Source: an uncultured Chloroflexia bacterium | GTDB lineage: Bacteria; Chloroflexota; Limnocylindria; Limnocylindrales; CSP1-4 | Assembly (NCBI GenBank): GCA_963720755.1 | Contig: CAVRGP010000002.1 | Location: forward strand, 288,001-352,000 | Length of the DNA: 64,000 nt | Direction of reading: 5' to 3' | In this document: in pieces, positions 1 to 64,000 of the stretch | Layout of the letters: each line of letters starts with the position of its first letter | Numbering within the stretch: position 1 is the first letter of the stretch | Translations under genes and position numbers: made by a program | The notes under the pieces: model-generated | What the model was told of the DNA's origin: nothing | The model's input: only the letters and a program-made list of their open reading frames with translations | The model's database searches: none

Positions 1-194
1 CCCGGTCCCGCGGTCAGCACCCCGTCCGGCACGTAGAGCGCGGTGTTCCCGGCCCAATCCTGCTCGTCCAACGATCGGGCGAACTCGACCAGCAGGTCGC
101 TGATCCGGGCCCGGTCCACCAGCCACTGCAGCTGGTCGATCGGGTCGGTGGGCGCCACCGGGTGGATGGGCGCTGGGGTCGTGGAGGTCGTCAT
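1..194 (-). CDS. SnoaL-like / NTF2-family protein (runs off the window start)
   Basis: Manual translation [47 protein letters not shown]...; ATG at 194 overlaps the LysR stop (ATGA). Confidence 0.75.
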   Translation of the reverse strand, partial: MTTSTTPAPIHPVAPTDPIDQLQWLVDRARISDLLVEFARSLDEQDWAGNTALYVPDGVLTAGP

Positions 195-1176
195 CGCGGT
201 CCTTCGTCGGTCGCGTCGTGAGAGGCAGGTGGGTGGTCGCCGGCCGGCTGGGTCCGGTCGCCGGGCGGGGCGAGGGTGGCCGCGGCCTCCCGCAGCAGCG
301 ACTGCAGCCACCGGTGCCCGGGGTCGGCGGCGCGGGACGGATGCCACCACATCGCCTCGACCAGTTCCGGCAGGTCGAGGTCCAGGTCCAGCAGCCGCAC
401 ACCGGCGGAGGCCTGCAGGGTGCGGGCCAGTCGTTCCTGCAGCACCCCCACCCGGCTGGTGCCGGCCAGCAGAAACGGCAGCGCCAGGAAGTTCTCCATC
501 ACGACGTCGATATGTCGTTCGACCCCCGCCAGCTTCAGGTGGTGGTCGGCGGGGGTGAACTGGGTCGGTCCGTTGTAGGTCAGTATCCACCGCAGCGGGC
601 CCAGGCAGTCGCGGTGATCGGATCGCACGGCACGTCGTTGGCGGGAGCGGCGCAGCCCGACCCACTTGTCGCGGAACAACTCCTGGGAGGGCAGGTCCTC
701 CAGGAATCCGAAGGGCAGCACCATCAGGTCGACCGACCGCAGGGCTCGCGGCGGCGTCGTCCACCCCCGCCCGGTCGACCTGCCGGATCCGCAACCGCAC
801 ATCGGGGGCCCGTTGTTCGAGCAGTTCCAGGACCCGGCCGCCCAGCACGGTCAGCGCGTAGTCGGACATCATCAGGGTGAATTCGCGGGTGGAGGACTTC
901 TCGTCGAAGACCGGGCGCGCCGCGAAGGTGTGCGACACGTACGCAGTGCGACCTCGGACTGGTCCAGCAACGAGGACGCCGAGCGGGGTCGAGGATGAAA
1001 CGTTGCCCGTCCCGGGTGAGCAGGTCGTCGCCGAAATGCCGGCGGAGCCGACCGAGGGCGGCGCTCATCGCCGGCTGGCTCAGCCCGATGCTCTCGCCGG
1101 CCCGGGTGACGTTGCGTTCGGTGAGGAGTGCATGCAACGCCACCAGCAGGTTCAGGTCGATTCCGGGTAGGTCCAT
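191..1176 (-). CDS. LysR-family regulator (NodD-like), frameshifted in this assembly
   Basis: N-terminal [51 protein letters not shown] in the 724..2706 frame; C-terminal [14 protein letters not shown] in the 191..802 frame. Confidence 0.85.
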
Positions 1177-1259
1177 CCCGCCGACCTCCTTGTCGCCGCC
1201 AGCTGTGTCCCGCCCACCATGCCCGAGTTCCCCGGTGCGCGCCGTCGATCGTGACACTG

Positions 1260-2535
1260 TCAGTCGTGGGTGCCGTCGAGTCGCTCGGTCGTGCGCCGCA
1301 GTGCCAGCAGGGTGACGGCGGCCATCACGGCCGCGCCGATCCCGAGCACGCCCAGTGCCGGCTGGAGCCCACCGGCTCCGACGGCGATCGCGGCGATGAT
1401 CAGTGGGGAGAGGAACTCGCCGACGAACAGGGTGCCGGTCCACAGACCGACTCCGCGGCCGCGTTGCAGGAAGGTGAGCCGGTTGACCGCCCAGGTCAGC
1501 AGGGTGGGCAGCAGCATGCCGGTGCCGAAGCCGGTGAGCGACGGCGCCGGCGGTGATCACCGGCACGCGACGTCGGTCGCGAAGGTCAGCAGCAGACCGA
1601 TTGCGGTGAGGGCGAACTCGGCGGGCAGCAGCACCCGGGGGGAGAGCCGGGACAGCTTGCCGAACACGATCGCCCCGGCCGCGGTGGCCAGGGACATGGC
1701 GGCGCTGATGCGCGCCGATGGTGGCGGTGGAGGTGATGCCGACCTCGGTCAGGACGAACGACAGTTCGACGATCAGCGCGTAGAACACGATGCCGCCGAA
1801 CAGCGTGACCAGGCACGGGCCGAGCAGCTTGCGCCATGGCACGGGCTCCAGCCGTCGGCGCCCTCGACCGGTGCCGCGGGTCGGGCCGGCTGCCACAACA
1901 GCGCGGCCATCGGGATCACCAGGAGCAGCGCGACGAGGTACAGCCAGAACGGCGTCCGCCAGCCGGACGCGCCCAGGATGCCGCCCAGACGCCAGGAAGA
2001 CGGTGGCGGACAGCGCGGCCACCAGGGTCTGCAGGCCCAGGTACCGGCTGCGCTGCGGCCCGGACCAGTAGTCGCCGATCAGCGTCGTGCAGCAGGTCAT
2101 GATCGCCGCCTCGCAGACGCCGACCAGCACCCGGCTGCCGACGATCGCGCCGAGCGAGTTCAGGTACAGCGGCGCGGTGCCGAAGATCGCGTAGGCGATC
2201 ATCGCGACGAGCAGCAGCCGTTTGCGGTCCAGCCGGTCGACGATGACGCCGGCGAACGGCGCGGTGAGGCCGATCAGCAGCGCGGGCACGGTCAGCACGA
2301 TCGGCACGAGCACCTCGACTCCCGGGGTGCCGGCGAAGGCTGCCGTCATCTGCGGCAGGACCGGTGCGATCAGCACCGCGCCGAGCACGGACATGCAGCT
2401 ACCGGCCAGCAGCAGGATCAGCTGCGCCATCCCTGGGGTGCGGCTGGGCGCGCCGGCACGCCCGTTCGGTGAGTCGGGTGACCCGGCAAGCGGGGTCACG
2501 GGGGTGTTCAGGACGGTGTCCTCGGACATGGTCAT
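1260..2535 (-). CDS. MFS transporter, frameshifted
   Basis: Hydrophobic helices with motif A ([11 protein letters not shown]); C-terminus lies in the 1260..1517 frame. Confidence 0.85.
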
Positions 2536-2668
2536 CACCTGGTTCGTCGTTGGGCCATGGCGGATATGGGGTTGACAGTCATGAGTCGCGGCAGTGGCCG
2601 CGACGAGCGGGAAAGACGGTTTCAGCCGGCCGGGATGGCGGAAGAGCCTGGATGGCGCCAGAGAGAAG

Positions 2669-3582
2669 TCAGTGCCCGGTGGGTGGTCCGGCACGTGCCG
2701 GCACACCTGCCGGTGGCCGAGCCGGAGCGCCGGGCAGCACCATCGACCAACCGCCGTCGATGACGAGATTCGCTCCCGTCATGTACGACGACTCGTCGCT
2801 GGCGAGAAACACCGCACAGGGCGCGATGTCGTCGGGCTCACCGATCCGGCCGAGCGGGATGTGGTCCGCGATGCCGTACATCGGATGCTCGGGGTTGCCG
2901 AAGATGTCGTCCCGGGTGGCGGGCGTCATGATCATTCCGGGGCTGATGCAGTTGACCCGGATCCCGTGCGCGGCGCCCTCCGCGGCGAGTTGCCGGGCCA
3001 GTGCGACGATCCCGCCCTTGGTGACGGTGTGCGCACTGCGCATCAACGTCATCGACCCGGTCAGTCCGGCCGTGGAACCCACCAGGATGACCGAGCCGCC
3101 GCGTTGTTTCAGGTGCGGCCAGGCGTGCTTGGTGGCCAGGAACACCACATCGAGTTCGTTGCGCAGGGTGAAGTGCCAGTCCTGCAGGATTCCGCCTCGA
3201 TCGGGGCGAAGCGGGTGGCGCCGGCGTTGTTGTACAGAACGTCGATCCGGCCGTATCTGGCCGCCGCGGCGTCGACCCAGTCGCGGACGGCGGCTTCGTC
3301 GGTGAGGTCGAGGGGGTGGCTGCTGTCCATCCGCCCGCCGCGTTCGGTGACGGCCTGAACCGTCTGCTCGGCCCCGTCCGGTTTCAGGTCGCAGCCGACG
3401 ACGATCGCGCCCTCGTCGGCGAACCGGATCGCGGCGGCAGCGCCCTGCCCGCCGCCGGTACCGGTGATCAGCGCGACCTTCCCGGCTAGCCGCCTCCGAC
3501 GAAGTCGTGAGGCGCCATTGGACACGGCGAGAGAGTCTCCCCGTACTTTCCAGACACGCTCCGCCTGCCCGCCCGTCGGCAT
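2669..3582 (-). CDS. SDR oxidoreductase, frameshifted near 3185
   Basis: TGTGGGQG and NNAG in 3109..3582; IRVNCISPG and GANLVIDGG in 2669..3148; start uncertain. Confidence 0.85.
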
Positions 3583-4709
3583 CAGGCGGGCCGGCTGATC
3601 AAGGCGTTGACCCGCCCCATCAGCCCGGCGACGTCGGCATGGCGGTCACCGGCGAGCAGCCACCCGGTGAGCTGCAGGGAGCCGGCCACCACCGCCGACG
3701 CGCGGGCCAGCCGGCGGTCGGTGAAGGCGTCGAACAGGTTCTGGTCCAGCACATCCCGCTCCAGCAGCAACTCGGCCAGCACGGCGGCGTCCTCCAGGGC
3801 CATGGCCGCGCCGAGGGCCAGCGTCGGCGGGCAGGCGTGCGCGGCATCACCGATCAGCACGACCCGGCCCCGGTTCCACGCGCCGTCGATCAACAGCGAC
3901 TCGAAGTGCGTGTAGTTGATGCGCGCCGGGTCGGTGATGTCCTCCCGGATGGCGTCCCACGGGCCGTGATATCCCTCGGCCAGGGCGCGCATCGCCGCGA
4001 CCTGTTGTTCCGGGGTGTCCTGTGGCCGGTCCTGGCTGCGCTCCACCAGGTAGGCGTAGAGCGTGTCCGGCCCGGTGGGGCAGTAACCGGCGATGAAACA
4101 GGGTCCGTCGTAGATCAGATCCGTGCGAGTGACCTCCGCGGGCCGCTTGGCGTGCACCCGCCAGATACCCATGCCGACCGGTTCGGGCTGGACGTCGATA
4201 CCCAGCTGGGCGCGGGTCCGGGACCTGATGCCGTCCGCCCCGACCAGCAGGTCGTAGCGGCCGGTGCCGCCATCGGAAAAGACGACGTCCACGCCGTGCT
4301 CGTCCTGGCGGAACGATTCCACCGACGTGTCGAGCCGAACCTTGGCGCCGGCATTGACAGCGGCCCTGGCCAGCACCTCGGCCAGTTTCGGCCGGTAGGC
4401 GCCCAGGGTGGCGGGCAGGTCGGGGCCGCCGGTGCGGGCGTCCGGGAGTTCGGCGAGCAGCTGCCCCCCGGCCGACCGGATGCCCAGGGAATCGAAGGGG
4501 TAGCCGTCGCGACGCAATTCGTCCCAGACCCCGACGTCGCGGAGCACTCGCAGAGCCGCCCCCTGCAGGGTGATCCCCGACCCGTAGACGGTGAAATCCG
4601 TCTTCTTCTCGACGATCTCGACGGCGACGCCGGCTCTGCCGAGCAGTGCCGCAAGGGTGCAGCCGGCGGTGCCGCCGCCCACCACAAGGACGTTGTGAAC
4701 GCTGGTCAT
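3582..4709 (-). CDS. FAD-dependent aromatic monooxygenase
   Basis: GGGTAG, GADGIRS and IGDAAH fingerprints; start MTSVHNV after GGAG RBS. Confidence 0.9.
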   Translation of the reverse strand: MTSVHNVLVVGGGTAGCTLAALLGRAGVAVEIVEKKTDFTVYGSGITLQGAALRVLRDVGVWDELRRDGYPFDSLGIRSAGGQLLAELPDARTGGPDLPATLGAYRPKLAEVLARAAVNAGAKVRLDTSVESFRQDEHGVDVVFSDGGTGRYDLLVGADGIRSRTRAQLGIDVQPEPVGMGIWRVHAKRPAEVTRTDLIYDGPCFIAGYCPTGPDTLYAYLVERSQDRPQDTPEQQVAAMRALAEGYHGPWDAIREDITDPARINYTHFESLLIDGAWNRGRVVLIGDAAHACPPTLALGAAMALEDAAVLAELLLERDVLDQNLFDAFTDRRLARASAVVAGSLQLTGWLLAGDRHADVAGLMGRVNALISRPA

Positions 4710-5089
4710 CGTTGACTCCTGAATTGATCTTAAGGGTTTGGCGGCGCTGCCAAGAACCGAACCACGGCCGTTCCCGGTGCGGAAATAGTTTGTCGACATG
4801 AACGGCATCCATCCGGCAAATACCTGCTGACCGTGCCGTGCGGGGCACGGCGGGTGATGGGCCCGGCACCGCGACTGACCTGCGGCGACAGCGCCCGGCC
4901 GAACGCGTGGGTAGGCAGCGCCTGGTCGGCCGCGATTGCGCATTCATCGGGCTGATAGCCGGTATATCGATCGACGATGCGCGGCTGGCGAATTGCCCGC
5001 TAGGTTGGCCGATATCGCTGAACAGGAGGGTTTTCGTTGACGACAAACAATGGTCGGGAACATTCCGGGATCAGGCCGGTCCTGCACCG

Positions 5090-5947
5090 ATGACGGATCC
5101 AGGCATCAGGCAACGGGGCGGGGTCCAATCTGCCGCGGGAACCGTCGGGACCGGCCGGCTCGCCGGCAAGGTCGTGGTGATCACCGGAGCCGGGCAGGGC
5201 CAAGGCGCCGCGCAGTCGGCCTCCTGCCGCGCTGCCGGTGCGAGGGTCATCGGCCTGGACATCGTGCCCGGTGCGGGCCTGCGGCGGCATGACGTCACGT
5301 CCGAGAGCGATTGGGCTGCACTGGCTGCCGATCTCACCGACCGGTTCGGCGTCGTGCACGGACTGGTCAACAACGCCGGCATCACGCACCGCGCGAGGCT
5401 GCTCGAGCTCACGGCGGCGGACCTGAACCGGGTGCTCGCGGTGAACCTGAGCGGCCCGTTGCTCGGCGTTCAATCGTTGGCACCGCTGATGGGCCACGGC
5501 GCGTCGATCGTCACCATCGGGTCGGTGGCAGCCGTCACCGCGCACTACCCGGCGGCGTACACCGCGAGCAAATGGGCGTTGCGCGGGCTGATGCAGGTCG
5601 CCGCGATGGAGCTCGGACCGGCCGGCATCCGGGTCAACACGATCCATCCGGGCTTCATCGACACTCCGATGACGGCGTCCGCGTCGCCGGCCTTCCTGAC
5701 CGCGAACCTGGCCGCCACCCCACTTGGCCGGGCCGGGCAACCGGGGGAGGTGGCCGACCTGGTGGTGTTTCTGCTGTCCGACGCCGCCGCGTTCATCAGC
5801 GGCGCCGAGATCCCGGTGGACGGTGGCCAGACCGGGCACGGCGGCGCCAAGTCGATCTCCGATGCGCTACGGCCGCACACGGACCCGGCCGCGAGTCCGC
5901 CGTCAGATGTCACCGCGCCAGCGGCAGGGGTGACCCCAGCGGGCTGA
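5090..5947 (+). CDS. SDR oxidoreductase (FabG/HSD-like)
   Basis: TGAGQGQG, NNAG, YTASK, IRVNTIHPG. Confidence 0.9.
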   Translation: MTDPGIRQRGGVQSAAGTVGTGRLAGKVVVITGAGQGQGAAQSASCRAAGARVIGLDIVPGAGLRRHDVTSESDWAALAADLTDRFGVVHGLVNNAGITHRARLLELTAADLNRVLAVNLSGPLLGVQSLAPLMGHGASIVTIGSVAAVTAHYPAAYTASKWALRGLMQVAAMELGPAGIRVNTIHPGFIDTPMTASASPAFLTANLAATPLGRAGQPGEVADLVVFLLSDAAAFISGAEIPVDGGQTGHGGAKSISDALRPHTDPAASPPSDVTAPAAGVTPAG

Positions 5948-5990
5948 GGGTGCCCGGCACATTCCGGCAGACCGCGTACCGTCACCACCC

Positions 5991-6818
5991 ATGGGCATGC
6001 TCTGCGCGGTCACCTTTACCGCAAACGGCCAACTGCACTACGCCGATCCGGGCGAGTTGCGGCCCGAGGTCGGTGACATGGTGCTGCTGCCCACCGATCA
6101 TGGTGCCGTCGCGGCCCGGGTGGTGTGGGCGTCGGAGTATTCCGGTGAGGACACCGAGGGATTCCCGGTGCTGTTGGGGCCGGCGACCGACAAGGATCTC
6201 GCGGTCACCGAGCAGATGCGCAAGACCAAGGCCCGCGGAATGGTCGCCAGCCGCCGGCTGATCCGGGAGCACGGGCTGCCGATGAAAGTGTTGGCGGTGG
6301 ACCCACAACCGGCCGGCGGCAAGATCGTCATCTACTACTCCTCGCCGGAGACGGTGGACTTCCGGTCGCTGCTGCGGGACCTGTCCGCGACCCTCGGGCA
6401 GCGGATCGAACTGCGCCAGCTCGCCGCTCGGGACGCGGTGCGGGTGACCGGTGCGATCGGCTCCTGCGGCCGGGACACCTGCTGTTCCACCTTCCTCAAG
6501 GACTACGAGCCGATCACCCTGGCCATGGCCCGCGACCAGGACCTGCCGGCGAACCCAATGCGGATCTCCGGTGCCTGCGGTCGGCTGATGTGTTGCCTCA
6601 AGTACGAGCACCCGCTCTACCAGGACTTCAAGGCCACTGCCCCCGCCATCGGCGAGGACGTCGACTCACCGGCCGGGCCGGGACGGGTCGTCGGACATTC
6701 GGTGCCTGGGGATTCGGTGGTGATCAAGCTGGCGGCGGACGGATCCAAGCAGGTCTGCCCGGTCGCCTCGGTCTGCGGGTCCCGCAAGGCCTACGAGGAG
6801 CGGCACCCCGACCGCTGA
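5991..6818 (+). CDS. PSP1 domain protein (RicT/YaaT-like Fe-S regulatory subunit)
   Basis: VDFRSLLRDL, GSCGRDTCC, ISGACGRLMCCLKYE. Confidence 0.92.
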   Translation: MGMLCAVTFTANGQLHYADPGELRPEVGDMVLLPTDHGAVAARVVWASEYSGEDTEGFPVLLGPATDKDLAVTEQMRKTKARGMVASRRLIREHGLPMKVLAVDPQPAGGKIVIYYSSPETVDFRSLLRDLSATLGQRIELRQLAARDAVRVTGAIGSCGRDTCCSTFLKDYEPITLAMARDQDLPANPMRISGACGRLMCCLKYEHPLYQDFKATAPAIGEDVDSPAGPGRVVGHSVPGDSVVIKLAADGSKQVCPVASVCGSRKAYEERHPDR

Positions 6819-7179
6819 CGGGCGGACCACTCTCTGCCGCACACGGTACTGATCCCCAGGCGCCCGGTGTCCGGGGCTTTGCCACCCCGGTGCGGCGCTG
6901 TGCGATCGCCGTGTCCCCTCTGGGGAAGACGCGGTGCCCGCAAAAGAGTCCGGAACGACGGCAAGGGTGGGGCTGGGAACGGGCGGCGAGGCCAGGCTCC
7001 CCACCAACGGAGATGGATTGCGCGGCCACCGCCTTCATCCTGAATTCGATCTCGTTTTGATAACGAATCTGTGATTCACCTGATAATTGCGTCACAGCTG
7101 GGTAACGGTAAGGACGGCCGGAGGAATTTCCGGCTGCGCCCCCACAAAGGGTGCAAAACGTCCTGTTCGGGAGGCAAGA

Positions 7180-8724
7180 GTGCGAAGAAGCACAATGCTG
7201 GTGACGGCGATCGTCGGCGCGACGATGCTGGTTCCGGTGGGTTCGGCGGCGGCGGTCGACGACGTCAACACCCAGAAACTGCGCAACGCCGTGACGGTCA
7301 GCGGGATCCTGAAACACGAACGAGCACTGCAGCAGATCGCCAACGCCAACGGCGGCACCAGAGCGTCCGGTACCCCCGGCTTCGACGCGTCTGCGGCCTA
7401 CGTCATGGGCAAGCTGCAGAAGGCCGGCTACCAGGTCTCCCAGCAGAGCTTCGAGTTCCCGTTCTACGAGCTCCTGGGCGACGCCTCCCTGGCTCAGGTT
7501 TCGCCGACCCCCACCGACTACGAGACCTCGACCGTCGACTACTCGGGCTCCGGCGACGTGACCGGCACGCTGGTTGCGACGAACACGATCATCATCCCGC
7601 CGACTCCTGCTCCCAGTTCGACGTCGGGCTGCAGTGCTGACGATTACGTTCCAGCGTCCGCGACCGAACCTCAGGTCGCGTTGATCCAGCGCGGCACCTG
7701 CACCTTCGGAGAGAAGGTCGCCTTCGCCGAGGCTGCGGGTTATGACGCCGCAGTGATCTTCAACGAGGGTCAGCCGGGCCGTGACGCCCTGCTCGACGGC
7801 GTGACACTCGGCGCTCCGGCGGGCATTCCGGTCGTCGGTCTGAGCTTCGCCGACGGCGCGGCTCTGTACGCCGCCACCCAGGCCGGTGCCGTGACGATGG
7901 CGGTCAGCACCCAAACCCTGTCCGAGGTCCGCACGACCTCGAACGTCATCGCCGACACCCCCGGCGGCGACCCGACCAAGGTCATCGTGGTGGGCGCGCA
8001 TCTGGACTCGGTCAACGAAGGCCCGGGCATCAACGACAACGGCAGCGGCACCGCCGTCAACCTGGAAACCGCGATCCAGATCAGCAAGCTGAAGGCGCAG
8101 CCACGGCAGCAGATTCGCTTCGCCTTCTGGGGTGCCGAGGAGTCCGGGCTACTGGGTTCGGAGTACTACGTCGCCAACCTGGACGGCGACGCCCTTTCCA
8201 AGATCTACGCGAACCTGAACTTCGACATGCTGGGCTCGCCGAACTACGCGCGCTTCGTCTACGACGGCGACGGTTCCAGCGGTGATCCCGCCGGCCCGCA
8301 GGCCGGTGGCCCTCCCGGATCGGCCCAGATCGAGCAGGTCTTCACCGACTACTTCGCCAGCCAAGGCCTGGCGACCGCGCCGACCGCTTTTGACGGGCGT
8401 TCGGACTACGGCCCCTTCATCGCCGCCGGCATCCCGGCGGGTGGCCTGTTCTCCGGTGCCGAGGGCATCAAGACCGATCAGGAGGCCATCGACTTCGGCG
8501 GCATCGCCGGTCAGCCTTATGACGCCTGCTACCACCAGGCCTGCGACAACATCAACAACCTGAGCACCAAGGCGCTGTTCGAGTTGGGCGACGCCGCGGC
8601 GGACGCAGTGTGGACGCTGGCTCGTAGCAAGAGCGGATTCTTCGAGGACGGCAGCCGGATGGCCGCCCGTTCCGCAGTCTCGATGGATCAGTTCGACTAC
8701 AAGGGCAGCCACCTGGTCCGCTGA
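7180..8724 (+). CDS. Secreted M28 aminopeptidase with PA domain
   Basis: Signal peptide; LIQRGTCTF; GAHLDSV..GPGINDNGSG, AEESGLLGS, NFDMLGS, RSDY, CYH. Confidence 0.92.
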   Translation: MRRSTMLVTAIVGATMLVPVGSAAAVDDVNTQKLRNAVTVSGILKHERALQQIANANGGTRASGTPGFDASAAYVMGKLQKAGYQVSQQSFEFPFYELLGDASLAQVSPTPTDYETSTVDYSGSGDVTGTLVATNTIIIPPTPAPSSTSGCSADDYVPASATEPQVALIQRGTCTFGEKVAFAEAAGYDAAVIFNEGQPGRDALLDGVTLGAPAGIPVVGLSFADGAALYAATQAGAVTMAVSTQTLSEVRTTSNVIADTPGGDPTKVIVVGAHLDSVNEGPGINDNGSGTAVNLETAIQISKLKAQPRQQIRFAFWGAEESGLLGSEYYVANLDGDALSKIYANLNFDMLGSPNYARFVYDGDGSSGDPAGPQAGGPPGSAQIEQVFTDYFASQGLATAPTAFDGRSDYGPFIAAGIPAGGLFSGAEGIKTDQEAIDFGGIAGQPYDACYHQACDNINNLSTKALFELGDAAADAVWTLARSKSGFFEDGSRMAARSAVSMDQFDYKGSHLVR

Positions 8725-8748
8725 CCTGAGTGCTGCTCCACCACGCCG

Positions 8749-8789
8749 CGGCCCGGCTTCGACCCCTGCACGGGGTCGGAGCCGGGCCG
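8749..8789. terminator. Hairpin between convergent genes
   Basis: cggcccggcttcgacccc-tgcac-ggggtcggagccgggccg. Confidence 0.7.
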
Positions 8790-8811
8790 TCGGCTTTGAC
8801 CCGCCGATGAC

Positions 8812-10290
8812 TCACCGGAGCCGGAAAATCGTTCGATGCCAGGGCTTCTCGGCCACTCCTGTCAGGTCCTGCATGACGTGCTTGACGGCGGTGTACTCCT
8901 CGAAGGAGTACGCCGACATGTCCTTGCCGAAACCCGACCGCTTGACGCCGCCGTGTGGCATCTCGCTGATGATCGGGATGTGGTCGTTCACCCACACGCA
9001 GCCGGCCGCGATCTCCCGGGTGGCCCGCAGCGACCGGTAGACATCCCGGGTCCAGGCCGAGGCGGCCAGGCCGTACTCGGTGGCGTTCGCCATCGCGATG
9101 GCCTCGTCGTCGGTGTCGAACGGCTGGACGCTCAGCACCGGGCCGAACACCTCGTCGGTGACGATCTCGCTGCCGGCCGGGGCGCCGATCACCAGGGTGG
9201 GTTCGTAGTAGGCCCCCGCGGCGAGGTCCCCGCCCGGCGCCCGCCCGCCGACCACCACCTGGGCGTCGCGGCGGGCCCGGGCCACCATCGCCGCCACCTT
9301 GTCCCGGTGCTGGAAGCTGACCAGCGGACCCAGGTCGGTGTCCTCGTCGGCGGGCGGACCCAGCCGCACGGCGGCGAACAGGTCGGCCACCCCCGCGACG
9401 AACTCGTCGTGCAGGGACCGGTGCACGATCGCCCTGGTGGCCGCCGTGCAATCCTGCCCGGAATTGATCAGACTGCCGGCCACCGCCCCGTGGATCGCCG
9501 CTGGCAGGTCGGCGTCGTCGAACACCACGAACGGTGCCTTGCCGCCGAGCTCCATGTGCATCCGTTTGCCGGTGACCGCGGCCGCCGCCATCACCCGCCG
9601 CCCGGTCGCAGTCGATCCGGTGAACGACACCATCGCCACGTCCGGATGCCCGGTCAGCCGTGAGCCGGCGTCGCCGCCGCGACCGACGATGACGTTGACC
9701 ACCCCGTCCGGTACGCCGGCATCGGCGCAGACCTGCGCGAACAACAGGCTGGTCAGCGGGGTGATCTCCGCCGGCTTGAGCACGATGGTGTTCCCGGCCG
9801 CGATGGCCGGCAGAATCTTCCACGCCGCCATTTGCAGCGGATAGTTCCAGGGGGCAATCGATCCGATGACGCCGATCGGCTCCCGCCGGATCGAGGACGT
9901 GTGGTCGGCGGAGTACTCGGCGGTGGCCCGGCCCTCGAGCATGCGGGCGGCGCCGGCGAAGAAGTCGATGTTGTCGATCGTGCCCGGGACATCGAATTCG
10001 CGGGCCAACCGGATCGGCTTCCCGGTCTGCCGGCTCTCCAGCTGGGCGAACTCCTCGGCCCGCTGCTCGAGCAGCCGTGCGGCCCTTCCCAACACGGCCG
10101 AGCGTTCCCCGGGGGTGGCCCGCGACCAGTCGAACCAGGCCGCGCGGGCTGCGTCGACGGCGTCGTCAACGTCCGCCGCGCCGGCCATCGTCACCGTTTC
10201 CACCACGGCAGCGGTTGACGGGTCGATCACGTCGAGGGTGTCGGTCGAGGTCGCGGGCCGCAGCACCCCGCCGATGAATTGATGACTCAC
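8812..10290 (-). CDS. Gamma-aminobutyraldehyde dehydrogenase (ALDH)
   Basis: PWNYPL, FTGST, ELGGK, NSGQDCTAATR, EVFGP, EMPHGG. Confidence 0.88.
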   Translation of the reverse strand: MSHQFIGGVLRPATSTDTLDVIDPSTAAVVETVTMAGAADVDDAVDAARAAWFDWSRATPGERSAVLGRAARLLEQRAEEFAQLESRQTGKPIRLAREFDVPGTIDNIDFFAGAARMLEGRATAEYSADHTSSIRREPIGVIGSIAPWNYPLQMAAWKILPAIAAGNTIVLKPAEITPLTSLLFAQVCADAGVPDGVVNVIVGRGGDAGSRLTGHPDVAMVSFTGSTATGRRVMAAAAVTGKRMHMELGGKAPFVVFDDADLPAAIHGAVAGSLINSGQDCTAATRAIVHRSLHDEFVAGVADLFAAVRLGPPADEDTDLGPLVSFQHRDKVAAMVARARRDAQVVVGGRAPGGDLAAGAYYEPTLVIGAPAGSEIVTDEVFGPVLSVQPFDTDDEAIAMANATEYGLAASAWTRDVYRSLRATREIAAGCVWVNDHIPIISEMPHGGVKRSGFGKDMSAYSFEEYTAVKHVMQDLTGVAEKPWHRTIFRLR

Positions 10291-10558
10291 GTCTCACTCC
10301 CCGTCCGGGTTGCCGGGCGCACCCCTGTTCCCGTCGTATCCTGCACTGGTTGGACGCGCGGGCTTCTGGTGCGTCGGACCACACCGCGGGGGATTGTTGA
10401 GCAGCGCGAAACGCCGTGCCTGCTGCAATTGGTGGGGGATTGTTGGCGGGATCATGGGAGTGGGGTATCAACGCCCGGCCCGGTCACACGTCTGTTCTAT
10501 CGGCACTGCTGCTATTCCGCGGGAGGAGTCAGCCCGTTCACGATCTTCGGAGGACCAC

Positions 10559-11869
10559 ATGCAGTTTCCTGGCCCGAGGCCCGCTCGACGGGCCGCGATG
10601 GCAGCCGTCATCGCCGGCATGTTGATCGCGACCGCGGCCTGCTCCGGCTCCACCGGCACGATATCGGCCGTCTCGACCGTCGGCGGCGTCGCACCGGCGG
10701 GAGTGACGACTGCCCAGCAGAGTCCGTCCGGCAGCAATTCCACCTCCGCCACCTCCTCCGGGTCAACCGCGGCGGCCACCTCGTCGGCGGCGCCGCGGCC
10801 GACGGTCGCGGTCACCTCGTCGCCGGCCTTCGGCGACGAGGAGCTGTCGCCGTCCGAGCCCGTCGTCATCTCGGTGGCTCGCGGCACCATCGCGCAGCTG
10901 ACGTTCACCAATCCCGAGGGCGTCCAGGTCGACGGCACCCTGAGCGCGGACAAGACGTCGTGGACGCTGGCCGAACCGCTGGGGTTCGGCCGCACCTACA
11001 CCGTGACCGGCACCGCGACCGGCACCGACGGCAGGCAGGTGCCGATCGAGGGCAGCTATACCACCGTCACGCCGGTCGACCAGATCACCACCAACATCTC
11101 GCCCGGCGACGGGGCGGTGGTCGGTGTTGCGGCTCCGGTGATCGTCCGGTTGGGTTACGAACCGGCTGACAAGGCGCTCATCGAGAGCCACGTCACGATC
11201 ACCACCACCCCGGCCGTGGAGGGTGCGTGGGCGTGGATCAGGCACGACGGCGACAAGTACCCGTCGCTGGACTGGCGCCCGAAGGAGTACTGGCCGTCCG
11301 GCACCGTGGTGCACGTCGAGTCCGACATCTACGGTCTGGACTTCGGCGGCGGCTACTACGGCGGCGACAACGTCACCAGCGACTTCACCATCGGGCGCAA
11401 TCAGGTGGTCAAGGCCGACGCCAATGCCTACAACATCGTTGTCCAGCAGGACGGGGTCACGGTGGCCACCTACGACGCGTCCTATGGGAGCGGAGACATC
11501 ATCGGCGACCCGAACCGGGTCACCCGCTCCGGCGTGCACGTGGTGATGGACAAGCAGGAAACCACCAAGATGAGCAACCCGGCGTACGGGTACACCAACA
11601 TCACCGAGCACTGGGCCGTGCGGATCAGTGACAACGGTGAGTTCATCCACCAGAACCAGGGCACCGTCGGCGACCAGGGCGTGGACAACGTCAGCCACGG
11701 CTGCATCAACCTGTCCGCGGAGAGCGCCGAGGCGTACTTCAACTCCGCGATCTACGGCGACCCGGTCGAGGTGACCGGAACCAGCGTGCCGCTGTCCGCC
11801 GCGGACGGCGACATCTACGACTGGGCGTACAGCTGGGACGAGTGGCAGGCGCTGTCGGCGCAGGCCTGA
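10559..11869 (+). CDS. L,D-transpeptidase lipoprotein with Ig-like domains
   Basis: Lipobox ATAAC; WRPKEYWPSGT; catalytic GEFIH...NVSHGCINL. Confidence 0.92.
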   Translation: MQFPGPRPARRAAMAAVIAGMLIATAACSGSTGTISAVSTVGGVAPAGVTTAQQSPSGSNSTSATSSGSTAAATSSAAPRPTVAVTSSPAFGDEELSPSEPVVISVARGTIAQLTFTNPEGVQVDGTLSADKTSWTLAEPLGFGRTYTVTGTATGTDGRQVPIEGSYTTVTPVDQITTNISPGDGAVVGVAAPVIVRLGYEPADKALIESHVTITTTPAVEGAWAWIRHDGDKYPSLDWRPKEYWPSGTVVHVESDIYGLDFGGGYYGGDNVTSDFTIGRNQVVKADANAYNIVVQQDGVTVATYDASYGSGDIIGDPNRVTRSGVHVVMDKQETTKMSNPAYGYTNITEHWAVRISDNGEFIHQNQGTVGDQGVDNVSHGCINLSAESAEAYFNSAIYGDPVEVTGTSVPLSAADGDIYDWAYSWDEWQALSAQA

Positions 11870-11945
11870 GTCGCCCGGGAAATGGCGAGCCTCACGGTCG
11901 GTGCGTCCGGTGGGCGGCGCCGGAGCGGTTAGACTCTTGCACGCC

Positions 11946-12018
11946 GCCGCTGTAGCTCAGTTGGCAGAGCATCTCACTCGTAATGAGAAGGTCTGGGGTT
12001 CGATTCCCCACAGCGGCT
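11946..12018 (+). tRNA. tRNA-Thr(CGT)
   Basis: GCCGCTG/CAGCGGC acceptor stem, anticodon loop CTCGTAA, T-loop GGTTCGATTCC. Confidence 0.95.
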
Positions 12019-12032
12019 CGTATCGACGCAGG

Positions 12033-12067
12033 TCAGGGGCGGTTCCCCGAGTAGCGGGCCGCCCCTG
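12033..12067 (+). terminator. Hairpin after tRNA-Thr
   Basis: caggggcggttcc...gggccgcccctg. Confidence 0.55.
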
Positions 12068-12155
12068 CTGCATTCGGCCGGTAGTGCGCGGCCCGTCGGG
12101 TCCGCATGCTGCGGCCTTACAGCTCACTGACGGGCAGCGAACCTTCGCAACCTGG

Positions 12156-12395
12156 CAACCGCTCCGGGAATCCACCACCGCTGCGGAGGGTGTGACTCCC
12201 CGGGGCCGTTGTGAGGTAGATGCTCTCGCGAGAAAAGTCGACAGGCCGCGAGTTCCTACCGCGCCAGCAGCGGAAGGAAATTCTGCTCCACCAACTGGGC
12301 GAAGGATGACGCGTCGAGAGAACCCTGCGGGGGACCTCGGCGTCCGTACAACCGCTGCGGGAATCCACCACAGCTGCAGACGGTTCGAATCCCGG
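12156..12395. repeat. Two imperfect ~45-bp direct repeats starting at 12156 and 12349
   Basis: caaccgctccgggaatccaccaccgctgcggagggt vs caaccgctgcgggaatccaccacagctgcagacggt. Confidence 0.75.
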
Positions 12396-12457
12396 CAGGT
12401 GTTGGCCGGTGGCCCCGGCGAGCGCGGCCTGGACCCGGATTCGATGGCGACCGGGGC

Positions 12458-12958
12458 TCAGCCGCCGTCGCTGGCACCAACCGCTCCGGGCCCCAGGGCC
12501 CCGAGGAGCGTCGCGCAGATGTCCTCGAAGTTCTCCAGCTGCTGCTGGCTCAACGGGTCGAACATGATGGACCGCACGGTCTCCGCGTGACTGGGAGCGA
12601 CCTCGACCAGTCGGTCGAAGCCGGCGTCGGTGAGTTCGGCGATCTGGCCGCGACGATCGCCGGGTGCCGGAATTCGGCGTACCCAACCGGCCTCCTCGAG
12701 CCGGGAGATCGCGTGTGACACCCGCGACTGGGACGCCTTGACCACGTCGGCGAGTTGGTTCATCCGCAGTCGACGGTCCGGTGCTTCGGAGAGCATGGCC
12801 AAGATCAGGTAGTAGGCGTGCGGCATTCCCGCCGCCTGCTGCAGGTCGCGCTCGATGCGTTCGTTGAGCTGCGAGGACAGCCGCAGGAAGGATCGCCACA
12901 CGTGTTGTTGCTCGGCAGAGAGCCAGGGTTCGTCGGGCACGGGAGTCAGTATCACCAT
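12458..12958 (-). CDS. MarR-family regulator
   Basis: WLSAEQQHVW, LRMNQLA..SQSRVSHAISRLEEAGWV, DRRG. Confidence 0.92.
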   Translation of the reverse strand: MVILTPVPDEPWLSAEQQHVWRSFLRLSSQLNERIERDLQQAAGMPHAYYLILAMLSEAPDRRLRMNQLADVVKASQSRVSHAISRLEEAGWVRRIPAPGDRRGQIAELTDAGFDRLVEVAPSHAETVRSIMFDPLSQQQLENFEDICATLLGALGPGAVGASDGG

Positions 12959-13057
12959 CGCAGGTCACAGAAAGCGATACTTGAACGCTCAACTACTTTG
13001 GGATAGGCTGTGAAGAGTGCTCCATCACCACCGTCGAAGTTTGCGAATCGAGTCCTC

Positions 13058-13870
13058 ATGGCCGTCGAATCTCCTGCCGCCACCCGTCCGAGCGCTGAGC
13101 GGATGCCCGTCCTCTACCTCTCGCACGGGGCACCGCCGCTGGCCGACGATCCGACCTGGACAGCGGAGTTGGCGGCCTGGAGCAGTGATCTGCCCCGGCC
13201 CACTTCGATCCTGGTGGTGTCGGCGCACTGGGAATCCGCGCCACTGACCGTCGGGGCCACCGACCAGGTGCCGCTGACCTACGACTTCGGGGGCTTCCCG
13301 CAGCGCTACTACGAGGTCACCTACCCCGCACCCGGCGCACCCGCACTCGCGCAGGACGTCGCGGCCCTCGTCGGGCGGCCGGGCCAGGAGGTCTACCAGG
13401 ATCCGCACCGCGGCCTGGACCACGGCGCGTATGTGCCGCTGGTCGAGATGTTCCCCAATGCGGACATCCCGGTGCTGCAGGTGTCGATGCCGACGCTCGA
13501 TCCGCGCCGGCTGTTCGAACTCGGGCGGTCACTGGCACCGCTGCGCGACGCGGGGGTGCTGATCATCGGGTCCGGCTTCACCACGCACAACCTGCGGGAG
13601 GCCCGCTTTGGCGACACCAGTGGCACCGGTCCGGCCTGGGGCCGGGAATTCGACGCCTGGGCGAAGCAGGCGGTGGAGTCCGGCGACATGGACGCGGTGC
13701 TGGACTTCCAGCACACCGCGCCGGCGGCCCGGATCGCCCACCCCAGGACAGAGCACTTCGCGCCGCTGTTCGTCTCGCTCGGAGCGAGCGCGGACACCTT
13801 CTCCGGTGCCCGCAGCGCGGTCGACGGGTTCTGGTACGGGATGGCCAAGCGGTCGTTCGAGATGAACTAG
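13058..13870 (+). CDS. Class III extradiol dioxygenase (LigB/DODA family)
   Basis: LSHGAP, VSAHWE, YDFGGFP, RGLDHG, GSGFTTHNL, AHPRTEHF. Confidence 0.92.
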   Translation: MAVESPAATRPSAERMPVLYLSHGAPPLADDPTWTAELAAWSSDLPRPTSILVVSAHWESAPLTVGATDQVPLTYDFGGFPQRYYEVTYPAPGAPALAQDVAALVGRPGQEVYQDPHRGLDHGAYVPLVEMFPNADIPVLQVSMPTLDPRRLFELGRSLAPLRDAGVLIIGSGFTTHNLREARFGDTSGTGPAWGREFDAWAKQAVESGDMDAVLDFQHTAPAARIAHPRTEHFAPLFVSLGASADTFSGARSAVDGFWYGMAKRSFEMN

Positions 13871-13918
13871 GACCGCACTTCTTCCTCCGATGGCGCCTCA
13901 CCACCCCGTCGGAGGCGA

Positions 13919-14911
13919 CTAACCCACGCGCGTCGGGTTCGGCGGCACGGCAGGGTGATCGATCGGTGCTGCTGGTCGGGCAGCGGGCCGCCGGGCAATG
14001 GCGACACCGACCAGCGAGATCACCCCGCCGACGACGGCGAGCACCGCGGGGACCTCCCCGAGGAAGATCCAGCCCAACAGGATCGCGATCGGCGGCACCG
14101 CGTAGGTGGTTGCGCCCAATCGCCCGGCATCTGTCCTGGCCAGGGCGTAGGCCCAGGTCAGGAAGGCTGTCGCGGTGGGGACGACACCCAGGTAGACCAT
14201 CCCCAGGGTGGTGCCGGTCGAGGCCGCCCGGACATCGCTGAGCAGGGCCGGGACGAAGGGCAGGCAGGCGACGGTGCCGATCAGGCAGGCCAGCCAGGTC
14301 ACCTGCAGGCCCGGGATCCGGCGCAGGACCACCTTCTGGGCCACCACCGCGGCCGCGTAGACGACGGCCGCGAGCAGCACCAGCAGCACCCCGCCGAGGT
14401 CGGCATTGCCCGTGCTGGTCGCCACCCCGATCAGGATCGTGCCGCCGAAGGCGACCAATCCGCCGATCACCAGCATCCGGGGGAAACCCTCGCCGAGCAG
14501 CAGGCCGGCCAACACGCCGATCAGGATCGGGGCCAGCTGGATCAGCATGGCCGCCGTGCCCGCGTCGACGAGTTGCTCGCCCGCATTGAGCGCGACGTTG
14601 TAGACGCCGAACCACAACACCCCGATCAACGTGACCAGCGCCCACTCCCGGCCGCTCATCGGGACCCACACCCGCCGCACCGCCATGATCGCGGTCAAGC
14701 ACAGCGACGCGATGGTGAGCCGGCCGACGCTGAGCCCGCCGGGGGAGTACTCCTGGCCGACAAACCGGATCACCACGAAAGCGGACGCCCAGGCGAGCAC
14801 GGTGAACGAGGCTGCGGCGAGCACTCGCCAGGAGGTGGTGGAGGCGGCGGCGGCCGGCGCGGCCGAGGGCGGAGAGGAAGGCACCAGGTCAGTATCGACG
14901 TCTCCCATCAT
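13919..14911 (-). CDS. EamA/DMT family transporter
   Basis: About ten TM segments, WASAF start motif, GWIFLGE. Confidence 0.9.
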   Translation of the reverse strand: MMGDVDTDLVPSSPPSAAPAAAASTTSWRVLAAASFTVLAWASAFVVIRFVGQEYSPGGLSVGRLTIASLCLTAIMAVRRVWVPMSGREWALVTLIGVLWFGVYNVALNAGEQLVDAGTAAMLIQLAPILIGVLAGLLLGEGFPRMLVIGGLVAFGGTILIGVATSTGNADLGGVLLVLLAAVVYAAAVVAQKVVLRRIPGLQVTWLACLIGTVACLPFVPALLSDVRAASTGTTLGMVYLGVVPTATAFLTWAYALARTDAGRLGATTYAVPPIAILLGWIFLGEVPAVLAVVGGVISLVGVAIARRPAARPAAPIDHPAVPPNPTRVG

Positions 14912-14986
14912 CAGCACCAGCAATGGTTTCTGGCCCCAAAACAGCAGTTTTCCTGATGTATCCGCGCCAGGGTCGAGCGCAGGCGG

Positions 14987-16123
14987 GTGACTGGCAGGAC
15001 GGACACTGGACCGGTGACCGCATCGCAGCTCTGGCAGCCGGAGATCGCCGCCCTGCACCGAGCGGTCGCCCTCGCCGATCGGGGAGCCGGCACCGCGCTA
15101 CCCAATCCCGTCGTCGGCTGCGTGCTGCTGGCCCCTGGCGGCTGGACCGTTGGCGAGGGCTTCCACGAGCGGGCCGGCGGTCCGCATGCGGAAGTGGTGG
15201 CGCTGCGGGCGGCCGGTGCCTGGGCCCGCGGGGCGACGGCCGTCGTCACCCTCGAACCGTGCAACCACACCGGACGCACCGGGCCCTGCTCCGAGGCGTT
15301 GTTGGCCGCCGGGGTCGCCCGGGTGATCGTCGCCGTCCGCGACCCGTGGCCGACCGCCGCCGGCGGGATCGGCCGGCTGCGGGCCGGTGGCGTCGACGTC
15401 ATCGATCTTGCCGAGGCCGGGTCCGAAACACTCGAAGCGGGTCAGGGTGTGGCTGCCGCCGAGGACGTCAACCGGGTGTGGCTGACGGCCACCAGGAAGA
15501 GCCGGCCGTTCGTCACCTGGAAGACCGGGATGACGATCGACGGCCGGGTCGCGGCCGCGGACGGCACCAGTCGTTGGATCACCTCGGCAGCCGCCCGCGC
15601 CGATGTGCACGCCCTGCGGGCCCGGGTCGACACGATGATGGTCGGCGTCGGCACCGTGCTGGCCGACGATCCGCAGTTGACGGTCCGGGACGCGGACGGA
15701 GTAGCCACGGGTCGCCAACCACTCCGTGTCGTGGTCGATACGCACGGCAGAACACCGTCCGACGCAAGGGTTCTCGATGATGCTGCCGACACCTGGCTGG
15801 CCACGGCGGCCGAGGTGGGTGGCGACCCGTCGGGTCGGGTGGACCTCGGGGCCCTGCTGCGCAGGCTGTACGAGCGGGGCCGGCGGCATGTGCTGCTGGA
15901 GGGCGGCCCGACGGTGGCCGCCGCGTTCCTGGACGCCGGCCTGATCGACGAGGCGCTCGTCTACATTGCCCCCACCCTGCTCGGCGCCGGCCGGTCCGCC
16001 CTGTCGGGCGGTTCGGTCGCAACACTGGCCGACGCGCATCACGCCGAGTTGCGGGAGCTCACCAGGATCGGCCCCGACGCCAGGCTGCGGTACGCGCTGA
16101 ATGGTTCGCCCACTGCGAGTTGA
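14987..16123 (+). CDS. ribD: Riboflavin biosynthesis deaminase/reductase
   Basis: PNPVVG, HAEV, TLEPCNHTGRTGPC, SRWIT, VGVGTVLADDP, LLEGG. Confidence 0.95.
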   Translation: MTGRTDTGPVTASQLWQPEIAALHRAVALADRGAGTALPNPVVGCVLLAPGGWTVGEGFHERAGGPHAEVVALRAAGAWARGATAVVTLEPCNHTGRTGPCSEALLAAGVARVIVAVRDPWPTAAGGIGRLRAGGVDVIDLAEAGSETLEAGQGVAAAEDVNRVWLTATRKSRPFVTWKTGMTIDGRVAAADGTSRWITSAAARADVHALRARVDTMMVGVGTVLADDPQLTVRDADGVATGRQPLRVVVDTHGRTPSDARVLDDAADTWLATAAEVGGDPSGRVDLGALLRRLYERGRRHVLLEGGPTVAAAFLDAGLIDEALVYIAPTLLGAGRSALSGGSVATLADAHHAELRELTRIGPDARLRYALNGSPTAS

Positions 16124-16367
16124 CCGCCACGGCTGATGTCCTGCTCCACAGCCGTCACTCGACCTGCCCTCGAGGCTTCCCCCGAACGGATGGTGTCTCG
16201 TGCACGACATTGCCGAGTGCGAATGAATGGTTCATCATTCTCGTTGAGAAACGGGCAGGAGTGGTACCGGTCGAGTATTTCGGGGCACAGAGTGCGCGAT
16301 CCGGCGATCTTAGCGGGTTTCCTACGGTAATATCGTTGATTCCCGACCATCACCGAATGCCAGGGGT

Positions 16368-17954
16368 TTGCCACGGGGCACGAAATTCGATATTCGAGAT
16401 TGCCGTTCGGACATGCGGACCTGCGGGGAGAGTGTTGATATGGGGTGCCGTGGAGGTCGTCGGACGGCCTTGTGGAAATGGCGGCAGCTGGCGGCCGGAA
16501 TGGTTGCCCTGCTGATGGGGATCGTCGTCGTCCCAGCCGCATTGCCCTCTCCCGATGTATCTGCCGCTGTCGCGGAGTCGACCGGCGTCTTCGCCGCTTC
16601 CGGCGTGCAGGTCACCGACGGTTCGACTATTGCGGGCGGCGTGCTCTCGCCGCTCACCGTCCGCACCACCGACCCAGGCGTGACGAGGGTGAAATGTGTA
16701 TTCGACGGCGTCTATCTCGGCATCGACAATGCCAGCCCATATTCTTTTGTTGTCGCACCTGCACTCGGTGAGCACACGTTGCGGTGCACCCTCCTGCGGT
16801 ACAACGGTTCCTCGTCCGGAATTCGCCTGCGTTTCAGCGTCAAGGCGGCGGCATTGCCGCCAACCAGTTCGCCTGGTTCGCCATCGCCGCAGAATTCCGC
16901 GAGCACGAGCGTGGCGGCCTCGTCGGCCGCGGTCGGCCAAGAGAGCGAAGATGTCGTGGTCACTGACGCTGCCGGCCTGCAACTTGCCCTTCGCAATGCT
17001 CGCCCCGGCATGACCATCACCATGAGAGACGGTTCCTACAAAGGAAACGAGGTCAGGGACACGACCGGCAAAGAGCCCGGCCGCTTCGTCGCCGCCGCGT
17101 CCGGCACCGCGACCGCACCGATCATCCTGCGGGGCTCACGTGCGGCAGTGCTCGACGGCGGCGGCGCCGGGGGAGGCTACGCCCTGCATTTGACGGGTGC
17201 CAATTACTGGAGCCTTCAGGGTTTCACGGTTTCGGCGGCTTCCCGAGGAATTGTGCTGGACAGATCGAGCCATAATATTATTGAAGGTGTTCACGTGACG
17301 AACATCGGTAACGAGGGTGTTCATTTCAGGGCGTTCTCGAGCGATAACCTGCTGACAAACAGCGTGGTTGACACCACCGGTGCCTCCTCTCCGATCTATG
17401 GAGAGGGAGTTTACATCGGATCCGCTCGCTCGAACTGGGGAACCTACAGTGGCGGCGCACCGGACAGATCCGATCGCAATCGGATCATCAATAATTCGAT
17501 CGTGGACACCTCCGCCGAGAACATCGACATCAAGGAGGGATCATCGGCCGGCGTCGTGCAGGGCAACGTCCTGGGCGGTGACAAGATCGCCGCCAAGAAC
17601 TCCGCCGACTCCTGGGTCGACGTCAAGGGCAACGGGTACCTGATCGACGCCAACCACGGCGTCACCGCTCCGCGACCGGGCACCACCACGTGCGGTGACC
17701 CGATGCAGGACCCCCATTCGGTCCAGAACCCCTTCTGCGATGGCATCCAGGTGCACGTGGTCGCCAGCGGTTGGGGGCAGGACAACACGTTCAGCAACAA
17801 CAGACTGGAGGTGAACGCGCCAGGGGTCGGCATCTGGCTGCAGAACACGGCAGTGTCGTTGAACAACGTGATCAGATGCAACAACAGTGTGACCGGCGCC
17901 GGCGCCGGATCCTACGCAACGAACAAGTACAGCCTCCTGAAATGTGCTCCGTGA
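16368..17954 (+). CDS. Secreted right-handed parallel beta-helix protein (polysaccharide lyase-like) with N-terminal Ig-like domain; true start probably 16413-16440
   Basis: Signal peptide; EGVHFR, GEGVYIGS, ENIDIKEG, DSWVDVKGN. Confidence 0.8.
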   Translation: MPRGTKFDIRDCRSDMRTCGESVDMGCRGGRRTALWKWRQLAAGMVALLMGIVVVPAALPSPDVSAAVAESTGVFAASGVQVTDGSTIAGGVLSPLTVRTTDPGVTRVKCVFDGVYLGIDNASPYSFVVAPALGEHTLRCTLLRYNGSSSGIRLRFSVKAAALPPTSSPGSPSPQNSASTSVAASSAAVGQESEDVVVTDAAGLQLALRNARPGMTITMRDGSYKGNEVRDTTGKEPGRFVAAASGTATAPIILRGSRAAVLDGGGAGGGYALHLTGANYWSLQGFTVSAASRGIVLDRSSHNIIEGVHVTNIGNEGVHFRAFSSDNLLTNSVVDTTGASSPIYGEGVYIGSARSNWGTYSGGAPDRSDRNRIINNSIVDTSAENIDIKEGSSAGVVQGNVLGGDKIAAKNSADSWVDVKGNGYLIDANHGVTAPRPGTTTCGDPMQDPHSVQNPFCDGIQVHVVASGWGQDNTFSNNRLEVNAPGVGIWLQNTAVSLNNVIRCNNSVTGAGAGSYATNKYSLLKCAP

Positions 17955-18537
17955 CAACGACGCTGTGACCTCTTCTGAAGACCTCGGTCAATCACTTGCA
18001 GTGGCCGCCGTGGTGCCCGCGACTATTGCTTCTGATCAGCGATCAGCAATCAGTGGCCGTTGGGCCACCTGCCGATCTATTCCGGGTAGGGCGTATTTGC
18101 CGCGACGCGGTAAATATGGCCCGCTGGGCAGATGGGTTGCCCCAAAGGAACCTCCACACGTTCGCCGGGTCTCTCGGTCGATGGAGGCTGTTGCCGTGTC
18201 AGCACCGATAGGGATCGTCCGCATTCTGGACAAGCGGTCTTCAGTCGTCTGTTGCCACTCATATCCGCCCCATTTACTCTCGCAGCGCTCACCCACGTCG
18301 GAGTAAGCGAGATTTCCGAACTTCGCATCTGCAAGCAACCAGCCGTCGGGAGTCCGGACATCCTCCGGGGGAGAGGCTATCGGGCCCGCGGGACTAGGGC
18401 GATCGTCAATGCGGGCTGAATCCAACGGGAATTCAGAAGACAAGTGCAGCGCACTTGACCCGCCGACCAATCGGGATTGAGGACGGTCCACCGGGTTCGG
18501 GCTGGCGCCGGCCCGAACTTCGGCGGAGCATGTCGGG

Positions 18538-19368
18538 ATGGCCGTGTCGATGTCACAGCACCAGATGGCGGTACTCCCGCAACTGCGCTACCAGCCGACA
18601 CCCAAGCATGTACGAGTCCGGCTGGGTGACGATCTGGTCGCCGACAGCACCGGGGCGGTGCTGATCTGGGAGCCGCACCGGGTGGTCGCGTCGTACGGGA
18701 TACCGGAGGCCGACATCTCGGCGAACCTGACGCCGACAGATGGGGGCCCGGAGCCCGAGTATCGAACGATCGGGTTCGGCGCCGCGGGCCCGCCCCTGCT
18801 CGACCCCAGCGTGCCGTTCGCCGTGCACACCGCGAACGGTGAACCGATGACCGTCGCTGCCGGGGGTAGCAGCCGGGAGGGAGCCGCGTTCCGGCTCAGC
18901 GACCCGGACTTGGCCGGTCTGGTCGTGCTGGATTTCGACGCGTTCGACTGGTGGGAGGAGGACGAACAGATCATCGGCCACGCCCGGGATCCGTTTCACC
19001 GCATCGACGTTCGGCGCACGTCACGCCGGATCCGGATCGAGTACAACGGCGTCGTATTGGCCGATACCGAGCGGGCGCGGGCCTTGTTCGAGGGCACCTT
19101 TCCGGTCGTTCGGTACTACCTGCCGGCCGAGGACGTCCGGGTCGTGCTCACGCCGAGCGCCCTGCGCACCACCTGTGCCTACAAGGGTCACGCGACCCAC
19201 TTCACGGCGGAGGTCGGCGACGAGGAACTGCCGGACATCGCCTGGTCGTACCCGGAACCGCTGGCGGACGCCGCCGAGGTGGCCGGAATGATTGCGTTCT
19301 ACCAAGAACGCCTGGACGTGTTCATCGACGACGAACCGGTTCAGCGAGTCCGCACGCCCTGGTCGTGA
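18538..19368 (+). CDS. DUF427 double-domain protein
   Basis: GHARDPFHRIDV, RYYLP, TTCAYKGHA, AWSYPEP, RTPWS. Confidence 0.9.
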   Translation: MAVSMSQHQMAVLPQLRYQPTPKHVRVRLGDDLVADSTGAVLIWEPHRVVASYGIPEADISANLTPTDGGPEPEYRTIGFGAAGPPLLDPSVPFAVHTANGEPMTVAAGGSSREGAAFRLSDPDLAGLVVLDFDAFDWWEEDEQIIGHARDPFHRIDVRRTSRRIRIEYNGVVLADTERARALFEGTFPVVRYYLPAEDVRVVLTPSALRTTCAYKGHATHFTAEVGDEELPDIAWSYPEPLADAAEVAGMIAFYQERLDVFIDDEPVQRVRTPWS

Positions 19369-19419
19369 CGAGAGACCTGCACCGACGGCGGTTCGGGGCT
19401 TCGTTCGAGCGCCTGACCG

Positions 19420-19641
19420 TCAGCCATCCGACTTCGTCAAGGCCGCCGGCTTGTGCACCGCGTCCTTGCCGGATTTGTCGCTCTCCACCAGGTACTGCGG
19501 ATGGCCCTTGTCTGCCTTGACCTTTCGGCCGCCGGCCACGGTGTCGGAGGTGATCTTCTCCTGCACCGTGCCCTCGGTGGTCGTGCCGTGCGTCTGCCAG
19601 GTCACCTTGTTGCCCGGGCGAAGTTCCTCGTCGTTTGCCAT
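19420..19641 (-). CDS. DUF2945 (Hva1 TUDOR-like) small protein
   Basis: GNKVTW..GTTEGTV..PQYLVESDKSGKDAVHKPAAL. Confidence 0.85.
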   Translation of the reverse strand: MANDEELRPGNKVTWQTHGTTTEGTVQEKITSDTVAGGRKVKADKGHPQYLVESDKSGKDAVHKPAALTKSDG

Positions 19642-19733
19642 GGCTGCTTGATTCCCACTCTCGGCCGAGCCAACCCGCACCCGGCCGCCGGCTTGCCACC
19701 TGCGACGCAGGTGGTGGGTCAGGTGGGACTCGA

Positions 19734-20372
19734 CTACTCAGGCTGCAACCGGGCGCGCACAGCGTCGATCACGAAGTCGACGAACGCAGCGTCCAGCGGC
19801 TCGCGGGAGTACCAGCGTCGAAAGTACAAGGGTCCGCGCAGAGCCGCCACGGTCGCGGAGTGGTCTGTCCCGGAGGGTATTTCTCCTCGTTCGGCCGCTC
19901 GGTGGAGGGCAGCCCGCAATGGCGCCGCGTGCCATCGCTGGAGCGTGCTGTGCAGCTCGGCAATTTTTGGATCGCGCTCCGCGGCATCGACGATGGAGGG
20001 CAGGATGCTGGCCCAGCGTGCCGTGGACAGCAGTTCGGCCAGTTCCATCAGGATCGCGCGGACGTCGCCGTCGAAGGACCCGGTGTCAGGTGGGGCCTCG
20101 TCACCGTCCGTCATGCGCAAGCACGCGTCGACGACGAGATCCGTTCGTTCTGGCCAGTGTCGGTAGATGGTGGTCTTGGCGACCCCGGAGCGCTTGGCGA
20201 CTTCGTCGATGGTGAGTCCGCCCACGCCGGTCTCCATCAGCAGGTCGAGGGTTGCGGTGAGGACCCGCTCACGCGAGACGGCTACCCGTGGATCGGTCGA
20301 GGGCTGGCGTCGCTGGCGCGCCGGCTCCAGGACGCCGCGACGTCGGTCGCCGGCTGAGCCGCTTGGTGACAT
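19734..20372 (-). CDS. TetR-family regulator
   Basis: LTIDEVAKRSGVAKTTIYRHW. Confidence 0.92.
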   Translation of the reverse strand: MSPSGSAGDRRRGVLEPARQRRQPSTDPRVAVSRERVLTATLDLLMETGVGGLTIDEVAKRSGVAKTTIYRHWPERTDLVVDACLRMTDGDEAPPDTGSFDGDVRAILMELAELLSTARWASILPSIVDAAERDPKIAELHSTLQRWHAAPLRAALHRAAERGEIPSGTDHSATVAALRGPLYFRRWYSREPLDAAFVDFVIDAVRARLQPE

Positions 20373-20395
20373 TTCTCGGGTCCTCCTTTGAGCTG

Positions 20396-20422
20396 TTCGC
20401 TACGCTACTGTAGCGTAGTGAA
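20396..20422. promoter_or_regulatory. Probable TetR operator between the divergent tetR and VOC genes
   Basis: ttcgctacgctac-t-gtagcgtagtgaa, 12/13 inverted match. Confidence 0.7.
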
Positions 20423-20446
20423 TCTGTTGACAAGAAGGAGAGATCG

Positions 20447-20845
20447 ATGGACCTCGCATCCGTTCGCCTCATCACCGACAACCTGGAAGAGATGGTTCAG
20501 TTCTACGAGGTCGTCACTGGTGTGACCGCCGACCGACCTGCTCCAGTGTTCGCCGAATTCCGCTTCCACTCCTGCACTCTCGCCATCGGCCACACCAGCA
20601 CGGCCCAACTGTTCAACAACGCTGCCCGGCCGGCCGACAACCACACGGTGATTCTGGAATGGATCGTCGAGGACGTCACCGCAGAGTACGAACGATTGGC
20701 GTCCATCGTTGCCGCCTGGGAGCAGGAACCGACCCTCATGCCATGGGGTAACCGGTCGATCCTCTTCCGCGACCCGGACGGCAATCTCGTCAATCTCTTC
20801 ACACCGGAGAGCGATGAGGCGAAGAAGCGCTTTGTCCGTGCGTAG
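20447..20845 (+). CDS. VOC/glyoxalase family protein
   Basis: PTLMPWGNRSILFRDPDGNLVN; GGAG RBS. Confidence 0.92.
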   Translation: MDLASVRLITDNLEEMVQFYEVVTGVTADRPAPVFAEFRFHSCTLAIGHTSTAQLFNNAARPADNHTVILEWIVEDVTAEYERLASIVAAWEQEPTLMPWGNRSILFRDPDGNLVNLFTPESDEAKKRFVRA

Positions 20846-21014
20846 CGCAGGTGGTGCGGCAGCGAGCATGACCCGCACTGGTCGAACACCACGGGGTTCA
20901 CCGTCACCGTCCTCGACGTACCGAACGGGACGGTGCGCGGCAGCGCCGGGACCTGGCGCAGCCGGGGCCTTTGCTGTTCGAGCATGGTGGTCAAGGTGCT
21001 GACCAACAGTGACG

Positions 21015-21087
21015 TGGGCCCCGTGGGACTCGAACCCACAACCCGCGGATTAAAAGTCCGCTGCTCTGCCAATTGAGCTAGAGGCCC
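21015..21087 (-). tRNA. tRNA-Lys(TTT)
   Basis: Reverse complement GGGCCTCTAGCTCAATTGGCAGAGCAGCGGACTTTTAATCCGCGGGTTGTGGGTTCGAGTCCCACGGGGCCCA. Confidence 0.95.
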
Positions 21088-21294
21088 CTTCCGGGGTAAT
21101 GCTTGACTCCTCGGCCAGAGGTTGACCAGGAGTCGCCGGAGACGGTCCACCCGCACCCGTCGGCACGTCGGACCATGTCCGCCCATACCGTACGGCCTCC
21201 GGCCCGAAGTGCCGAACGCGGTCCGCGACGACGACGAACTCCAGGGTCAGGAGTGTCGGAGTGTCTCGGGGCCGGCGAGGTAGGGGAGGGTGAT

Positions 21295-21727
21295 GTGGTG
21301 GATGCAGAACGGGCGGAGCGGTCGGCTCGGTTGTTCGGTTTGTTGGCTCTCGTTGTTCATCGGACATCGCAGGACGCCGCCGCCATCTTGCGCCGGGAAG
21401 GGCTGAACCCAGCTCAATTTCAATTGCTGCTGGCGATCCGCAACCATCCCGGGCGGTGCCCAGCGAGAATTCGGTGAGCGGTTTGGGGTCACCGGCGGCA
21501 ACGTCTCCATGTTGGTGTCCAAGCTGACAGCTGCCGGATTGGTGCGCAGGGAGGCCCGAGGTGCCGCGAATCGGATCTGGCTCACTGCAGCCGGAACGGA
21601 CCTTGTTGCCCGGCTGGAACCGCAGCAGGACGCATTCATGGCTGATCGCTTCCGAGGACTGACCGACGGCGAAATCGGCGAGATGGAGCGGCTTGCAGAA
21701 CTCACTGTGCAGGGCTTGACAGCCTGA
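21295..21727 (+). CDS. MarR-family regulator, frameshifted near 21455
   Basis: GLNPAQFQLLLAI, then after the shift GVTGGNVSMLVSKLTAAGLV..IWLTAAG. Confidence 0.75.
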
Positions 21728-21769
21728 TATTCAGTGCTTAACATTGCGCATATGTTAAGCACTGAATAT
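21727..21769. promoter_or_regulatory. Perfect 18-bp AT-rich inverted repeat (likely double MarR operator)
   Basis: atattcagtgcttaacat-tgcgcat-atgttaagcactgaatat. Confidence 0.75.
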
Positions 21770-21770
21770 T

Positions 21771-22236
21771 CGTGGTCTGCCCTCCGACGTGGGCTCGGCC
21801 ACCGAGCACTGGTGGGAACCGCGGCGGCCGTCATAGGGATCAGCGCCTGCTTCGCCATCGCGTCGATGACCGGTGCGGCCCTGACGGTTGCCGTCCGCGA
21901 CGCCACCGCGACCCCGGTGCCGGTCGGGGCGGGCGTCGTCGCGACTCGCCGCGGGCGGAGGCGCCTATCTGTTCGCTCGGCTGGCAGGCCGGGCCGGCCG
22001 TCCGCGACGGGTCTTCCTCCTGGTGACCATGGCCGGCCTGCTGGCCAGTGCGGTGCCGCCGCTGCAGGCGGCGACCACCGCCTCGACGGCGAGCTGGTTG
22101 TTGGTGATGCACGCTGTCGCGGCCCTCGCGCTGGTGCCGGTCGTGGCACTCGGACTGCCATCGATCCGGCCGGACGGTGGGCACGCTCCGCCCGCGGGCA
22201 CCCAGTTCGCCCGCCGATCAGGCGGACGGCCGGTGA
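21771..22236 (+). CDS. Small membrane protein (DUF6069-like), frameshifted; boundaries approximate
   Basis: Hydrophobic segments in the 21734 frame, then RPRRVFLL..SAVPPL..LLVMHAVAA in the 21888 frame. Confidence 0.5.
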
Positions 22237-23075
22237 CCGCGGCCGCCCGGCGAGCCAACCGGGTCAACCGGGTCCACCGGGTCAACCAACTATGGCGAAT
22301 GGTCACCGGCGATCGCTCGCGCCAGGTCCTGACCCTCACGGCGGCCGCCGCCCAGGTGCTGCTCCCCACCTTGTGGGGTCCGCATTCGCCGAGGATGAGC
22401 AGCCGCCGAATGTTGTTCAGCCCGCGCCGTACACGTTCGCCGTGTGGTTGCCGATCTTCGCGAGCTCCCTGGGATACGCGGGCCTGCAAGCGCGGGAGAG
22501 CGGCCGCGACGATGAACTGATGCGCGCCATCGGGTGGCCACTGGCCGGGGCATTTGCCAGCACAGGTGTGTGGGCACCGTTGGTCAGGACAGGGAAGTAC
22601 TGGTCGGCCCAGGCCGCGCTGGTGGGGATCGCGGCAGTTGCGGAGACGGCTCGTCGTCGCGTCGGACGAGCCGGGCCACCGACAACAGATCGGGCCGTCG
22701 ACGCCGCGAGCACGCTCACGGCCGGAATGTTGGCGGCGTGGGGAGTCACCGCGACGGGGGTCAACCTCGCCTCCATGCTGGCCAGCAAGGGAGTGACTCC
22801 CGGCTGGGAGCCGCCGAACCGGCGCTGCTGTGGGATTGCTGCTGGGCCTGGGTGTCGCCGGCGCGACCGCGATCAGGTCAACCGGGGCCGGCCCGGTCAG
22901 CGAGGTGTACGCCGGCACCCTGATCTGGGGCCTGGCCGGCGTCATTGCCGGGCAACGGAAGCGATCACCGATCGCGGCGATCGCCGCCGGCACCGCCATG
23001 GTTCCGATCGTGGCCGCCGCAATTCGTCGGCCGCCTTGGACACAGCAAACCCCGCGGGGAGAACCTGCAGGGTGA
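22233..23075 (+). CDS. Tryptophan-rich sensory (TspO-like) membrane protein, frameshifted twice
   Basis: VQPAPYTFAVWLPIF, GWPLA, AAWGVTATGVN, YAGTLIWGLAGV spread over three frames. Confidence 0.55.
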
Positions 23076-23126
23076 GCGGAACGACGCGACCCAGCGAGTG
23101 GGTTTTTCCAGGTGACCGTCCCGTGA

Positions 23127-24266
23127 TCAGTGCTGAGGATCGGAGCCGACGATCACCACCGGGCAGCCGCTGTGGGTGATCAGGGCCTGGCTGGTGGAAC
23201 CCAGCAGCATGCCCGCAAACCCACCCCGGCCGCGACTGCCGACCACGACCAGTTGAGCGGTCCGGCTGTGGTCCAGCAGCGCCGGGACCGGCCGACGACG
23301 GACCACCTCTTGGTGGATCTTCACCTCCGGGTATTTCTCGCCCCAACCAGCCAAACGATCGGCGAGCAACACACGCTCCTGCTTTTCGATCGCGGCCGGG
23401 TCCACCCACACCGGCTGAACCGGGAACGCACCATTGCTGACGGTGTCATTCCAGGAATGCACCGCGATCAGATCCGAGTGACGCAGTGCCGCGGCTTCGA
23501 AGGCGAACGCAACAGCTGCGTCACTGGTGTGGGACCAGTCGACGCCGACGACGACAGGGCCCGTTGTCTTCGCGATCTGGCCCGGGCCGATCACCGCGAC
23601 AGGGGCCGGATTCATACTGGCGAGCGCCAAAGCGACGGATCCGAAGATCACACCCGTCACTCGACTCGCCGCATGTGCGCCGATGACAGTCAGTCGGGCA
23701 CCCTCGGATTCCTGCCGGAGGGCTGACACCGCGTCGCCTCGGGCCAACACCATGCTGAGTTCCAGGGCCGGATCGGTTGTCCGGAGTGCGCTGGCCACGT
23801 CTGCCAGCATTTCCTTTCCCTGTTCGCCGAGCAACGTATCGAGATCATCCAGAACCGGGCCGACTTTCCAGTACCCGGTGACGGGCACCGCGTGCACCAG
23901 GCGCAGCGCGGCATGCCGACGACCGGCCTCCGCCGCTGCCCACTCGACGACAGCGGGCGACATCTCTGATCCGTCCAACCCGGCGACGACCAGATTTGGT
24001 CGCCACCCTTTCGCCGCACTGGCCGCCGCTGGTGATTCGGCCGAAAGACCCTCCGCCGTGCCGGTTCTGCCGCCCGTCGAATCATTGACGTCAAAGGGGG
24101 GTGGGGACGATTGACCTGCTGTCGCCACGTCTGTCGCGTGACCGGCGTGCTCAGCCGCGACCAGGTACCGCTGCAGTGCCATCTCATGGATCGAGACCGC
24201 GGCGAAGGAGCTACCCGCTGCGTCACGAGCATCTACTGCGGCTCTGTGTGCCTCATAGCCGGTCAT
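23127..24266 (-). CDS. Universal stress protein (two USP domains) with N-terminal extension
   Basis: VVAGLDGS, VVVGVD, VVGSRGRGGFAGMLLGSTS..CPVVIV. Confidence 0.9.
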   Translation of the reverse strand: MTGYEAHRAAVDARDAAGSSFAAVSIHEMALQRYLVAAEHAGHATDVATAGQSSPPPFDVNDSTGGRTGTAEGLSAESPAAASAAKGWRPNLVVAGLDGSEMSPAVVEWAAAEAGRRHAALRLVHAVPVTGYWKVGPVLDDLDTLLGEQGKEMLADVASALRTTDPALELSMVLARGDAVSALRQESEGARLTVIGAHAASRVTGVIFGSVALALASMNPAPVAVIGPGQIAKTTGPVVVGVDWSHTSDAAVAFAFEAAALRHSDLIAVHSWNDTVSNGAFPVQPVWVDPAAIEKQERVLLADRLAGWGEKYPEVKIHQEVVRRRPVPALLDHSRTAQLVVVGSRGRGGFAGMLLGSTSQALITHSGCPVVIVGSDPQH

Positions 24267-24321
24267 CGTGAGTCCTCTCCGCCGAACATGCGGTGCACTG
24301 CCAAGGCGAGCATCATCGGGC

Positions 24322-24351
24322 CGGCCAAAGGTCACCAGAGGCGAAAGACCC
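24322..24351. promoter_or_regulatory. Two DosR/DevR-like boxes upstream of the USP gene
   Basis: Minus strand GGGTCTTTCGCCTC and GTGACCTTTGGCCG resemble GGGACNWWNGNCCC. Confidence 0.5.
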
Positions 24352-24401
24352 GGCCGATGGAACGCGCGCGGCGGGTTGATTCCTGAAATGGCTCAGCCCG
24401 G

Positions 24402-24860
24402 TCACGCGTCGAAGTGACTGACAATGTTCACCTTGCCGGGTGCAGGACTTCCCGCCCGGGCATCGTGGACGGGCGTGATCCGGACCCAGTTGTTCCGCTC
24501 AGCGAGGTCGGCCCACGGTGACACACCCAGCAGGTTCAATCGCTTCACCTCTTCCTGCCCCTCGACCCAGCCGGCCGTCCCGCGGATCAGCACGCTCGAA
24601 CCCGTACGCAACGCCGCGTCGTACTCTTCGACTTCGAAGGCCATCGCCAGCTCGCCGTCGGCGGCGGTGAGCTTGGCGCCCGGCGCCGTTCGAAACACCA
24701 CTGCATCGCCGTCCAGTCCGTGGTTGACGGGCAGAATCACCAGTTCGCCGTCGTCGATGTAGGCGATCCGACCGACCGCTGCAGCGCGAACCCGGCGTAG
24801 GCATTCCGCCGGCGACAGGATGCCGAGCCCTGATCGGTCCAGCGGGAGTGATGTTGACAC
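24402..24860 (-). CDS. Pyridoxamine 5'-phosphate oxidase-like family protein
   Basis: LSPAECL, VGRIA, ILPVNH, VVFRTAPGAKL, AFEVE; GGAGG RBS. Confidence 0.85.
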   Translation of the reverse strand: MSTSLPLDRSGLGILSPAECLRRVRAAAVGRIAYIDDGELVILPVNHGLDGDAVVFRTAPGAKLTAADGELAMAFEVEEYDAALRTGSSVLIRGTAGWVEGQEEVKRLNLLGVSPWADLAERNNWVRITPVHDARAGSPAPGKVNIVSHFDA

Positions 24861-25059
24861 GGTCGACCTCCGGGAAGTGGGTGACAGCACCGGTCGTGCT
24901 GTGCTGTGTTGCGAATTCCTCCGGGAGAAATCCGCTGGTCCTGTGGCGCGAATGGTGAGAAACGCCTGCCGCCCCGTCGTCAAGAACCCTCACAATGGTG
25001 GTGTCCGTGGCAACCCGCGAACCGCCCCCGAAAGGTCCGCGGACACCTCACGTGGCCGC

Positions 25060-25287
25060 TCAGCACCCGATACCGTCGGCCGCCGGGTGAATCAAGTGGT
25101 GGGACTCCAGGTGCGCGTCCGGCGGGGGAAAGACCACCGAAACGTGGTCGTCGTCCAGCCAGCGAACGCGGAACGGCGGCGTTCCATCCGGATGCATCAG
25201 GGCAACGACCTGCCCGCGGCGGCTGTGGCTCTCCCCGGGCGCAGGCGGCACCACGAGCCAGTCACCCTCCCGTGCATCGGTGATCAT
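25060..25287 (-). CDS. DUF1918 domain protein
   Basis: GDWLVV..RRGQVV..DGTPPFRVRW..VFPPPDA. Confidence 0.85.
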   Translation of the reverse strand: MITDAREGDWLVVPPAPGESHSRRGQVVALMHPDGTPPFRVRWLDDDHVSVVFPPPDAHLESHHLIHPAADGIGC

Positions 25288-25762
25288 GAGTTGCCGACTC
25301 GGATTTCATGGATACGCATCGACCGATGGTGACGGTAGGGCTCGGCCGGGAGTGGGGGCTTATGGCCCGTCTCTCACAACCTCGGTCTTTGCTTCAACGG
25401 GAATCGCCCGGGCACCCACGTCAGGCGGCAGGTGCGCCGGGCCGCCCAGTGCCTGTCTGCGGGCACCGCACCCGCTCGACGAATCGTGCCGGGCTTCCGG
25501 GAGACAGGTTTGCCGACTCATTCCGTTCATCTATCAGAAGTATGCTCGAAGGACCTGCCGTGACCGGCTCCGTCGCTCACTGCAGGTAGTTCCGATTCGG
25601 CTGCGCCTCGCTCCGAAAGCCCTGCATCGCAACTCGTTTGGCACGTGCACCCACCGGACGGCGGCGGGAGTGTCGGATGGCCCAAAGATTTCCTCTCTGG
25701 TCGGGGCCAACAGCTTTCACGGGTGAGTGCTCGGCGAAATACGATGGTTTGTGAGGGTTGAG

Positions 25763-26536
25763 ATGCGTATCGATGTGGAAAACCTCAATGTCTATTATGG
25801 GGATTTTCTGGCGGTCGAGGGGGCCGAAATCTCCATCGCACCGCAGACAGTCACCGCCTTTATCGGACCTTCCGGGTGCGGGAAATCCACCGTGCTGCGG
25901 ACCCTGAACCGGATGCACGAGGTCATCCTCGGTGGGTGGCTGACCGGAGCCGTGCGCCTGGATGGCAACGACCTCTACGGTCCGGGGGTTGACCCCGTCA
26001 ACGTCCGACGGACCATCGGAATGGTATTCCAACAACCCAACCCCTTCCCCACCATGACCGTGTACGAAAATGTGGCCGCCGGGTACACGCTGGCCGGGAC
26101 CAGAAAATCCAGGAAAGACTTGGACGGCATCGTCGAAGAGTCCCTGAAACGGGCGAACCTGTGGGAAGAGGTCAAACACCGATTGCACAGTCCCGGTGCT
26201 GGCTTGTCCGGCGGGCAGCAACAACGGCTGTGTATCGCCCGGGCGATCGCGGTTGAACCCACAGTGCTGCTGATGGACGAACCCTGCTCCGCGTTGGACC
26301 CCATTTCAACCCTGGCGATCGAGGACCTGATCGGGGAATTGAAGGCCAGCTACACCATCGTCATCGTGACCCACAACATGCAGCAGGCGGCCCGGATCTC
26401 CGACCAGACCGCGTTCTTCAACCTCGCAGGCGTCGGCGAACCCGGTCATCTCATCGAACACGACGACACGAAAAAGATCTTCTCCACCCCCCGGATCCAG
26501 GCCACCGAGGATTACATTTCCGGACGCTTCGGCTGA
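25763..26536 (+). CDS. pstB: Phosphate ABC transporter ATPase (stand-alone copy)
   Basis: [42 protein letters not shown]. Confidence 0.93.
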
Positions 26537-26634
26537 CACCTGTCCGGCCCTGAAGGCGTTCCGGGTGCCAGCCGGAACCATCGTTCTGGGCGACCGCCGC
26601 GCGACAACAGGCAGACGTTCACCCAGGAGGGCAA

Positions 26635-26830
26635 ATGCTCACAGGTATGAACGGCGGTGATACCGCCACGGTCACCGGTCGCGTGTGGCGCGACGGCAAC
26701 ATGGTGATGGAGAACTGCGCGGCCGAGCTGATCCCGGACCTTCTCGACGAACCTGGCTGTCTGGTGCTGACCGCATACGCCACCCGGCTGCAGGCGAACG
26801 ATGACCTGCTCGAACATGGGGTCCAGCGCC
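26635..26830 (+). pseudogene. Possible internally deleted CorA Mg2+ transporter remnant
   Basis: RVWRDG..DLLDEPGCLV joined directly to LTAYATRL, resembling two separated N-terminal segments of actinobacterial CorA; good RBS, then the frame degenerates. Confidence 0.4.
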
Positions 26831-27029
26831 GGACCTATCAGGTCCGCACGGACCACCGACCGGCTGTGATCGATCCCTGCTGCCGCTGGCCGAACCTGAG
26901 GGAGCAATCGTATCCTCTGGGCGCGAATCTGTTGCATCGCAGTTCATCTCCATCTACGACGCAACCAAAGGCCAGCCCGGTCGGCCATCTCCAGGGGTTC
27001 GATCATCGCCGCGGCGATCGGACGGGACG

Positions 27030-27779
27030 GTGACAACCCGGCAGGTGTTGGGCCTGCCGGACCAGGTGCGGGCGTGTCTGTTTGATCTCGATGGCGTGCT
27101 GACGCAGACGGCCTCGGTACACGCCGCAGCCTGGAAGGAGATGTTCGACGACTTTCTGCGCAAGCGCTGCGGGGACACGTTCCAACCCTTTGACGCTGTC
27201 GCTGACTATGACAAGTACGTCGACGGTCGGCCGCGGGCCGATGGGACCCGGTCCTTCCTGCTATCGCGTGGGATCGGGCTGCCCGAAGGTTCGCCCGCTG
27301 ACCTGCCGAAGTTGTCGACCGTGAACGGCCTGAGCAACCGCAAGAACGAGTTGGTGCTGCATCGCATCGATACCGATGGTGTACAGGCATTTCCGGGATC
27401 GGTGCGGTACGTGCAGGCGGTCCGTGCCGGCGGTCTGCGCACCGGAGTGGTTTCCTCCAGCGCAAACTGCCGACAGGTGCTCCTGGCAGCGGGCATCGGG
27501 GAACTCTTCGACGTCCGGATCGACGCGCTCATCGCCTCTACCGAGGGTTTACGGGGCAAACCAGCACCGGACACCTTTCTCGCTGCCGCCCATGCCTTGC
27601 GGCTGCGGCCCGACGAGGGGGCCGTCTTCGAGGATTCGCTCGCCGGGGTCGAGGCCGGACGGACCGGTGGGTTCGGGTTCGTCGTCGGAGTCGACCGGGT
27701 CGGCCAAGCGGACGCGTTACGCCGGCACGGCGCCGATGTCGTCGTCATTGACCTGGCGATGCTGCTCGGCAGAAGCTGA
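27030..27779 (+). CDS. Beta-phosphoglucomutase family HAD hydrolase
   Basis: LFDLDGVLT, YVDGRPR, GKPAPD, VFEDS, GVDR. Confidence 0.9.
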   Translation: MTTRQVLGLPDQVRACLFDLDGVLTQTASVHAAAWKEMFDDFLRKRCGDTFQPFDAVADYDKYVDGRPRADGTRSFLLSRGIGLPEGSPADLPKLSTVNGLSNRKNELVLHRIDTDGVQAFPGSVRYVQAVRAGGLRTGVVSSSANCRQVLLAAGIGELFDVRIDALIASTEGLRGKPAPDTFLAAAHALRLRPDEGAVFEDSLAGVEAGRTGGFGFVVGVDRVGQADALRRHGADVVVIDLAMLLGRS

Positions 27780-30188
27780 CCGGACGCTCCCGCCGCCGGG
27801 GGCATCCCATTTCATTGGGCGGGCATCCAGGGATCTATCAGGATCCCGGCGCGCCGGGGCGCGGCCGTGGGGTTGGGTCGGGGCAGCGAGCGTCGCAATC
27901 CGGGGAATCGGTTGGACGAGGCGTTCCCCGGCTGTCAGGACGATCGAATGACCGAAGTGGAAAACCGTCAGCGGTGGACCCTCCAACAACAAGTAGGCCG
28001 CCGCCGCCGGGGTGATCTGGACAAGTAGGCGTCGTCCGGCGAACCGCATGCGGAAAGCCAGTCCGGTCAGCGCCTCCGGCAGCCGAGGTGCGAATCTGAG
28101 TACCCCGCCGTTGGCGCGCATTCCGCCGAAGCCCGCGACGAGAGCCGTCCACACGCCAGCCAGGGAGGCGATGTGCAGGCCGTCGCGGCTGTTGTGCTCG
28201 AGGTCGCCCAGGTCCATCAAAGCAGCCTCGCCGAGATAGTCATGGGCCAATTTCAGGTGGCCGACCTCGGCAGCCATCACCGCCTGGCTGCACGCCGAGA
28301 GCGACGAGTCCCGCACCGTGAGCTTCTCGTAGTAGGCGAAATTGCGCGCCTTCTGCTCGGTGGTGAACGCCTCCGGGAAATGTTGCATTGCGAGCACCAG
28401 GTCGGCCTGTTTGACGACTTGTTGACGGTACAGATCGAAATAGTGGAAATGATGCATCAACGGATAGTGCTCCGCCGGGGTAGTGGCAAAGTCCCAAACC
28501 CGATGTGTGGTGAAACTTTCGGCCTGTGGATGCACCCCGAGCACCTCGTCGTAGGGAACGAACATCGCGTCCGCCGCCGCTTGCCACCGGGTCAGCTCCG
28601 CGTCGTCGATGCCGAGTTGTCGAGCGCGGTCGAGGTGCCGTTGACCGGCCTCGGCGGCGGCGCGGAGGTTCTGCTGCGCCATCAGGTTGGTGTAGACGTT
28701 GTTGTCCGCCAATGCGCTGTACTCGTCCGGACCGGTCACCCCGTCGATCCGGAAGCGACCTTGTCCGTTGTGGTATCCCAACGAGCACCACAGCCTCGCC
28801 GTCTCCGCCAGGAGTTCGAGTCCGACGTCCCGTTCGAACTCGACGTCGCCGGTGGCCTCGACGTACCGAACCGCCGCGGCGGCAACATCTGCCCCGACAT
28901 GGAAGGCAGCTGTGCTCGCCGGCCAGTACCCGGAGCACTCCTCTCCATGAATCGTTCGCCACGGGAACGCCGCACCCGCCAGACCCAATTCCCCGGCGCG
29001 CTCCACTGCCAGTCCCAGGGTGCTGTGCCGCCATCGCAGCGCGTTGGCCACTGTCTGCGGAAGGCTGTACATCAGGACCGGCAGGACGAAAGACTCGGTG
29101 TCCCAAAAACTGTGACCGTCATATCCGGAACCGGTCAACCCTTTCGCCGGGATCGCTCGACCCTCGGCGCGCGCGCCCGCCTGCAGCACATGGAACAGCG
29201 CGAACCGCGCTGCCTGCTGGACCTGCGGGTCGCCGTCGATCTCGACGTCCGCCCCGGCCCAGTAGTCGTCCAGGTAGACGCATTGCTCCGCCACCAAACC
29301 TTCCCAGCCGGTGCGCATTGCCGCTGCCAGCGCCGCCGCCGCTTGATCGCGCACGGCACCCGACGAATGCGCACCCGACCAGCTGTGCGCGACGAACTTG
29401 ACCAATCGCAACCGTTGGCCGGGCTGCAGGATGGCCGACACCGTGACCCGACCCAGGTCGGGAAGCGCTTCGGAGCGCACTTGCAGGGGTTCTGGTCCCT
29501 CGACCACGTGGTCCATCGCCACCGCGACCCGCAAACCGCTGCGCCGGGTGCGGTGCACCAGGCCCGCGCTCGTTGCCGTGGGCGCGGAGTATTCCTCGCC
29601 GACCAACGCTGTCTGCAGCCAGGCCGTCGCCCGCGGGTCGCCACCAGCCGGTGGGAGTTCTTCGTTGGCCACCAATTCCGACTGCAGCACAATCCGTAGC
29701 GGGCGGTTGACCGCCTCCACCTGGTAGCGGATGGCACCGATAGACCGCTGGGTGAGGGACACCAGCCTGGTCGAGGTCACCCGGACGGCCCCACCGGCCG
29801 CGGAGACCCAGTCGGCCGTGCGGTGCAGCAGCCCGGTACGGAAATCCAGCCGGCGTTCATGTCCGGACAGGGTGCCGTCGCGGACGTCGAAGGGTTCGTC
29901 GTCGACCAGTAACCTGATCAATTTGCCGTTCGTCGCGTTGAGCATCGTCTGACCCGATTCAGGGAAGCCGAACCCGGCCTCCCCGTAGGGCAACGGGTGT
30001 AGCTCGTACAAGCCGCTCAGGTACGACCCGGGCAGCCCGTATGGCTCGCCTTCATCCAGGTTCCCCCGCCAACCGATGTGCCCGTTCGACACGGCGAAAA
30101 GTGACTCGGTCTGCGCCAACAGATGGGGGTCGAGGCCAGTGGCCCGTAGGCACCACGGTTCGACAGCGAAGGCTGGATGACTGATCAC
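27717..30188 (-). CDS. GH65 glycoside phosphorylase (trehalose/maltose/kojibiose family)
   Basis: ESLFAVSNG, KGLTGSGYDGHSFWDTE, GVTGPDEY, KQAD, RDSSLS. Confidence 0.93.
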   Translation of the reverse strand: MISHPAFAVEPWCLRATGLDPHLLAQTESLFAVSNGHIGWRGNLDEGEPYGLPGSYLSGLYELHPLPYGEAGFGFPESGQTMLNATNGKLIRLLVDDEPFDVRDGTLSGHERRLDFRTGLLHRTADWVSAAGGAVRVTSTRLVSLTQRSIGAIRYQVEAVNRPLRIVLQSELVANEELPPAGGDPRATAWLQTALVGEEYSAPTATSAGLVHRTRRSGLRVAVAMDHVVEGPEPLQVRSEALPDLGRVTVSAILQPGQRLRLVKFVAHSWSGAHSSGAVRDQAAAALAAAMRTGWEGLVAEQCVYLDDYWAGADVEIDGDPQVQQAARFALFHVLQAGARAEGRAIPAKGLTGSGYDGHSFWDTESFVLPVLMYSLPQTVANALRWRHSTLGLAVERAGELGLAGAAFPWRTIHGEECSGYWPASTAAFHVGADVAAAAVRYVEATGDVEFERDVGLELLAETARLWCSLGYHNGQGRFRIDGVTGPDEYSALADNNVYTNLMAQQNLRAAAEAGQRHLDRARQLGIDDAELTRWQAAADAMFVPYDEVLGVHPQAESFTTHRVWDFATTPAEHYPLMHHFHYFDLYRQQVVKQADLVLAMQHFPEAFTTEQKARNFAYYEKLTVRDSSLSACSQAVMAAEVGHLKLAHDYLGEAALMDLGDLEHNSRDGLHIASLAGVWTALVAGFGGMRANGGVLRFAPRLPEALTGLAFRMRFAGRRLLVQITPAAAAYLLLEGPPLTVFHFGHSIVLTAGERLVQPIPRIATLAAPTQPHGRAPARRDPDRSLDARPMKWDAPGGGSVRSASAEQHRQVNDDDIGAVPA

Positions 30189-30221
30189 AGGTCAGCGACC
30201 GATCTTCAGCGGAACCGGACC

Positions 30222-32189
30222 TCATCGGGGTGGCGATGATGGGACGCCGGGCTTGGACAGCGGGTCCAGCCGCCATGAATGCAGGGGCCGCAACAGGGCA
30301 TTCTTCTTGTCGTGGTGACCGGTCATCCGGTCCAGGATGTCGGCCAGGGCCGCTACCGCATCCAGAATGTATGGCCCTTTGTTCAGCATGACACACTCGG
30401 CCCGCACGCCCATCGCCGCGTCGGTGATTTCCGCCCGCGACGGCTGACCGGTACGCGCGAGCTGGTCCAGCACCTGGGTCGCCCAGATGACCGGTAGGTG
30501 CGCGGCCTCGGACAGCCACAAGATCTCTTCCTGGAGTTCGGCGAGCCGCTCGTAGCCACATTCACCGGCCAGGTCGCCACGGGCGATCATCACCCCGGTG
30601 TGCGGGCGGCGCATCGCAGCGAACAACATCGCCGGCAGGTTGCGGAAACCCTGTGCGGTCTCGATCTTCAGGACGATACCCAGACGATTGTCATTGACCT
30701 CCTCCAAAGCCGTCAACAGGTCCTGCACGTCCTGCGGCGTACGGACGAACGACAACTCGACGAGATCGGCCTGCGCAATGATGAAGGGCAGGTTCGCCCG
30801 GTCTGCGGCGGTGAGAGCTGCGACCGGCAGCACGGTATCGGGCAGATTGATGCCCTTCGCAGCCCGCAGCCGAGAACCATCGACCGCAGCGTGGGTGATC
30901 TGGACAGTGAATTCATCATCCCCGGTGTCGATCACTTCACCGATCATCTTGCCGTCGTCGAGGTGTACAGCGTGACCGACCTGCACCTGACCGAAGGTCT
31001 CCGGCAGCGTGCACCCGATGCGCGGAACACCGCCGGCGGGGATTGGTGCGGGTGTGCAATCGCGAGTCAGAATCAGACTGTCCCCGCGGCGCAAAGTCAG
31101 GAACTGTTCGATCGCCGGGACCGAGTCGACGGTGGCCCGATCCCCGCCGCGCGTCCGCAGTACGGTCCCGGTGGCGATGTAGGCGGTCTGCCGGGCGGAG
31201 ACCAACGCGCCACCACCCTGGGTTGATTCGACGGTCACATGGCGCCGGGAACCCCGGGTGTCGGCGAATTCGATTCTGTCGGCCGGTGACAGACCTGCGA
31301 CCCATCTCACGGGCACTGGCAGCACCGGCATACCCGGAGTCGGTGGCGGGACAGGGTTCTCGACCGGGCTGAGCCAGCACCACGCCGGGGTGGTCACCCG
31401 GCCGAGGGTGTCCCGGGTGGGACGCAGTTTCAACACCCGCGGACCGTCTTCCAGCGGCCCGGTCCGCAATTTTGGCCCCGGCAGGTCCATTGCCACCCGG
31501 CACACCCGGCCGGCAGCCGCGCTCGCCGCACGGACATTGGTGATCATCGCCGCCCACGCCGCTGGGTCGTCGTGGGCGCAGTTCACCCGGGCAATGTCCA
31601 TGCCCTGCTCGACGAGACCGCGGACCAGGGCTTGATCGGTCGCAGCCTCCGGCGGCAACGTCACCATGATCCGGGTCTGCCGATCAGCCGGCTCCGGCCC
31701 GAGCAACTCGACAGCGCGACGCCGCAGCAGGCGCGGCCCTTCGCCGAAACCGGCCACATCGCGGCGAGGCGCACCAGGGTGTCCCGCCAACGCCTCGATG
31801 GTCGCGGCGATCGCCTCGACCGTGGCTCGCACGTGCGGTTCCGAGCGCCCCAGCGAAGACAGACCCAACGCCGCCAGCTGCTGCTGCAGTTCCCGCAGAT
31901 CGGATTGCCGGATCGCCCAGTAGTGCGCCAGATTCACTGCACTGCTGAGGTTCGATTCGTCAACTCCGGCGATCTGGACCGCCCATTGCGCCTCTGCTTC
32001 GACCAACCCCGCCTGCAACCGACGGACACGCTCGCCTACCACAGCCAACAGATCCTGGTTGGACGGTTCATGGTCTTCATCGACAGCAGCACCCGGCACG
32101 ATACTGCCGGGCGCCTGGGGAATGTGTACTTCGCCATCGCCTACGACGGTGCTCACCGCTCTGCGCTCTTCATAGTTCGCGCAGTACAT
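30222..32189 (-). CDS. pyk: Pyruvate kinase, long variant
   Basis: RIMVTLP, ARVNCAHD, MDLPGPKLRTG, KIET, MIARGDL, WATQVL, CVMLNKG. Confidence 0.88.
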   Translation of the reverse strand: MYCANYEERRAVSTVVGDGEVHIPQAPGSIVPGAAVDEDHEPSNQDLLAVVGERVRRLQAGLVEAEAQWAVQIAGVDESNLSSAVNLAHYWAIRQSDLRELQQQLAALGLSSLGRSEPHVRATVEAIAATIEALAGHPGAPRRDVAGFGEGPRLLRRRAVELLGPEPADRQTRIMVTLPPEAATDQALVRGLVEQGMDIARVNCAHDDPAAWAAMITNVRAASAAAGRVCRVAMDLPGPKLRTGPLEDGPRVLKLRPTRDTLGRVTTPAWCWLSPVENPVPPPTPGMPVLPVPVRWVAGLSPADRIEFADTRGSRRHVTVESTQGGGALVSARQTAYIATGTVLRTRGGDRATVDSVPAIEQFLTLRRGDSLILTRDCTPAPIPAGGVPRIGCTLPETFGQVQVGHAVHLDDGKMIGEVIDTGDDEFTVQITHAAVDGSRLRAAKGINLPDTVLPVAALTAADRANLPFIIAQADLVELSFVRTPQDVQDLLTALEEVNDNRLGIVLKIETAQGFRNLPAMLFAAMRRPHTGVMIARGDLAGECGYERLAELQEEILWLSEAAHLPVIWATQVLDQLARTGQPSRAEITDAAMGVRAECVMLNKGPYILDAVAALADILDRMTGHHDKKNALLRPLHSWRLDPLSKPGVPSSPPR

Positions 32190-32252
32190 CGGACGAAGAT
32201 GAACAGCCGGGGCGAGAATGCCTCCTGCGCAGAGCAGAGATGCGCCAGCATC

Positions 32253-32267
32253 GGGACTTTCGACCCT
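32253..32267. promoter_or_regulatory. DosR/DevR-like box upstream of pyruvate kinase
   Basis: GGGACTTTCGACCCT. Confidence 0.6.
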
Positions 32268-32351
32268 GACCCTGCCCTGGTGGAGAACCTAATGTCTGTT
32301 AGCGATGGTGACGACCGAAGGTCTGCCAGGCGCACGAGAGCGGGAGAGTCC

Positions 32352-32549
32352 ATGTTCGAGCCGAGAACTCCGGCACGCATCCAGCAGCTGTGTGCGGTGA
32401 TGGAGAACAACGCCGGCACTGCGGACCAGCGGAGTCGATCGCTGATGGTTGCCGAGCTGTATCTGCTCGCGGAGGACATGATCGGCCGCGAGTCAGCGCA
32501 TGATGTGGCGCTGAAAGCGCGGATCCGCCGGCTGATCGCGAAGATGTGA
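32352..32549 (+). CDS. Small hypothetical protein (65 aa)
   Basis: GGAGAG RBS; helical-looking MFEPRTPARIQQLCAVME...IRRLIAKM. Confidence 0.45.
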   Translation: MFEPRTPARIQQLCAVMENNAGTADQRSRSLMVAELYLLAEDMIGRESAHDVALKARIRRLIAKM

Positions 32550-32570
32550 TCCTTTATCGCCGATAACCGG

Positions 32571-32605
32571 GGGACATTTGCCTCTCGACAGGGTCCAAAG
32601 ACCCT
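32571..32605. promoter_or_regulatory. Two DosR/DevR-like boxes
   Basis: GGGACATTTGCCTC and palindromic AGGGTCCAAAGACCCT. Confidence 0.5.
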
Positions 32606-32774
32606 GATGCCGACGCGGGGTGGTGGCGAAAGCTGCGACATGAAGGCGCTGTCGTCATATCTCGGGGGCGAGGCCATTCGAGTCGAAGCCCGCTGCGCAC
32701 GTCGCTGACAAAAACGTCATGGAGCAGCAGACCATCCCACCCCGGAACGAACAGCACCAATTTCCAGGAGCGAC

Positions 32775-34235
32775 ATGTTGGGGACGAAGATTTCAACGAA
32801 GTTCATCTACTTCTTCGGCGCATTTGGAGGAATCCTTTTCGGGTACGACATCGGCGTCATGACTGGCGCCCTACCATTCCTCATTGAGGACTGGAGCCTT
32901 CAGGGCGACCCCGTCACCATCGGCTGGATCACCTCATCGGTCCTGCTCGGCGCCATCTTCGGCGGCGCGCTTTCCGGTCAGGTGGGCGACCGGCTCGGTG
33001 GGCGCCGGGGGATCCTGATCGCAGCCGTGATCTTCGTCGTTGGATCGATCCTGTCGGCCCTCGCACCGCACGACGGCACGATCTACCTCATCATCTCCCG
33101 CACCTTCCTCGGCCTGGCCGTAGGAGCGGCGTCGGCCTTGGTGCCGGCGTACATGGCCGAGATGGCACCTGCCCGCCTGCGCGGTCGGCTGTCCGGCCTG
33201 AACCAGACGATGATCGTCACCGGAATGCTCGCGTCGTACACCGTCGACTTTCTGCTCAGGGATCTGCCCGGCGCCTGGGCATGGCGCGTCATGCTGGCCC
33301 TGGCCGCGGTGCCGGCCGTCATCCTTTTCCTCGGCGTGATGCGCCTGCCCGAGTCGCCGCGATTCCTCGTGCGGACCGGCAGTATCGGTGACGCGCGGCG
33401 GGTGCTCACGATCATCCTTCCCGAGGAATCTGTCGACGCGGAGCTCGCGCAGATCCAGCAGACGGTCGACCACGAGGCGGAGATCGGGGCCCACACGTCG
33501 TGGGCCACCCTCCTCGAATCCAAGTACCGCTACCTGTTGATCGCCGGCGTCGGGGTGGCTGCGTTTCAGCAATTCCAGGGCGCCAACGCGATCTTCTACT
33601 ACATCCCCCTCATCGTCGAGAGGGCCAGCGGCGTCTCCGCAGGCTCGGCCTTGAAGTGGCCGATGATTCAGGGCGTGATCCTGGTGCTGGGGTCGCTGCT
33701 GTTCCTGGCCATCGCGGATCGCTTCAAGCGCCGCACGCTGCTGACTGTGGGCGGAAGCGCCATGGGTATCTCGTTCATCCTGCCCGCCATCATCAACTGG
33801 ATCGACCCGACCGCGAACCCCATGCTCATCGTGGTGTTCATGAGCATCTACGTCGCCTTGTACTCCTTCACCTGGGCGCCCCTGACCTGGGTGATCGTCG
33901 GAGAAATCTTCCCGTTGGCAATTCGCGGCCGCGGCGCCGGGCTCGCCTCTTCCGCGAACTGGATCGGGTCGTTCCTGGTTGGTCTGCTGTTCCCCATCAT
34001 GACGGCCTCGATGCCGCAGCCGGCAGTGTTCGCGATCTTCGGCGTCATCTGCCTGCTCGGAGTTCTGTTCATCCGCACCCGAGTTCCCGAGACCCGCGGC
34101 CGCAGCCTCGAGGAGATCGAGGCCGAAGGTTTGCGCTCACCGGCGTCTCGGATCGGGACCACCGTCACCGCTGCATCCCCAGTGCCGACACCTGCTCTCT
34201 CAGCGAGCGTTTCGCCACCAAAGGAGTCAGAGTGA
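32775..34235 (+). CDS. araE: Sugar porter MFS, probable arabinose:H+ symporter
   Basis: GGILFGYDIG, PESPRFL, QQFQGAN, GEIFP, PETRGRSLEEIE; coupled to araD. Confidence 0.85.
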   Translation: MLGTKISTKFIYFFGAFGGILFGYDIGVMTGALPFLIEDWSLQGDPVTIGWITSSVLLGAIFGGALSGQVGDRLGGRRGILIAAVIFVVGSILSALAPHDGTIYLIISRTFLGLAVGAASALVPAYMAEMAPARLRGRLSGLNQTMIVTGMLASYTVDFLLRDLPGAWAWRVMLALAAVPAVILFLGVMRLPESPRFLVRTGSIGDARRVLTIILPEESVDAELAQIQQTVDHEAEIGAHTSWATLLESKYRYLLIAGVGVAAFQQFQGANAIFYYIPLIVERASGVSAGSALKWPMIQGVILVLGSLLFLAIADRFKRRTLLTVGGSAMGISFILPAIINWIDPTANPMLIVVFMSIYVALYSFTWAPLTWVIVGEIFPLAIRGRGAGLASSANWIGSFLVGLLFPIMTASMPQPAVFAIFGVICLLGVLFIRTRVPETRGRSLEEIEAEGLRSPASRIGTTVTAASPVPTPALSASVSPPKESE

Positions 34236-34996
34236 CCATCGTCCTCGACCTGCTGGCGGAGGCGACCCGCCGATCCGTTGCCCAGACGCGGCAACGCGTG
34301 TCCGATCTGCACGCCGAACTGCTTCGGAACCGGCTCGTCGTGTGGACCGCCGGCAACGTGTCCGAGCGTGTGCCCGGGACCGACCTGTTCGTGATCAAGC
34401 CGTCGGGCGTCTCCTACGACGAGCTGTCGCCGAAGGTGATGGTGGTGTGCACGCTCGACGGTGAGAAGATCGCCGACGGCACGCCGGACGCTCTGCAGCC
34501 GTCCTCGGACACGGCCGCGCACGCATACGTCTACCGCCAGATGGATGCCGTCGGTGGGGTCGTGCACACGCACTCGACGTACGCGACCGCATGGGCCGCC
34601 CGCGGCGAGGCGATCCCCTGCGTGCTGACGATGATGGCCGACGAGTTCGGCGGCCCCATCCCGATCGGGCCGTTCGCTCTCATCGGTGACGACTCCATCG
34701 GCCGCGGCATCGTCCAGACCCTCACAGGTTCCCACTCCCGCGCGGTCCTGATGCAGAACCACGGTCCCTTCACCATCGGCAGGGACGCACGCACCGCCGT
34801 GAAGGCCGCCGTCATGTGTGAGGAGGTCGCCCGCACCGTGCATATCTCCCGCCAGCTGGGTGAGCCGATCGCGATTCCGCAGCACACGATCGATGCCCTC
34901 TTCGAGCGCTATCAGAACGTCTACGGACAGCACGAAACGAACCGTGATGCGGGGACGCCCGACAACGACAGCACAAATTCGCCGAAGGAGACGTGA
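34232..34996 (+). CDS. araD: L-ribulose-5-phosphate 4-epimerase
   Basis: WTAGNVS, IKPSGV, PSSDT, VHTHS, NHGPF, NVYGQ. Confidence 0.93.
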   Translation: MTIVLDLLAEATRRSVAQTRQRVSDLHAELLRNRLVVWTAGNVSERVPGTDLFVIKPSGVSYDELSPKVMVVCTLDGEKIADGTPDALQPSSDTAAHAYVYRQMDAVGGVVHTHSTYATAWAARGEAIPCVLTMMADEFGGPIPIGPFALIGDDSIGRGIVQTLTGSHSRAVLMQNHGPFTIGRDARTAVKAAVMCEEVARTVHISRQLGEPIAIPQHTIDALFERYQNVYGQHETNRDAGTPDNDSTNSPKET

Positions 34997-34999
34997 ATA

Positions 35000-36508
35000 A
35001 TGGAAAATCCATTCAACAGCCGTGAGATCTGGTTCCTCACCGGGAGCCAGGACCTGTACGGCGAGGAGACGCTCGAGCAGGTCGCCGAGCAGTCCCGGGG
35101 CATCGTCAAGAGTCTGAACGCCACCGGCGCCATCCCGGTGCCGATTGTCTGGAAGCCCGTGCTGAAGGACCGCGAGGCAATCCGCCGCGCCGCGCTGGAG
35201 GTGAACTCTCAGGACAGTTGCGTCGGCGTGATCACGTGGATGCATACCTTTTCGCCCGCGAAGATGTGGATCTCGGGGCTCGACGCGCTGGCGAAGCCGT
35301 TGCTGCACTTGCACACACAGGTCAACATCGCGCTGCCCTGGGCCACCATCGACATGGACTTCATGAACCTCAACCAAGCCGCTCACGGCGACCGCGAGTT
35401 CGGGTACATCGCCACCCGACTCGGCGTTCACCGCAGAACCGTGGTGGGGCATGCGACCTCGTCGCTCGTACAGCAGAAGATCTCGCACTGGGCGCGCGCT
35501 GCCACCGGGTGGGCGGAGCTGCACTCGATGCGGCTCGCGCGCTTCGGCGACAACATGCGCAACGTGGCCGTCACCGAGGGCGACAAGACTGAAGCCGAAC
35601 TGCGGTTGGGGGTCTCGGTGAACACCTGGTCCGTCAACGATCTCGTCGAAGTCGTTGACGGGATTGCCGATGCGGCGGTGGACGAGCTGGTCGCCGAGTA
35701 CGAAGCGAGCTACGACATCGTCGCCGAGCTTCGCGCGGACGGCGAGCGCCATGACTCCCTGCGCTACGGCGCCCGAATCGAGTTGGGCCTTCGCTCATTC
35801 CTCGAGGCCGGCGGGTTCACCGCCTTCACCACGAACTTCGAGAATCTCGGCGGCCTTCGCCAGCTGCCCGGCCTGGCGGTGCAGCGCCTGATGGCCGACG
35901 GCTACGGGTTCGGCGCCGAGGGCGACTGGAAGACAGCGATTCTCGTGCGGGTGGCGAAGGCGATGGGCCATGGCTTACCCGGGGGAGCCTCGCTGATGGA
36001 GGACTACACGTACGAGTTGGAGCCCGGCCGCGAGAAGATCCTTGGCGCCCACATGCTGGAGGTGTGTCCAACGCTGACGACATCTCGGCCCTCGCTCGAG
36101 ATCCATCCGCTGGGCATCGGCGGGCGCGATGACCCGGTGCGTCTGAAATTCTCGGCCGATCCGGGGCCCGCCCTGGTCGTCGCACTGATCGATATGCGGG
36201 AGCGCTTCCGCCTGATCGCCAACACGGTGCACATCGTCGAGCCCGACGAGGAGCTGCCCGCCCTGCCAGTCGCGTGCGCTGTCTGGGAGCCCGCACCGGA
36301 CCTGTTCACCAGTGCCGAGTGCTGGCTGACGGCCGGCGCCGCCCACCACACCGTCATGACCTCCGCCGTGCCACTCGAGGTCTTCGAGGACCTCGCCGAC
36401 ATCGCTGATCTCGAGCTCGCGATCATCGACAAGGACACCCGTGTGCGCTCGTTCCACCGGGAGCTGCGCGTCAACGCCACCTATTATCGCCTCGCCCAGG
36501 GATTCTGA
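35000..36508 (+). CDS. araA: L-arabinose isomerase
   Basis: [45 protein letters not shown]. Confidence 0.97.
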
Positions 36509-36625
36509 CCGTGCAAGGAGGGCTGACGAACATTGCGCCAGCGACGGCCAAACCTTCGCTTCACTGTGCAGCGTCTGACCGCTGTCAAATCTTGACATCA
36601 ATGATCCTGGAATTGGCAGATCATC

Positions 36626-37882
36626 ATGAGTAATGCACACGATCGTTTCCATAGTGACGAGGAAACATCGAGGAGGAAGCCGAGCCGGAGGGAATCTCGC
36701 GGTCGACCCGGGGCAGCAATCGGAGCGTCGGTCGCAGCTGTCCTGCTGTTGGCCTCGTCGGCCTGTTCTAACAACGACATATCATCTACATCAACAAGTT
36801 CGGTCTCTCAGGTGACTTCTGTGACGTCAAGCACCGGGTCTGGGGTCACCAGTGCGTCCTCGTCGGCGACGCTGTCACCGCAAGCCGCAAACATGTTGAT
36901 CGCGAATGCGGCCGCGGGCACCGCGTTGGCCACCCTGGGATCTTTGATCGTCAGCGATTCCGACGAATCCGTCGTCTATGATGCTGCCGCATTCGGTGCC
37001 GAGTGGGCCGACACCGACAACAATCAGTGCGATACCCGGAACGACATCCTGGCACGTGATCTGACGAATATCACCGTCGACGCGGCATGCGTTGTGCTGA
37101 CCGGTCAACTGGTTGATCCTTACACCGCGAGAACGATCTCCTATTCATCGTCAGTCATCCCGAGCTTGATTGCGGTGGACGCACTCGTGACGACCCAGGT
37201 CGCGTGGTCCAGCGGCGCACAATCCTGGGATGCCGCACAACGTCAAGGCTTCGCCAATGACCCGTTCAACCTGCTGGCGGTGGACGGTCGGAGTTCGAGC
37301 CTCCGGAATGCCGGTGATGCCGACTGGCTGCCGCCCGATGGCGCCTTTCGTTGCGGATACGTCGCTCGACAGATCGCGGTCTCAGCGAAGTATGCCCTGA
37401 CGGTCACCGCGGCAGAGAGGATGGCCGTCGCCGATGTGCTCGAGTCCTGCCCTCGGCAGATGCCGCCCGAAGACACCGCTGCTATCAAGGCGGCGGCGGA
37501 CAGGCAAGCTGCGGACGCTGCAGCAGCGGTTGCCGCCCAGGCGGCGGCGGACAAGCAGGCGGCCGACGCTGCAGCAGCGGTTGCCGCCCAGGCGGCGGCG
37601 GACAAGCAAGCCGCGGACGTGGCGGCAGCCCAGGCAGCGGCCGATCAGCTCGCTGCGGAACAAGCAGCGGCTCAGGAGGCAGCGGATCAGGCGGCAGCAG
37701 CTCGGGCGGCCGCTGACAGTGCAGCTTCCCAGACTGCGGCGGTTCCTCCGCGTGTCACTGCCCCTTACTACGCCAACTGCGATGCGGTCAGAGCTGCTGG
37801 AGCTGACCCAATCCTCATCGGCGAGCCCGGGTACAGCAGCAAGCTGGACCGCGACGGTGATGGGATCGGCTGCGAGAACTAG
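36626..37882 (+). CDS. Lipoprotein: DUF1524 (HNH-like) domain, Ala-rich stalk, Excalibur Ca-binding domain
   Basis: Lipobox LASSAC; CDTRNDILARDL, DPYT, FANDPFNLLAV, WLPP; C-terminal YANCDAVRAAGA..LDRDGDGIGCE. Confidence 0.88.
   Translation: MSNAHDRFHSDEETSRRKPSRRESRGRPGAAIGASVAAVLLLASSACSNNDISSTSTSSVSQVTSVTSSTGSGVTSASSSATLSPQAANMLIANAAAGTALATLGSLIVSDSDESVVYDAAAFGAEWADTDNNQCDTRNDILARDLTNITVDAACVVLTGQLVDPYTARTISYSSSVIPSLIAVDALVTTQVAWSSGAQSWDAAQRQGFANDPFNLLAVDGRSSSLRNAGDADWLPPDGAFRCGYVARQIAVSAKYALTVTAAERMAVADVLESCPRQMPPEDTAAIKAAADRQAADAAAAVAAQAAADKQAADAAAAVAAQAAADKQAADVAAAQAAADQLAAEQAAAQEAADQAAAARAAADSAASQTAAVPPRVTAPYYANCDAVRAAGADPILIGEPGYSSKLDRDGDGIGCEN
37490..37620 (+). repeat. 51-bp in-frame tandem repeat (about 2.5 copies)
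   Basis: Units start at 37490, 37541 and 37592, encoding AAAD(R/K)QAADAAAAVAAQ. Confidence 0.85.
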
Positions 37883-38509
37883 ACGAGCCTCGCATCGAGA
37901 GGATGCCGCTCGATCTCGAATAGCCCGATCACGCCAAGCGGTGGACATCCCGATCGCGCCTCTGCGGGGGCCGGACCCCGGGTAGGGGCTCTGCCCCTTC
38001 GCAATCAGCGGGGCGCCCAGATTCGGCGTGGGCCGGCCCTGCCCACGCGTGGTTGGCACACCGGTCTACAAACCTGAAAGGCACGTCGCACCTCCCGAGG
38101 CAGACAATGGCTCGGCCGCTCCCCGATAGCGCGAAGAGCGATGTGCGACAGACGGCAGACTCCACGACGGCCCTGACAACCATTCGGATCGGTCGAACGC
38201 GCCCGCGAAATGCCAATGGGCCGCTCCAGCGGGGCCAGACCCCGCCCGCAGTTGCTAGGGTCCCGCGTGAGCGGCGAGGCCCAACCGGAGCGCGGGGACG
38301 GGTGTAGCGGGCCGGCGGGGGCTGCGTTTCCCGTCGCGGTCCTGGTGGGCGGGCAGCACCGGGCGGCCGACCGTCCGCGGGATCGGTGACCTCACGGAGA
38401 CCGGAATCGTGGGGTGGCGGAACGGCCCGGCTGCGCGGGATCCGTCGGCGTTCCGATTGGATGACACCGAAGAGCACTGCCGTTCGGTGCGACTGTAAGG
38501 GGACAGGCG

Positions 38510-40018
38510 ATGGGCAAGCCCGAGGACGAGCGCGAGTTCGACGACACCACGGTCACGCACGGGGGTGCCCAGGCCTGGTCCGCAGTGAACCCGCCGATGG
38601 ACGGCGAGCCCGCCATCAGTGGCGACACGCCGGCCGAGGGCTATGCGGGCGGGTCGGCGCCGGATTCCGGTGCCGCCGACACCGACGCCAGCGTGGTGGT
38701 CGACGGATCATGGTCCGTTGCTGAGCCGGTCCAAGGCCCGGTGACCGAAATCCCCGCCGATCCGGCGCCCGGGGCTGCTGCCAACCAGGCACCCGCCGCC
38801 CCGCAACTGGAAGGCAAGGGACGCCGTCGCGCGGGCCGGGTCGCCAAGCCGGACAAGGCCGCCAAGCCCAGCCGCGCCGGCCGGTCGAAGAGCGAGCCCG
38901 TCATCCCCCCGGGGCCGGTGCTGGTTGCCACCGGACTCGGCCTGCTGACCGCCAACGGGTGGGTGTTCAAGGACATCGATCTGACCCTGCGGCCCAGTTC
39001 GGTGGCGGCCATCGTCGGGCCGGCCGGCACCGGCAGGTCGTGCCTGCTGCTGGCGTTGAGCGGCCGAATGGCCGCCAACACCGGCACTCTCACCGTTGCC
39101 GGGCATGCGATGACGGACAAGCCGGCTGCCGTACGGGCCCTCACCTCGGTCGCCCGGATCAGCTCGCTCATCGCGCCGGAACCCGGGTTGACGGTGCGTC
39201 AGTCCATTGACGAGCGGTGCCTGAGCGATGACGTGGACATCCGGGTCGGTCGGCTCCGGTTCGGTGAGGCCTGCGCGGCTATGCGAGTCACGTTCGAACC
39301 CACGGCGCTGGTCGGTTCGATGGTGGGGGATCAGGCGACGCTGCTGTCGGTGGCGTTGGCCTGCGTCCGGGTCAGTGCGCTGATCGTTCTGGACGACCTG
39401 GATCGGGGCGTATCGACCGCCGTCCAGCAGACGATGCTGGACGCCCTGATCAGATTGTCGAAGACGGGGCCGACGGTCGTGCTGTCGACCACCGATCGGA
39501 TCCCGGTGATGGCCGCGGATGTGGTGCTCGATCTGACGCCCGCCGAGGGCGCCGCGATGTGGCGACTGGACGCACCGCTGCCCGGTTCACAGCGACTCGC
39601 GCTGGACCCGATGAGCGAGGCCGATCGCGCCGTGCAGGGTCAGCTGGAATCCGGCCCGGACGGACCCGACGACGAATCCGGCGACCCGCACGCCAGGTGG
39701 CGACCGGACTATCCCGGCGACTCCGACCCCGCGGCGGCCGGCGCTGACCCGGTCGCAGACGCCGGATCGCCGGGCAGCGACGAGCCCTACGGCCAGAGCC
39801 GACCCGCCGACCAGGCCGGGCCGTACGACCAGGGACCGTACGACCAGGGACAGTTCGGGCAGAGCGTGTACGACCAGCGGCCCGACAACCAGAACCCGAA
39901 CGACCAGGGCGGGCCCTACGACCCGGGCCGGCCTTACGACCAGGGTGGGGCCGGCGGGGCCGGCCGGCCGGCCGGCTATCAGAACCAGCGCGATGCTCCG
40001 ACGGAGGACCCCCGATGA
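38510..40018 (+). CDS. ABC ATPase-like protein (degenerate motifs) partnered with YhgE/Pip
   Basis: GPAGTGRS Walker A variant, LIVLDDLD Walker B variant; disordered termini. Confidence 0.8.
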   Translation: MGKPEDEREFDDTTVTHGGAQAWSAVNPPMDGEPAISGDTPAEGYAGGSAPDSGAADTDASVVVDGSWSVAEPVQGPVTEIPADPAPGAAANQAPAAPQLEGKGRRRAGRVAKPDKAAKPSRAGRSKSEPVIPPGPVLVATGLGLLTANGWVFKDIDLTLRPSSVAAIVGPAGTGRSCLLLALSGRMAANTGTLTVAGHAMTDKPAAVRALTSVARISSLIAPEPGLTVRQSIDERCLSDDVDIRVGRLRFGEACAAMRVTFEPTALVGSMVGDQATLLSVALACVRVSALIVLDDLDRGVSTAVQQTMLDALIRLSKTGPTVVLSTTDRIPVMAADVVLDLTPAEGAAMWRLDAPLPGSQRLALDPMSEADRAVQGQLESGPDGPDDESGDPHARWRPDYPGDSDPAAAGADPVADAGSPGSDEPYGQSRPADQAGPYDQGPYDQGQFGQSVYDQRPDNQNPNDQGGPYDPGRPYDQGGAGGAGRPAGYQNQRDAPTEDPR

Positions 40019-42177
40019 TCAAGACCGTCAAGCTCGCCGGCTACGAGCTGCGCCGGCTCAAGGGGCCGGCGCCCATCATCGGCCTGATCTTCCTGGTGCT
40101 GATCCCGACGATCTGCGGGGCGATGTACCTGTGGTCGAACTGGGATCCGTACGGCCGGATGGATCGGGTCCCCGTTGCGGTGGTCAACCAGGACATTGCG
40201 GTCGAGGTCGAAGGTCAGAGTGTCAACGCAGGTGCGCGGCTGGTCGCCGAACTTCGTGCGGACACCATCTTCGACTGGCAATTCGTGGACGAGCAGCAAG
40301 CCGCTGACGGTCTCGCCGACGGCGCCTACTACATGATCATCACCATTCCGCCGGATTTCTCCGCGAATCTGATCAGCGGCTCGGGTCCGGACCCGGAACG
40401 GGCCGTCATCAGCCTGCGTCGCGACGACGCCAACGGCTACTTGTTCGACCTGATGGCCGACTCCGTGCAGGACGAGCTGGAGTCGGCGATCGACCGGGCC
40501 GCGATCGGGGCCTATCTGGACTCGGTCTTCGCCAACCTCGGCACCATCAAGACCGAAGTCACCCAGGCCGCCACGGACGCGACTGCCCTGGCGGCGGGCT
40601 CGGCGACCACCCTCACCACCGCCAGCGACCTCTCGACGGGAATCAGCACGTCGGTGCAGGACTCGGCAGAGGTCACCTCCGGGCTGGCCCTGGCGAAGGA
40701 GCAGTCCACCCAGCTGGTCACCGGCATCACCCAGGCGCAGACCGCGTCGGCCTCGCTGGTCACCGCGATCACCCCGTTGGAGTCGACGGCCTCCCAGGTG
40801 GCCTCCGACGCCGATTCTGTTGCCTCCGGCAACGCCCAACTGGCCAGCAGCCTGACGCCGGCGATCGGCGCGGTCACCAGCGCGGTGCCGCCCCTCGGCC
40901 AAGCCACGGTCAACACCGAGGCCGCGACCAGCGACATGGCGTCCCTGGTCTCCGGGCAGCTCAATCCCGACGTCGCAGCGATGGCGACCGCCGTCGCTGC
41001 GGTCGCCTCCGGCCCGCTCGACCCGGACAAGGTGAGCAACCTGCAGGAGGCCCTCGCGACCCTGCAGGCCACCTCGGCGCAGCTGACCGGACAGTCCGCG
41101 ACAGCCAGTCAGTCGGCGAGTTCGGCATCGTCGGCCTTCAACACCCTGGACAGCGCCGCCTCCGACCTATCCGGCTCAGGCAGCGACCTGACCTTCCTGG
41201 CCACCACGTCTGCGCAGGTCGCGACGGGTGCGACCGACGTCAGCGAGGGCATGAGCACGGCCTCGTCCAACGCCAGCAACGTCGATGGCACGGTCGCGTC
41301 GCTGGCCGCCAGTGCCACCGACCTGGACACCGGTATCGCGAATCTGCAGATCACCGCCCAGCGGCTCGTCGACGGCCTGGGCACTGCGGAGACCCAGTCG
41401 GCAAGCGTGGTGACGGGGGTGACCGACCTGGACACCGGCGCCAACCTGCTGGCCGGTGACCTGACAGCGATCGCCGATCGGATTCCTACCCTCGCCCCCG
41501 ATGAGCAGGCCAACTCCGAGCAGGTGATCTCCTCGCCGGCCAATCTGGAGATCACCGTGGACAACCCGGCCACCTTCTACGGCCGCGGACTGGCACCGTT
41601 GTTCTTTGGTCTGGCCATCTGGATCCTGGCCATTGCGGTGTTCCAGGTGCTGCGGCCGATCACCGGGCGCGCCCTGGCCGGCCGGGCGTCCTCGCTGCGG
41701 ATCACCATCGCCGGCTGGTTGCCGGTGCTGGGTATCGCGGTGCTGGGGTCGCTGTTGCTGCTCGGTGTGGTGTGGGTGGGGCTCGGCCTCGATCCGGTGA
41801 ACGTCGGCGGCGCGTTCGGGGTGGTGCTGCTGGCCGCCGCCTGCTTCACCGCGATCGCGTATCTGCTCCGCACCTGGCTCGGCGGAGTGGGCACGGCCAT
41901 CATGTTGATCCTGTTGATGATCCAGTTGACCGCATCAGGCGGCCTGTACCCGGTGCAGACCACCCCGGCGCCGTTCCGGGCGGTGCATTGGTTCAACCCG
42001 ATGACGTACCTCGTCGATGCCCTGCGGGTGGTGTTCACCGGCGGCCCGACCGATCATCTCTGGCGCGACGTCGGGGTGCTGTCCGGGTTGACGATCCTCG
42101 CCATCGGATTCAGCTGGCTGGTGGTCCACCGACGTCGGCGGTTCCGAGTGGGAGACCTGCATCCGGTGCTGGTCTGA
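40015..42177 (+). CDS. YhgE/Pip family membrane protein
   Basis: YLWSNWDPYG..PVAVVNQD, IPPDFS, YGRGLAPLF, SGGLYPV, PMTY. Confidence 0.92.
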   Translation: MIKTVKLAGYELRRLKGPAPIIGLIFLVLIPTICGAMYLWSNWDPYGRMDRVPVAVVNQDIAVEVEGQSVNAGARLVAELRADTIFDWQFVDEQQAADGLADGAYYMIITIPPDFSANLISGSGPDPERAVISLRRDDANGYLFDLMADSVQDELESAIDRAAIGAYLDSVFANLGTIKTEVTQAATDATALAAGSATTLTTASDLSTGISTSVQDSAEVTSGLALAKEQSTQLVTGITQAQTASASLVTAITPLESTASQVASDADSVASGNAQLASSLTPAIGAVTSAVPPLGQATVNTEAATSDMASLVSGQLNPDVAAMATAVAAVASGPLDPDKVSNLQEALATLQATSAQLTGQSATASQSASSASSAFNTLDSAASDLSGSGSDLTFLATTSAQVATGATDVSEGMSTASSNASNVDGTVASLAASATDLDTGIANLQITAQRLVDGLGTAETQSASVVTGVTDLDTGANLLAGDLTAIADRIPTLAPDEQANSEQVISSPANLEITVDNPATFYGRGLAPLFFGLAIWILAIAVFQVLRPITGRALAGRASSLRITIAGWLPVLGIAVLGSLLLLGVVWVGLGLDPVNVGGAFGVVLLAAACFTAIAYLLRTWLGGVGTAIMLILLMIQLTASGGLYPVQTTPAPFRAVHWFNPMTYLVDALRVVFTGGPTDHLWRDVGVLSGLTILAIGFSWLVVHRRRRFRVGDLHPVLV

Positions 42178-42199
42178 TCACTCCCGACTGCACCGGCTG

Positions 42200-42236
42200 A
42201 CGGCCCGCCCACAACGGCCCGCCCACAACGGCCCGC
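42200..42236. repeat. 14-bp tandem repeat (2.6 copies)
   Basis: acggcccgcccaca x2 plus acggcccgc. Confidence 0.8.
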
Positions 42237-42344
42237 AGCGGGCGCGTCGGCTGATACCCGCCCCGGCCGGCGGATCGGGCCGACGTGATCGAGAGCACTG
42301 CCCGGTACGAACCCTGCCGCTTGCCGTTCCGCCATCCGAGGTGC

Positions 42345-42381
42345 ATGCTTGCACACGGAAACTAGTTGCGGATCGCAAGCA
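42345..42381. promoter_or_regulatory. Probable MarR operator
   Basis: tgcttgc...aactagtt...gcaagca inverted arrangement just upstream of marR. Confidence 0.55.
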
Positions 42382-42413
42382 ACTGGTTGTTGGGGACATG
42401 CAAGGAGTGCATC

Positions 42414-42956
42414 ATGAGCGAAACGCTGACGGGTGTGAGTCCGTCGACACACGATCCCGGCCTCGCCGACCGCGAACCCGAGCTCACCGAATCCGCCGAG
42501 CAGATCGCTGAAGCGGTCATCGGGATGGTCCGGCAGTTCAGCGCCCTGAAGTCCAGGGTCTCCGGGCCCGATGGTGAGACCTCGCCGCAGTTCCTGCTGG
42601 TCAAGTTGGCCCACTTCGGGCCGATTCGGGCAGGCGAACTCGCGGAGCGGGTGTGCGCCGACCCCTCGACGGTGTCCCGGCAGGTCGCGCAACTGGTCAA
42701 GTCCGGTCTGGTGGAGCGGCGCGCCGACCCGGACGACGGCCGCGCCTCGATCCTGGTGCCTACCGAACTCGGGCTGGACACCGTCGGCGAGCACGTCCGC
42801 CGCCGCGGTGAGGTACTTCAGCCGGTCATCGCCGATTGGTCGCCACGGGACCGCGCCGACCTCGTCCGGCTCGTCACGAAATACACCGCGGGCATCGAGG
42901 CCCACCGCGAACAGCTCATCAACGGCATGTTGCAGCACAGGAAGGAATCCTCCTGA
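42414..42956 (+). CDS. MarR-family regulator
   Basis: RAGELA..DPSTVSRQVAQLVKSGLVER..DPDDGRA. Confidence 0.92.
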   Translation: MSETLTGVSPSTHDPGLADREPELTESAEQIAEAVIGMVRQFSALKSRVSGPDGETSPQFLLVKLAHFGPIRAGELAERVCADPSTVSRQVAQLVKSGLVERRADPDDGRASILVPTELGLDTVGEHVRRRGEVLQPVIADWSPRDRADLVRLVTKYTAGIEAHREQLINGMLQHRKESS

Positions 42957-44938
42957 TGTCCACCACGGAATCAGCGCAGACCTCAACGGAACCGCAGTCG
43001 GCACCGCCGACAGGACCGGTTGCGACGACCGAGTCGCCGGCCGGTCTGACCCACGCACAGATCCGGACCATCCTGATCGGGCTGATGGCCGGCATGCTGC
43101 TGGCCGCCCTCGACCAGACGATCGTCTCGACCTCGATCCGGGTGATCGCCGACGACCTGCAGGGCCTGTCCGCGATGGCCTGGGTGACCACCGCGTACCT
43201 GATCACCTCGACGGTGACCACCCCGCTGTACGGCAAGCTGTCCGATATCTACGGCCGCCGCCCGATGTTCATCACGGCGATCAGCATCTTCATCTTCGGG
43301 TCCCTGCTGTGCACGTTCGCCACCTCGATGTACGAACTGGCCGCCTTCCGTGCGGTCCAGGGCATCGGCGCCGGCGGTCTGTTCTCGATGGCACTGGCGA
43401 TCCTGGCCGACATCGTGCCGCCGCGGGAGCGGGCGAAGTACCAGGGCTACTTCCTGGCCGTGTTCGGCATGTCCTCGGTCATCGGACCGCTGGTCGGCGG
43501 CTTCTTCGCCGGCGCTGACACGATCTTCGGTGTCACCGGCTGGCGCTGGGTCTTCCTGATCAACGTCCCGATCGGCGCCATCGCGCTGGTCATCGTCGCT
43601 ATCACGTTGCACATCCCGCACATCCGCACCGACCACCGCATCGACTGGTGGGGCGCGGCCGCGCTGATCCTGGGCATCGTGCCGCTGCTGATCGTCGCCG
43701 AGCAGGGCCGGATCTGGGGCTGGGGCTCCGCCGGTGTCCTCGGTCTGATCGCGCTGGGCATCATCGGTGTGATCGCCTTCATCATGATCGAGTTCCGGAT
43801 GAAGGACGAAGCGCTGATCCCGATGCGGCTGTTCACCAGCCGGGTCTTCAGCATCGGCCTGTCGGTCAACGTGTTGATCGGTCTGGGCATGTTCGGTGCG
43901 CTCAGCACGCTGCCGCTGTACCTGCAGCTGGTCAAGGGTGCCACGCCGACCGAATCCGGGCTGCTGCTGATCCCGATGATGATCGGCATCATGGGCGGCT
44001 CGGTGCTCTCCGGTCAGCTCACCGCCCGCACCGGCAAGTACAAGATCTTCCCGGTCTTCGGCACCGCACTGCTGGCCGTCGCGTTCTTCGCGATGTTGAC
44101 CGTCACCGTCGACTCGCCGTACTGGCTGCTCGACATCTACTTCCTCGCCATCGGGCTCGGCCTGGGCCTGTGTATGCAGACCCTGCTGATCGCGGTGCAG
44201 AACACCGTGCCCGCCAAGGACATGGGTGTTGCGACCTCGTCGGCGACGTTCTTCCGGCAGCTCGGCGGAACCCTTGGTGTCGCGGTGTTCCTGTCGCTGC
44301 TGTTCAACTCGCTGCCGGACAAGGTGCAGGGCGCGCTGCAATCGGCCGGGACCACTCCGGAGTTCCAGTCGGCGGTCGCTGCTGCTGCCGCCGACCCGAA
44401 CAGCCCGAGCCACGCGACGGCGCAGAGCCTGATCGCCGCCGCGCAGGGCGACACCTCCGCCGCGGCCGGTATCGGTGACGCGCTCAGCACCGACTCCTCG
44501 TTCCTGAACACCCTGGACCCGGCCATCGCCCGGCCGTTCCAGGTGGGCTACGTGGATTCGACGCACCTGGTGTACATCATCGGCGGCATCATCATGGTGC
44601 TGGCCTTCGTGCTGGTGCTGGTGATGAAGGAGCTGCCGCTGCGCACCAAGTCCGCGCTCACCGAGCGGCTGGAGGAGCAGGCCGCCACCGACGCCGCCGA
44701 GGCCGCCGACCTTGCGGCCGGTCGTCCGGTGACCGCCAAGAGCGTTGCGGCGGAGGAACTCGCCGCCGAGGCCGAGGTGGAAACCAGCGAACCCGATCGA
44801 TCCCGGTCACACACCGAGGTCGGCAGTGCCGGCGGGCGGGCGTCCGACGGTGAGGTCCTGCTGAACGGTGTCGCCGTCTCGCCCGAGGCGGGGACCGGCG
44901 AGAACCGCGGACGTGGCAGGCACCGCGCCGACGTCTGA
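42956..44938 (+). CDS. DHA2 (EmrB/QacA-type) MDR MFS transporter
   Basis: LAALDQTIV, WVTTAYL, GKLSDIYGRR, WRWVFLINVP. Confidence 0.93.
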   Translation: MSTTESAQTSTEPQSAPPTGPVATTESPAGLTHAQIRTILIGLMAGMLLAALDQTIVSTSIRVIADDLQGLSAMAWVTTAYLITSTVTTPLYGKLSDIYGRRPMFITAISIFIFGSLLCTFATSMYELAAFRAVQGIGAGGLFSMALAILADIVPPRERAKYQGYFLAVFGMSSVIGPLVGGFFAGADTIFGVTGWRWVFLINVPIGAIALVIVAITLHIPHIRTDHRIDWWGAAALILGIVPLLIVAEQGRIWGWGSAGVLGLIALGIIGVIAFIMIEFRMKDEALIPMRLFTSRVFSIGLSVNVLIGLGMFGALSTLPLYLQLVKGATPTESGLLLIPMMIGIMGGSVLSGQLTARTGKYKIFPVFGTALLAVAFFAMLTVTVDSPYWLLDIYFLAIGLGLGLCMQTLLIAVQNTVPAKDMGVATSSATFFRQLGGTLGVAVFLSLLFNSLPDKVQGALQSAGTTPEFQSAVAAAAADPNSPSHATAQSLIAAAQGDTSAAAGIGDALSTDSSFLNTLDPAIARPFQVGYVDSTHLVYIIGGIIMVLAFVLVLVMKELPLRTKSALTERLEEQAATDAAEAADLAAGRPVTAKSVAAEELAAEAEVETSEPDRSRSHTEVGSAGGRASDGEVLLNGVAVSPEAGTGENRGRGRHRADV

Positions 44939-44951
44939 TTTCCTGACAGCG

Positions 44952-44998
44952 ACAGAACCGCCCGCTCCCGGTCACTCCGGGGGCGGGCGGTTTGCTGT
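44952..44998. terminator. Bidirectional terminator hairpin
   Basis: aaccgcccgctcccgg-tcact-ccgggggcgggcggttt between convergent genes. Confidence 0.75.
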
Positions 44999-45024
44999 CT
45001 GTGGCTGTGGATCTCGAGGCGGGG

Positions 45025-46470
45025 TCAGCGTTGCCAGGGTGCGATCACCGGCAGGGTGCGGTCGTCGACGGCCGGCACCGGGCGCCCGTCGACCAGCACG
45101 TATCGGCGGCGCGGCCCGCGGGCCGCGATGGACTCCACTGCGGCGACCAGGCGCTGCACATGTTCGGTGGTGGTCCCCAGCCCGACCGAGGCCCGCAGTG
45201 CCGTGCCGGTGCCGTCCTCGACAACGCAACCAGCCGCCCCCAACAGCTTTCGGACAAGCGGGTGCGCGCAGAACGCGCCGTCCCGAACCCCGATACCGTG
45301 CTCGGCGGACAATGCGGCGGCGATCACCGACGCCTGCTGTCCGGCCACCGTGAAGGTCACCACCCCGATGCTGTCCACCGCGCCGCCGAACAGCGAATGC
45401 ACGGTGACACCGGGGATCTCGGCCAACCCATCGCGCAGGGTGTTCGTCAGGGAGAGCTCGGCACGGGCCAGCGCCGCCCGGTCGGCGGTGGCCAGGGCGT
45501 GGCAGGCAGTCGCCAGCGCGACCGCCCCCGGCACGTTCGGCGACCCGGCCTCATGACGGTCGGGCAGCGGCTTCCAGGTCGTTTCCTCGTCGGTGACGCT
45601 CGCGGTGGCGCCGCCGCCGATCAGGTACGGCGGCGCGGCGGCCAGCCAGTCGGCGCGGCCGATCAGGGCGCCGGCACCGTAGGGCGCGTAGAGCTTGTGC
45701 CCGGACAGCGCGACATAGTCGACGCCCAGTTCGGCGATCGAGAACGGCCGGTGCGGCGCGAGCTGTGCGGCGTCCAGCGCGGTCCGGGCGCCGCGGGCGC
45801 GGGCGATCGCGGCCAGGTCGGCCACCGGCCACAGTTCACCGGTGACGTTGGACGCCCCGGTGATCACCAGCAGCGCCGGGCCGGGGGAGCGGCGGCGCAA
45901 CGCGTCATCGACGCTGTCGATCGCCTCCTGGGGCGTTGCCGGGGCGGGCAGTCGGATCACGGTCTGGCCGCGGCGGGCGTCCCGGGCCCACGGCAGCAGC
46001 GCGGCGTGGTGCTCGGTCTCGAACACCACGATGGTCGTCCGGGCCGGTAGGCAGTGCGCCAGCAGGTTGAACGAGTCGGTGGTGTGCCTGGTGAAGATCA
46101 CCGCGTCGTCGGCGCCGCCACCCACGAAGTCCCGCACGGGTTCCCGGGCACCCTCGTACAGGGCGGTGCAGACCTTCGAGTGCCAGCCGGCGCCCCGGTG
46201 CACGCTGGCGTACCGCTCCAGCAGCGCGTCCACGGTGTCCCGGACCACCCGCAGCGCCGGGGCCGAGGCGCCGTGGTCGAGGTTCGCGTAGGAGATCCGG
46301 CCGCCGCCGGCCAACGGCACGGAGGCGTCGGCCCCGACGATCTCCAGGCCGGGAGCGTGCGGGTGGCACACCGGTCCGGCGCAGGGTCCGATGATCGGGA
46401 CCTCATGGCGCTGTGGTCGACGAGGGGTCAGTGCCGAGGCCAGGTCGGGGCGTTCGAGAAGAATGGTCAC
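45025..46470 (-). CDS. Class V PLP enzyme, SufS-like cysteine desulfurase
   Basis: NLDHGAS, YASVHRG, EHHA, LDAAQ, SGHKLYAPYG, VRDGAFCAHP. Confidence 0.9.
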   Translation of the reverse strand: MTILLERPDLASALTPRRPQRHEVPIIGPCAGPVCHPHAPGLEIVGADASVPLAGGGRISYANLDHGASAPALRVVRDTVDALLERYASVHRGAGWHSKVCTALYEGAREPVRDFVGGGADDAVIFTRHTTDSFNLLAHCLPARTTIVVFETEHHAALLPWARDARRGQTVIRLPAPATPQEAIDSVDDALRRRSPGPALLVITGASNVTGELWPVADLAAIARARGARTALDAAQLAPHRPFSIAELGVDYVALSGHKLYAPYGAGALIGRADWLAAAPPYLIGGGATASVTDEETTWKPLPDRHEAGSPNVPGAVALATACHALATADRAALARAELSLTNTLRDGLAEIPGVTVHSLFGGAVDSIGVVTFTVAGQQASVIAAALSAEHGIGVRDGAFCAHPLVRKLLGAAGCVVEDGTGTALRASVGLGTTTEHVQRLVAAVESIAARGPRRRYVLVDGRPVPAVDDRTLPVIAPWQR

Positions 46471-46510
46471 GTCGTTCTCCTACGGTCCATCGGACCCTCA
46501 GGAGACCTGT

Positions 46511-46625
46511 GGCCCGCGCTTGCCGGACGCAACACGCGCCCAACCAGGTCTTCACCCGGGGCACCCCACCGCGGTTGGAGGGTTGCCGGCCAGCAAGCCG
46601 GGGCTATCTGCTGGCACTCATGACC
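46511..46625 (-). ncRNA. SAM-IV riboswitch
   Basis: Reverse complement GGTCATGAGTGCCAGC..GCCCCGGCTTGCTGGCCGGCAACCCTCC..CGCGGTGGGGTGCCCCGGGTGAAGACC..GGCAAGCGCGG, in the leader of a sulfur-metabolism gene. Confidence 0.9.
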
Positions 46626-46714
46626 TTGACCGGGACACTAACAGGGTCCAGATGAGGCTGTCACGACTCTCGGGGGAGTGCGCTGCGTCACAGCTGGGTC
46701 ACGGTTGACAGCGG

Positions 46715-47161
46715 TCAGTGGCGATCCGTCAGGTCGATCAATCGCCGCAGGCCCGGCGGCTGGTACGGCGTCCACCGATCCTCCTGCCGCAGTTCTGCGG
46801 CGATGTGTGGGTCGGACAGCCGTCGTCGCGCGCGTTCGTACAACGGAGTGTGCAGGCGGCGGACGAGGTCGACGAACGAGTCGATGTCGGCAACCGCAAC
46901 GCCCGGCTCCGTCGGCCGGCCCGGCCCGGCGGACAGGTAGGCCAGCAGCAGGGTCAACCCGGCGGCGCCGAGGTGGCTGCGCAGGTCAATGGTGACGACG
47001 TCATCCGATGACGGTAGGCAACCCGCCGCGTGCACGATGCGGAAGTCCGTCACGAGAAATGGCTCGGTGGAGAGGGTTCGGGAACTCACCACGCCCTGGT
47101 CGGCGGTCACCTGGTCGTCGCAGGTGTCGCAGATCCAGGCGCACGGTCCCTCGTCAGGCAT
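46715..47161 (-). CDS. Hypothetical protein with CxxC/HxxxC motif
   Basis: WICDTC...FRIVHAAGC...LVRRLHTPLYERAR; protein-like composition. Confidence 0.65.
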   Translation of the reverse strand: MPDEGPCAWICDTCDDQVTADQGVVSSRTLSTEPFLVTDFRIVHAAGCLPSSDDVVTIDLRSHLGAAGLTLLLAYLSAGPGRPTEPGVAVADIDSFVDLVRRLHTPLYERARRRLSDPHIAAELRQEDRWTPYQPPGLRRLIDLTDRH

Positions 47162-47224
47162 GCCGGCCGGTCGGGGGTGGGCGGCCGATTCGGCGCCACC
47201 CCCGACGCTCATCAGCACGTCCCG

Positions 47225-49098
<1,874 letters not shown>

Positions 49099-49167
49099 TC
49101 AACAAGCAGGCGCACTGATGACCCTGCACTGCTGGTTTAACCGTTAACTTCGCTCTAGGATCGGCGA

Positions 49168-50265
49168 ATGACGCGTCGACAGGCTGATCGGCCCTCGCTG
49201 GCGACCGTGGCCGAGCGGGTTGGGGTGTCGACCGCGACCGTGTCGAACACCTTCAACCGGCCGGAAAAGGTCTCCCCTGACGTGGTGGCCCGGGTGCTCG
49301 CAGAGGCGGAACGGCAGGGTTACGCCGGCCCGGATCCAGCGGCCAGGCAACTCAGTCGTGGCCGCACGGACACGGTCGGGCTGCTCTTCACCGACGAGCT
49401 GTCCTACGCGTTCGGCGACCCGGCCGCCGTGGCGTTCATCGCGGGGCTGGCGACCAGCTGCCAAAGCGCCGGGTTGAACATGTTGCTGATCTCCACCGAG
49501 TCCACCGGCGGCCGGAGCACTGCTGTCGGCAACGCCGTCGTCGACGGGTTCGTGGTGTATTCGGTTCCTGCCGACGACCCGCATCTGCGGCGCATCCTCG
49601 AACGCCAGCTACCGACCGTCGTCGTCGATTCCCCGCCGGAGCCGGCCGGGGTCGACTGGGTGGGACCCGACGACCGGGCCGGCGCCAGGTCCCTGGGGGA
49701 GATGCTGGTCGGGTTGGGCCACCGAAGGATCGGGGTGATCACCGGGACAGGGCGGGTGCGGTACTCCGGGCCGACTGCGTTCTCCTCCCTGCTCGACGAG
49801 CCTCCGTCGGTGCACCGCAACAGAATCCTGGGCCTGCACGACGCGCTGGCCGCGGTCGGTGTCGACGACCTGCCGATCGAGGAGCGCCCGGAGAACACGG
49901 CGGCGGCCGGCGCGTCGGCGCTGCACGCCCTGCTGGACCGCCGGCCCGACCTGACGGCGGTCTGCGCGCTGATGGATCGGCTGGCGCTCGGTGCGCTGAC
50001 CGCCGCCCGGGAGCGGGGCCTGGCGGTGCCCGGTGATGTGAGCATCACCGGCTACGACGACATCCCGCAGGCCGACGCGGCCGGTTTGACCACGGTGCAT
50101 CAGCCGCACGCCGACAAGGGCCGGATCGCCGGCGAGCTCTACCTCAGCCACCGGCCCGGCGATCCGCCGCGTCGCCGGGTGCTGCCGACCCATGTCCGGG
50201 CCAGGGCCACCACCGGCCCGCCGCGTCCGGAGTACAAAACCCTCGACGGCGCCCGGCCATTCTGA
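49168..50265 (+). CDS. LacI-family regulator
   Basis: LATVAERVGVSTATVSN, DVSITGYDD, LTTVHQP. Confidence 0.93.
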   Translation: MTRRQADRPSLATVAERVGVSTATVSNTFNRPEKVSPDVVARVLAEAERQGYAGPDPAARQLSRGRTDTVGLLFTDELSYAFGDPAAVAFIAGLATSCQSAGLNMLLISTESTGGRSTAVGNAVVDGFVVYSVPADDPHLRRILERQLPTVVVDSPPEPAGVDWVGPDDRAGARSLGEMLVGLGHRRIGVITGTGRVRYSGPTAFSSLLDEPPSVHRNRILGLHDALAAVGVDDLPIEERPENTAAAGASALHALLDRRPDLTAVCALMDRLALGALTAARERGLAVPGDVSITGYDDIPQADAAGLTTVHQPHADKGRIAGELYLSHRPGDPPRRRVLPTHVRARATTGPPRPEYKTLDGARPF

Positions 50266-50529
50266 TGGCCCCTCACGACTTCGTCGGAGCGACTGGGCCC
50301 GCTCAGCGCAGTGGTACTTGCGCTGGCCGAGGGTGCGTCGCTGCCGGAGGAGGCGGTCGGCAAACTCCGGGACATCTGCCGGGAGATCCGGGACACGAAG
50401 GATTCCTACCGGCACGGCGCGGCGCAGCGGGCGCATGCGGCCCTGCAGGAACCAGCCGACCACGACCCCGATGCCCTGACCGTGCTGCTCACCGAGTTCG
50501 CCTCGCGACCGGCCGGCGGGGTCACCTGA
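50265..50529 (+). CDS. Small hypothetical protein, probably frameshifted at the 5' end
   Basis: ATG coupled to the lacI stop; coding-like 50311..50529 frame. Confidence 0.45.
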
Positions 50530-50635
50530 CCGGCGCACCTCCGCCGGTGCTGTACGTTTTGGAGGTCTCCTCCGGGGTGCCGTATGCTTTCCAAGCTCCC
50601 AACGGCAAGCCGTTGGAGGCGGGTTTCAAGGCCCA

Positions 50636-50708
50636 GCCCCCATCGTCTAGCGGCCTAGGACGCTGCCCTTTCAAGGCGGTAGCACGGGTTCGAATCCCGT
50701 TGGGGGTA
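50636..50708 (+). tRNA. tRNA-Glu(TTC)
   Basis: GCCCCCA/TGGGGGT stem, anticodon loop CTTTCAA. Confidence 0.95.
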
Positions 50709-50749
50709 CACGGTTCTCGAACCGGGTACGGTAGGAAAGTCGGTGCCAA

Positions 50750-50823
50750 GGCCCCGTAGCGCAGTTGGTTAGCGCGCCGCCCTGTCACGGCGGAGGTCGC
50801 GGGTTCAAGTCCCGTCGGGGTCG
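50750..50823 (+). tRNA. tRNA-Asp(GTC)
   Basis: GGCCCCG/CGGGGTC stem, anticodon loop CTGTCAC. Confidence 0.95.
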
Positions 50824-50866
50824 CTGTGCGGGCCGGATCCACGAAAGTGGGCCGGCCCGTTGTAGT

Positions 50867-50943
50867 GGCCAGGTAGCTCAGTCGGTACGAGCGTCCGCCT
50901 GAAAAGTGGAAGGTCGCCGGTTCGATCCCGGCCCTGGCCACCA
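50867..50943 (+). tRNA. tRNA-Phe(GAA)
   Basis: GGCCAGG/CCTGGCC stem, anticodon loop CTGAAAA, encoded CCA. Confidence 0.95.
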
Positions 50944-50952
50944 CGATCGGCA

Positions 50953-50984
50953 ACAGGTCAGAGGGCGCGAGCCTTCTGACCTGT
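50953..50984 (+). terminator. Hairpin after the tRNA operon
   Basis: acaggtcagagggc-gcga-gccttctgacctgt. Confidence 0.7.
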
Positions 50985-51083
50985 CGTGGTTTCCGGGCAC
51001 GGCGCCCTGACCGAGCTGGTGGTGGCGCCGATCGATCACCGAATGAGGATCTCGACCTGGCGTCCGCGGCAGCACGCCCGAAC

Positions 51084-51800
51084 TCATTCCGGCCCGTGCC
51101 AGCGGAACTTGACTTCAGGTTGGCCTAGGTGCCGAACGGCGGAGCCCCTGGCCTGTTCGGCCAGATCGGTGATCCGCGCCATGATGAGCTCGGTCGCCCG
51201 CCGGTGGCCGTCCGGGGAGTCAGCCCACTCGCTCAGATCGAGTGGTTCACCGACCACCAGCCGCACGGTGTGTCGATGCCACAGATGCCGGATGCCCGGG
51301 CGCGGCCCCCAGAGCCCGACCGGGATCACCGGGACCTGCGGGTGTGCCGCCGCCAGTCGGGCGGCGCCGGTCTTGCCCGGCCCCGGGCGCAGATCGGGCG
51401 CCGTACTGAACCGGCCTTCGGGATACAAGCAGACGACATGCCCGCGGTCGAGCTTCCGGGCCGCGGCGGCCAGCGAATCGGCGGCCCGGTCGGACCCTCG
51501 CACGACCGGGATCTGCCTGGCCGCCCGGAGCAGGCGCCCGACGACGGGCCAGGTGAACACCTCGGCCTTGGCCAGGAAGTGCGGGAACCGGTGGTGTCCG
51601 GTCACCAGCCGCGCCAGCGCCAGGGTTTCGGTGGACGAAAGGTGGTTGGCCACGATGATCGCCGGACCGGTGGCCGGAATGTGGTCGCCGCGCTCGTACC
51701 GCACGCGATGCACCACGGCGGCGCCCAGGGCGATGCCGAGAAATCCGATGATGGTGCGAACCGGCCGCTCCCGCGGCCAGCGCGCACGGGCGGGCGTCAT
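51084..51800 (-). CDS. Lysophospholipid acyltransferase (PlsC family)
   Basis: VANHLS, FLAKAE, YPEG, PVIPVG. Confidence 0.88.
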   Translation of the reverse strand: MTPARARWPRERPVRTIIGFLGIALGAAVVHRVRYERGDHIPATGPAIIVANHLSSTETLALARLVTGHHRFPHFLAKAEVFTWPVVGRLLRAARQIPVVRGSDRAADSLAAAARKLDRGHVVCLYPEGRFSTAPDLRPGPGKTGAARLAAAHPQVPVIPVGLWGPRPGIRHLWHRHTVRLVVGEPLDLSEWADSPDGHRRATELIMARITDLAEQARGSAVRHLGQPEVKFRWHGPE

Positions 51801-51905
51801 GCGCCCGATGATGCCGCACCAGCGGGTCAACCCGTGGCCGGAGGCGCTCGCTCCACGACCTGACGCCGACGGTAATCTTGGCCTGCTCGAAAACCTGGAG
51901 GCTTG

Positions 51906-52874
51906 ATGTCTGGACCACTCACCGACGCCGGTGAGACCACTGTTGCCGAGCTCGCTGCTCGCTACCGCGTGAGCAAGGAGGCCGTGCGGGCGCTGCTGGA
52001 TGCGGTGATCCGTGGCCGTGGCTCGATGGCCCAGTTCTCCCATCCTGACCTGGGCGGCAGCGGCCAGTGGATGCGCGGCGGCATGACGATGGTCGGCGAC
52101 ATGTTCAACCCGGGCCTGCAATCGGCCGTCAGCGGCATCTGCTCGGAACTGTCGTCCCAGCTGGCAGAGGGTGCGGTGCTTGTCACCGAGCCCAGCCGGG
52201 GGGCGGTGACCGATTCAGCTGGCGACCAGCGGAGCCGACGTGGCTCGAGCACGGGTGGCAGTGACTGGTGGCCGTCGGAGTTGGGTCGGCCGAGTTCCTC
52301 CGGTGGCCAGAACGACGACGCCTACGCCTATTTCCCGGGCACCCGCCGGTTGGCCGTCCGCCGCGGCGGCGCCATCACGATCTACGACACCGGCGATCAC
52401 CAGATCTCCGGGGTCCAGCAGCAGCAGGGTTCACGGGGGACGCAGGAGTTCACCAGCCAGCGAGGGACCTTCACCGTCGACAGCCTGCCGGTGGTGGAAG
52501 ACGCCGGGCCGGGCAGCGCCGCCGCCGCTCAGCAGCCCCAGTCGTTGGACGTCCGGTCCCCGGACCGGATCGGGTCGCCGTCGACCCCGCGGCATCCGTC
52601 GTCGGAAGCTGCCGCCGAGGACGTCACGACGACTCCGTCCGCCCCGCCGGCCCACCGCCCCTTCACGTCGCCGACCGCAGCCACGTCGCCGCCGGAATCC
52701 GGACCGGTTCCTGCCGCGTCACACCCGGTGCAGTCATCGGGTACCGCCGGCCGGGCGTCGACCCCGGCGGACATCGGCGCGGCCATCGAAACCCTGGCCG
52801 GCCTGCGGGACAAGGGTTTTCTGACCGACGAGGAATTCAGCGCCAAGAAGACCGAGCTGTTGGCCCGGCTCTGA
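51906..52874 (+). CDS. SHOCT domain protein
   Basis: AQFSHPDLGGSGQWM, WWPSELG, C-terminal LRDKGFLTDEEFSAKKTELL. Confidence 0.88.
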   Translation: MSGPLTDAGETTVAELAARYRVSKEAVRALLDAVIRGRGSMAQFSHPDLGGSGQWMRGGMTMVGDMFNPGLQSAVSGICSELSSQLAEGAVLVTEPSRGAVTDSAGDQRSRRGSSTGGSDWWPSELGRPSSSGGQNDDAYAYFPGTRRLAVRRGGAITIYDTGDHQISGVQQQQGSRGTQEFTSQRGTFTVDSLPVVEDAGPGSAAAAQQPQSLDVRSPDRIGSPSTPRHPSSEAAAEDVTTTPSAPPAHRPFTSPTAATSPPESGPVPAASHPVQSSGTAGRASTPADIGAAIETLAGLRDKGFLTDEEFSAKKTELLARL

Positions 52875-52878
52875 CGTC

Positions 52879-53391
52879 ATGATGTCGTCCGGTTCCGTCG
52901 TCCACGCGGTGGTGGATTCCCCGGTCGGTGAGTTGACGCTGGTCGGCCGCGACGGAGCACTGGCGGGCGTCTACTTCCCGGAGCATGTGCGTCGTCCCGA
53001 CGAGGCCTCGTTCGGCGCCCGGGACGACGATGCCTTCGTCATCGCCGTGGAACAACTCACGGCGTATTTCGCCGGCCGCCGCACGGTGTTCGAGTTGCCG
53101 CTGGACCCGGTGGGAAATGCGTTCCAGCGCAAGGTCTGGGCGCAGCTGACGCTGATCCCGTACGGCCAGACCCGCACCTACGGGGAGCTGGCCGTCGCCC
53201 TCGGCGACCCGAGGCTGGCCAGGGCGGTCGGCGCCGCGAACGGGCAGAACCCGCTGTCGATCATCGTGCCGTGCCACCGGGTGGTGGGTTCGGACGGGAA
53301 GCTGACCGGCTACGCCGGCGGGCTGCCACGCAAGCGGTTCCTGCTCGACCTGGAGACACCGGTCGACCAGCGGGCCGACGCACTGTTCTGA
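52879..53391 (+). CDS. ogt: Methylated-DNA--protein-cysteine methyltransferase
   Basis: FQRKVW, IPYG, RAVG, IVPCHRV, GYAGG. Confidence 0.95.
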   Translation: MMSSGSVVHAVVDSPVGELTLVGRDGALAGVYFPEHVRRPDEASFGARDDDAFVIAVEQLTAYFAGRRTVFELPLDPVGNAFQRKVWAQLTLIPYGQTRTYGELAVALGDPRLARAVGAANGQNPLSIIVPCHRVVGSDGKLTGYAGGLPRKRFLLDLETPVDQRADALF

Positions 53392-53555
53392 ACGACCCGG
53401 GCTCCCGCCGGCGGGGCCCGCGACCCGCCACGCGGTCGCACACTCTCCCGCGTCGCGACTGAACCGCCTCAACCGTTCCACGCCCGGTTCTGGTCGAGCG
53501 TGGTTCACCCGGCACGCCTGGGTGGCCAGCTCGCCCGCGATCGCCGGGCGTCAGG

Positions 53556-53584
53556 TTGACAACGGTGCGATCCGCAGCGATTGT
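53556..53584 (+). promoter_or_regulatory. Probable leaderless promoter
   Basis: TTGACA, 17 nt, GATTGT, 6 nt, ATG at 53591. Confidence 0.55.
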
Positions 53585-53590
53585 CGAAGC

Positions 53591-53699
53591 ATGCCCGCAG
53601 CGTGTCCGGTCCCGGTCCGGGCCGAGCTGCATCCTGACCCGTTGTCGCTACGTCGACAACATGCGGAGTTGCTCCGCCATCTGTCCCGTTTGCCGCTGA
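53591..53699 (+). CDS. Cys-rich leader peptide (one apparent extra G at 53619-53621)
   Basis: MPAACPVPVR/PSCILTRCRYVDNMRSCSAICPVCR*; resembles actinobacterial LxRxxHVDxxRxxSAxC leader peptides. Confidence 0.65.
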
Positions 53700-53865
53700 A
53701 ACCCCGCGTCGCGCCATCGCGACGTCGTCGGGATCCCGTGTGTCGCCCCATCGCGGGGGTGACAGCTCACCCCCACGCGACTCGAACGCGGCCGGTCCTG
53801 CCACGCGGCCCGTACCACCGAACCCCAGCACACCTCGCCCATCATGAATGAGAAGGAAACACCCG

Positions 53866-54382
53866 ATGTCCGTCACCGACGAACTCCTGACCAACGCCGA
53901 GCAGTACGCCGCATCCTTCGACAAGGGCGATCTGCCGTTGCCGCCCGCCAAGCACATCGCCGTGGTGGCCTGCATGGATGCCCGGCTCAACGTCTACGGA
54001 CTGCTGGGCCTGAGCGAGGGCGACGCCCATGTGATCCGCAACGCCGGCGGCATCGTCACGCAGGACGAGCTCCGCTCGCTGGCCATCAGCCAGCGGCTGC
54101 TGGGAACCACCGAGATCGTGCTGATCCACCACACCGACTGCGGCATGCTGACCTTCACCGATGACGCCTTCCGGACCTCGATCGAGTCCGAGACCGGAGT
54201 CAAGCCGACCTGGGCCGCAGAGGCGTTCACCGACCTGGATGCCGACGTGCTGCCAGAAATCGGCCGGATCCAGGCGGAGACCGCCATCCCCGTCAAGGAT
54301 TCCATCCGTGGATTCGTCTACGACGTCGCGACCGGCGTCGCTGCGAGAGGTGAAGTGCAAGATGCCCTGTCCAAGGTCCTGA
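53866..54382 (+). CDS. Beta-class carbonic anhydrase, Rv1284/clade D-like (3' end ambiguous)
   Basis: CMDARL, VIRNAGG, RSLAISQRLLGT, HHTDCGM, GFVYDVATG; AAGGA RBS. Confidence 0.9.
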
Positions 54383-54861
54383 CGTTCCCGAACCCGGTCA
54401 ACGAGTACGCGGCGCGTTCGGTGGCTGCGATGGTGGTGGTGTTGTCCGCCGCGACCGTGGTGTTTCAGACGCCCTGGCTGCTCTGGCCGCTGGCTCTCGG
54501 GTTTCTCGCGAGAGTGGCGTCAGGACCACGGTTCTCGCCGTTCGGGCTGCTGGCGACGAAGGTGATCGCCCCTCGCCTGGGGCCGCCGAAGCTGGTCCCG
54601 GGCCCGCCGAAGCGGTTCGCCCAGGCCATCGGGGCAACGTTGTCGGTGGCCGCGCTGGTGGCGTTCTACCTGGGTGCGCCGACGGTGTCCTGGGTGCTGG
54701 TCGCCCTGATCACCGTCGCCGCGCTCGCTGAATCGGCGCTCGGATTCTGCCTGGGCTGCGCCATCTTCGGCCGGCTGCAGGCGATCGGCGTCATCCCGGC
54801 GTCGGTGTGCGAGGCCTGCAACGACATCCGGCTGCGACCCAGGGCCGCCAGTTCCGTGTGA
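54367..54861 (+). CDS. DUF4395 membrane protein (in frame with the CA in this assembly)
   Basis: FPNPVNEYAAR, GPPKRFAQAIG, LESALGFCLGC, C-terminal CEAC. Confidence 0.85.
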   Translation: MSKVLTFPNPVNEYAARSVAAMVVVLSAATVVFQTPWLLWPLALGFLARVASGPRFSPFGLLATKVIAPRLGPPKLVPGPPKRFAQAIGATLSVAALVAFYLGAPTVSWVLVALITVAALAESALGFCLGCAIFGRLQAIGVIPASVCEACNDIRLRPRAASSV

Positions 54862-54944
54862 CCGCGACAGGTGCCGGACGGCGGGCCGGCCCGGCGGACT
54901 GCGCTGCGGGCGAACGCAGTCGGTGGCGGGTGGGGGTGGAACGG

Positions 54945-55631
54945 TCAAAGCCCCCACACCTGCAGAAGCGGCCCGGCGTCCTGCAGGGAGTCAAGGAGCA
55001 CCTCCGCGCCGAGCGGGGCCATCGACTCCACCGAATGCCGACCGGTGCCCACCAGTGCGCAGGGCAGTCCCAACGCGCGGGCGCAGCGAAAGTCCCGCGG
55101 GGTGTCGCCCACGATCCAGCAGTCCCGCAACGCGAACCCGCCGCCTGCCGCGGCCAGCCGATCCAGCGCGAGCTGCGCCACGGCCACCCGATCCCGGCCA
55201 CCGTCACCGAACCCGCCGAGGTCGGGGACGATCGGCGGGGCGAGCCCGGACGCGGCGAGCTTGATCCGTCCCACGACGTCGATGTTGCCGGTGACAACGG
55301 TTTGTCGTACTCCCGCGTCGCCGAGCAGCGCGACCAGCGACCGCACCCCGGGGAGCACCGCCACCTGCTGGTGAAAGTCGTCGACCCGCTCGGCCGCGAT
55401 CTCCCGGAGCCTGGCCAGCACCGGTGACACCAGATCCTTGTCCGCGCCGATGGAGGCCAGCAGCGCGGCTGCGATCTCGGGGTCGATCCGGCCACCCAGG
55501 TCAAGCCCGCGGCCTTCCGGCCGGACTGCCGTGACCTGTTCGACGGCGTCCAGGAACGCCGTGTACGCAACGGTTCCGGACGTCAGCAGGGTGCCGTCGA
55601 TATCCCACAGCACCGCCGCGACCCGGCTCAC
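54945..55631 (-). CDS. HAD-family hydrolase, translationally coupled to larC
   Basis: LWDIDGTLL, VTGN, VGDTPRD; GTGA overlap with the larC stop. Confidence 0.9.
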   Translation of the reverse strand: MSRVAAVLWDIDGTLLTSGTVAYTAFLDAVEQVTAVRPEGRGLDLGGRIDPEIAAALLASIGADKDLVSPVLARLREIAAERVDDFHQQVAVLPGVRSLVALLGDAGVRQTVVTGNIDVVGRIKLAASGLAPPIVPDLGGFGDGGRDRVAVAQLALDRLAAAGGGFALRDCWIVGDTPRDFRCARALGLPCALVGTGRHSVESMAPLGAEVLLDSLQDAGPLLQVWGL

Positions 55632-56873
55632 CGGTCCGCCCGAAGCCCGGACGGCAGCCGAGCGCCCGGTGTCAAACCTGCGGCACCCGCTGCAGCAACC
55701 GCGGCGGTCAGCACTTCCCGCGGCGGGCGGCCACCGGTCAGTGCCAGCGCAGCGATGTCATCGAACTCCGGGGTGGCCTGCACGATGAAGCCGCCCCGGT
55801 GGGCGATCTTGATCGGCACGGAGCCGGCATCGATGGCCACGTCGACCCATCCGCGGGGGAGGGCGTACTTGCTGCACCGGGTGCTCGCGCAGCCCGATGG
55901 TGCTGGTCCAGTCGAAGATCACCGCGCGCAGCGCGGCGGCCGACTCCGGGGCGCAGAGCACGCACACGGTGTGTGCGGGCCGGCCCTTCTTCATCAGGAT
56001 CGGCACCAGCCAGGCGTCGTCGGCTCCCACCCGGAGCAGCCGGTCCAGCACCCCCGGCCAGAGCCGCGGGTCGAGGTCATCGACGTTGGCCTCCAGTACC
56101 ACCGCCGCGGTCCCTGTCGGCGGCGGTGTCCGGTCCGAGTGAGCCGGGGTGGTGGAGCCGAGCACCACCCGGGTGACGTTCGGCCGTCCCGGGACATCCT
56201 TGGAGCCGGCGCCGACCCCGACCGCCCGCACAGTCAGTTCGGGCAGTTCCTCGCAGGCGTCGCACAGGGCCGCGACCATTGCCATCCCGGTAGGAGTGGT
56301 GAGCTCGCCGTCGCCGCCGGCGAACACCGTCCATCCGACCGCGAGCTGCGCGACAGCGGGGACCGGGACGGGGATCTCGCCGTGGTCGGCCCGAACCCGG
56401 CCGGACCCCACTGCCACCGCGCCAGCGGACATCGTGCCGACCCCGAGGTCGGCCAGCGCTGCGCACACCCCGACGATGTCCGCGATCGAGTCCAGTGCGC
56501 CGACCTCGTGGAAGTGCACGTCGGCCGCGGGGATGCCGTGTACGGTGCCCTCTGCTTCGGCCAATCTCGAGAAGACTTGCAGCGCGCGGGATCTGACGGA
56601 GTCCACCAAGTCGGCCTGCGTCAGCAGGTTCGCGATGCTCCGCCAGGTGCGATGTGGGGGATCCGCGGCGATCACGTCGACATCGAGCTTGGTGGCGCGT
56701 AACCCGGCCCTGGTCACGGTCGAGACCCGCAGTGCCACCGCGTCGGAGATCACCGCCCGCACCGCGTTGTCCACCGCATCGAGATCGGCTCCGGCATCCA
56801 GCAGGGCGCCCAGCAGCATGTCGCCGGCAACCCCGGCCGAGGCATCGATCCAGAGGTGGTCGGTCGCCGTCAT
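55628..56873 (-). CDS. larC: Nickel insertase for the nickel-pincer cofactor, frameshifted near 55875
   Basis: GVAGDMLLGAL, VHFHEVGALDSIADI, GELTTPTG, EANVDD, MKKGRP, STIGLR; C-terminal PEFDD in the 55628..55840 frame. Confidence 0.92.
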
Positions 56874-57673
56874 CCCGGGACGTCGCGATCGGGGGCGGCG
56901 ATCTGCGCAGCCAGATGTCCGGCACCATAACCATTGTCGATGTTGACCACGGCGACCCCCGGCGCGCAGGCGTTCAACATGGCCAGCAGCGCGGCCAGCC
57001 CTTCGAAGGCGGCGCCATAACCGACCGAGGTCGGGACGGCGATCACCGGAGCAGAGACCAAACCGGCCACGACACTGGGCAACGCCCCGTCCATGCCGGC
57101 GGCAACCACCAGAACCCTTGCCGCGCGGAGGTTGTCCAGCTGACCGAGGATGCGATGCAGGCCGGCGACGCCCACGTCGACGACAATCTCGGCGGAGCGG
57201 CCGAGATACCGTGCGGTGAGCAGTGCCTCGCGGGCAACGGCCAGGTCGGAGGTGCCGGCCGCCACCACCAGCACCGACCCGCCGGTTGGCTCGGGCACCG
57301 CGGGGGGCCAGGCCAGGAAACGGGCCTCCCGGTCGTGGTAGGCGTCGGGTAGTTCGGCGAGCACGGCCGCGGCATGCTGCTCGGACGCCCGGGTGAAAAG
57401 AGTGACAACGGTGGGATGATCGCGCACGGCCGCCGCGATCGCGGCGACCTGCGCTGCGGTCTTTCCCGCGCAGTAGATGGCCTCCGGGTAGCCGCGGCGG
57501 GCGGTGCGGTCCAGGTCCAGGGTGGCGATGCCGGGAATCGCCCCGGACGATGGTGCGGCCGAGGCGGAATCGTCGGCAGCGATGGAGCCATTGGTGACGT
57601 CAGCCTTGGCGGGATCTGCAGAACCGGCGGCGCACGCACCATCGACCCGCATCCCGGTGAGTGCCTCAGCCAT
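56870..57673 (-). CDS. larB: NaAD carboxylase/hydrolase
   Basis: GYPEAIYCAGKT, AGTSDL, DVGVAGLHR, AGMDGAL, VPTSVGYG, VVNIDNGYGA. Confidence 0.95.
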   Translation of the reverse strand: MAEALTGMRVDGACAAGSADPAKADVTNGSIAADDSASAAPSSGAIPGIATLDLDRTARRGYPEAIYCAGKTAAQVAAIAAAVRDHPTVVTLFTRASEQHAAAVLAELPDAYHDREARFLAWPPAVPEPTGGSVLVVAAGTSDLAVAREALLTARYLGRSAEIVVDVGVAGLHRILGQLDNLRAARVLVVAAGMDGALPSVVAGLVSAPVIAVPTSVGYGAAFEGLAALLAMLNACAPGVAVVNIDNGYGAGHLAAQIAAPDRDVPG

Positions 57674-58529
57674 GCCCGACCCGGACCAGCGGCAAAGTGA
57701 AGGCGCCCGACTGGATGCCGCCGAGATCGACGGCGACGAAACGGAAACCGGCCCGCTGAACGGCGTCGCGGACGGCGCCCCGAGTGGGGTCGGTGACGGC
57801 GCGGAGCAGATCGTCGGCGGTCAGTTCCACCCGCGCCACCTCCCCGTGATGCCGCACCCGCAGATTCGAGAAGCCCAGCCGGCGCAGCGCTGATTCCGCA
57901 TCATCGATCTGTCGCAGCTTTTCCGGGCTGACGCTCTGATGATGCGGAATCCGCGATGCCAGGCACGGGGCGGCGGGCTTGTCCGCGCAGGGCAACTGCA
58001 GCAACCGCGCGATCCGCCGGACCGCTGACTTCTCCAGGCCCGCAGTCGCCAGCGGTCGCAACACGGAATGCTCAGCGGCGGCCCGCGACCCGGGGCGGTC
58101 CGGACGCACGGCGTCGTCGGCGTTCTCGCCGTAGGCCAGCGCGTCCAGCCGGTGGGCTGTCAGCACGTCGTCATCGATCCGGGTGAACAGTTCGTCCTTG
58201 CAGTGAAAGCACCGGTCGGGCCCGTTCGCCCGGTATGCGGCCCTTTCGGCTTCGCGGGTCTGCACCTCGACGAGCTGCACCCCGATGAACGCGGCGAGAT
58301 CGTGGGCTGCGGCGAGTTCGTCCCGGGCCAGGCTGGGGGAGACCCCCAGGATCGCGATGACCTGGTCCCTGCCGAGGACCCGGGCGGCGAGTGCCAGCAG
58401 GGTCGCGGAGTCGACCCCGCCGGAGAAGGCAACACCGAGCCGCTCGACCCCCGTGAGTTGGGAGCGCAGCGAGTCGCAGGCGACGTCCATCAGCTCGGCG
58501 TCGGCGTCGGCGTCGACGTGCGTGGTCAT
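57666..58529 (-). CDS. larE: ATP-dependent sulfur transferase
   Basis: AFSGGVDS, RCFHCK, GENADD, RPG, PCLASRIP, LRVRHH. Confidence 0.95.
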   Translation of the reverse strand: MTTHVDADADAELMDVACDSLRSQLTGVERLGVAFSGGVDSATLLALAARVLGRDQVIAILGVSPSLARDELAAAHDLAAFIGVQLVEVQTREAERAAYRANGPDRCFHCKDELFTRIDDDVLTAHRLDALAYGENADDAVRPDRPGSRAAAEHSVLRPLATAGLEKSAVRRIARLLQLPCADKPAAPCLASRIPHHQSVSPEKLRQIDDAESALRRLGFSNLRVRHHGEVARVELTADDLLRAVTDPTRGAVRDAVQRAGFRFVAVDLGGIQSGAFTLPLVRVGHG

Positions 58530-58807
58530 CGATGTCCTCCACTGCGCTCTGTGATGCTGCGACGAGCCGACGTCAGGCAAGTGTGCACTGCGTGCGGTCG
58601 GGTCATCCGGTGGGGCATTGCCCCGTTGCTCCTGCGGCCAGTGCAGTCCACGCCGAGAGCCTTGGCAAGCGGTTGCCGAATGTTGCCGACCACCCGGCCA
58701 GGGAGCTGTGAAAGCGGCGGCGGTTCGCCAGCAGTCGGGAGTTGGCCGTCACCACATCACCCGCGCGTGGAGTCGGCGCGCGCGGTCGACCGCGATCTGG
58801 CGGGACG

Positions 58808-58829
58808 CTTGACAGATGTATTTGTCAAG
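58808..58829. promoter_or_regulatory. Operator palindrome containing a -35 TTGACA
   Basis: CTTGACA-gatgtatt-TGTCAAG just upstream of the ArsR-like gene. Confidence 0.65.
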
Positions 58830-58844
58830 GCCAGAGTGAACCGC

Positions 58845-59486
58845 ATGGACCAGGTCGAAGTCATCTCCGACGGCGTTGCCGCGTTGGCTGCGCTGGACCC
58901 GATCCGGGCCCGGCTCCTGGCCGAACTCCGTCTTCCCGCGTCCGCCACCGAGCTGGCGCGCCGCGTCGGGTTGACCCGACAGCGGGTGAACTATCACCTG
59001 CGCAAGCTGGAGGATCAGGGTCTGGTGGTGGCGGCCGAGACCCGGCAGTGGGGCGGGTTGACCGAGCGCCGGCTCGTCGCGTCCGCCGCCGGTTACCTGC
59101 TCTCACCAGCCGCACTGGGCGTGGCCGCCGCCGATCCCGGACCGGTTGGGGACCCTCGGTCCGCCGGCTACCTCACCGCCCTCGCCGGCCGGGTGATCCG
59201 CGAGATCGGCGGCATGCTGGCCGTTTCCGTTGCCGGTGCTGCTCGGGAGCCGGTCCCGGTGCTCGCGCTGGATGCCGAGGTGAAGTTCCGCTCAGCCGCC
59301 GACCGGGCGGCCTTCGCCGACGAGCTTGCGGCCGGCGTCATCGGCCTGATCGCCCGCTATCACGACCAGGACGCACCGCAGGGCCGCTGGCACCGGGTGC
59401 TGGTCGGCGTCCACCCTGTCCCCGCCGACGTCCCCGTCGGACCACCGACCATGCCCGCCGCACAACCTGCCGAGGAGAGCCCATGA
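58845..59486 (+). CDS. ArsR-like HTH regulator
   Basis: LDPIRARLL, PASATELA, RQRVNYHLRKLE, FRSAADRAAF. Confidence 0.9.
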   Translation: MDQVEVISDGVAALAALDPIRARLLAELRLPASATELARRVGLTRQRVNYHLRKLEDQGLVVAAETRQWGGLTERRLVASAAGYLLSPAALGVAAADPGPVGDPRSAGYLTALAGRVIREIGGMLAVSVAGAAREPVPVLALDAEVKFRSAADRAAFADELAAGVIGLIARYHDQDAPQGRWHRVLVGVHPVPADVPVGPPTMPAAQPAEESP

Positions 59487-60310
59487 GTCACTACAACCCC
59501 GACGACCCGACCGCCCGGGTCAGCGCCCACGAGGTGCAGGTGCCCGGATCGCCGGAGCAGGTGTGGCGGGCCATCGCGACGGGCCCCGGGATCGCCACCT
59601 GGTTCGTCCCGGCGCAGGTGCAGGAACACCCGGGCGGTCGCATCGTCACCGACCACGATCCCTACGGCACCTCGGAGGGCGTCGTCACCGACTGGGAACC
59701 TCCGGTCAGGTTCGGCTACGAAGAGCCCCATTGGGATCCGACCCGACCGGACGCCCCGACCTGGGCCACCGAAGTGTTGGTGGAAGCGACGGATGGCGGC
59801 ACCTGCATCGTGCGTCTGGTCAGCGGTTTCTTCTCCGGCGGTGACGGCTGGGAGGACAACCTGAAGGGGACCGCCGAGGGCTGGACCGCGGCCCTGCGCA
59901 ACCTGCGACTCTCGCTTACCCACTTCCCGGGGCTGGCGGCCGCAATGATGGGCGTGCACGGCAAAGTCACCGATCGGAGTCCCGACGAGGTCGGCACGCA
60001 GTTGTTGACCGGGCTTGGCCTTGCCGACGTCAGCGTCGGCGAGCAGGTCCGGCTCGCCGTCGGCCCCTCCGCCGTGACAGGCACCGTGGTGGACACTGCG
60101 GGACGGTCCGTGACCGTGCTGACCCAGCAGCCGCATCCGGGAATCCTGGAGATGGGCGTCTTCGATCACGGCGGGGCCGCCGTGGTGATCCGCTGGTACC
60201 TCTACGGCCCGGGCGCGGACGACGTGGCGGCCGCCCGGTCGGGACCGTGGAGCGAGTGGATCCGGCAACACATCCCCCGCGTCCGGGTGCTGGAACATCA
60301 ACGGCAGTAA
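59483..60310 (+). CDS. SRPBCC (Aha1-like) domain protein
   Basis: PGSPEQVWRAIATGPGIATWF, WEPP, GW..LRNL; ATGA overlap. Confidence 0.88.
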   Translation: MSHYNPDDPTARVSAHEVQVPGSPEQVWRAIATGPGIATWFVPAQVQEHPGGRIVTDHDPYGTSEGVVTDWEPPVRFGYEEPHWDPTRPDAPTWATEVLVEATDGGTCIVRLVSGFFSGGDGWEDNLKGTAEGWTAALRNLRLSLTHFPGLAAAMMGVHGKVTDRSPDEVGTQLLTGLGLADVSVGEQVRLAVGPSAVTGTVVDTAGRSVTVLTQQPHPGILEMGVFDHGGAAVVIRWYLYGPGADDVAAARSGPWSEWIRQHIPRVRVLEHQRQ

Positions 60311-60350
60311 TGGGTTTCGCTGAGCCCGTTTCGCTGGTCCGACCCGGAAT

Positions 60351-60372
60351 GGTGTTGCCCTGAGGCAACACC
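60351..60372 (+). terminator. Perfect hairpin after the SRPBCC gene
   Basis: ggtgttgcc-ctga-ggcaacacc. Confidence 0.55.
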
Positions 60373-60382
60373 AGGCAACCGA

Positions 60383-61138
60383 TTGCCGCCGCCCCCGTGT
60401 CCGGCCACCGAGTTCAAGAGCGCCGGGCACGACCTGGTGACCGCCGCCGACAAGGCGTCAGAGCGGGCGATCCTCACGGTGCTCCGCGGCGCCCGGCCGG
60501 ACGATTCCATCGTCGGCGAGGAGGGTGGATCGCACGAGGGCACGTCATCGGTGCGCTGGCTGGTGGACCCGCTGGACGGCACCGCCAACTTCGTCTACGG
60601 CCGGGCCGACTACGCGGTGTCGGTCGGCGCCACCAGCAATGGTCGGCCGGTGGCGGGCGCCATCATCCGCCCCGCGGATGGGCAGTGGCTCGCCGGTGGG
60701 ATGGGTGGGTTCCACGGCACTGCAGATGATGACTGGGCCGGCGTTCGCGCCGGCATGCCGTCGACGACCGCGGAACGCATCGCGGTGCTGCCCGCCCGGG
60801 TCGGCGGCCTGGCCGAGGCGTTGGTCGCCGTCGGACTGCCTTACTCGCTGCCTGAACGTCAGCGGGTCATGGGGTTGGTCGCAAGCCTGATGCCGCAGGT
60901 CCGTGGGGCGCGGGTGATGGGGTCCGCGGCCGGGGATCTGGCCGCCGTCACCCTGGGGCAGTGCGACGCCTTCCTCGGCTTCGGCCTTGCCGAGTGGGAC
61001 ACCGCCGCCGGGCACGCGCTGGTGCTGGCCGCGGGCGGCACCGTGCGTGTGGTGCACCCACTGAACGCCGCCGAGGTGTTGGTCGCCGGCGGATCGGCGG
61101 ACGTCGTCGATGCCCTCGCCGGGCTCATCGACCGCTGA
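60383..61138 (+). CDS. Inositol monophosphatase family protein, apparently 5'-truncated
   Basis: DLVTAAD, GEEG, WLVDPLDGTANF, GSAA, WDTAAG; first helix and a credible start are missing. Confidence 0.8.
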   Translation: MPPPPCPATEFKSAGHDLVTAADKASERAILTVLRGARPDDSIVGEEGGSHEGTSSVRWLVDPLDGTANFVYGRADYAVSVGATSNGRPVAGAIIRPADGQWLAGGMGGFHGTADDDWAGVRAGMPSTTAERIAVLPARVGGLAEALVAVGLPYSLPERQRVMGLVASLMPQVRGARVMGSAAGDLAAVTLGQCDAFLGFGLAEWDTAAGHALVLAAGGTVRVVHPLNAAEVLVAGGSADVVDALAGLIDR

Positions 61139-61304
61139 TGCGTGCCCACAACCGCCCGCGCCGGACCGGCGGCCCTTCATGGGGCGTTTGACGGTGCTGC
61201 GCGCGGCACCGTCGATCGGGCCGAACAGGGTCCGCATCCGCCGAACAGGGCGTCGAGTCGCTGAGGGATTGTTCGGAGACCCATTCCCAGCAACAGGGTG
61301 CTGG

Positions 61305-62282
61305 TCAGCGGCGCAGCAGGTCGGTCGAGACCGCCCACAGGCGCGTCGCCAGCCCTGGATCGATTGCCCATTGCTTGACGCCATGGGGGTGCTGCGCGAG
61401 GTCCGCGTCGTTCGGCACGGTGTAAGCCTCTCGCGCGTCGTCGAGATAGTGGCCGCCGGAATGGGCGAACTCCGGGGCGACTGCGGCGACGATGCTGGTG
61501 GCGGCCCCCTGCTGGACCGTTTTGTAGGTGAAAACTCCAGCGGCCTCGGCCGCGTCGAGCGACTCCCGCTGACTGGCGGTGAAGTGTCGCTGCAATCCGG
61601 TGGCGACACCGCCGGGGTTGACCGCGTTCGCCACGATGCCGTCGGACGCCCAGCGACGGGTCGCCTCGACCGCGAAGAGCGAGTTCGCCGTCTTCGACTG
61701 GGCGTAGGCAATCTGGGGGTCGTAGTGTCGACGGTCGAAGTGGATGTCGTCGAAGTCGATGCCGGCTCGCATGTGCGCCGTCGAACTGACGGACACAATC
61801 CGGGCTCCGTCGTGTTCCGACGCGCCCCTGGCCAGGGCGTCGTGCAGTCCGGTGGTGAGGGCGAAGTGCCCGAGATGGTTGGTGGCGAACTGCAATTCCC
61901 ACCCTTCTGCGGTTCGTTCCAGGCCGGCGGTGACCAGTCCGGCATTGTTGATCAACAGGTGCAGCGGGCCGCCCCAGTCCTCGACGAATCGCGTAACGCT
62001 GTTCCTGTCGGCAAGGTCGAGTCGGGCAACCCGGGGTCGAATTGCCCCGGTTGACTTTTCGATTTCCGCGGAGGCGGACTCACCCGCGGCCGGGTTCCGC
62101 ACAGCAAGGGTCACCTCGGCGCAGGCGGCGGTCAACGCACGGGCGGTTTCGATCCCGATGCCAGAGGAGCTGCCCGTCACGATTGCCCGGAGGCCGGTGA
62201 GGCTGACGCCGGCAAGCACGTCATCCGCTGTGCTGGCGGCGGTGAAGGCCGTTGAAGTGGGTGGGGAGAGGCTCATGTCCAT
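61305..62282 (-). CDS. SDR oxidoreductase (retinol dehydrogenase/WWOX-like)
   Basis: TGSSSGIG, LINNAG, TNHLGHF, YAQSK. Confidence 0.92.
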   Translation of the reverse strand: MDMSLSPPTSTAFTAASTADDVLAGVSLTGLRAIVTGSSSGIGIETARALTAACAEVTLAVRNPAAGESASAEIEKSTGAIRPRVARLDLADRNSVTRFVEDWGGPLHLLINNAGLVTAGLERTAEGWELQFATNHLGHFALTTGLHDALARGASEHDGARIVSVSSTAHMRAGIDFDDIHFDRRHYDPQIAYAQSKTANSLFAVEATRRWASDGIVANAVNPGGVATGLQRHFTASQRESLDAAEAAGVFTYKTVQQGAATSIVAAVAPEFAHSGGHYLDDAREAYTVPNDADLAQHPHGVKQWAIDPGLATRLWAVSTDLLRR

Positions 62283-62285
62283 CGA

Positions 62286-62313
62286 CTATACGCTCAAGTC
62301 AAAATGTGTATAG
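62286..62313. promoter_or_regulatory. Probable TetR operator
   Basis: ctatacgc...gtgtatag inverted repeat between the divergent SDR and tetR. Confidence 0.5.
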
Positions 62314-62342
62314 CTAATCTACAGCCCCGTACCATTGCGTGC

Positions 62343-62915
62343 ATGAGCGAACCTGAGGTCGACCATCAGTCGTTGGATCAGCCCGCGACCGATCGCCGGA
62401 CCGCCGTTCTGGACTCCGCCCTACTCACCTTCGCGCGATTCGGATACCGGAAGACCTCGATGGAGGAAATCGCCCGGGCTGCCCACATTTCCCGTCCGGG
62501 CCTGTATTTCCTTTTCACTTCCAAGGAGCAGTTGTTCCGTGCCGCGGTCACTCAGGCCCTGGAAAGGGATATCGCCGCCGTCGAAAAAGTGCTGCGGACA
62601 ACCGACTTGCCGCTGCGGATGCGACTGCTCGAGTCGTTCGATCAATGGGCGGGTCGATATGTCGGCCCGTTGGCAACCGATGTGGAAGCGGTGATCGCGG
62701 AGAATCCGGACATCCTTGGAGCCATTGTCGAGACCGCCCCCCAACGCTTTGCAGAATTGATCACCGCAGCAATCCTCATCGGGTCGGAGCGCGCGTCGGC
62801 CCACGACGTGGCACAGACGATGATCAGCGCTTCGATCGGCATCAAGCACCAGGTCACCTCCCGCCGGGCGTACCGCGAGCGGCTGGAAGTGGCCGTGGAT
62901 CTCCTGCTGCGTTGA
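62343..62915 (+). CDS. TetR-family regulator
   Basis: FARFGYRKTSMEEIARAAHISRPGLYFLF. Confidence 0.92.
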   Translation: MSEPEVDHQSLDQPATDRRTAVLDSALLTFARFGYRKTSMEEIARAAHISRPGLYFLFTSKEQLFRAAVTQALERDIAAVEKVLRTTDLPLRMRLLESFDQWAGRYVGPLATDVEAVIAENPDILGAIVETAPQRFAELITAAILIGSERASAHDVAQTMISASIGIKHQVTSRRAYRERLEVAVDLLLR

Positions 62916-63290
62916 GGCCGGCCCGACGAACGGACCGTCGATCCGACTTCTGTACCGCGTGGTGCGTTGGTGATAGGCGTACCGCTCCTTCATCAGCCAG
63001 CCCTCGCTCACCAACGCGGGAGCGTCGGCGACGGGCATCACCGGCGTGGAGGAGTGCCGGTCCTTCGGTCAGCCCGCGTTGGCCGAACGGTTCGACCAGG
63101 CAGCGCTCGACGGCCAGCTCCCGGCCGGCGCCGACACCACAGCCCTGGCTCGCTTCCCGCGATCAACTCCGACGTGCGGCAGATGCAGCGATACCCGCCC
63201 GGCCGGCACGTAGATCCTCACCAGCTCGGCAAACACCGCCCGATCGCGTTTCTCGCGGTCAGTGGTGGTTGCCAGGCGGTCCAGTGCGCG

Positions 63291-64000
63291 CTCAGCGACC
63301 GCCGCGGCCGGAGCCGGAGAACATCGAGCCGGAAAGCACCGAGGGCAGCGGTTCCCGGACGGGATCCGGGGCTCCCGCTTGGCCGCCCTCGTCATGGATG
63401 ACGCGGATCGCGGTGGATGACTCGGCGACGATCTCCCGCATGGCCTGTTCGGCGCCGGCGGGGTCCCGGGACTGGATGCAGGAAGCGACGGACGCCGTGC
63501 AGCCGGACCGCCTCGGGTTCGGCGACCCTGGGCATCAGCGAATGGCGGGTGCGGCCGGCCAACACCTCGACCACGACGTCGGCCAATCCGGCCAGCATCG
63601 GGTTGCCGGAGGCGAGCAGCAGCACCCGGTGAAAATCCGAGTCGTGGGACAGGTAGGACCCGGCGTTGGCCGAGCGGGCGGTCGACGGACATCCCGATCA
63701 CGGCGGCGGTGAGGGCACCGCACTGCTCCGGGGTGGCGTTGTCGGCGGCCAGGCGGGCCGCCAGCGGTTCGATGGCAGACCGCAGTTCACTGAGCGACTG
63801 CAGGTGACGGAGCCGGTCCGGGCCGGCCAGTCGCCAGCGAATGATGTTGAGGTCGAACGGGTTCCACTTCTCCGGCGGCAGCACGGTGATGCCGACCCGG
63901 CGGCGCACGGTGATCAGGCCCATCGAGTCCAGCACCCGGACGGCCTCCCGGATCACGGTGCGGGAGACGCCGAGCTGGGTGGCGGCGTCATCGGCGATGA
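63291..64000 (-). CDS. FadR/GntR-family regulator (starts outside the window; frameshifted; 3' end approximate)
   Basis: GVSRTVIREAVRVL, ELRSAIEP, LLLASGNPML. Confidence 0.85.

Follow-up and report, generated by a model that had tools for sequence, protein, structure and literature searches.

The window, a 64,000-nucleotide stretch of DNA from an uncultured Chloroflexia bacterium, carries on its plus strand a gene for a beta-carbonic anhydrase (CA) and, behind it, a gene for a DUF4395 membrane protein. The question raised by this locus is whether a short cysteine-rich open reading frame (sORF) upstream of the two is a genuine leader through which both genes answer to the supply of cysteine, as an earlier note on this DNA had claimed. 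Cysteine-sensing leader sORFs have, to our knowledge, so far been described in mycobacteria, where they precede cysteine and sulfur genes.

The leader reading frame and its relatives

Read directly in the window, the frame at 53631-53699 gives ILTRCRYVDNMRSCSAICPVCR followed by a stop. The conserved core of the sORF, as delimited by alignments, genome-wide profile scans and the codon table, was placed at 53622..53699 on the plus strand, where it reads PSCILTRCRYVDNMRSCSAICPVCR before the stop. It contains five Cys codons, all within the last 24 codons and no two adjacent, and it ends 166 nt upstream of the CA start on the same strand, as would be expected of the short ORF of an attenuator. With a profile built from 16 relatives, the window being left out, the Cys frame ranked first among the 67,427 stop-terminated frames of the source genome with an E-value of 1.8e-5 (the next frame scored 0.16), and in profile scans the core was the sole significant family member in that genome. 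The Cys-rich sORF claimed to precede the CA therefore proved to be real. A protein search with the 47-aa ORF as assembled gave no candidate, and a permissive Rfam search of 53000-55200 returned two sub-threshold chance matches, on the opposite strand only.

Cys-rich frames are common in the non-coding frames of G+C-rich genomes, and a strict motif search also matched a site at C11:589271, with ~0.4 chance matches expected (a rough estimate from residue frequencies rather than a computed value); both points would suit a frame which is a chance product of G+C-rich DNA. The second site was rejected as a further copy of the sORF, as it overlaps the 5' end of an opposite-strand gene, has no gene behind it and is missed by the profile scan. 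Set against the genome-wide E-value from a profile lacking the window, and against relatives at ~40 loci which are positioned identically in front of genes of the same kinds, the probability of a chance origin is negligible. Judged from sequence, the Cys frame at 53622-53699 is a real conserved leader sORF.

The core and the ~40 sORFs, which are spread across the Actinomycetota, have in common the fixed motif L-x6-D-x8-C (consensus LTRRxxVDxxRCxSAxC-stop), which fits 37 of 41 non-redundant loci. The codons at conserved residues vary synonymously (Leu being TTG or CTN, and Ser being AGY in 17 cases and TCN in 11), which argues for selection on the peptide. For the last Cys, TGT is used at 36 of 37 loci, and where a Cys stands two codons before it, TGC is used in 11 of 11 cases; genome-wide, TGT stands at 22.5% in the long ORFs of the source genome. 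The core keeps the L, D and final Cys (UGU) that are invariant in the family and has its stop at the conserved position, and the near-invariant R at D-4 is replaced by Cys. Family members with a clear start are 23–34 codons long, and six sORF copies were found in Krasilnikovia. The sORF was found in 0 of 29 CA loci of same-genus and same-order relatives, whose CA homologues are at most 54% identical. A DNA search with the 509-nt intergenic stretch against 401 genomes of the taxonomic family gave short G+C-rich matches only, the best being 62 nt long (E 4e-7).

In the family alignment the non-Cys residues L, R, D, R, and S are conserved as strongly as Cys, and possible metal ligands (His or Asp, and Cys) turn up repeatedly; the CA is a zinc enzyme. 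The peptide might on these grounds be the product itself, a small thiol- or metal-binding protein which works with the downstream enzymes and is no sensor of tRNA-Cys. This is very improbable, given that sORFs of this one family stand before unrelated enzymes and transporters, as many as six times in one genome, that a rare codon at a fixed position is more in keeping with a pausing device than with a structural Cys, and that the homologue Ms5788A is reported to act in cis via ribosome occupancy (bioRxiv 10.1101/834739).

Promoter-like elements, start codons and frame breaks

A -35-like hexamer, TTGACA, is present at 53556..53561 (plus strand) within a block, GGTTGACAACGG, which is identical in the metagenome locus L056 and lies there upstream of a homologous sORF. 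It is followed 17 nt later by a -10-like hexamer, GATTGT (53579..53584, plus strand), with A at position 2 and T at position 6; L056 has GATCGT at the same offset. A sigma-70 promoter scan did not call this site because GATTGT agrees with TATAAT at three of six positions. Across the family, a -10-like NANNNT was found 6–8 nt before the start in 17 of 28 members, compared with a background of 7.9%. Six nucleotides past the -10 hexamer, in a leaderless position, is an ATG (53591..53593, plus strand), which misses the frame of the sORF core by one base. As assembled, this ATG opens a frame of 86 codons to 53851 (part of ORF 53522-53851). One base fewer between the ATG and ~53630 would give 35 codons with six Cys (hand arithmetic). 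The promoter-like geometry, the Cys frame and this arithmetic are all as the earlier note had given them.

The proposed repair itself, removal of a spurious G from 53619-53621, was not confirmed, as a near-identical public contig (X1 record 1) shows the same GGG. This contig aligns to 53604-53699 at 99% identity with one mismatch and no gaps, and its upstream 125 nt are without a match to the window. A second contig (X4 record 25), aligned to 53542-53711, has ten mismatches and one gap at an unspecified place. With ATG 53591 lying outside the frame of the core and the one near-identical public contig aligning without a gap across 53604-53699, the G deletion is unproven, and the source organism may carry a broken sORF. 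The accompanying claim of many indels holds locally: compared with all its homologues, the CA gene shifts frame at ~54334-54337, and a nearby LarC gene is split near 55868-55872, so indels are frequent in this region. A CCGG context was considered as a shared cause of the three frame problems and was rejected, as the LarC junction is without CCGG.

If the assembly is correct, the conserved frame has recently lost its start; ATG 53591 would be translated for 86 codons to a stop at 53851, 15 nt before the CA, and CA and DUF4395 would be without cysteine control, possibly coupled to the long frame. The frame 53591-53851 as assembled and the GGG in the 99% identical contig agree with this, as does a hand count of 96 nt from TTGACA to the motif GTCGAC in both the window and L056, so that the window and its nearest relative do not differ in net length here. 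A broken leader is nevertheless unlikely. The core is fully intact in its invariant residues, its UGU codon and the place of its stop, the 86-aa translation has the look of non-coding sequence and lacks conservation in L056, and there are two other one-base frame breaks within 2.3 kb, which makes assembly error more likely than mutation.

The in-frame starts of the Cys frame are limited to TTG 53556, GTG 53565 and ATG 53661. The sORF might therefore be intact and start at GTG 53565 or TTG 53556 on a transcript beginning further upstream, TTGACA/GATTGT then not being its promoter. The GTG (53565..53567, plus strand) is the nearest in-frame alternative, giving 44 codons, and has CAGGTT 7 nt upstream, and the TTG within TTGACA shares the frame of the core, in L056 as in the window. 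The resulting 44–47 codons exceed the length of the family members with a clear start, and the two blocks common to the window and L056 have promoter-like spacing with an unconserved spacer between them; a start at either codon is thus rated somewhat less probable still than a broken leader.

Carbonic anhydrase, DUF4395 and the genes behind family sORFs

The CA gene (53866..54382, plus strand; Pfam Pro_CA) is in frame to ~54336, after which the conserved C-terminus (SLREVK...) runs on in the +1 frame to the TGA at 54380-54382; its homologues end in ...LREV plus one to eight residues before the stop. As assembled, CA and DUF4395 are joined into an ORF of 337 aa. This apparent fusion was rejected as the product of a one-base frame break at 54334..54337 (plus strand): a relative has one base missing at 54336, and in L056 the two are separate genes, 46 nt apart. 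The DUF4395 gene (54355..54861, plus strand; Pfam PF14340, 4.3e-39) has its likely start at GTG 54355 and encodes a membrane protein with two C-x-x-C motifs, to which the homologue from locus L052 is 85% identical from residue 163 onward.

The CA matches PDB entry 1ylk (Rv1284, CanA) over its full length (E 9e-61, residues 2-157) and possesses the zinc-site motifs C-x-D-x-R and H-x-x-C (VACMDARL, HHTDCG), as found in clade D, Rv1284-type enzymes. Its PDB matches also include 3vqj, the COS hydrolase (COSase) of Thiobacillus thioparus, and 3ten, a CS2 hydrolase; the 3vqj match, confined to residues 4-112 (E 1.4e-33), falls far short of that to Rv1284. Its likeness to 3vqj and to the COSase of Trichoderma harzianum is that of members of the same beta-CA clade (D). 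The statement that several clade D beta-CAs hydrolyse COS is indeed in print (PMC12035519; PMC10880591). Rv1284 itself is described as having high CO2 hydratase activity (PMC12035519), and the T. harzianum enzyme is reported to serve sulfur assimilation, a precedent from a fungus for obtaining sulfur from COS (PMC10880591). The residues which set the preference for COS or CO2 are given as undefined even in a 2025 study (PMC12035519), and sequence cannot tell the two apart. In the source genome (a MAG, 93.6% complete) no NIR_SIR domain was found, nor CysI or Sat by tblastn; CysK-like and MetY-like sulfhydrylases are present.

Elsewhere, the genes behind family sORFs include sulfite reductase (of both the CysI and the NirA/SirA type), sulfate adenylyltransferase (ATP sulfurylase), OAH/OAS sulfhydrylase, CysE-like proteins, rhodanese, TauE, SsuA-like and cystine-type binding proteins, and cysteine dioxygenase. 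In Nocardioides, Amycolatopsis and a Mycobacterium sp. the gene immediately behind the sORF is DUF4395, as the first gene of an Ms5788A-type operon; the claim that DUF4395 is linked to sulfur genes is borne out by its place at the head of this operon in a Mycobacterium. Of the 23 loci retained, which come from 21 of 400 genomes in the phylum sample, 12 have an Rv1284-like beta-CA behind the sORF, and clade D beta-CA is the commonest cargo of the family there, although this share is biased upward because the profiles were seeded mostly with CA-linked sORFs. CA is the cargo also at loci L056, L098, L058, L132, and L133.

Against this association, none of 11 family members in five named genomes precedes the CA, and the sORF was found upstream of the CA in only 5 of 190 loci fetched with the CA-DUF4395 protein (CA loci, with some of DUF4395 only). 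The longest downstream neighbours of 80 CA homologues showed no consistent sulfur genes, and DUF4395 stands beside the CA in one of these 80 homologues and in 3 of 80 metagenome loci (L056, L102, and L052, with L059 a possible fourth). Placement of CA and DUF4395 in a cysteine-limitation regulon is well supported as a prediction, because the sORF is homologous to Cys attenuators and its family precedes sulfur genes. Of the two genes, DUF4395 provides the downstream link to sulfur metabolism known from Cys attenuators, and CA is a new and recurrent cargo. A search of the accessible literature found no paper linking carbonic anhydrase to Cys attenuators.

Proposed mode of action and comparison with known attenuators

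The core is probably a member of the actinobacterial Cys-responsive attenuator sORFs, controlling CA and DUF4395 on cysteine or sulfur shortage; cysteine sensing by the leader we infer by homology. A promoter at 53556-53584 would give a transcript starting at or next to the sORF start, and ribosomes would translate the sORF. With charged tRNA-Cys scarce, they would pause at the Cys codons, above all at the invariant UGU, 3–5 codons before the stop, and the pause would lift repression from the Rv1284-like clade D beta-CA and the DUF4395 membrane protein. The operon would in this way be switched on by cysteine or sulfur shortage, and the most economical role for the CA would be the release of sulfide from COS (perhaps also CS2) for the sulfhydrylases of the cell.

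The 166-nt spacer (53700..53865, plus strand) contains hairpins at ~53706-53727 and 53752-53780 and a Shine-Dalgarno-like sequence, GAGAAGGAAA, at 53850-53859 on the plus strand. Its fold energy is ordinary (z -0.61). No T-tailed terminator was found on the plus strand between 53300 and 55000, and the classical transcription attenuator, with a U-tail terminator and a competing antiterminator before the gene, was not found. The mechanism in print has the Cys tract base-pairing with the Shine-Dalgarno site (bioRxiv 10.1101/834739). Duplexes between sORF tail and Shine-Dalgarno site gave z +0.29 in the window and a mean z of -0.02 over 16 leaders, one of which fell below -1.64. When a ribosome was masked at the last Cys, only 3 of 21 leaders gained more than 0.15 in accessibility of the site, and in the window its unpaired probability went from 0.70 to 0.64. 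Occlusion of the Shine-Dalgarno site by the Cys region was thus not supported in silico.

The attenuator sORF family spans the phylum Actinomycetota, with a conserved peptide motif and a rare Cys codon at a fixed position, which together point to a pausing mechanism without need of a polycysteine run. DUF4395 is tied firmly to the same regulon, and its likely role is narrowed to the handling of sulfur compounds at the membrane. As a wider and decidedly tentative proposal, in several soil Actinomycetota lineages the Rv1284-type clade D beta-CA may belong to a cysteine-starvation "ribulon" and act mainly as a COS (or CS2) hydrolase feeding sulfide to CysK-/MetY-type sulfhydrylases, the sensor being a conserved nascent peptide (LTRRxxVDxxR...) which makes a single rare UGU a sensitive gauge of charged tRNA-Cys, with no Cys run needed. 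If true, heterotrophic bacteria would gain a regulated route to gaseous sulfur, and soil COS uptake would gain a physiological reason.

Among known systems, Ms5788A and Rv0815A, the latter taken here as its counterpart in M. tuberculosis, resemble the sORF of the window in the N-terminal LT[KR]RRAVD..R (seen in the Rv0815A sequence and in the copy from a Mycobacterium sp.), in being a short ORF with a Cys-bearing C-terminus and, putatively in the window, leaderless geometry, and in having DUF4395 downstream. They differ in possessing a run of six to eight Cys, compared with five dispersed Cys in the window, where in addition a beta-CA stands between sORF and DUF4395, no rhodanese follows, the spacer measures 166 nt and the Cys region is not predicted to pair with the Shine-Dalgarno site. 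Ms5788A has been examined with mutants and by proteomics (Canestrari et al., 2020, bioRxiv 10.1101/834739). Rv0815A, which carries ...MLTKRRAVDLCRL... and a C-run, and Rv2391A, which carries ...LVARRHIDLKRVCSCGC..., are both termed Cys-response attenuators (PMC13096801, Supplemental Table 1). The motif is common to the core, Rv0815A and Rv2391A, with L-x6-D-x8-C accompanied by LTR.R.VD..R as in validated members and found by a profile lacking the window, and the kinship with Cys attenuators claimed earlier is therefore sustained.

Rv2391A, the leader of the M. tuberculosis sulfite reductase gene sirA and itself leaderless, has the same motif, dispersed Cys (..RRHIDLKRVCSCGC..) and a last Cys codon TGT at the same offset from Asp as in the window. 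Its cargo is sulfite reductase, that of the window carbonic anhydrase and DUF4395. In one Mycobacterium genome the family profile matched the sirA leader only, and for Rv1284 no leader sORF is reported in the accessible text of the attenuator papers searched. The search of Canestrari et al. was for at least two consecutive Cys codons (bioRxiv 10.1101/834739), of which the core has none; as Rv2391A in its printed sequence is also without adjacent Cys, this criterion is operational rather than defining. Leaders of the trpL/hisL type are alike in encoding a peptide rich in codons of the amino acid reported on, and differ in having a terminator and antiterminator with a U tail, of which none was found at the window. 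The peptide of the window family is moreover conserved outside its sensing codons, whereas classical leaders need no such conservation.

Conservation of the leader sORF

The region upstream of the beta-carbonic anhydrase (CA) gene possesses a Cys frame (53631–53699) reading ILTRCRYVDNMRSCSAICPVCR-stop, which sequence comparison identifies as a conserved leader sORF. An Rfam search of the region returned nothing relevant, and the intergenic DNA was matchless in 401 genomes of the family of the MAG holding the window (G000). The expectation in the earlier note of a conserved Cys sORF in relatives did not hold in same-genus genomes, where the upstream frame is not conserved and the final profile gave no match. 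It was borne out at distant CA loci, the sORF being found in three of the 75 metagenome CA loci that have 150 nt or more of upstream sequence (L056, L098, and L058) and in the two best CA matches among 80 genome contigs (L132 and L133). Searching 400 further phylum genomes with a profile of the sORFs of these distant loci (A1) identified more copies, with their stop codons shortly ahead of a gene. In the enlarged alignment (A2, 17 rows) the consensus reads LTRRxxVDxxRCxSAxCxx-stop, and its L, D, and last C are invariant. Under a leave-one-out profile, the window frame ranks first of 67,427 stop-terminated G000 frames (E 1.8e-5; next 0.16), and no further significant family members were found by the profile scan of this genome. 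A second G000 frame (C11:589271; L131, ~2230–2313), ending ...CIDRLRSCSAHCGP-stop and matching the strict motif, is probably due to chance, as it overlaps the start of an opposite-strand gene and has no gene behind it. A single-Cys family member was also observed downstream of a CA gene and before a GNAT acetyltransferase gene in an Actinocrinis MAG (L205:2159–2230).

The motif L-x6-D-x8-C fits 37 of 41 non-redundant loci. As these loci are related, their codon counts do not represent independent events: TTG 7, CTC 17, CTG 12, and CTT 1 for the conserved Leu; AGY 17 and TCN 11 for the conserved Ser; TGT in 36 of 37 for the last conserved Cys, at +9 from the invariant Asp (window 53679–53681); and TGC in 11 of 11 for the Cys two codons before it. 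The mixed synonymous Leu and Ser codons at conserved positions indicate that selection acts on the amino acids. At the last Cys, a codon that is rare in G+C-rich genomes is kept at a fixed position, TGT accounting for 22.5% of Cys codons across the long ORFs of G000.

Promoter-like elements and start codon

The elements on which the earlier note relied were all confirmed by reading the sequence, namely TTGACA (53556–53561), a 17-nt spacer, GATTGT (53579–53584) and, after six bases, ATG 53591, together with the frame at 53631–53699. The site was not called by a sigma-70 promoter scan, because GATTGT agrees with TATAAT at only three of six positions. As assembled, ATG 53591 is out of frame with the Cys frame and opens 86 codons ending at 53851, within ORF 53522–53851. 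The Cys frame itself is open from TTG 53556 (47 codons), its other in-frame starts being GTG 53565 (44 codons, with CAGGTT 7 nt upstream) and ATG 53661. A NANNNT element occurs 6–8 nt before an in-frame start in 17 of 28 family members, compared with 7.9% of all ATG/GTG in G000, though with several candidate starts per member the chance level is perhaps a fifth.

When all start-codon evidence is considered, a spurious base somewhere in 53594–53633 is the somewhat favored explanation. This reading, with a start at ATG 53591, is supported by L056, which shares the GGTTGACAACGG block with the window and has GATCGT at the same offset as the window GATTGT; there, starting at the in-frame GTG 7 nt after GATCGT yields 34 codons. 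The sORF core is also fully intact, and two one-base errors lie nearby. However, TTGACA and the motif are 96 nt apart in the window and L056 alike (hand count), and a 99% identical contig covers 53604–53699 without a gap, both of which speak against a spurious base. That the leader sORF begins at another start codon, such as the in-frame GTG 53565, is the less likely account, and a real recent frameshift that broke the Cys frame is more improbable still. By eye, four TTGTCG/CGACAA-like words in alternating orientation were noted in 53556–53660 (at 53556, 53578, 53640, and 53652); they are not conserved in L056.

Carbonic anhydrase, DUF4395, and sulfur genes

Downstream of the sORF lies one 337-aa ORF with Pro_CA and DUF4395 domains, followed by a convergent HAD hydrolase gene, while an O6-methylguanine methyltransferase gene (ogt, 52879–53391) is situated upstream of the leader. 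Just upstream of ogt, 51903–52874 (+) encodes a protein of 323 aa that is rich in Ser, Pro, and Gly and carries a SHOCT domain at its C-terminus. The CA alignment ends at query residue 153–158 in the 79 of 80 metagenome loci with CA on the query strand (L052, with only a partial, convergent CA copy, was left out); a longer match, to residue 177, occurs only in L053 and runs off its contig. CA homologues end in ...LREV plus one to eight residues before the stop, whereas the window SLREVK sits in the +1 frame (ORF 54161–54382). The base at 54336 is missing in one relative's contig, loose ends of others read ...LREVK/S, and in L056 the two genes are separate and 46 nt apart. Together, the alignment ends, the +1-frame SLREVK, the missing base, and the separate L056 genes point to one extra base near 54334–54337 fusing two genes, and the CA-DUF4395 fusion is accordingly a frame break. 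At 1.5 kb from it, a second break splits the LarC (nickel-pincer cofactor) gene (55628–56873, minus strand), with PF01969 positions 1–324 in 55758–56873(−) and 335–374 in 55628–55840(−); one base seems extra at the junction near 55868–55872. The many indels claimed previously are therefore seen locally, in both of these genes, but ogt and the HAD gene look whole. DUF4395 and CA were also observed as neighbors in convergent, reversed, and divergent arrangements (L052, L102, and L186), which hints at a functional tie beyond the window operon.

The CA matches Rv1284 over its full length (PDB 1ylk, E 9e-61), COS hydrolase 3vqj over residues 4–112 (E 1.4e-33), and CS2 hydrolase 3ten (E 1.1e-21), and zinc-site motifs are present in its translation. 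Rv1284 has been placed beside COSases in clade D and has high CO2 activity, and the same work finds no residues explaining substrate choice (PMC12035519). A fungal COSase supports growth with COS as sulfur source, and the study showing this calls it unknown what part COS breakdown by enzymes of this kind plays in heterotrophic bacteria (PMC10880591). In G000 (93.6% complete) no NIR_SIR domain was found, nor CysI, SirA, or Sat by tblastn, which in a MAG does not equate to absence. One PAPS_reduct protein, two CysK-like genes scoring under the curated cut-off, and a MetY-like gene (tblastn) were detected. From this inventory, a sulfide-delivering route would be useful to the organism, which possibly relies on reduced sulfur. 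G000 also encodes a second, 43% identical CA paralogue of the Rv1284-like type (C2:440168–440638, minus strand), upstream of which no family sORF was found. The window CA (53866–54861 region) is 77–85% identical to CAs of soil metagenome contigs and MAGs and at most 54% to those of 24 same-genus genomes; acquisition by transfer is possible.

Cargo genes and relation to cysteine attenuators

Family matches (E 0.001 or better) were found in 21 of 400 phylum-sample genomes of at least 90% completeness, concentrated in two families (7 of 17 and 8 of 14 genomes), and 25 other genomes from the family of G000 itself gave no match. After rescoring, 23 loci were retained; L273 and L275 were not rescored as hits, and L274, with the motif 31 residues from the stop and no gene behind, was left out. 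The gene after the sORF is an Rv1284-like CA in 12 of the 23, a share inflated by the CA linkage of 13 of 17 profile seed rows, a NIR_SIR sulfite reductase in three, and TauE/SafE in two. Sulfate adenylyltransferase, OAH/OAS sulfhydrylase, rhodanese, a CysE-like gene, and a weak MetH-like fragment (motif 13 residues from the stop) occur once each, and L269 has no assignment. Three of these loci come from unpublished genomes, G597 (sulfate adenylyltransferase) and G687 (one CA, one TauE). In Nocardioides alkalitolerans and Amycolatopsis iheyensis the sORF precedes DUF4395 then rhodanese, and also a NirA/SirA-type reductase, the latter type being cargo in Mycobacterium sp. as well. The six copies in Krasilnikovia sp. 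precede rhodanese, NirA/SirA-type, SBP_bac_3 binding protein, NMT1/SsuA-like binding protein, cysteine dioxygenase, and Trans_reg_C regulator genes. CA was cargo in none of the 11 cases in named genomes, all of which carry an Rv1284-like CA. Clade D beta-CA with DUF4395 is a cargo not reported before in the literature searched, where no mention of it as attenuator cargo was found.

By its sequence, the leader sORF is a new addition to an already known family, the cysteine-responsive leader sORFs. The Mycobacterium tuberculosis members Rv0815A, printed as ...MLTKRRAVDLCRLAG then a Cys run, and Rv2391A, printed as ...LVARRHIDLKRVCSCGCRP, are both termed Cys-response attenuators (PMC13096801; sequences in its Supplemental Table 1). 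Rv0815A is the counterpart of Ms5788A, an sORF that must be translated and needs its Cys codons for regulation, and at six such loci proteins are up in low cysteine (Canestrari et al., bioRxiv 10.1101/834739). Cysteine sensing by the leader sORF would follow from this homology. The earlier observation is real, and its reading of the regulation is largely right.

Duplex energies between sORF tail and Shine-Dalgarno (SD) region do not exceed shuffles (mean z −0.02; z < −1.64 in 1 of 16 leaders). When a ribosome was masked in at the position of the last Cys, three of 21 leaders gained over 0.15 in SD accessibility, with no rise in the window (0.70 to 0.64). SD complementarity is present in a subgroup (L215, L216, L225, and relatives), and the published SD occlusion by Cys codons is, on these predictions, not general in the family. 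The 166-nt spacer of the window has two hairpins, its overall fold energy being ordinary (z −0.61), and a scan of the leader region found no T-tailed terminator. The conserved peptide and fixed UGU suggest that a pause could be set jointly by the nascent chain and the slowly read UGU codon. In Ms5788A the Cys tract pairs with the SD site of Ms5788 (Canestrari et al., bioRxiv 10.1101/834739), whereas such pairing in the window sORF is not above shuffles (z +0.29). The gene order in Mycobacterium sp. D16Q14, sORF MQARLEPMLTKRRAVDLCRVAG plus six Cys followed by a 157-aa DUF4395, rhodanese, and a 119-aa protein, is that described for Ms5788A-Ms5788-cysA2, in which Ms5788 would correspond to DUF4395.
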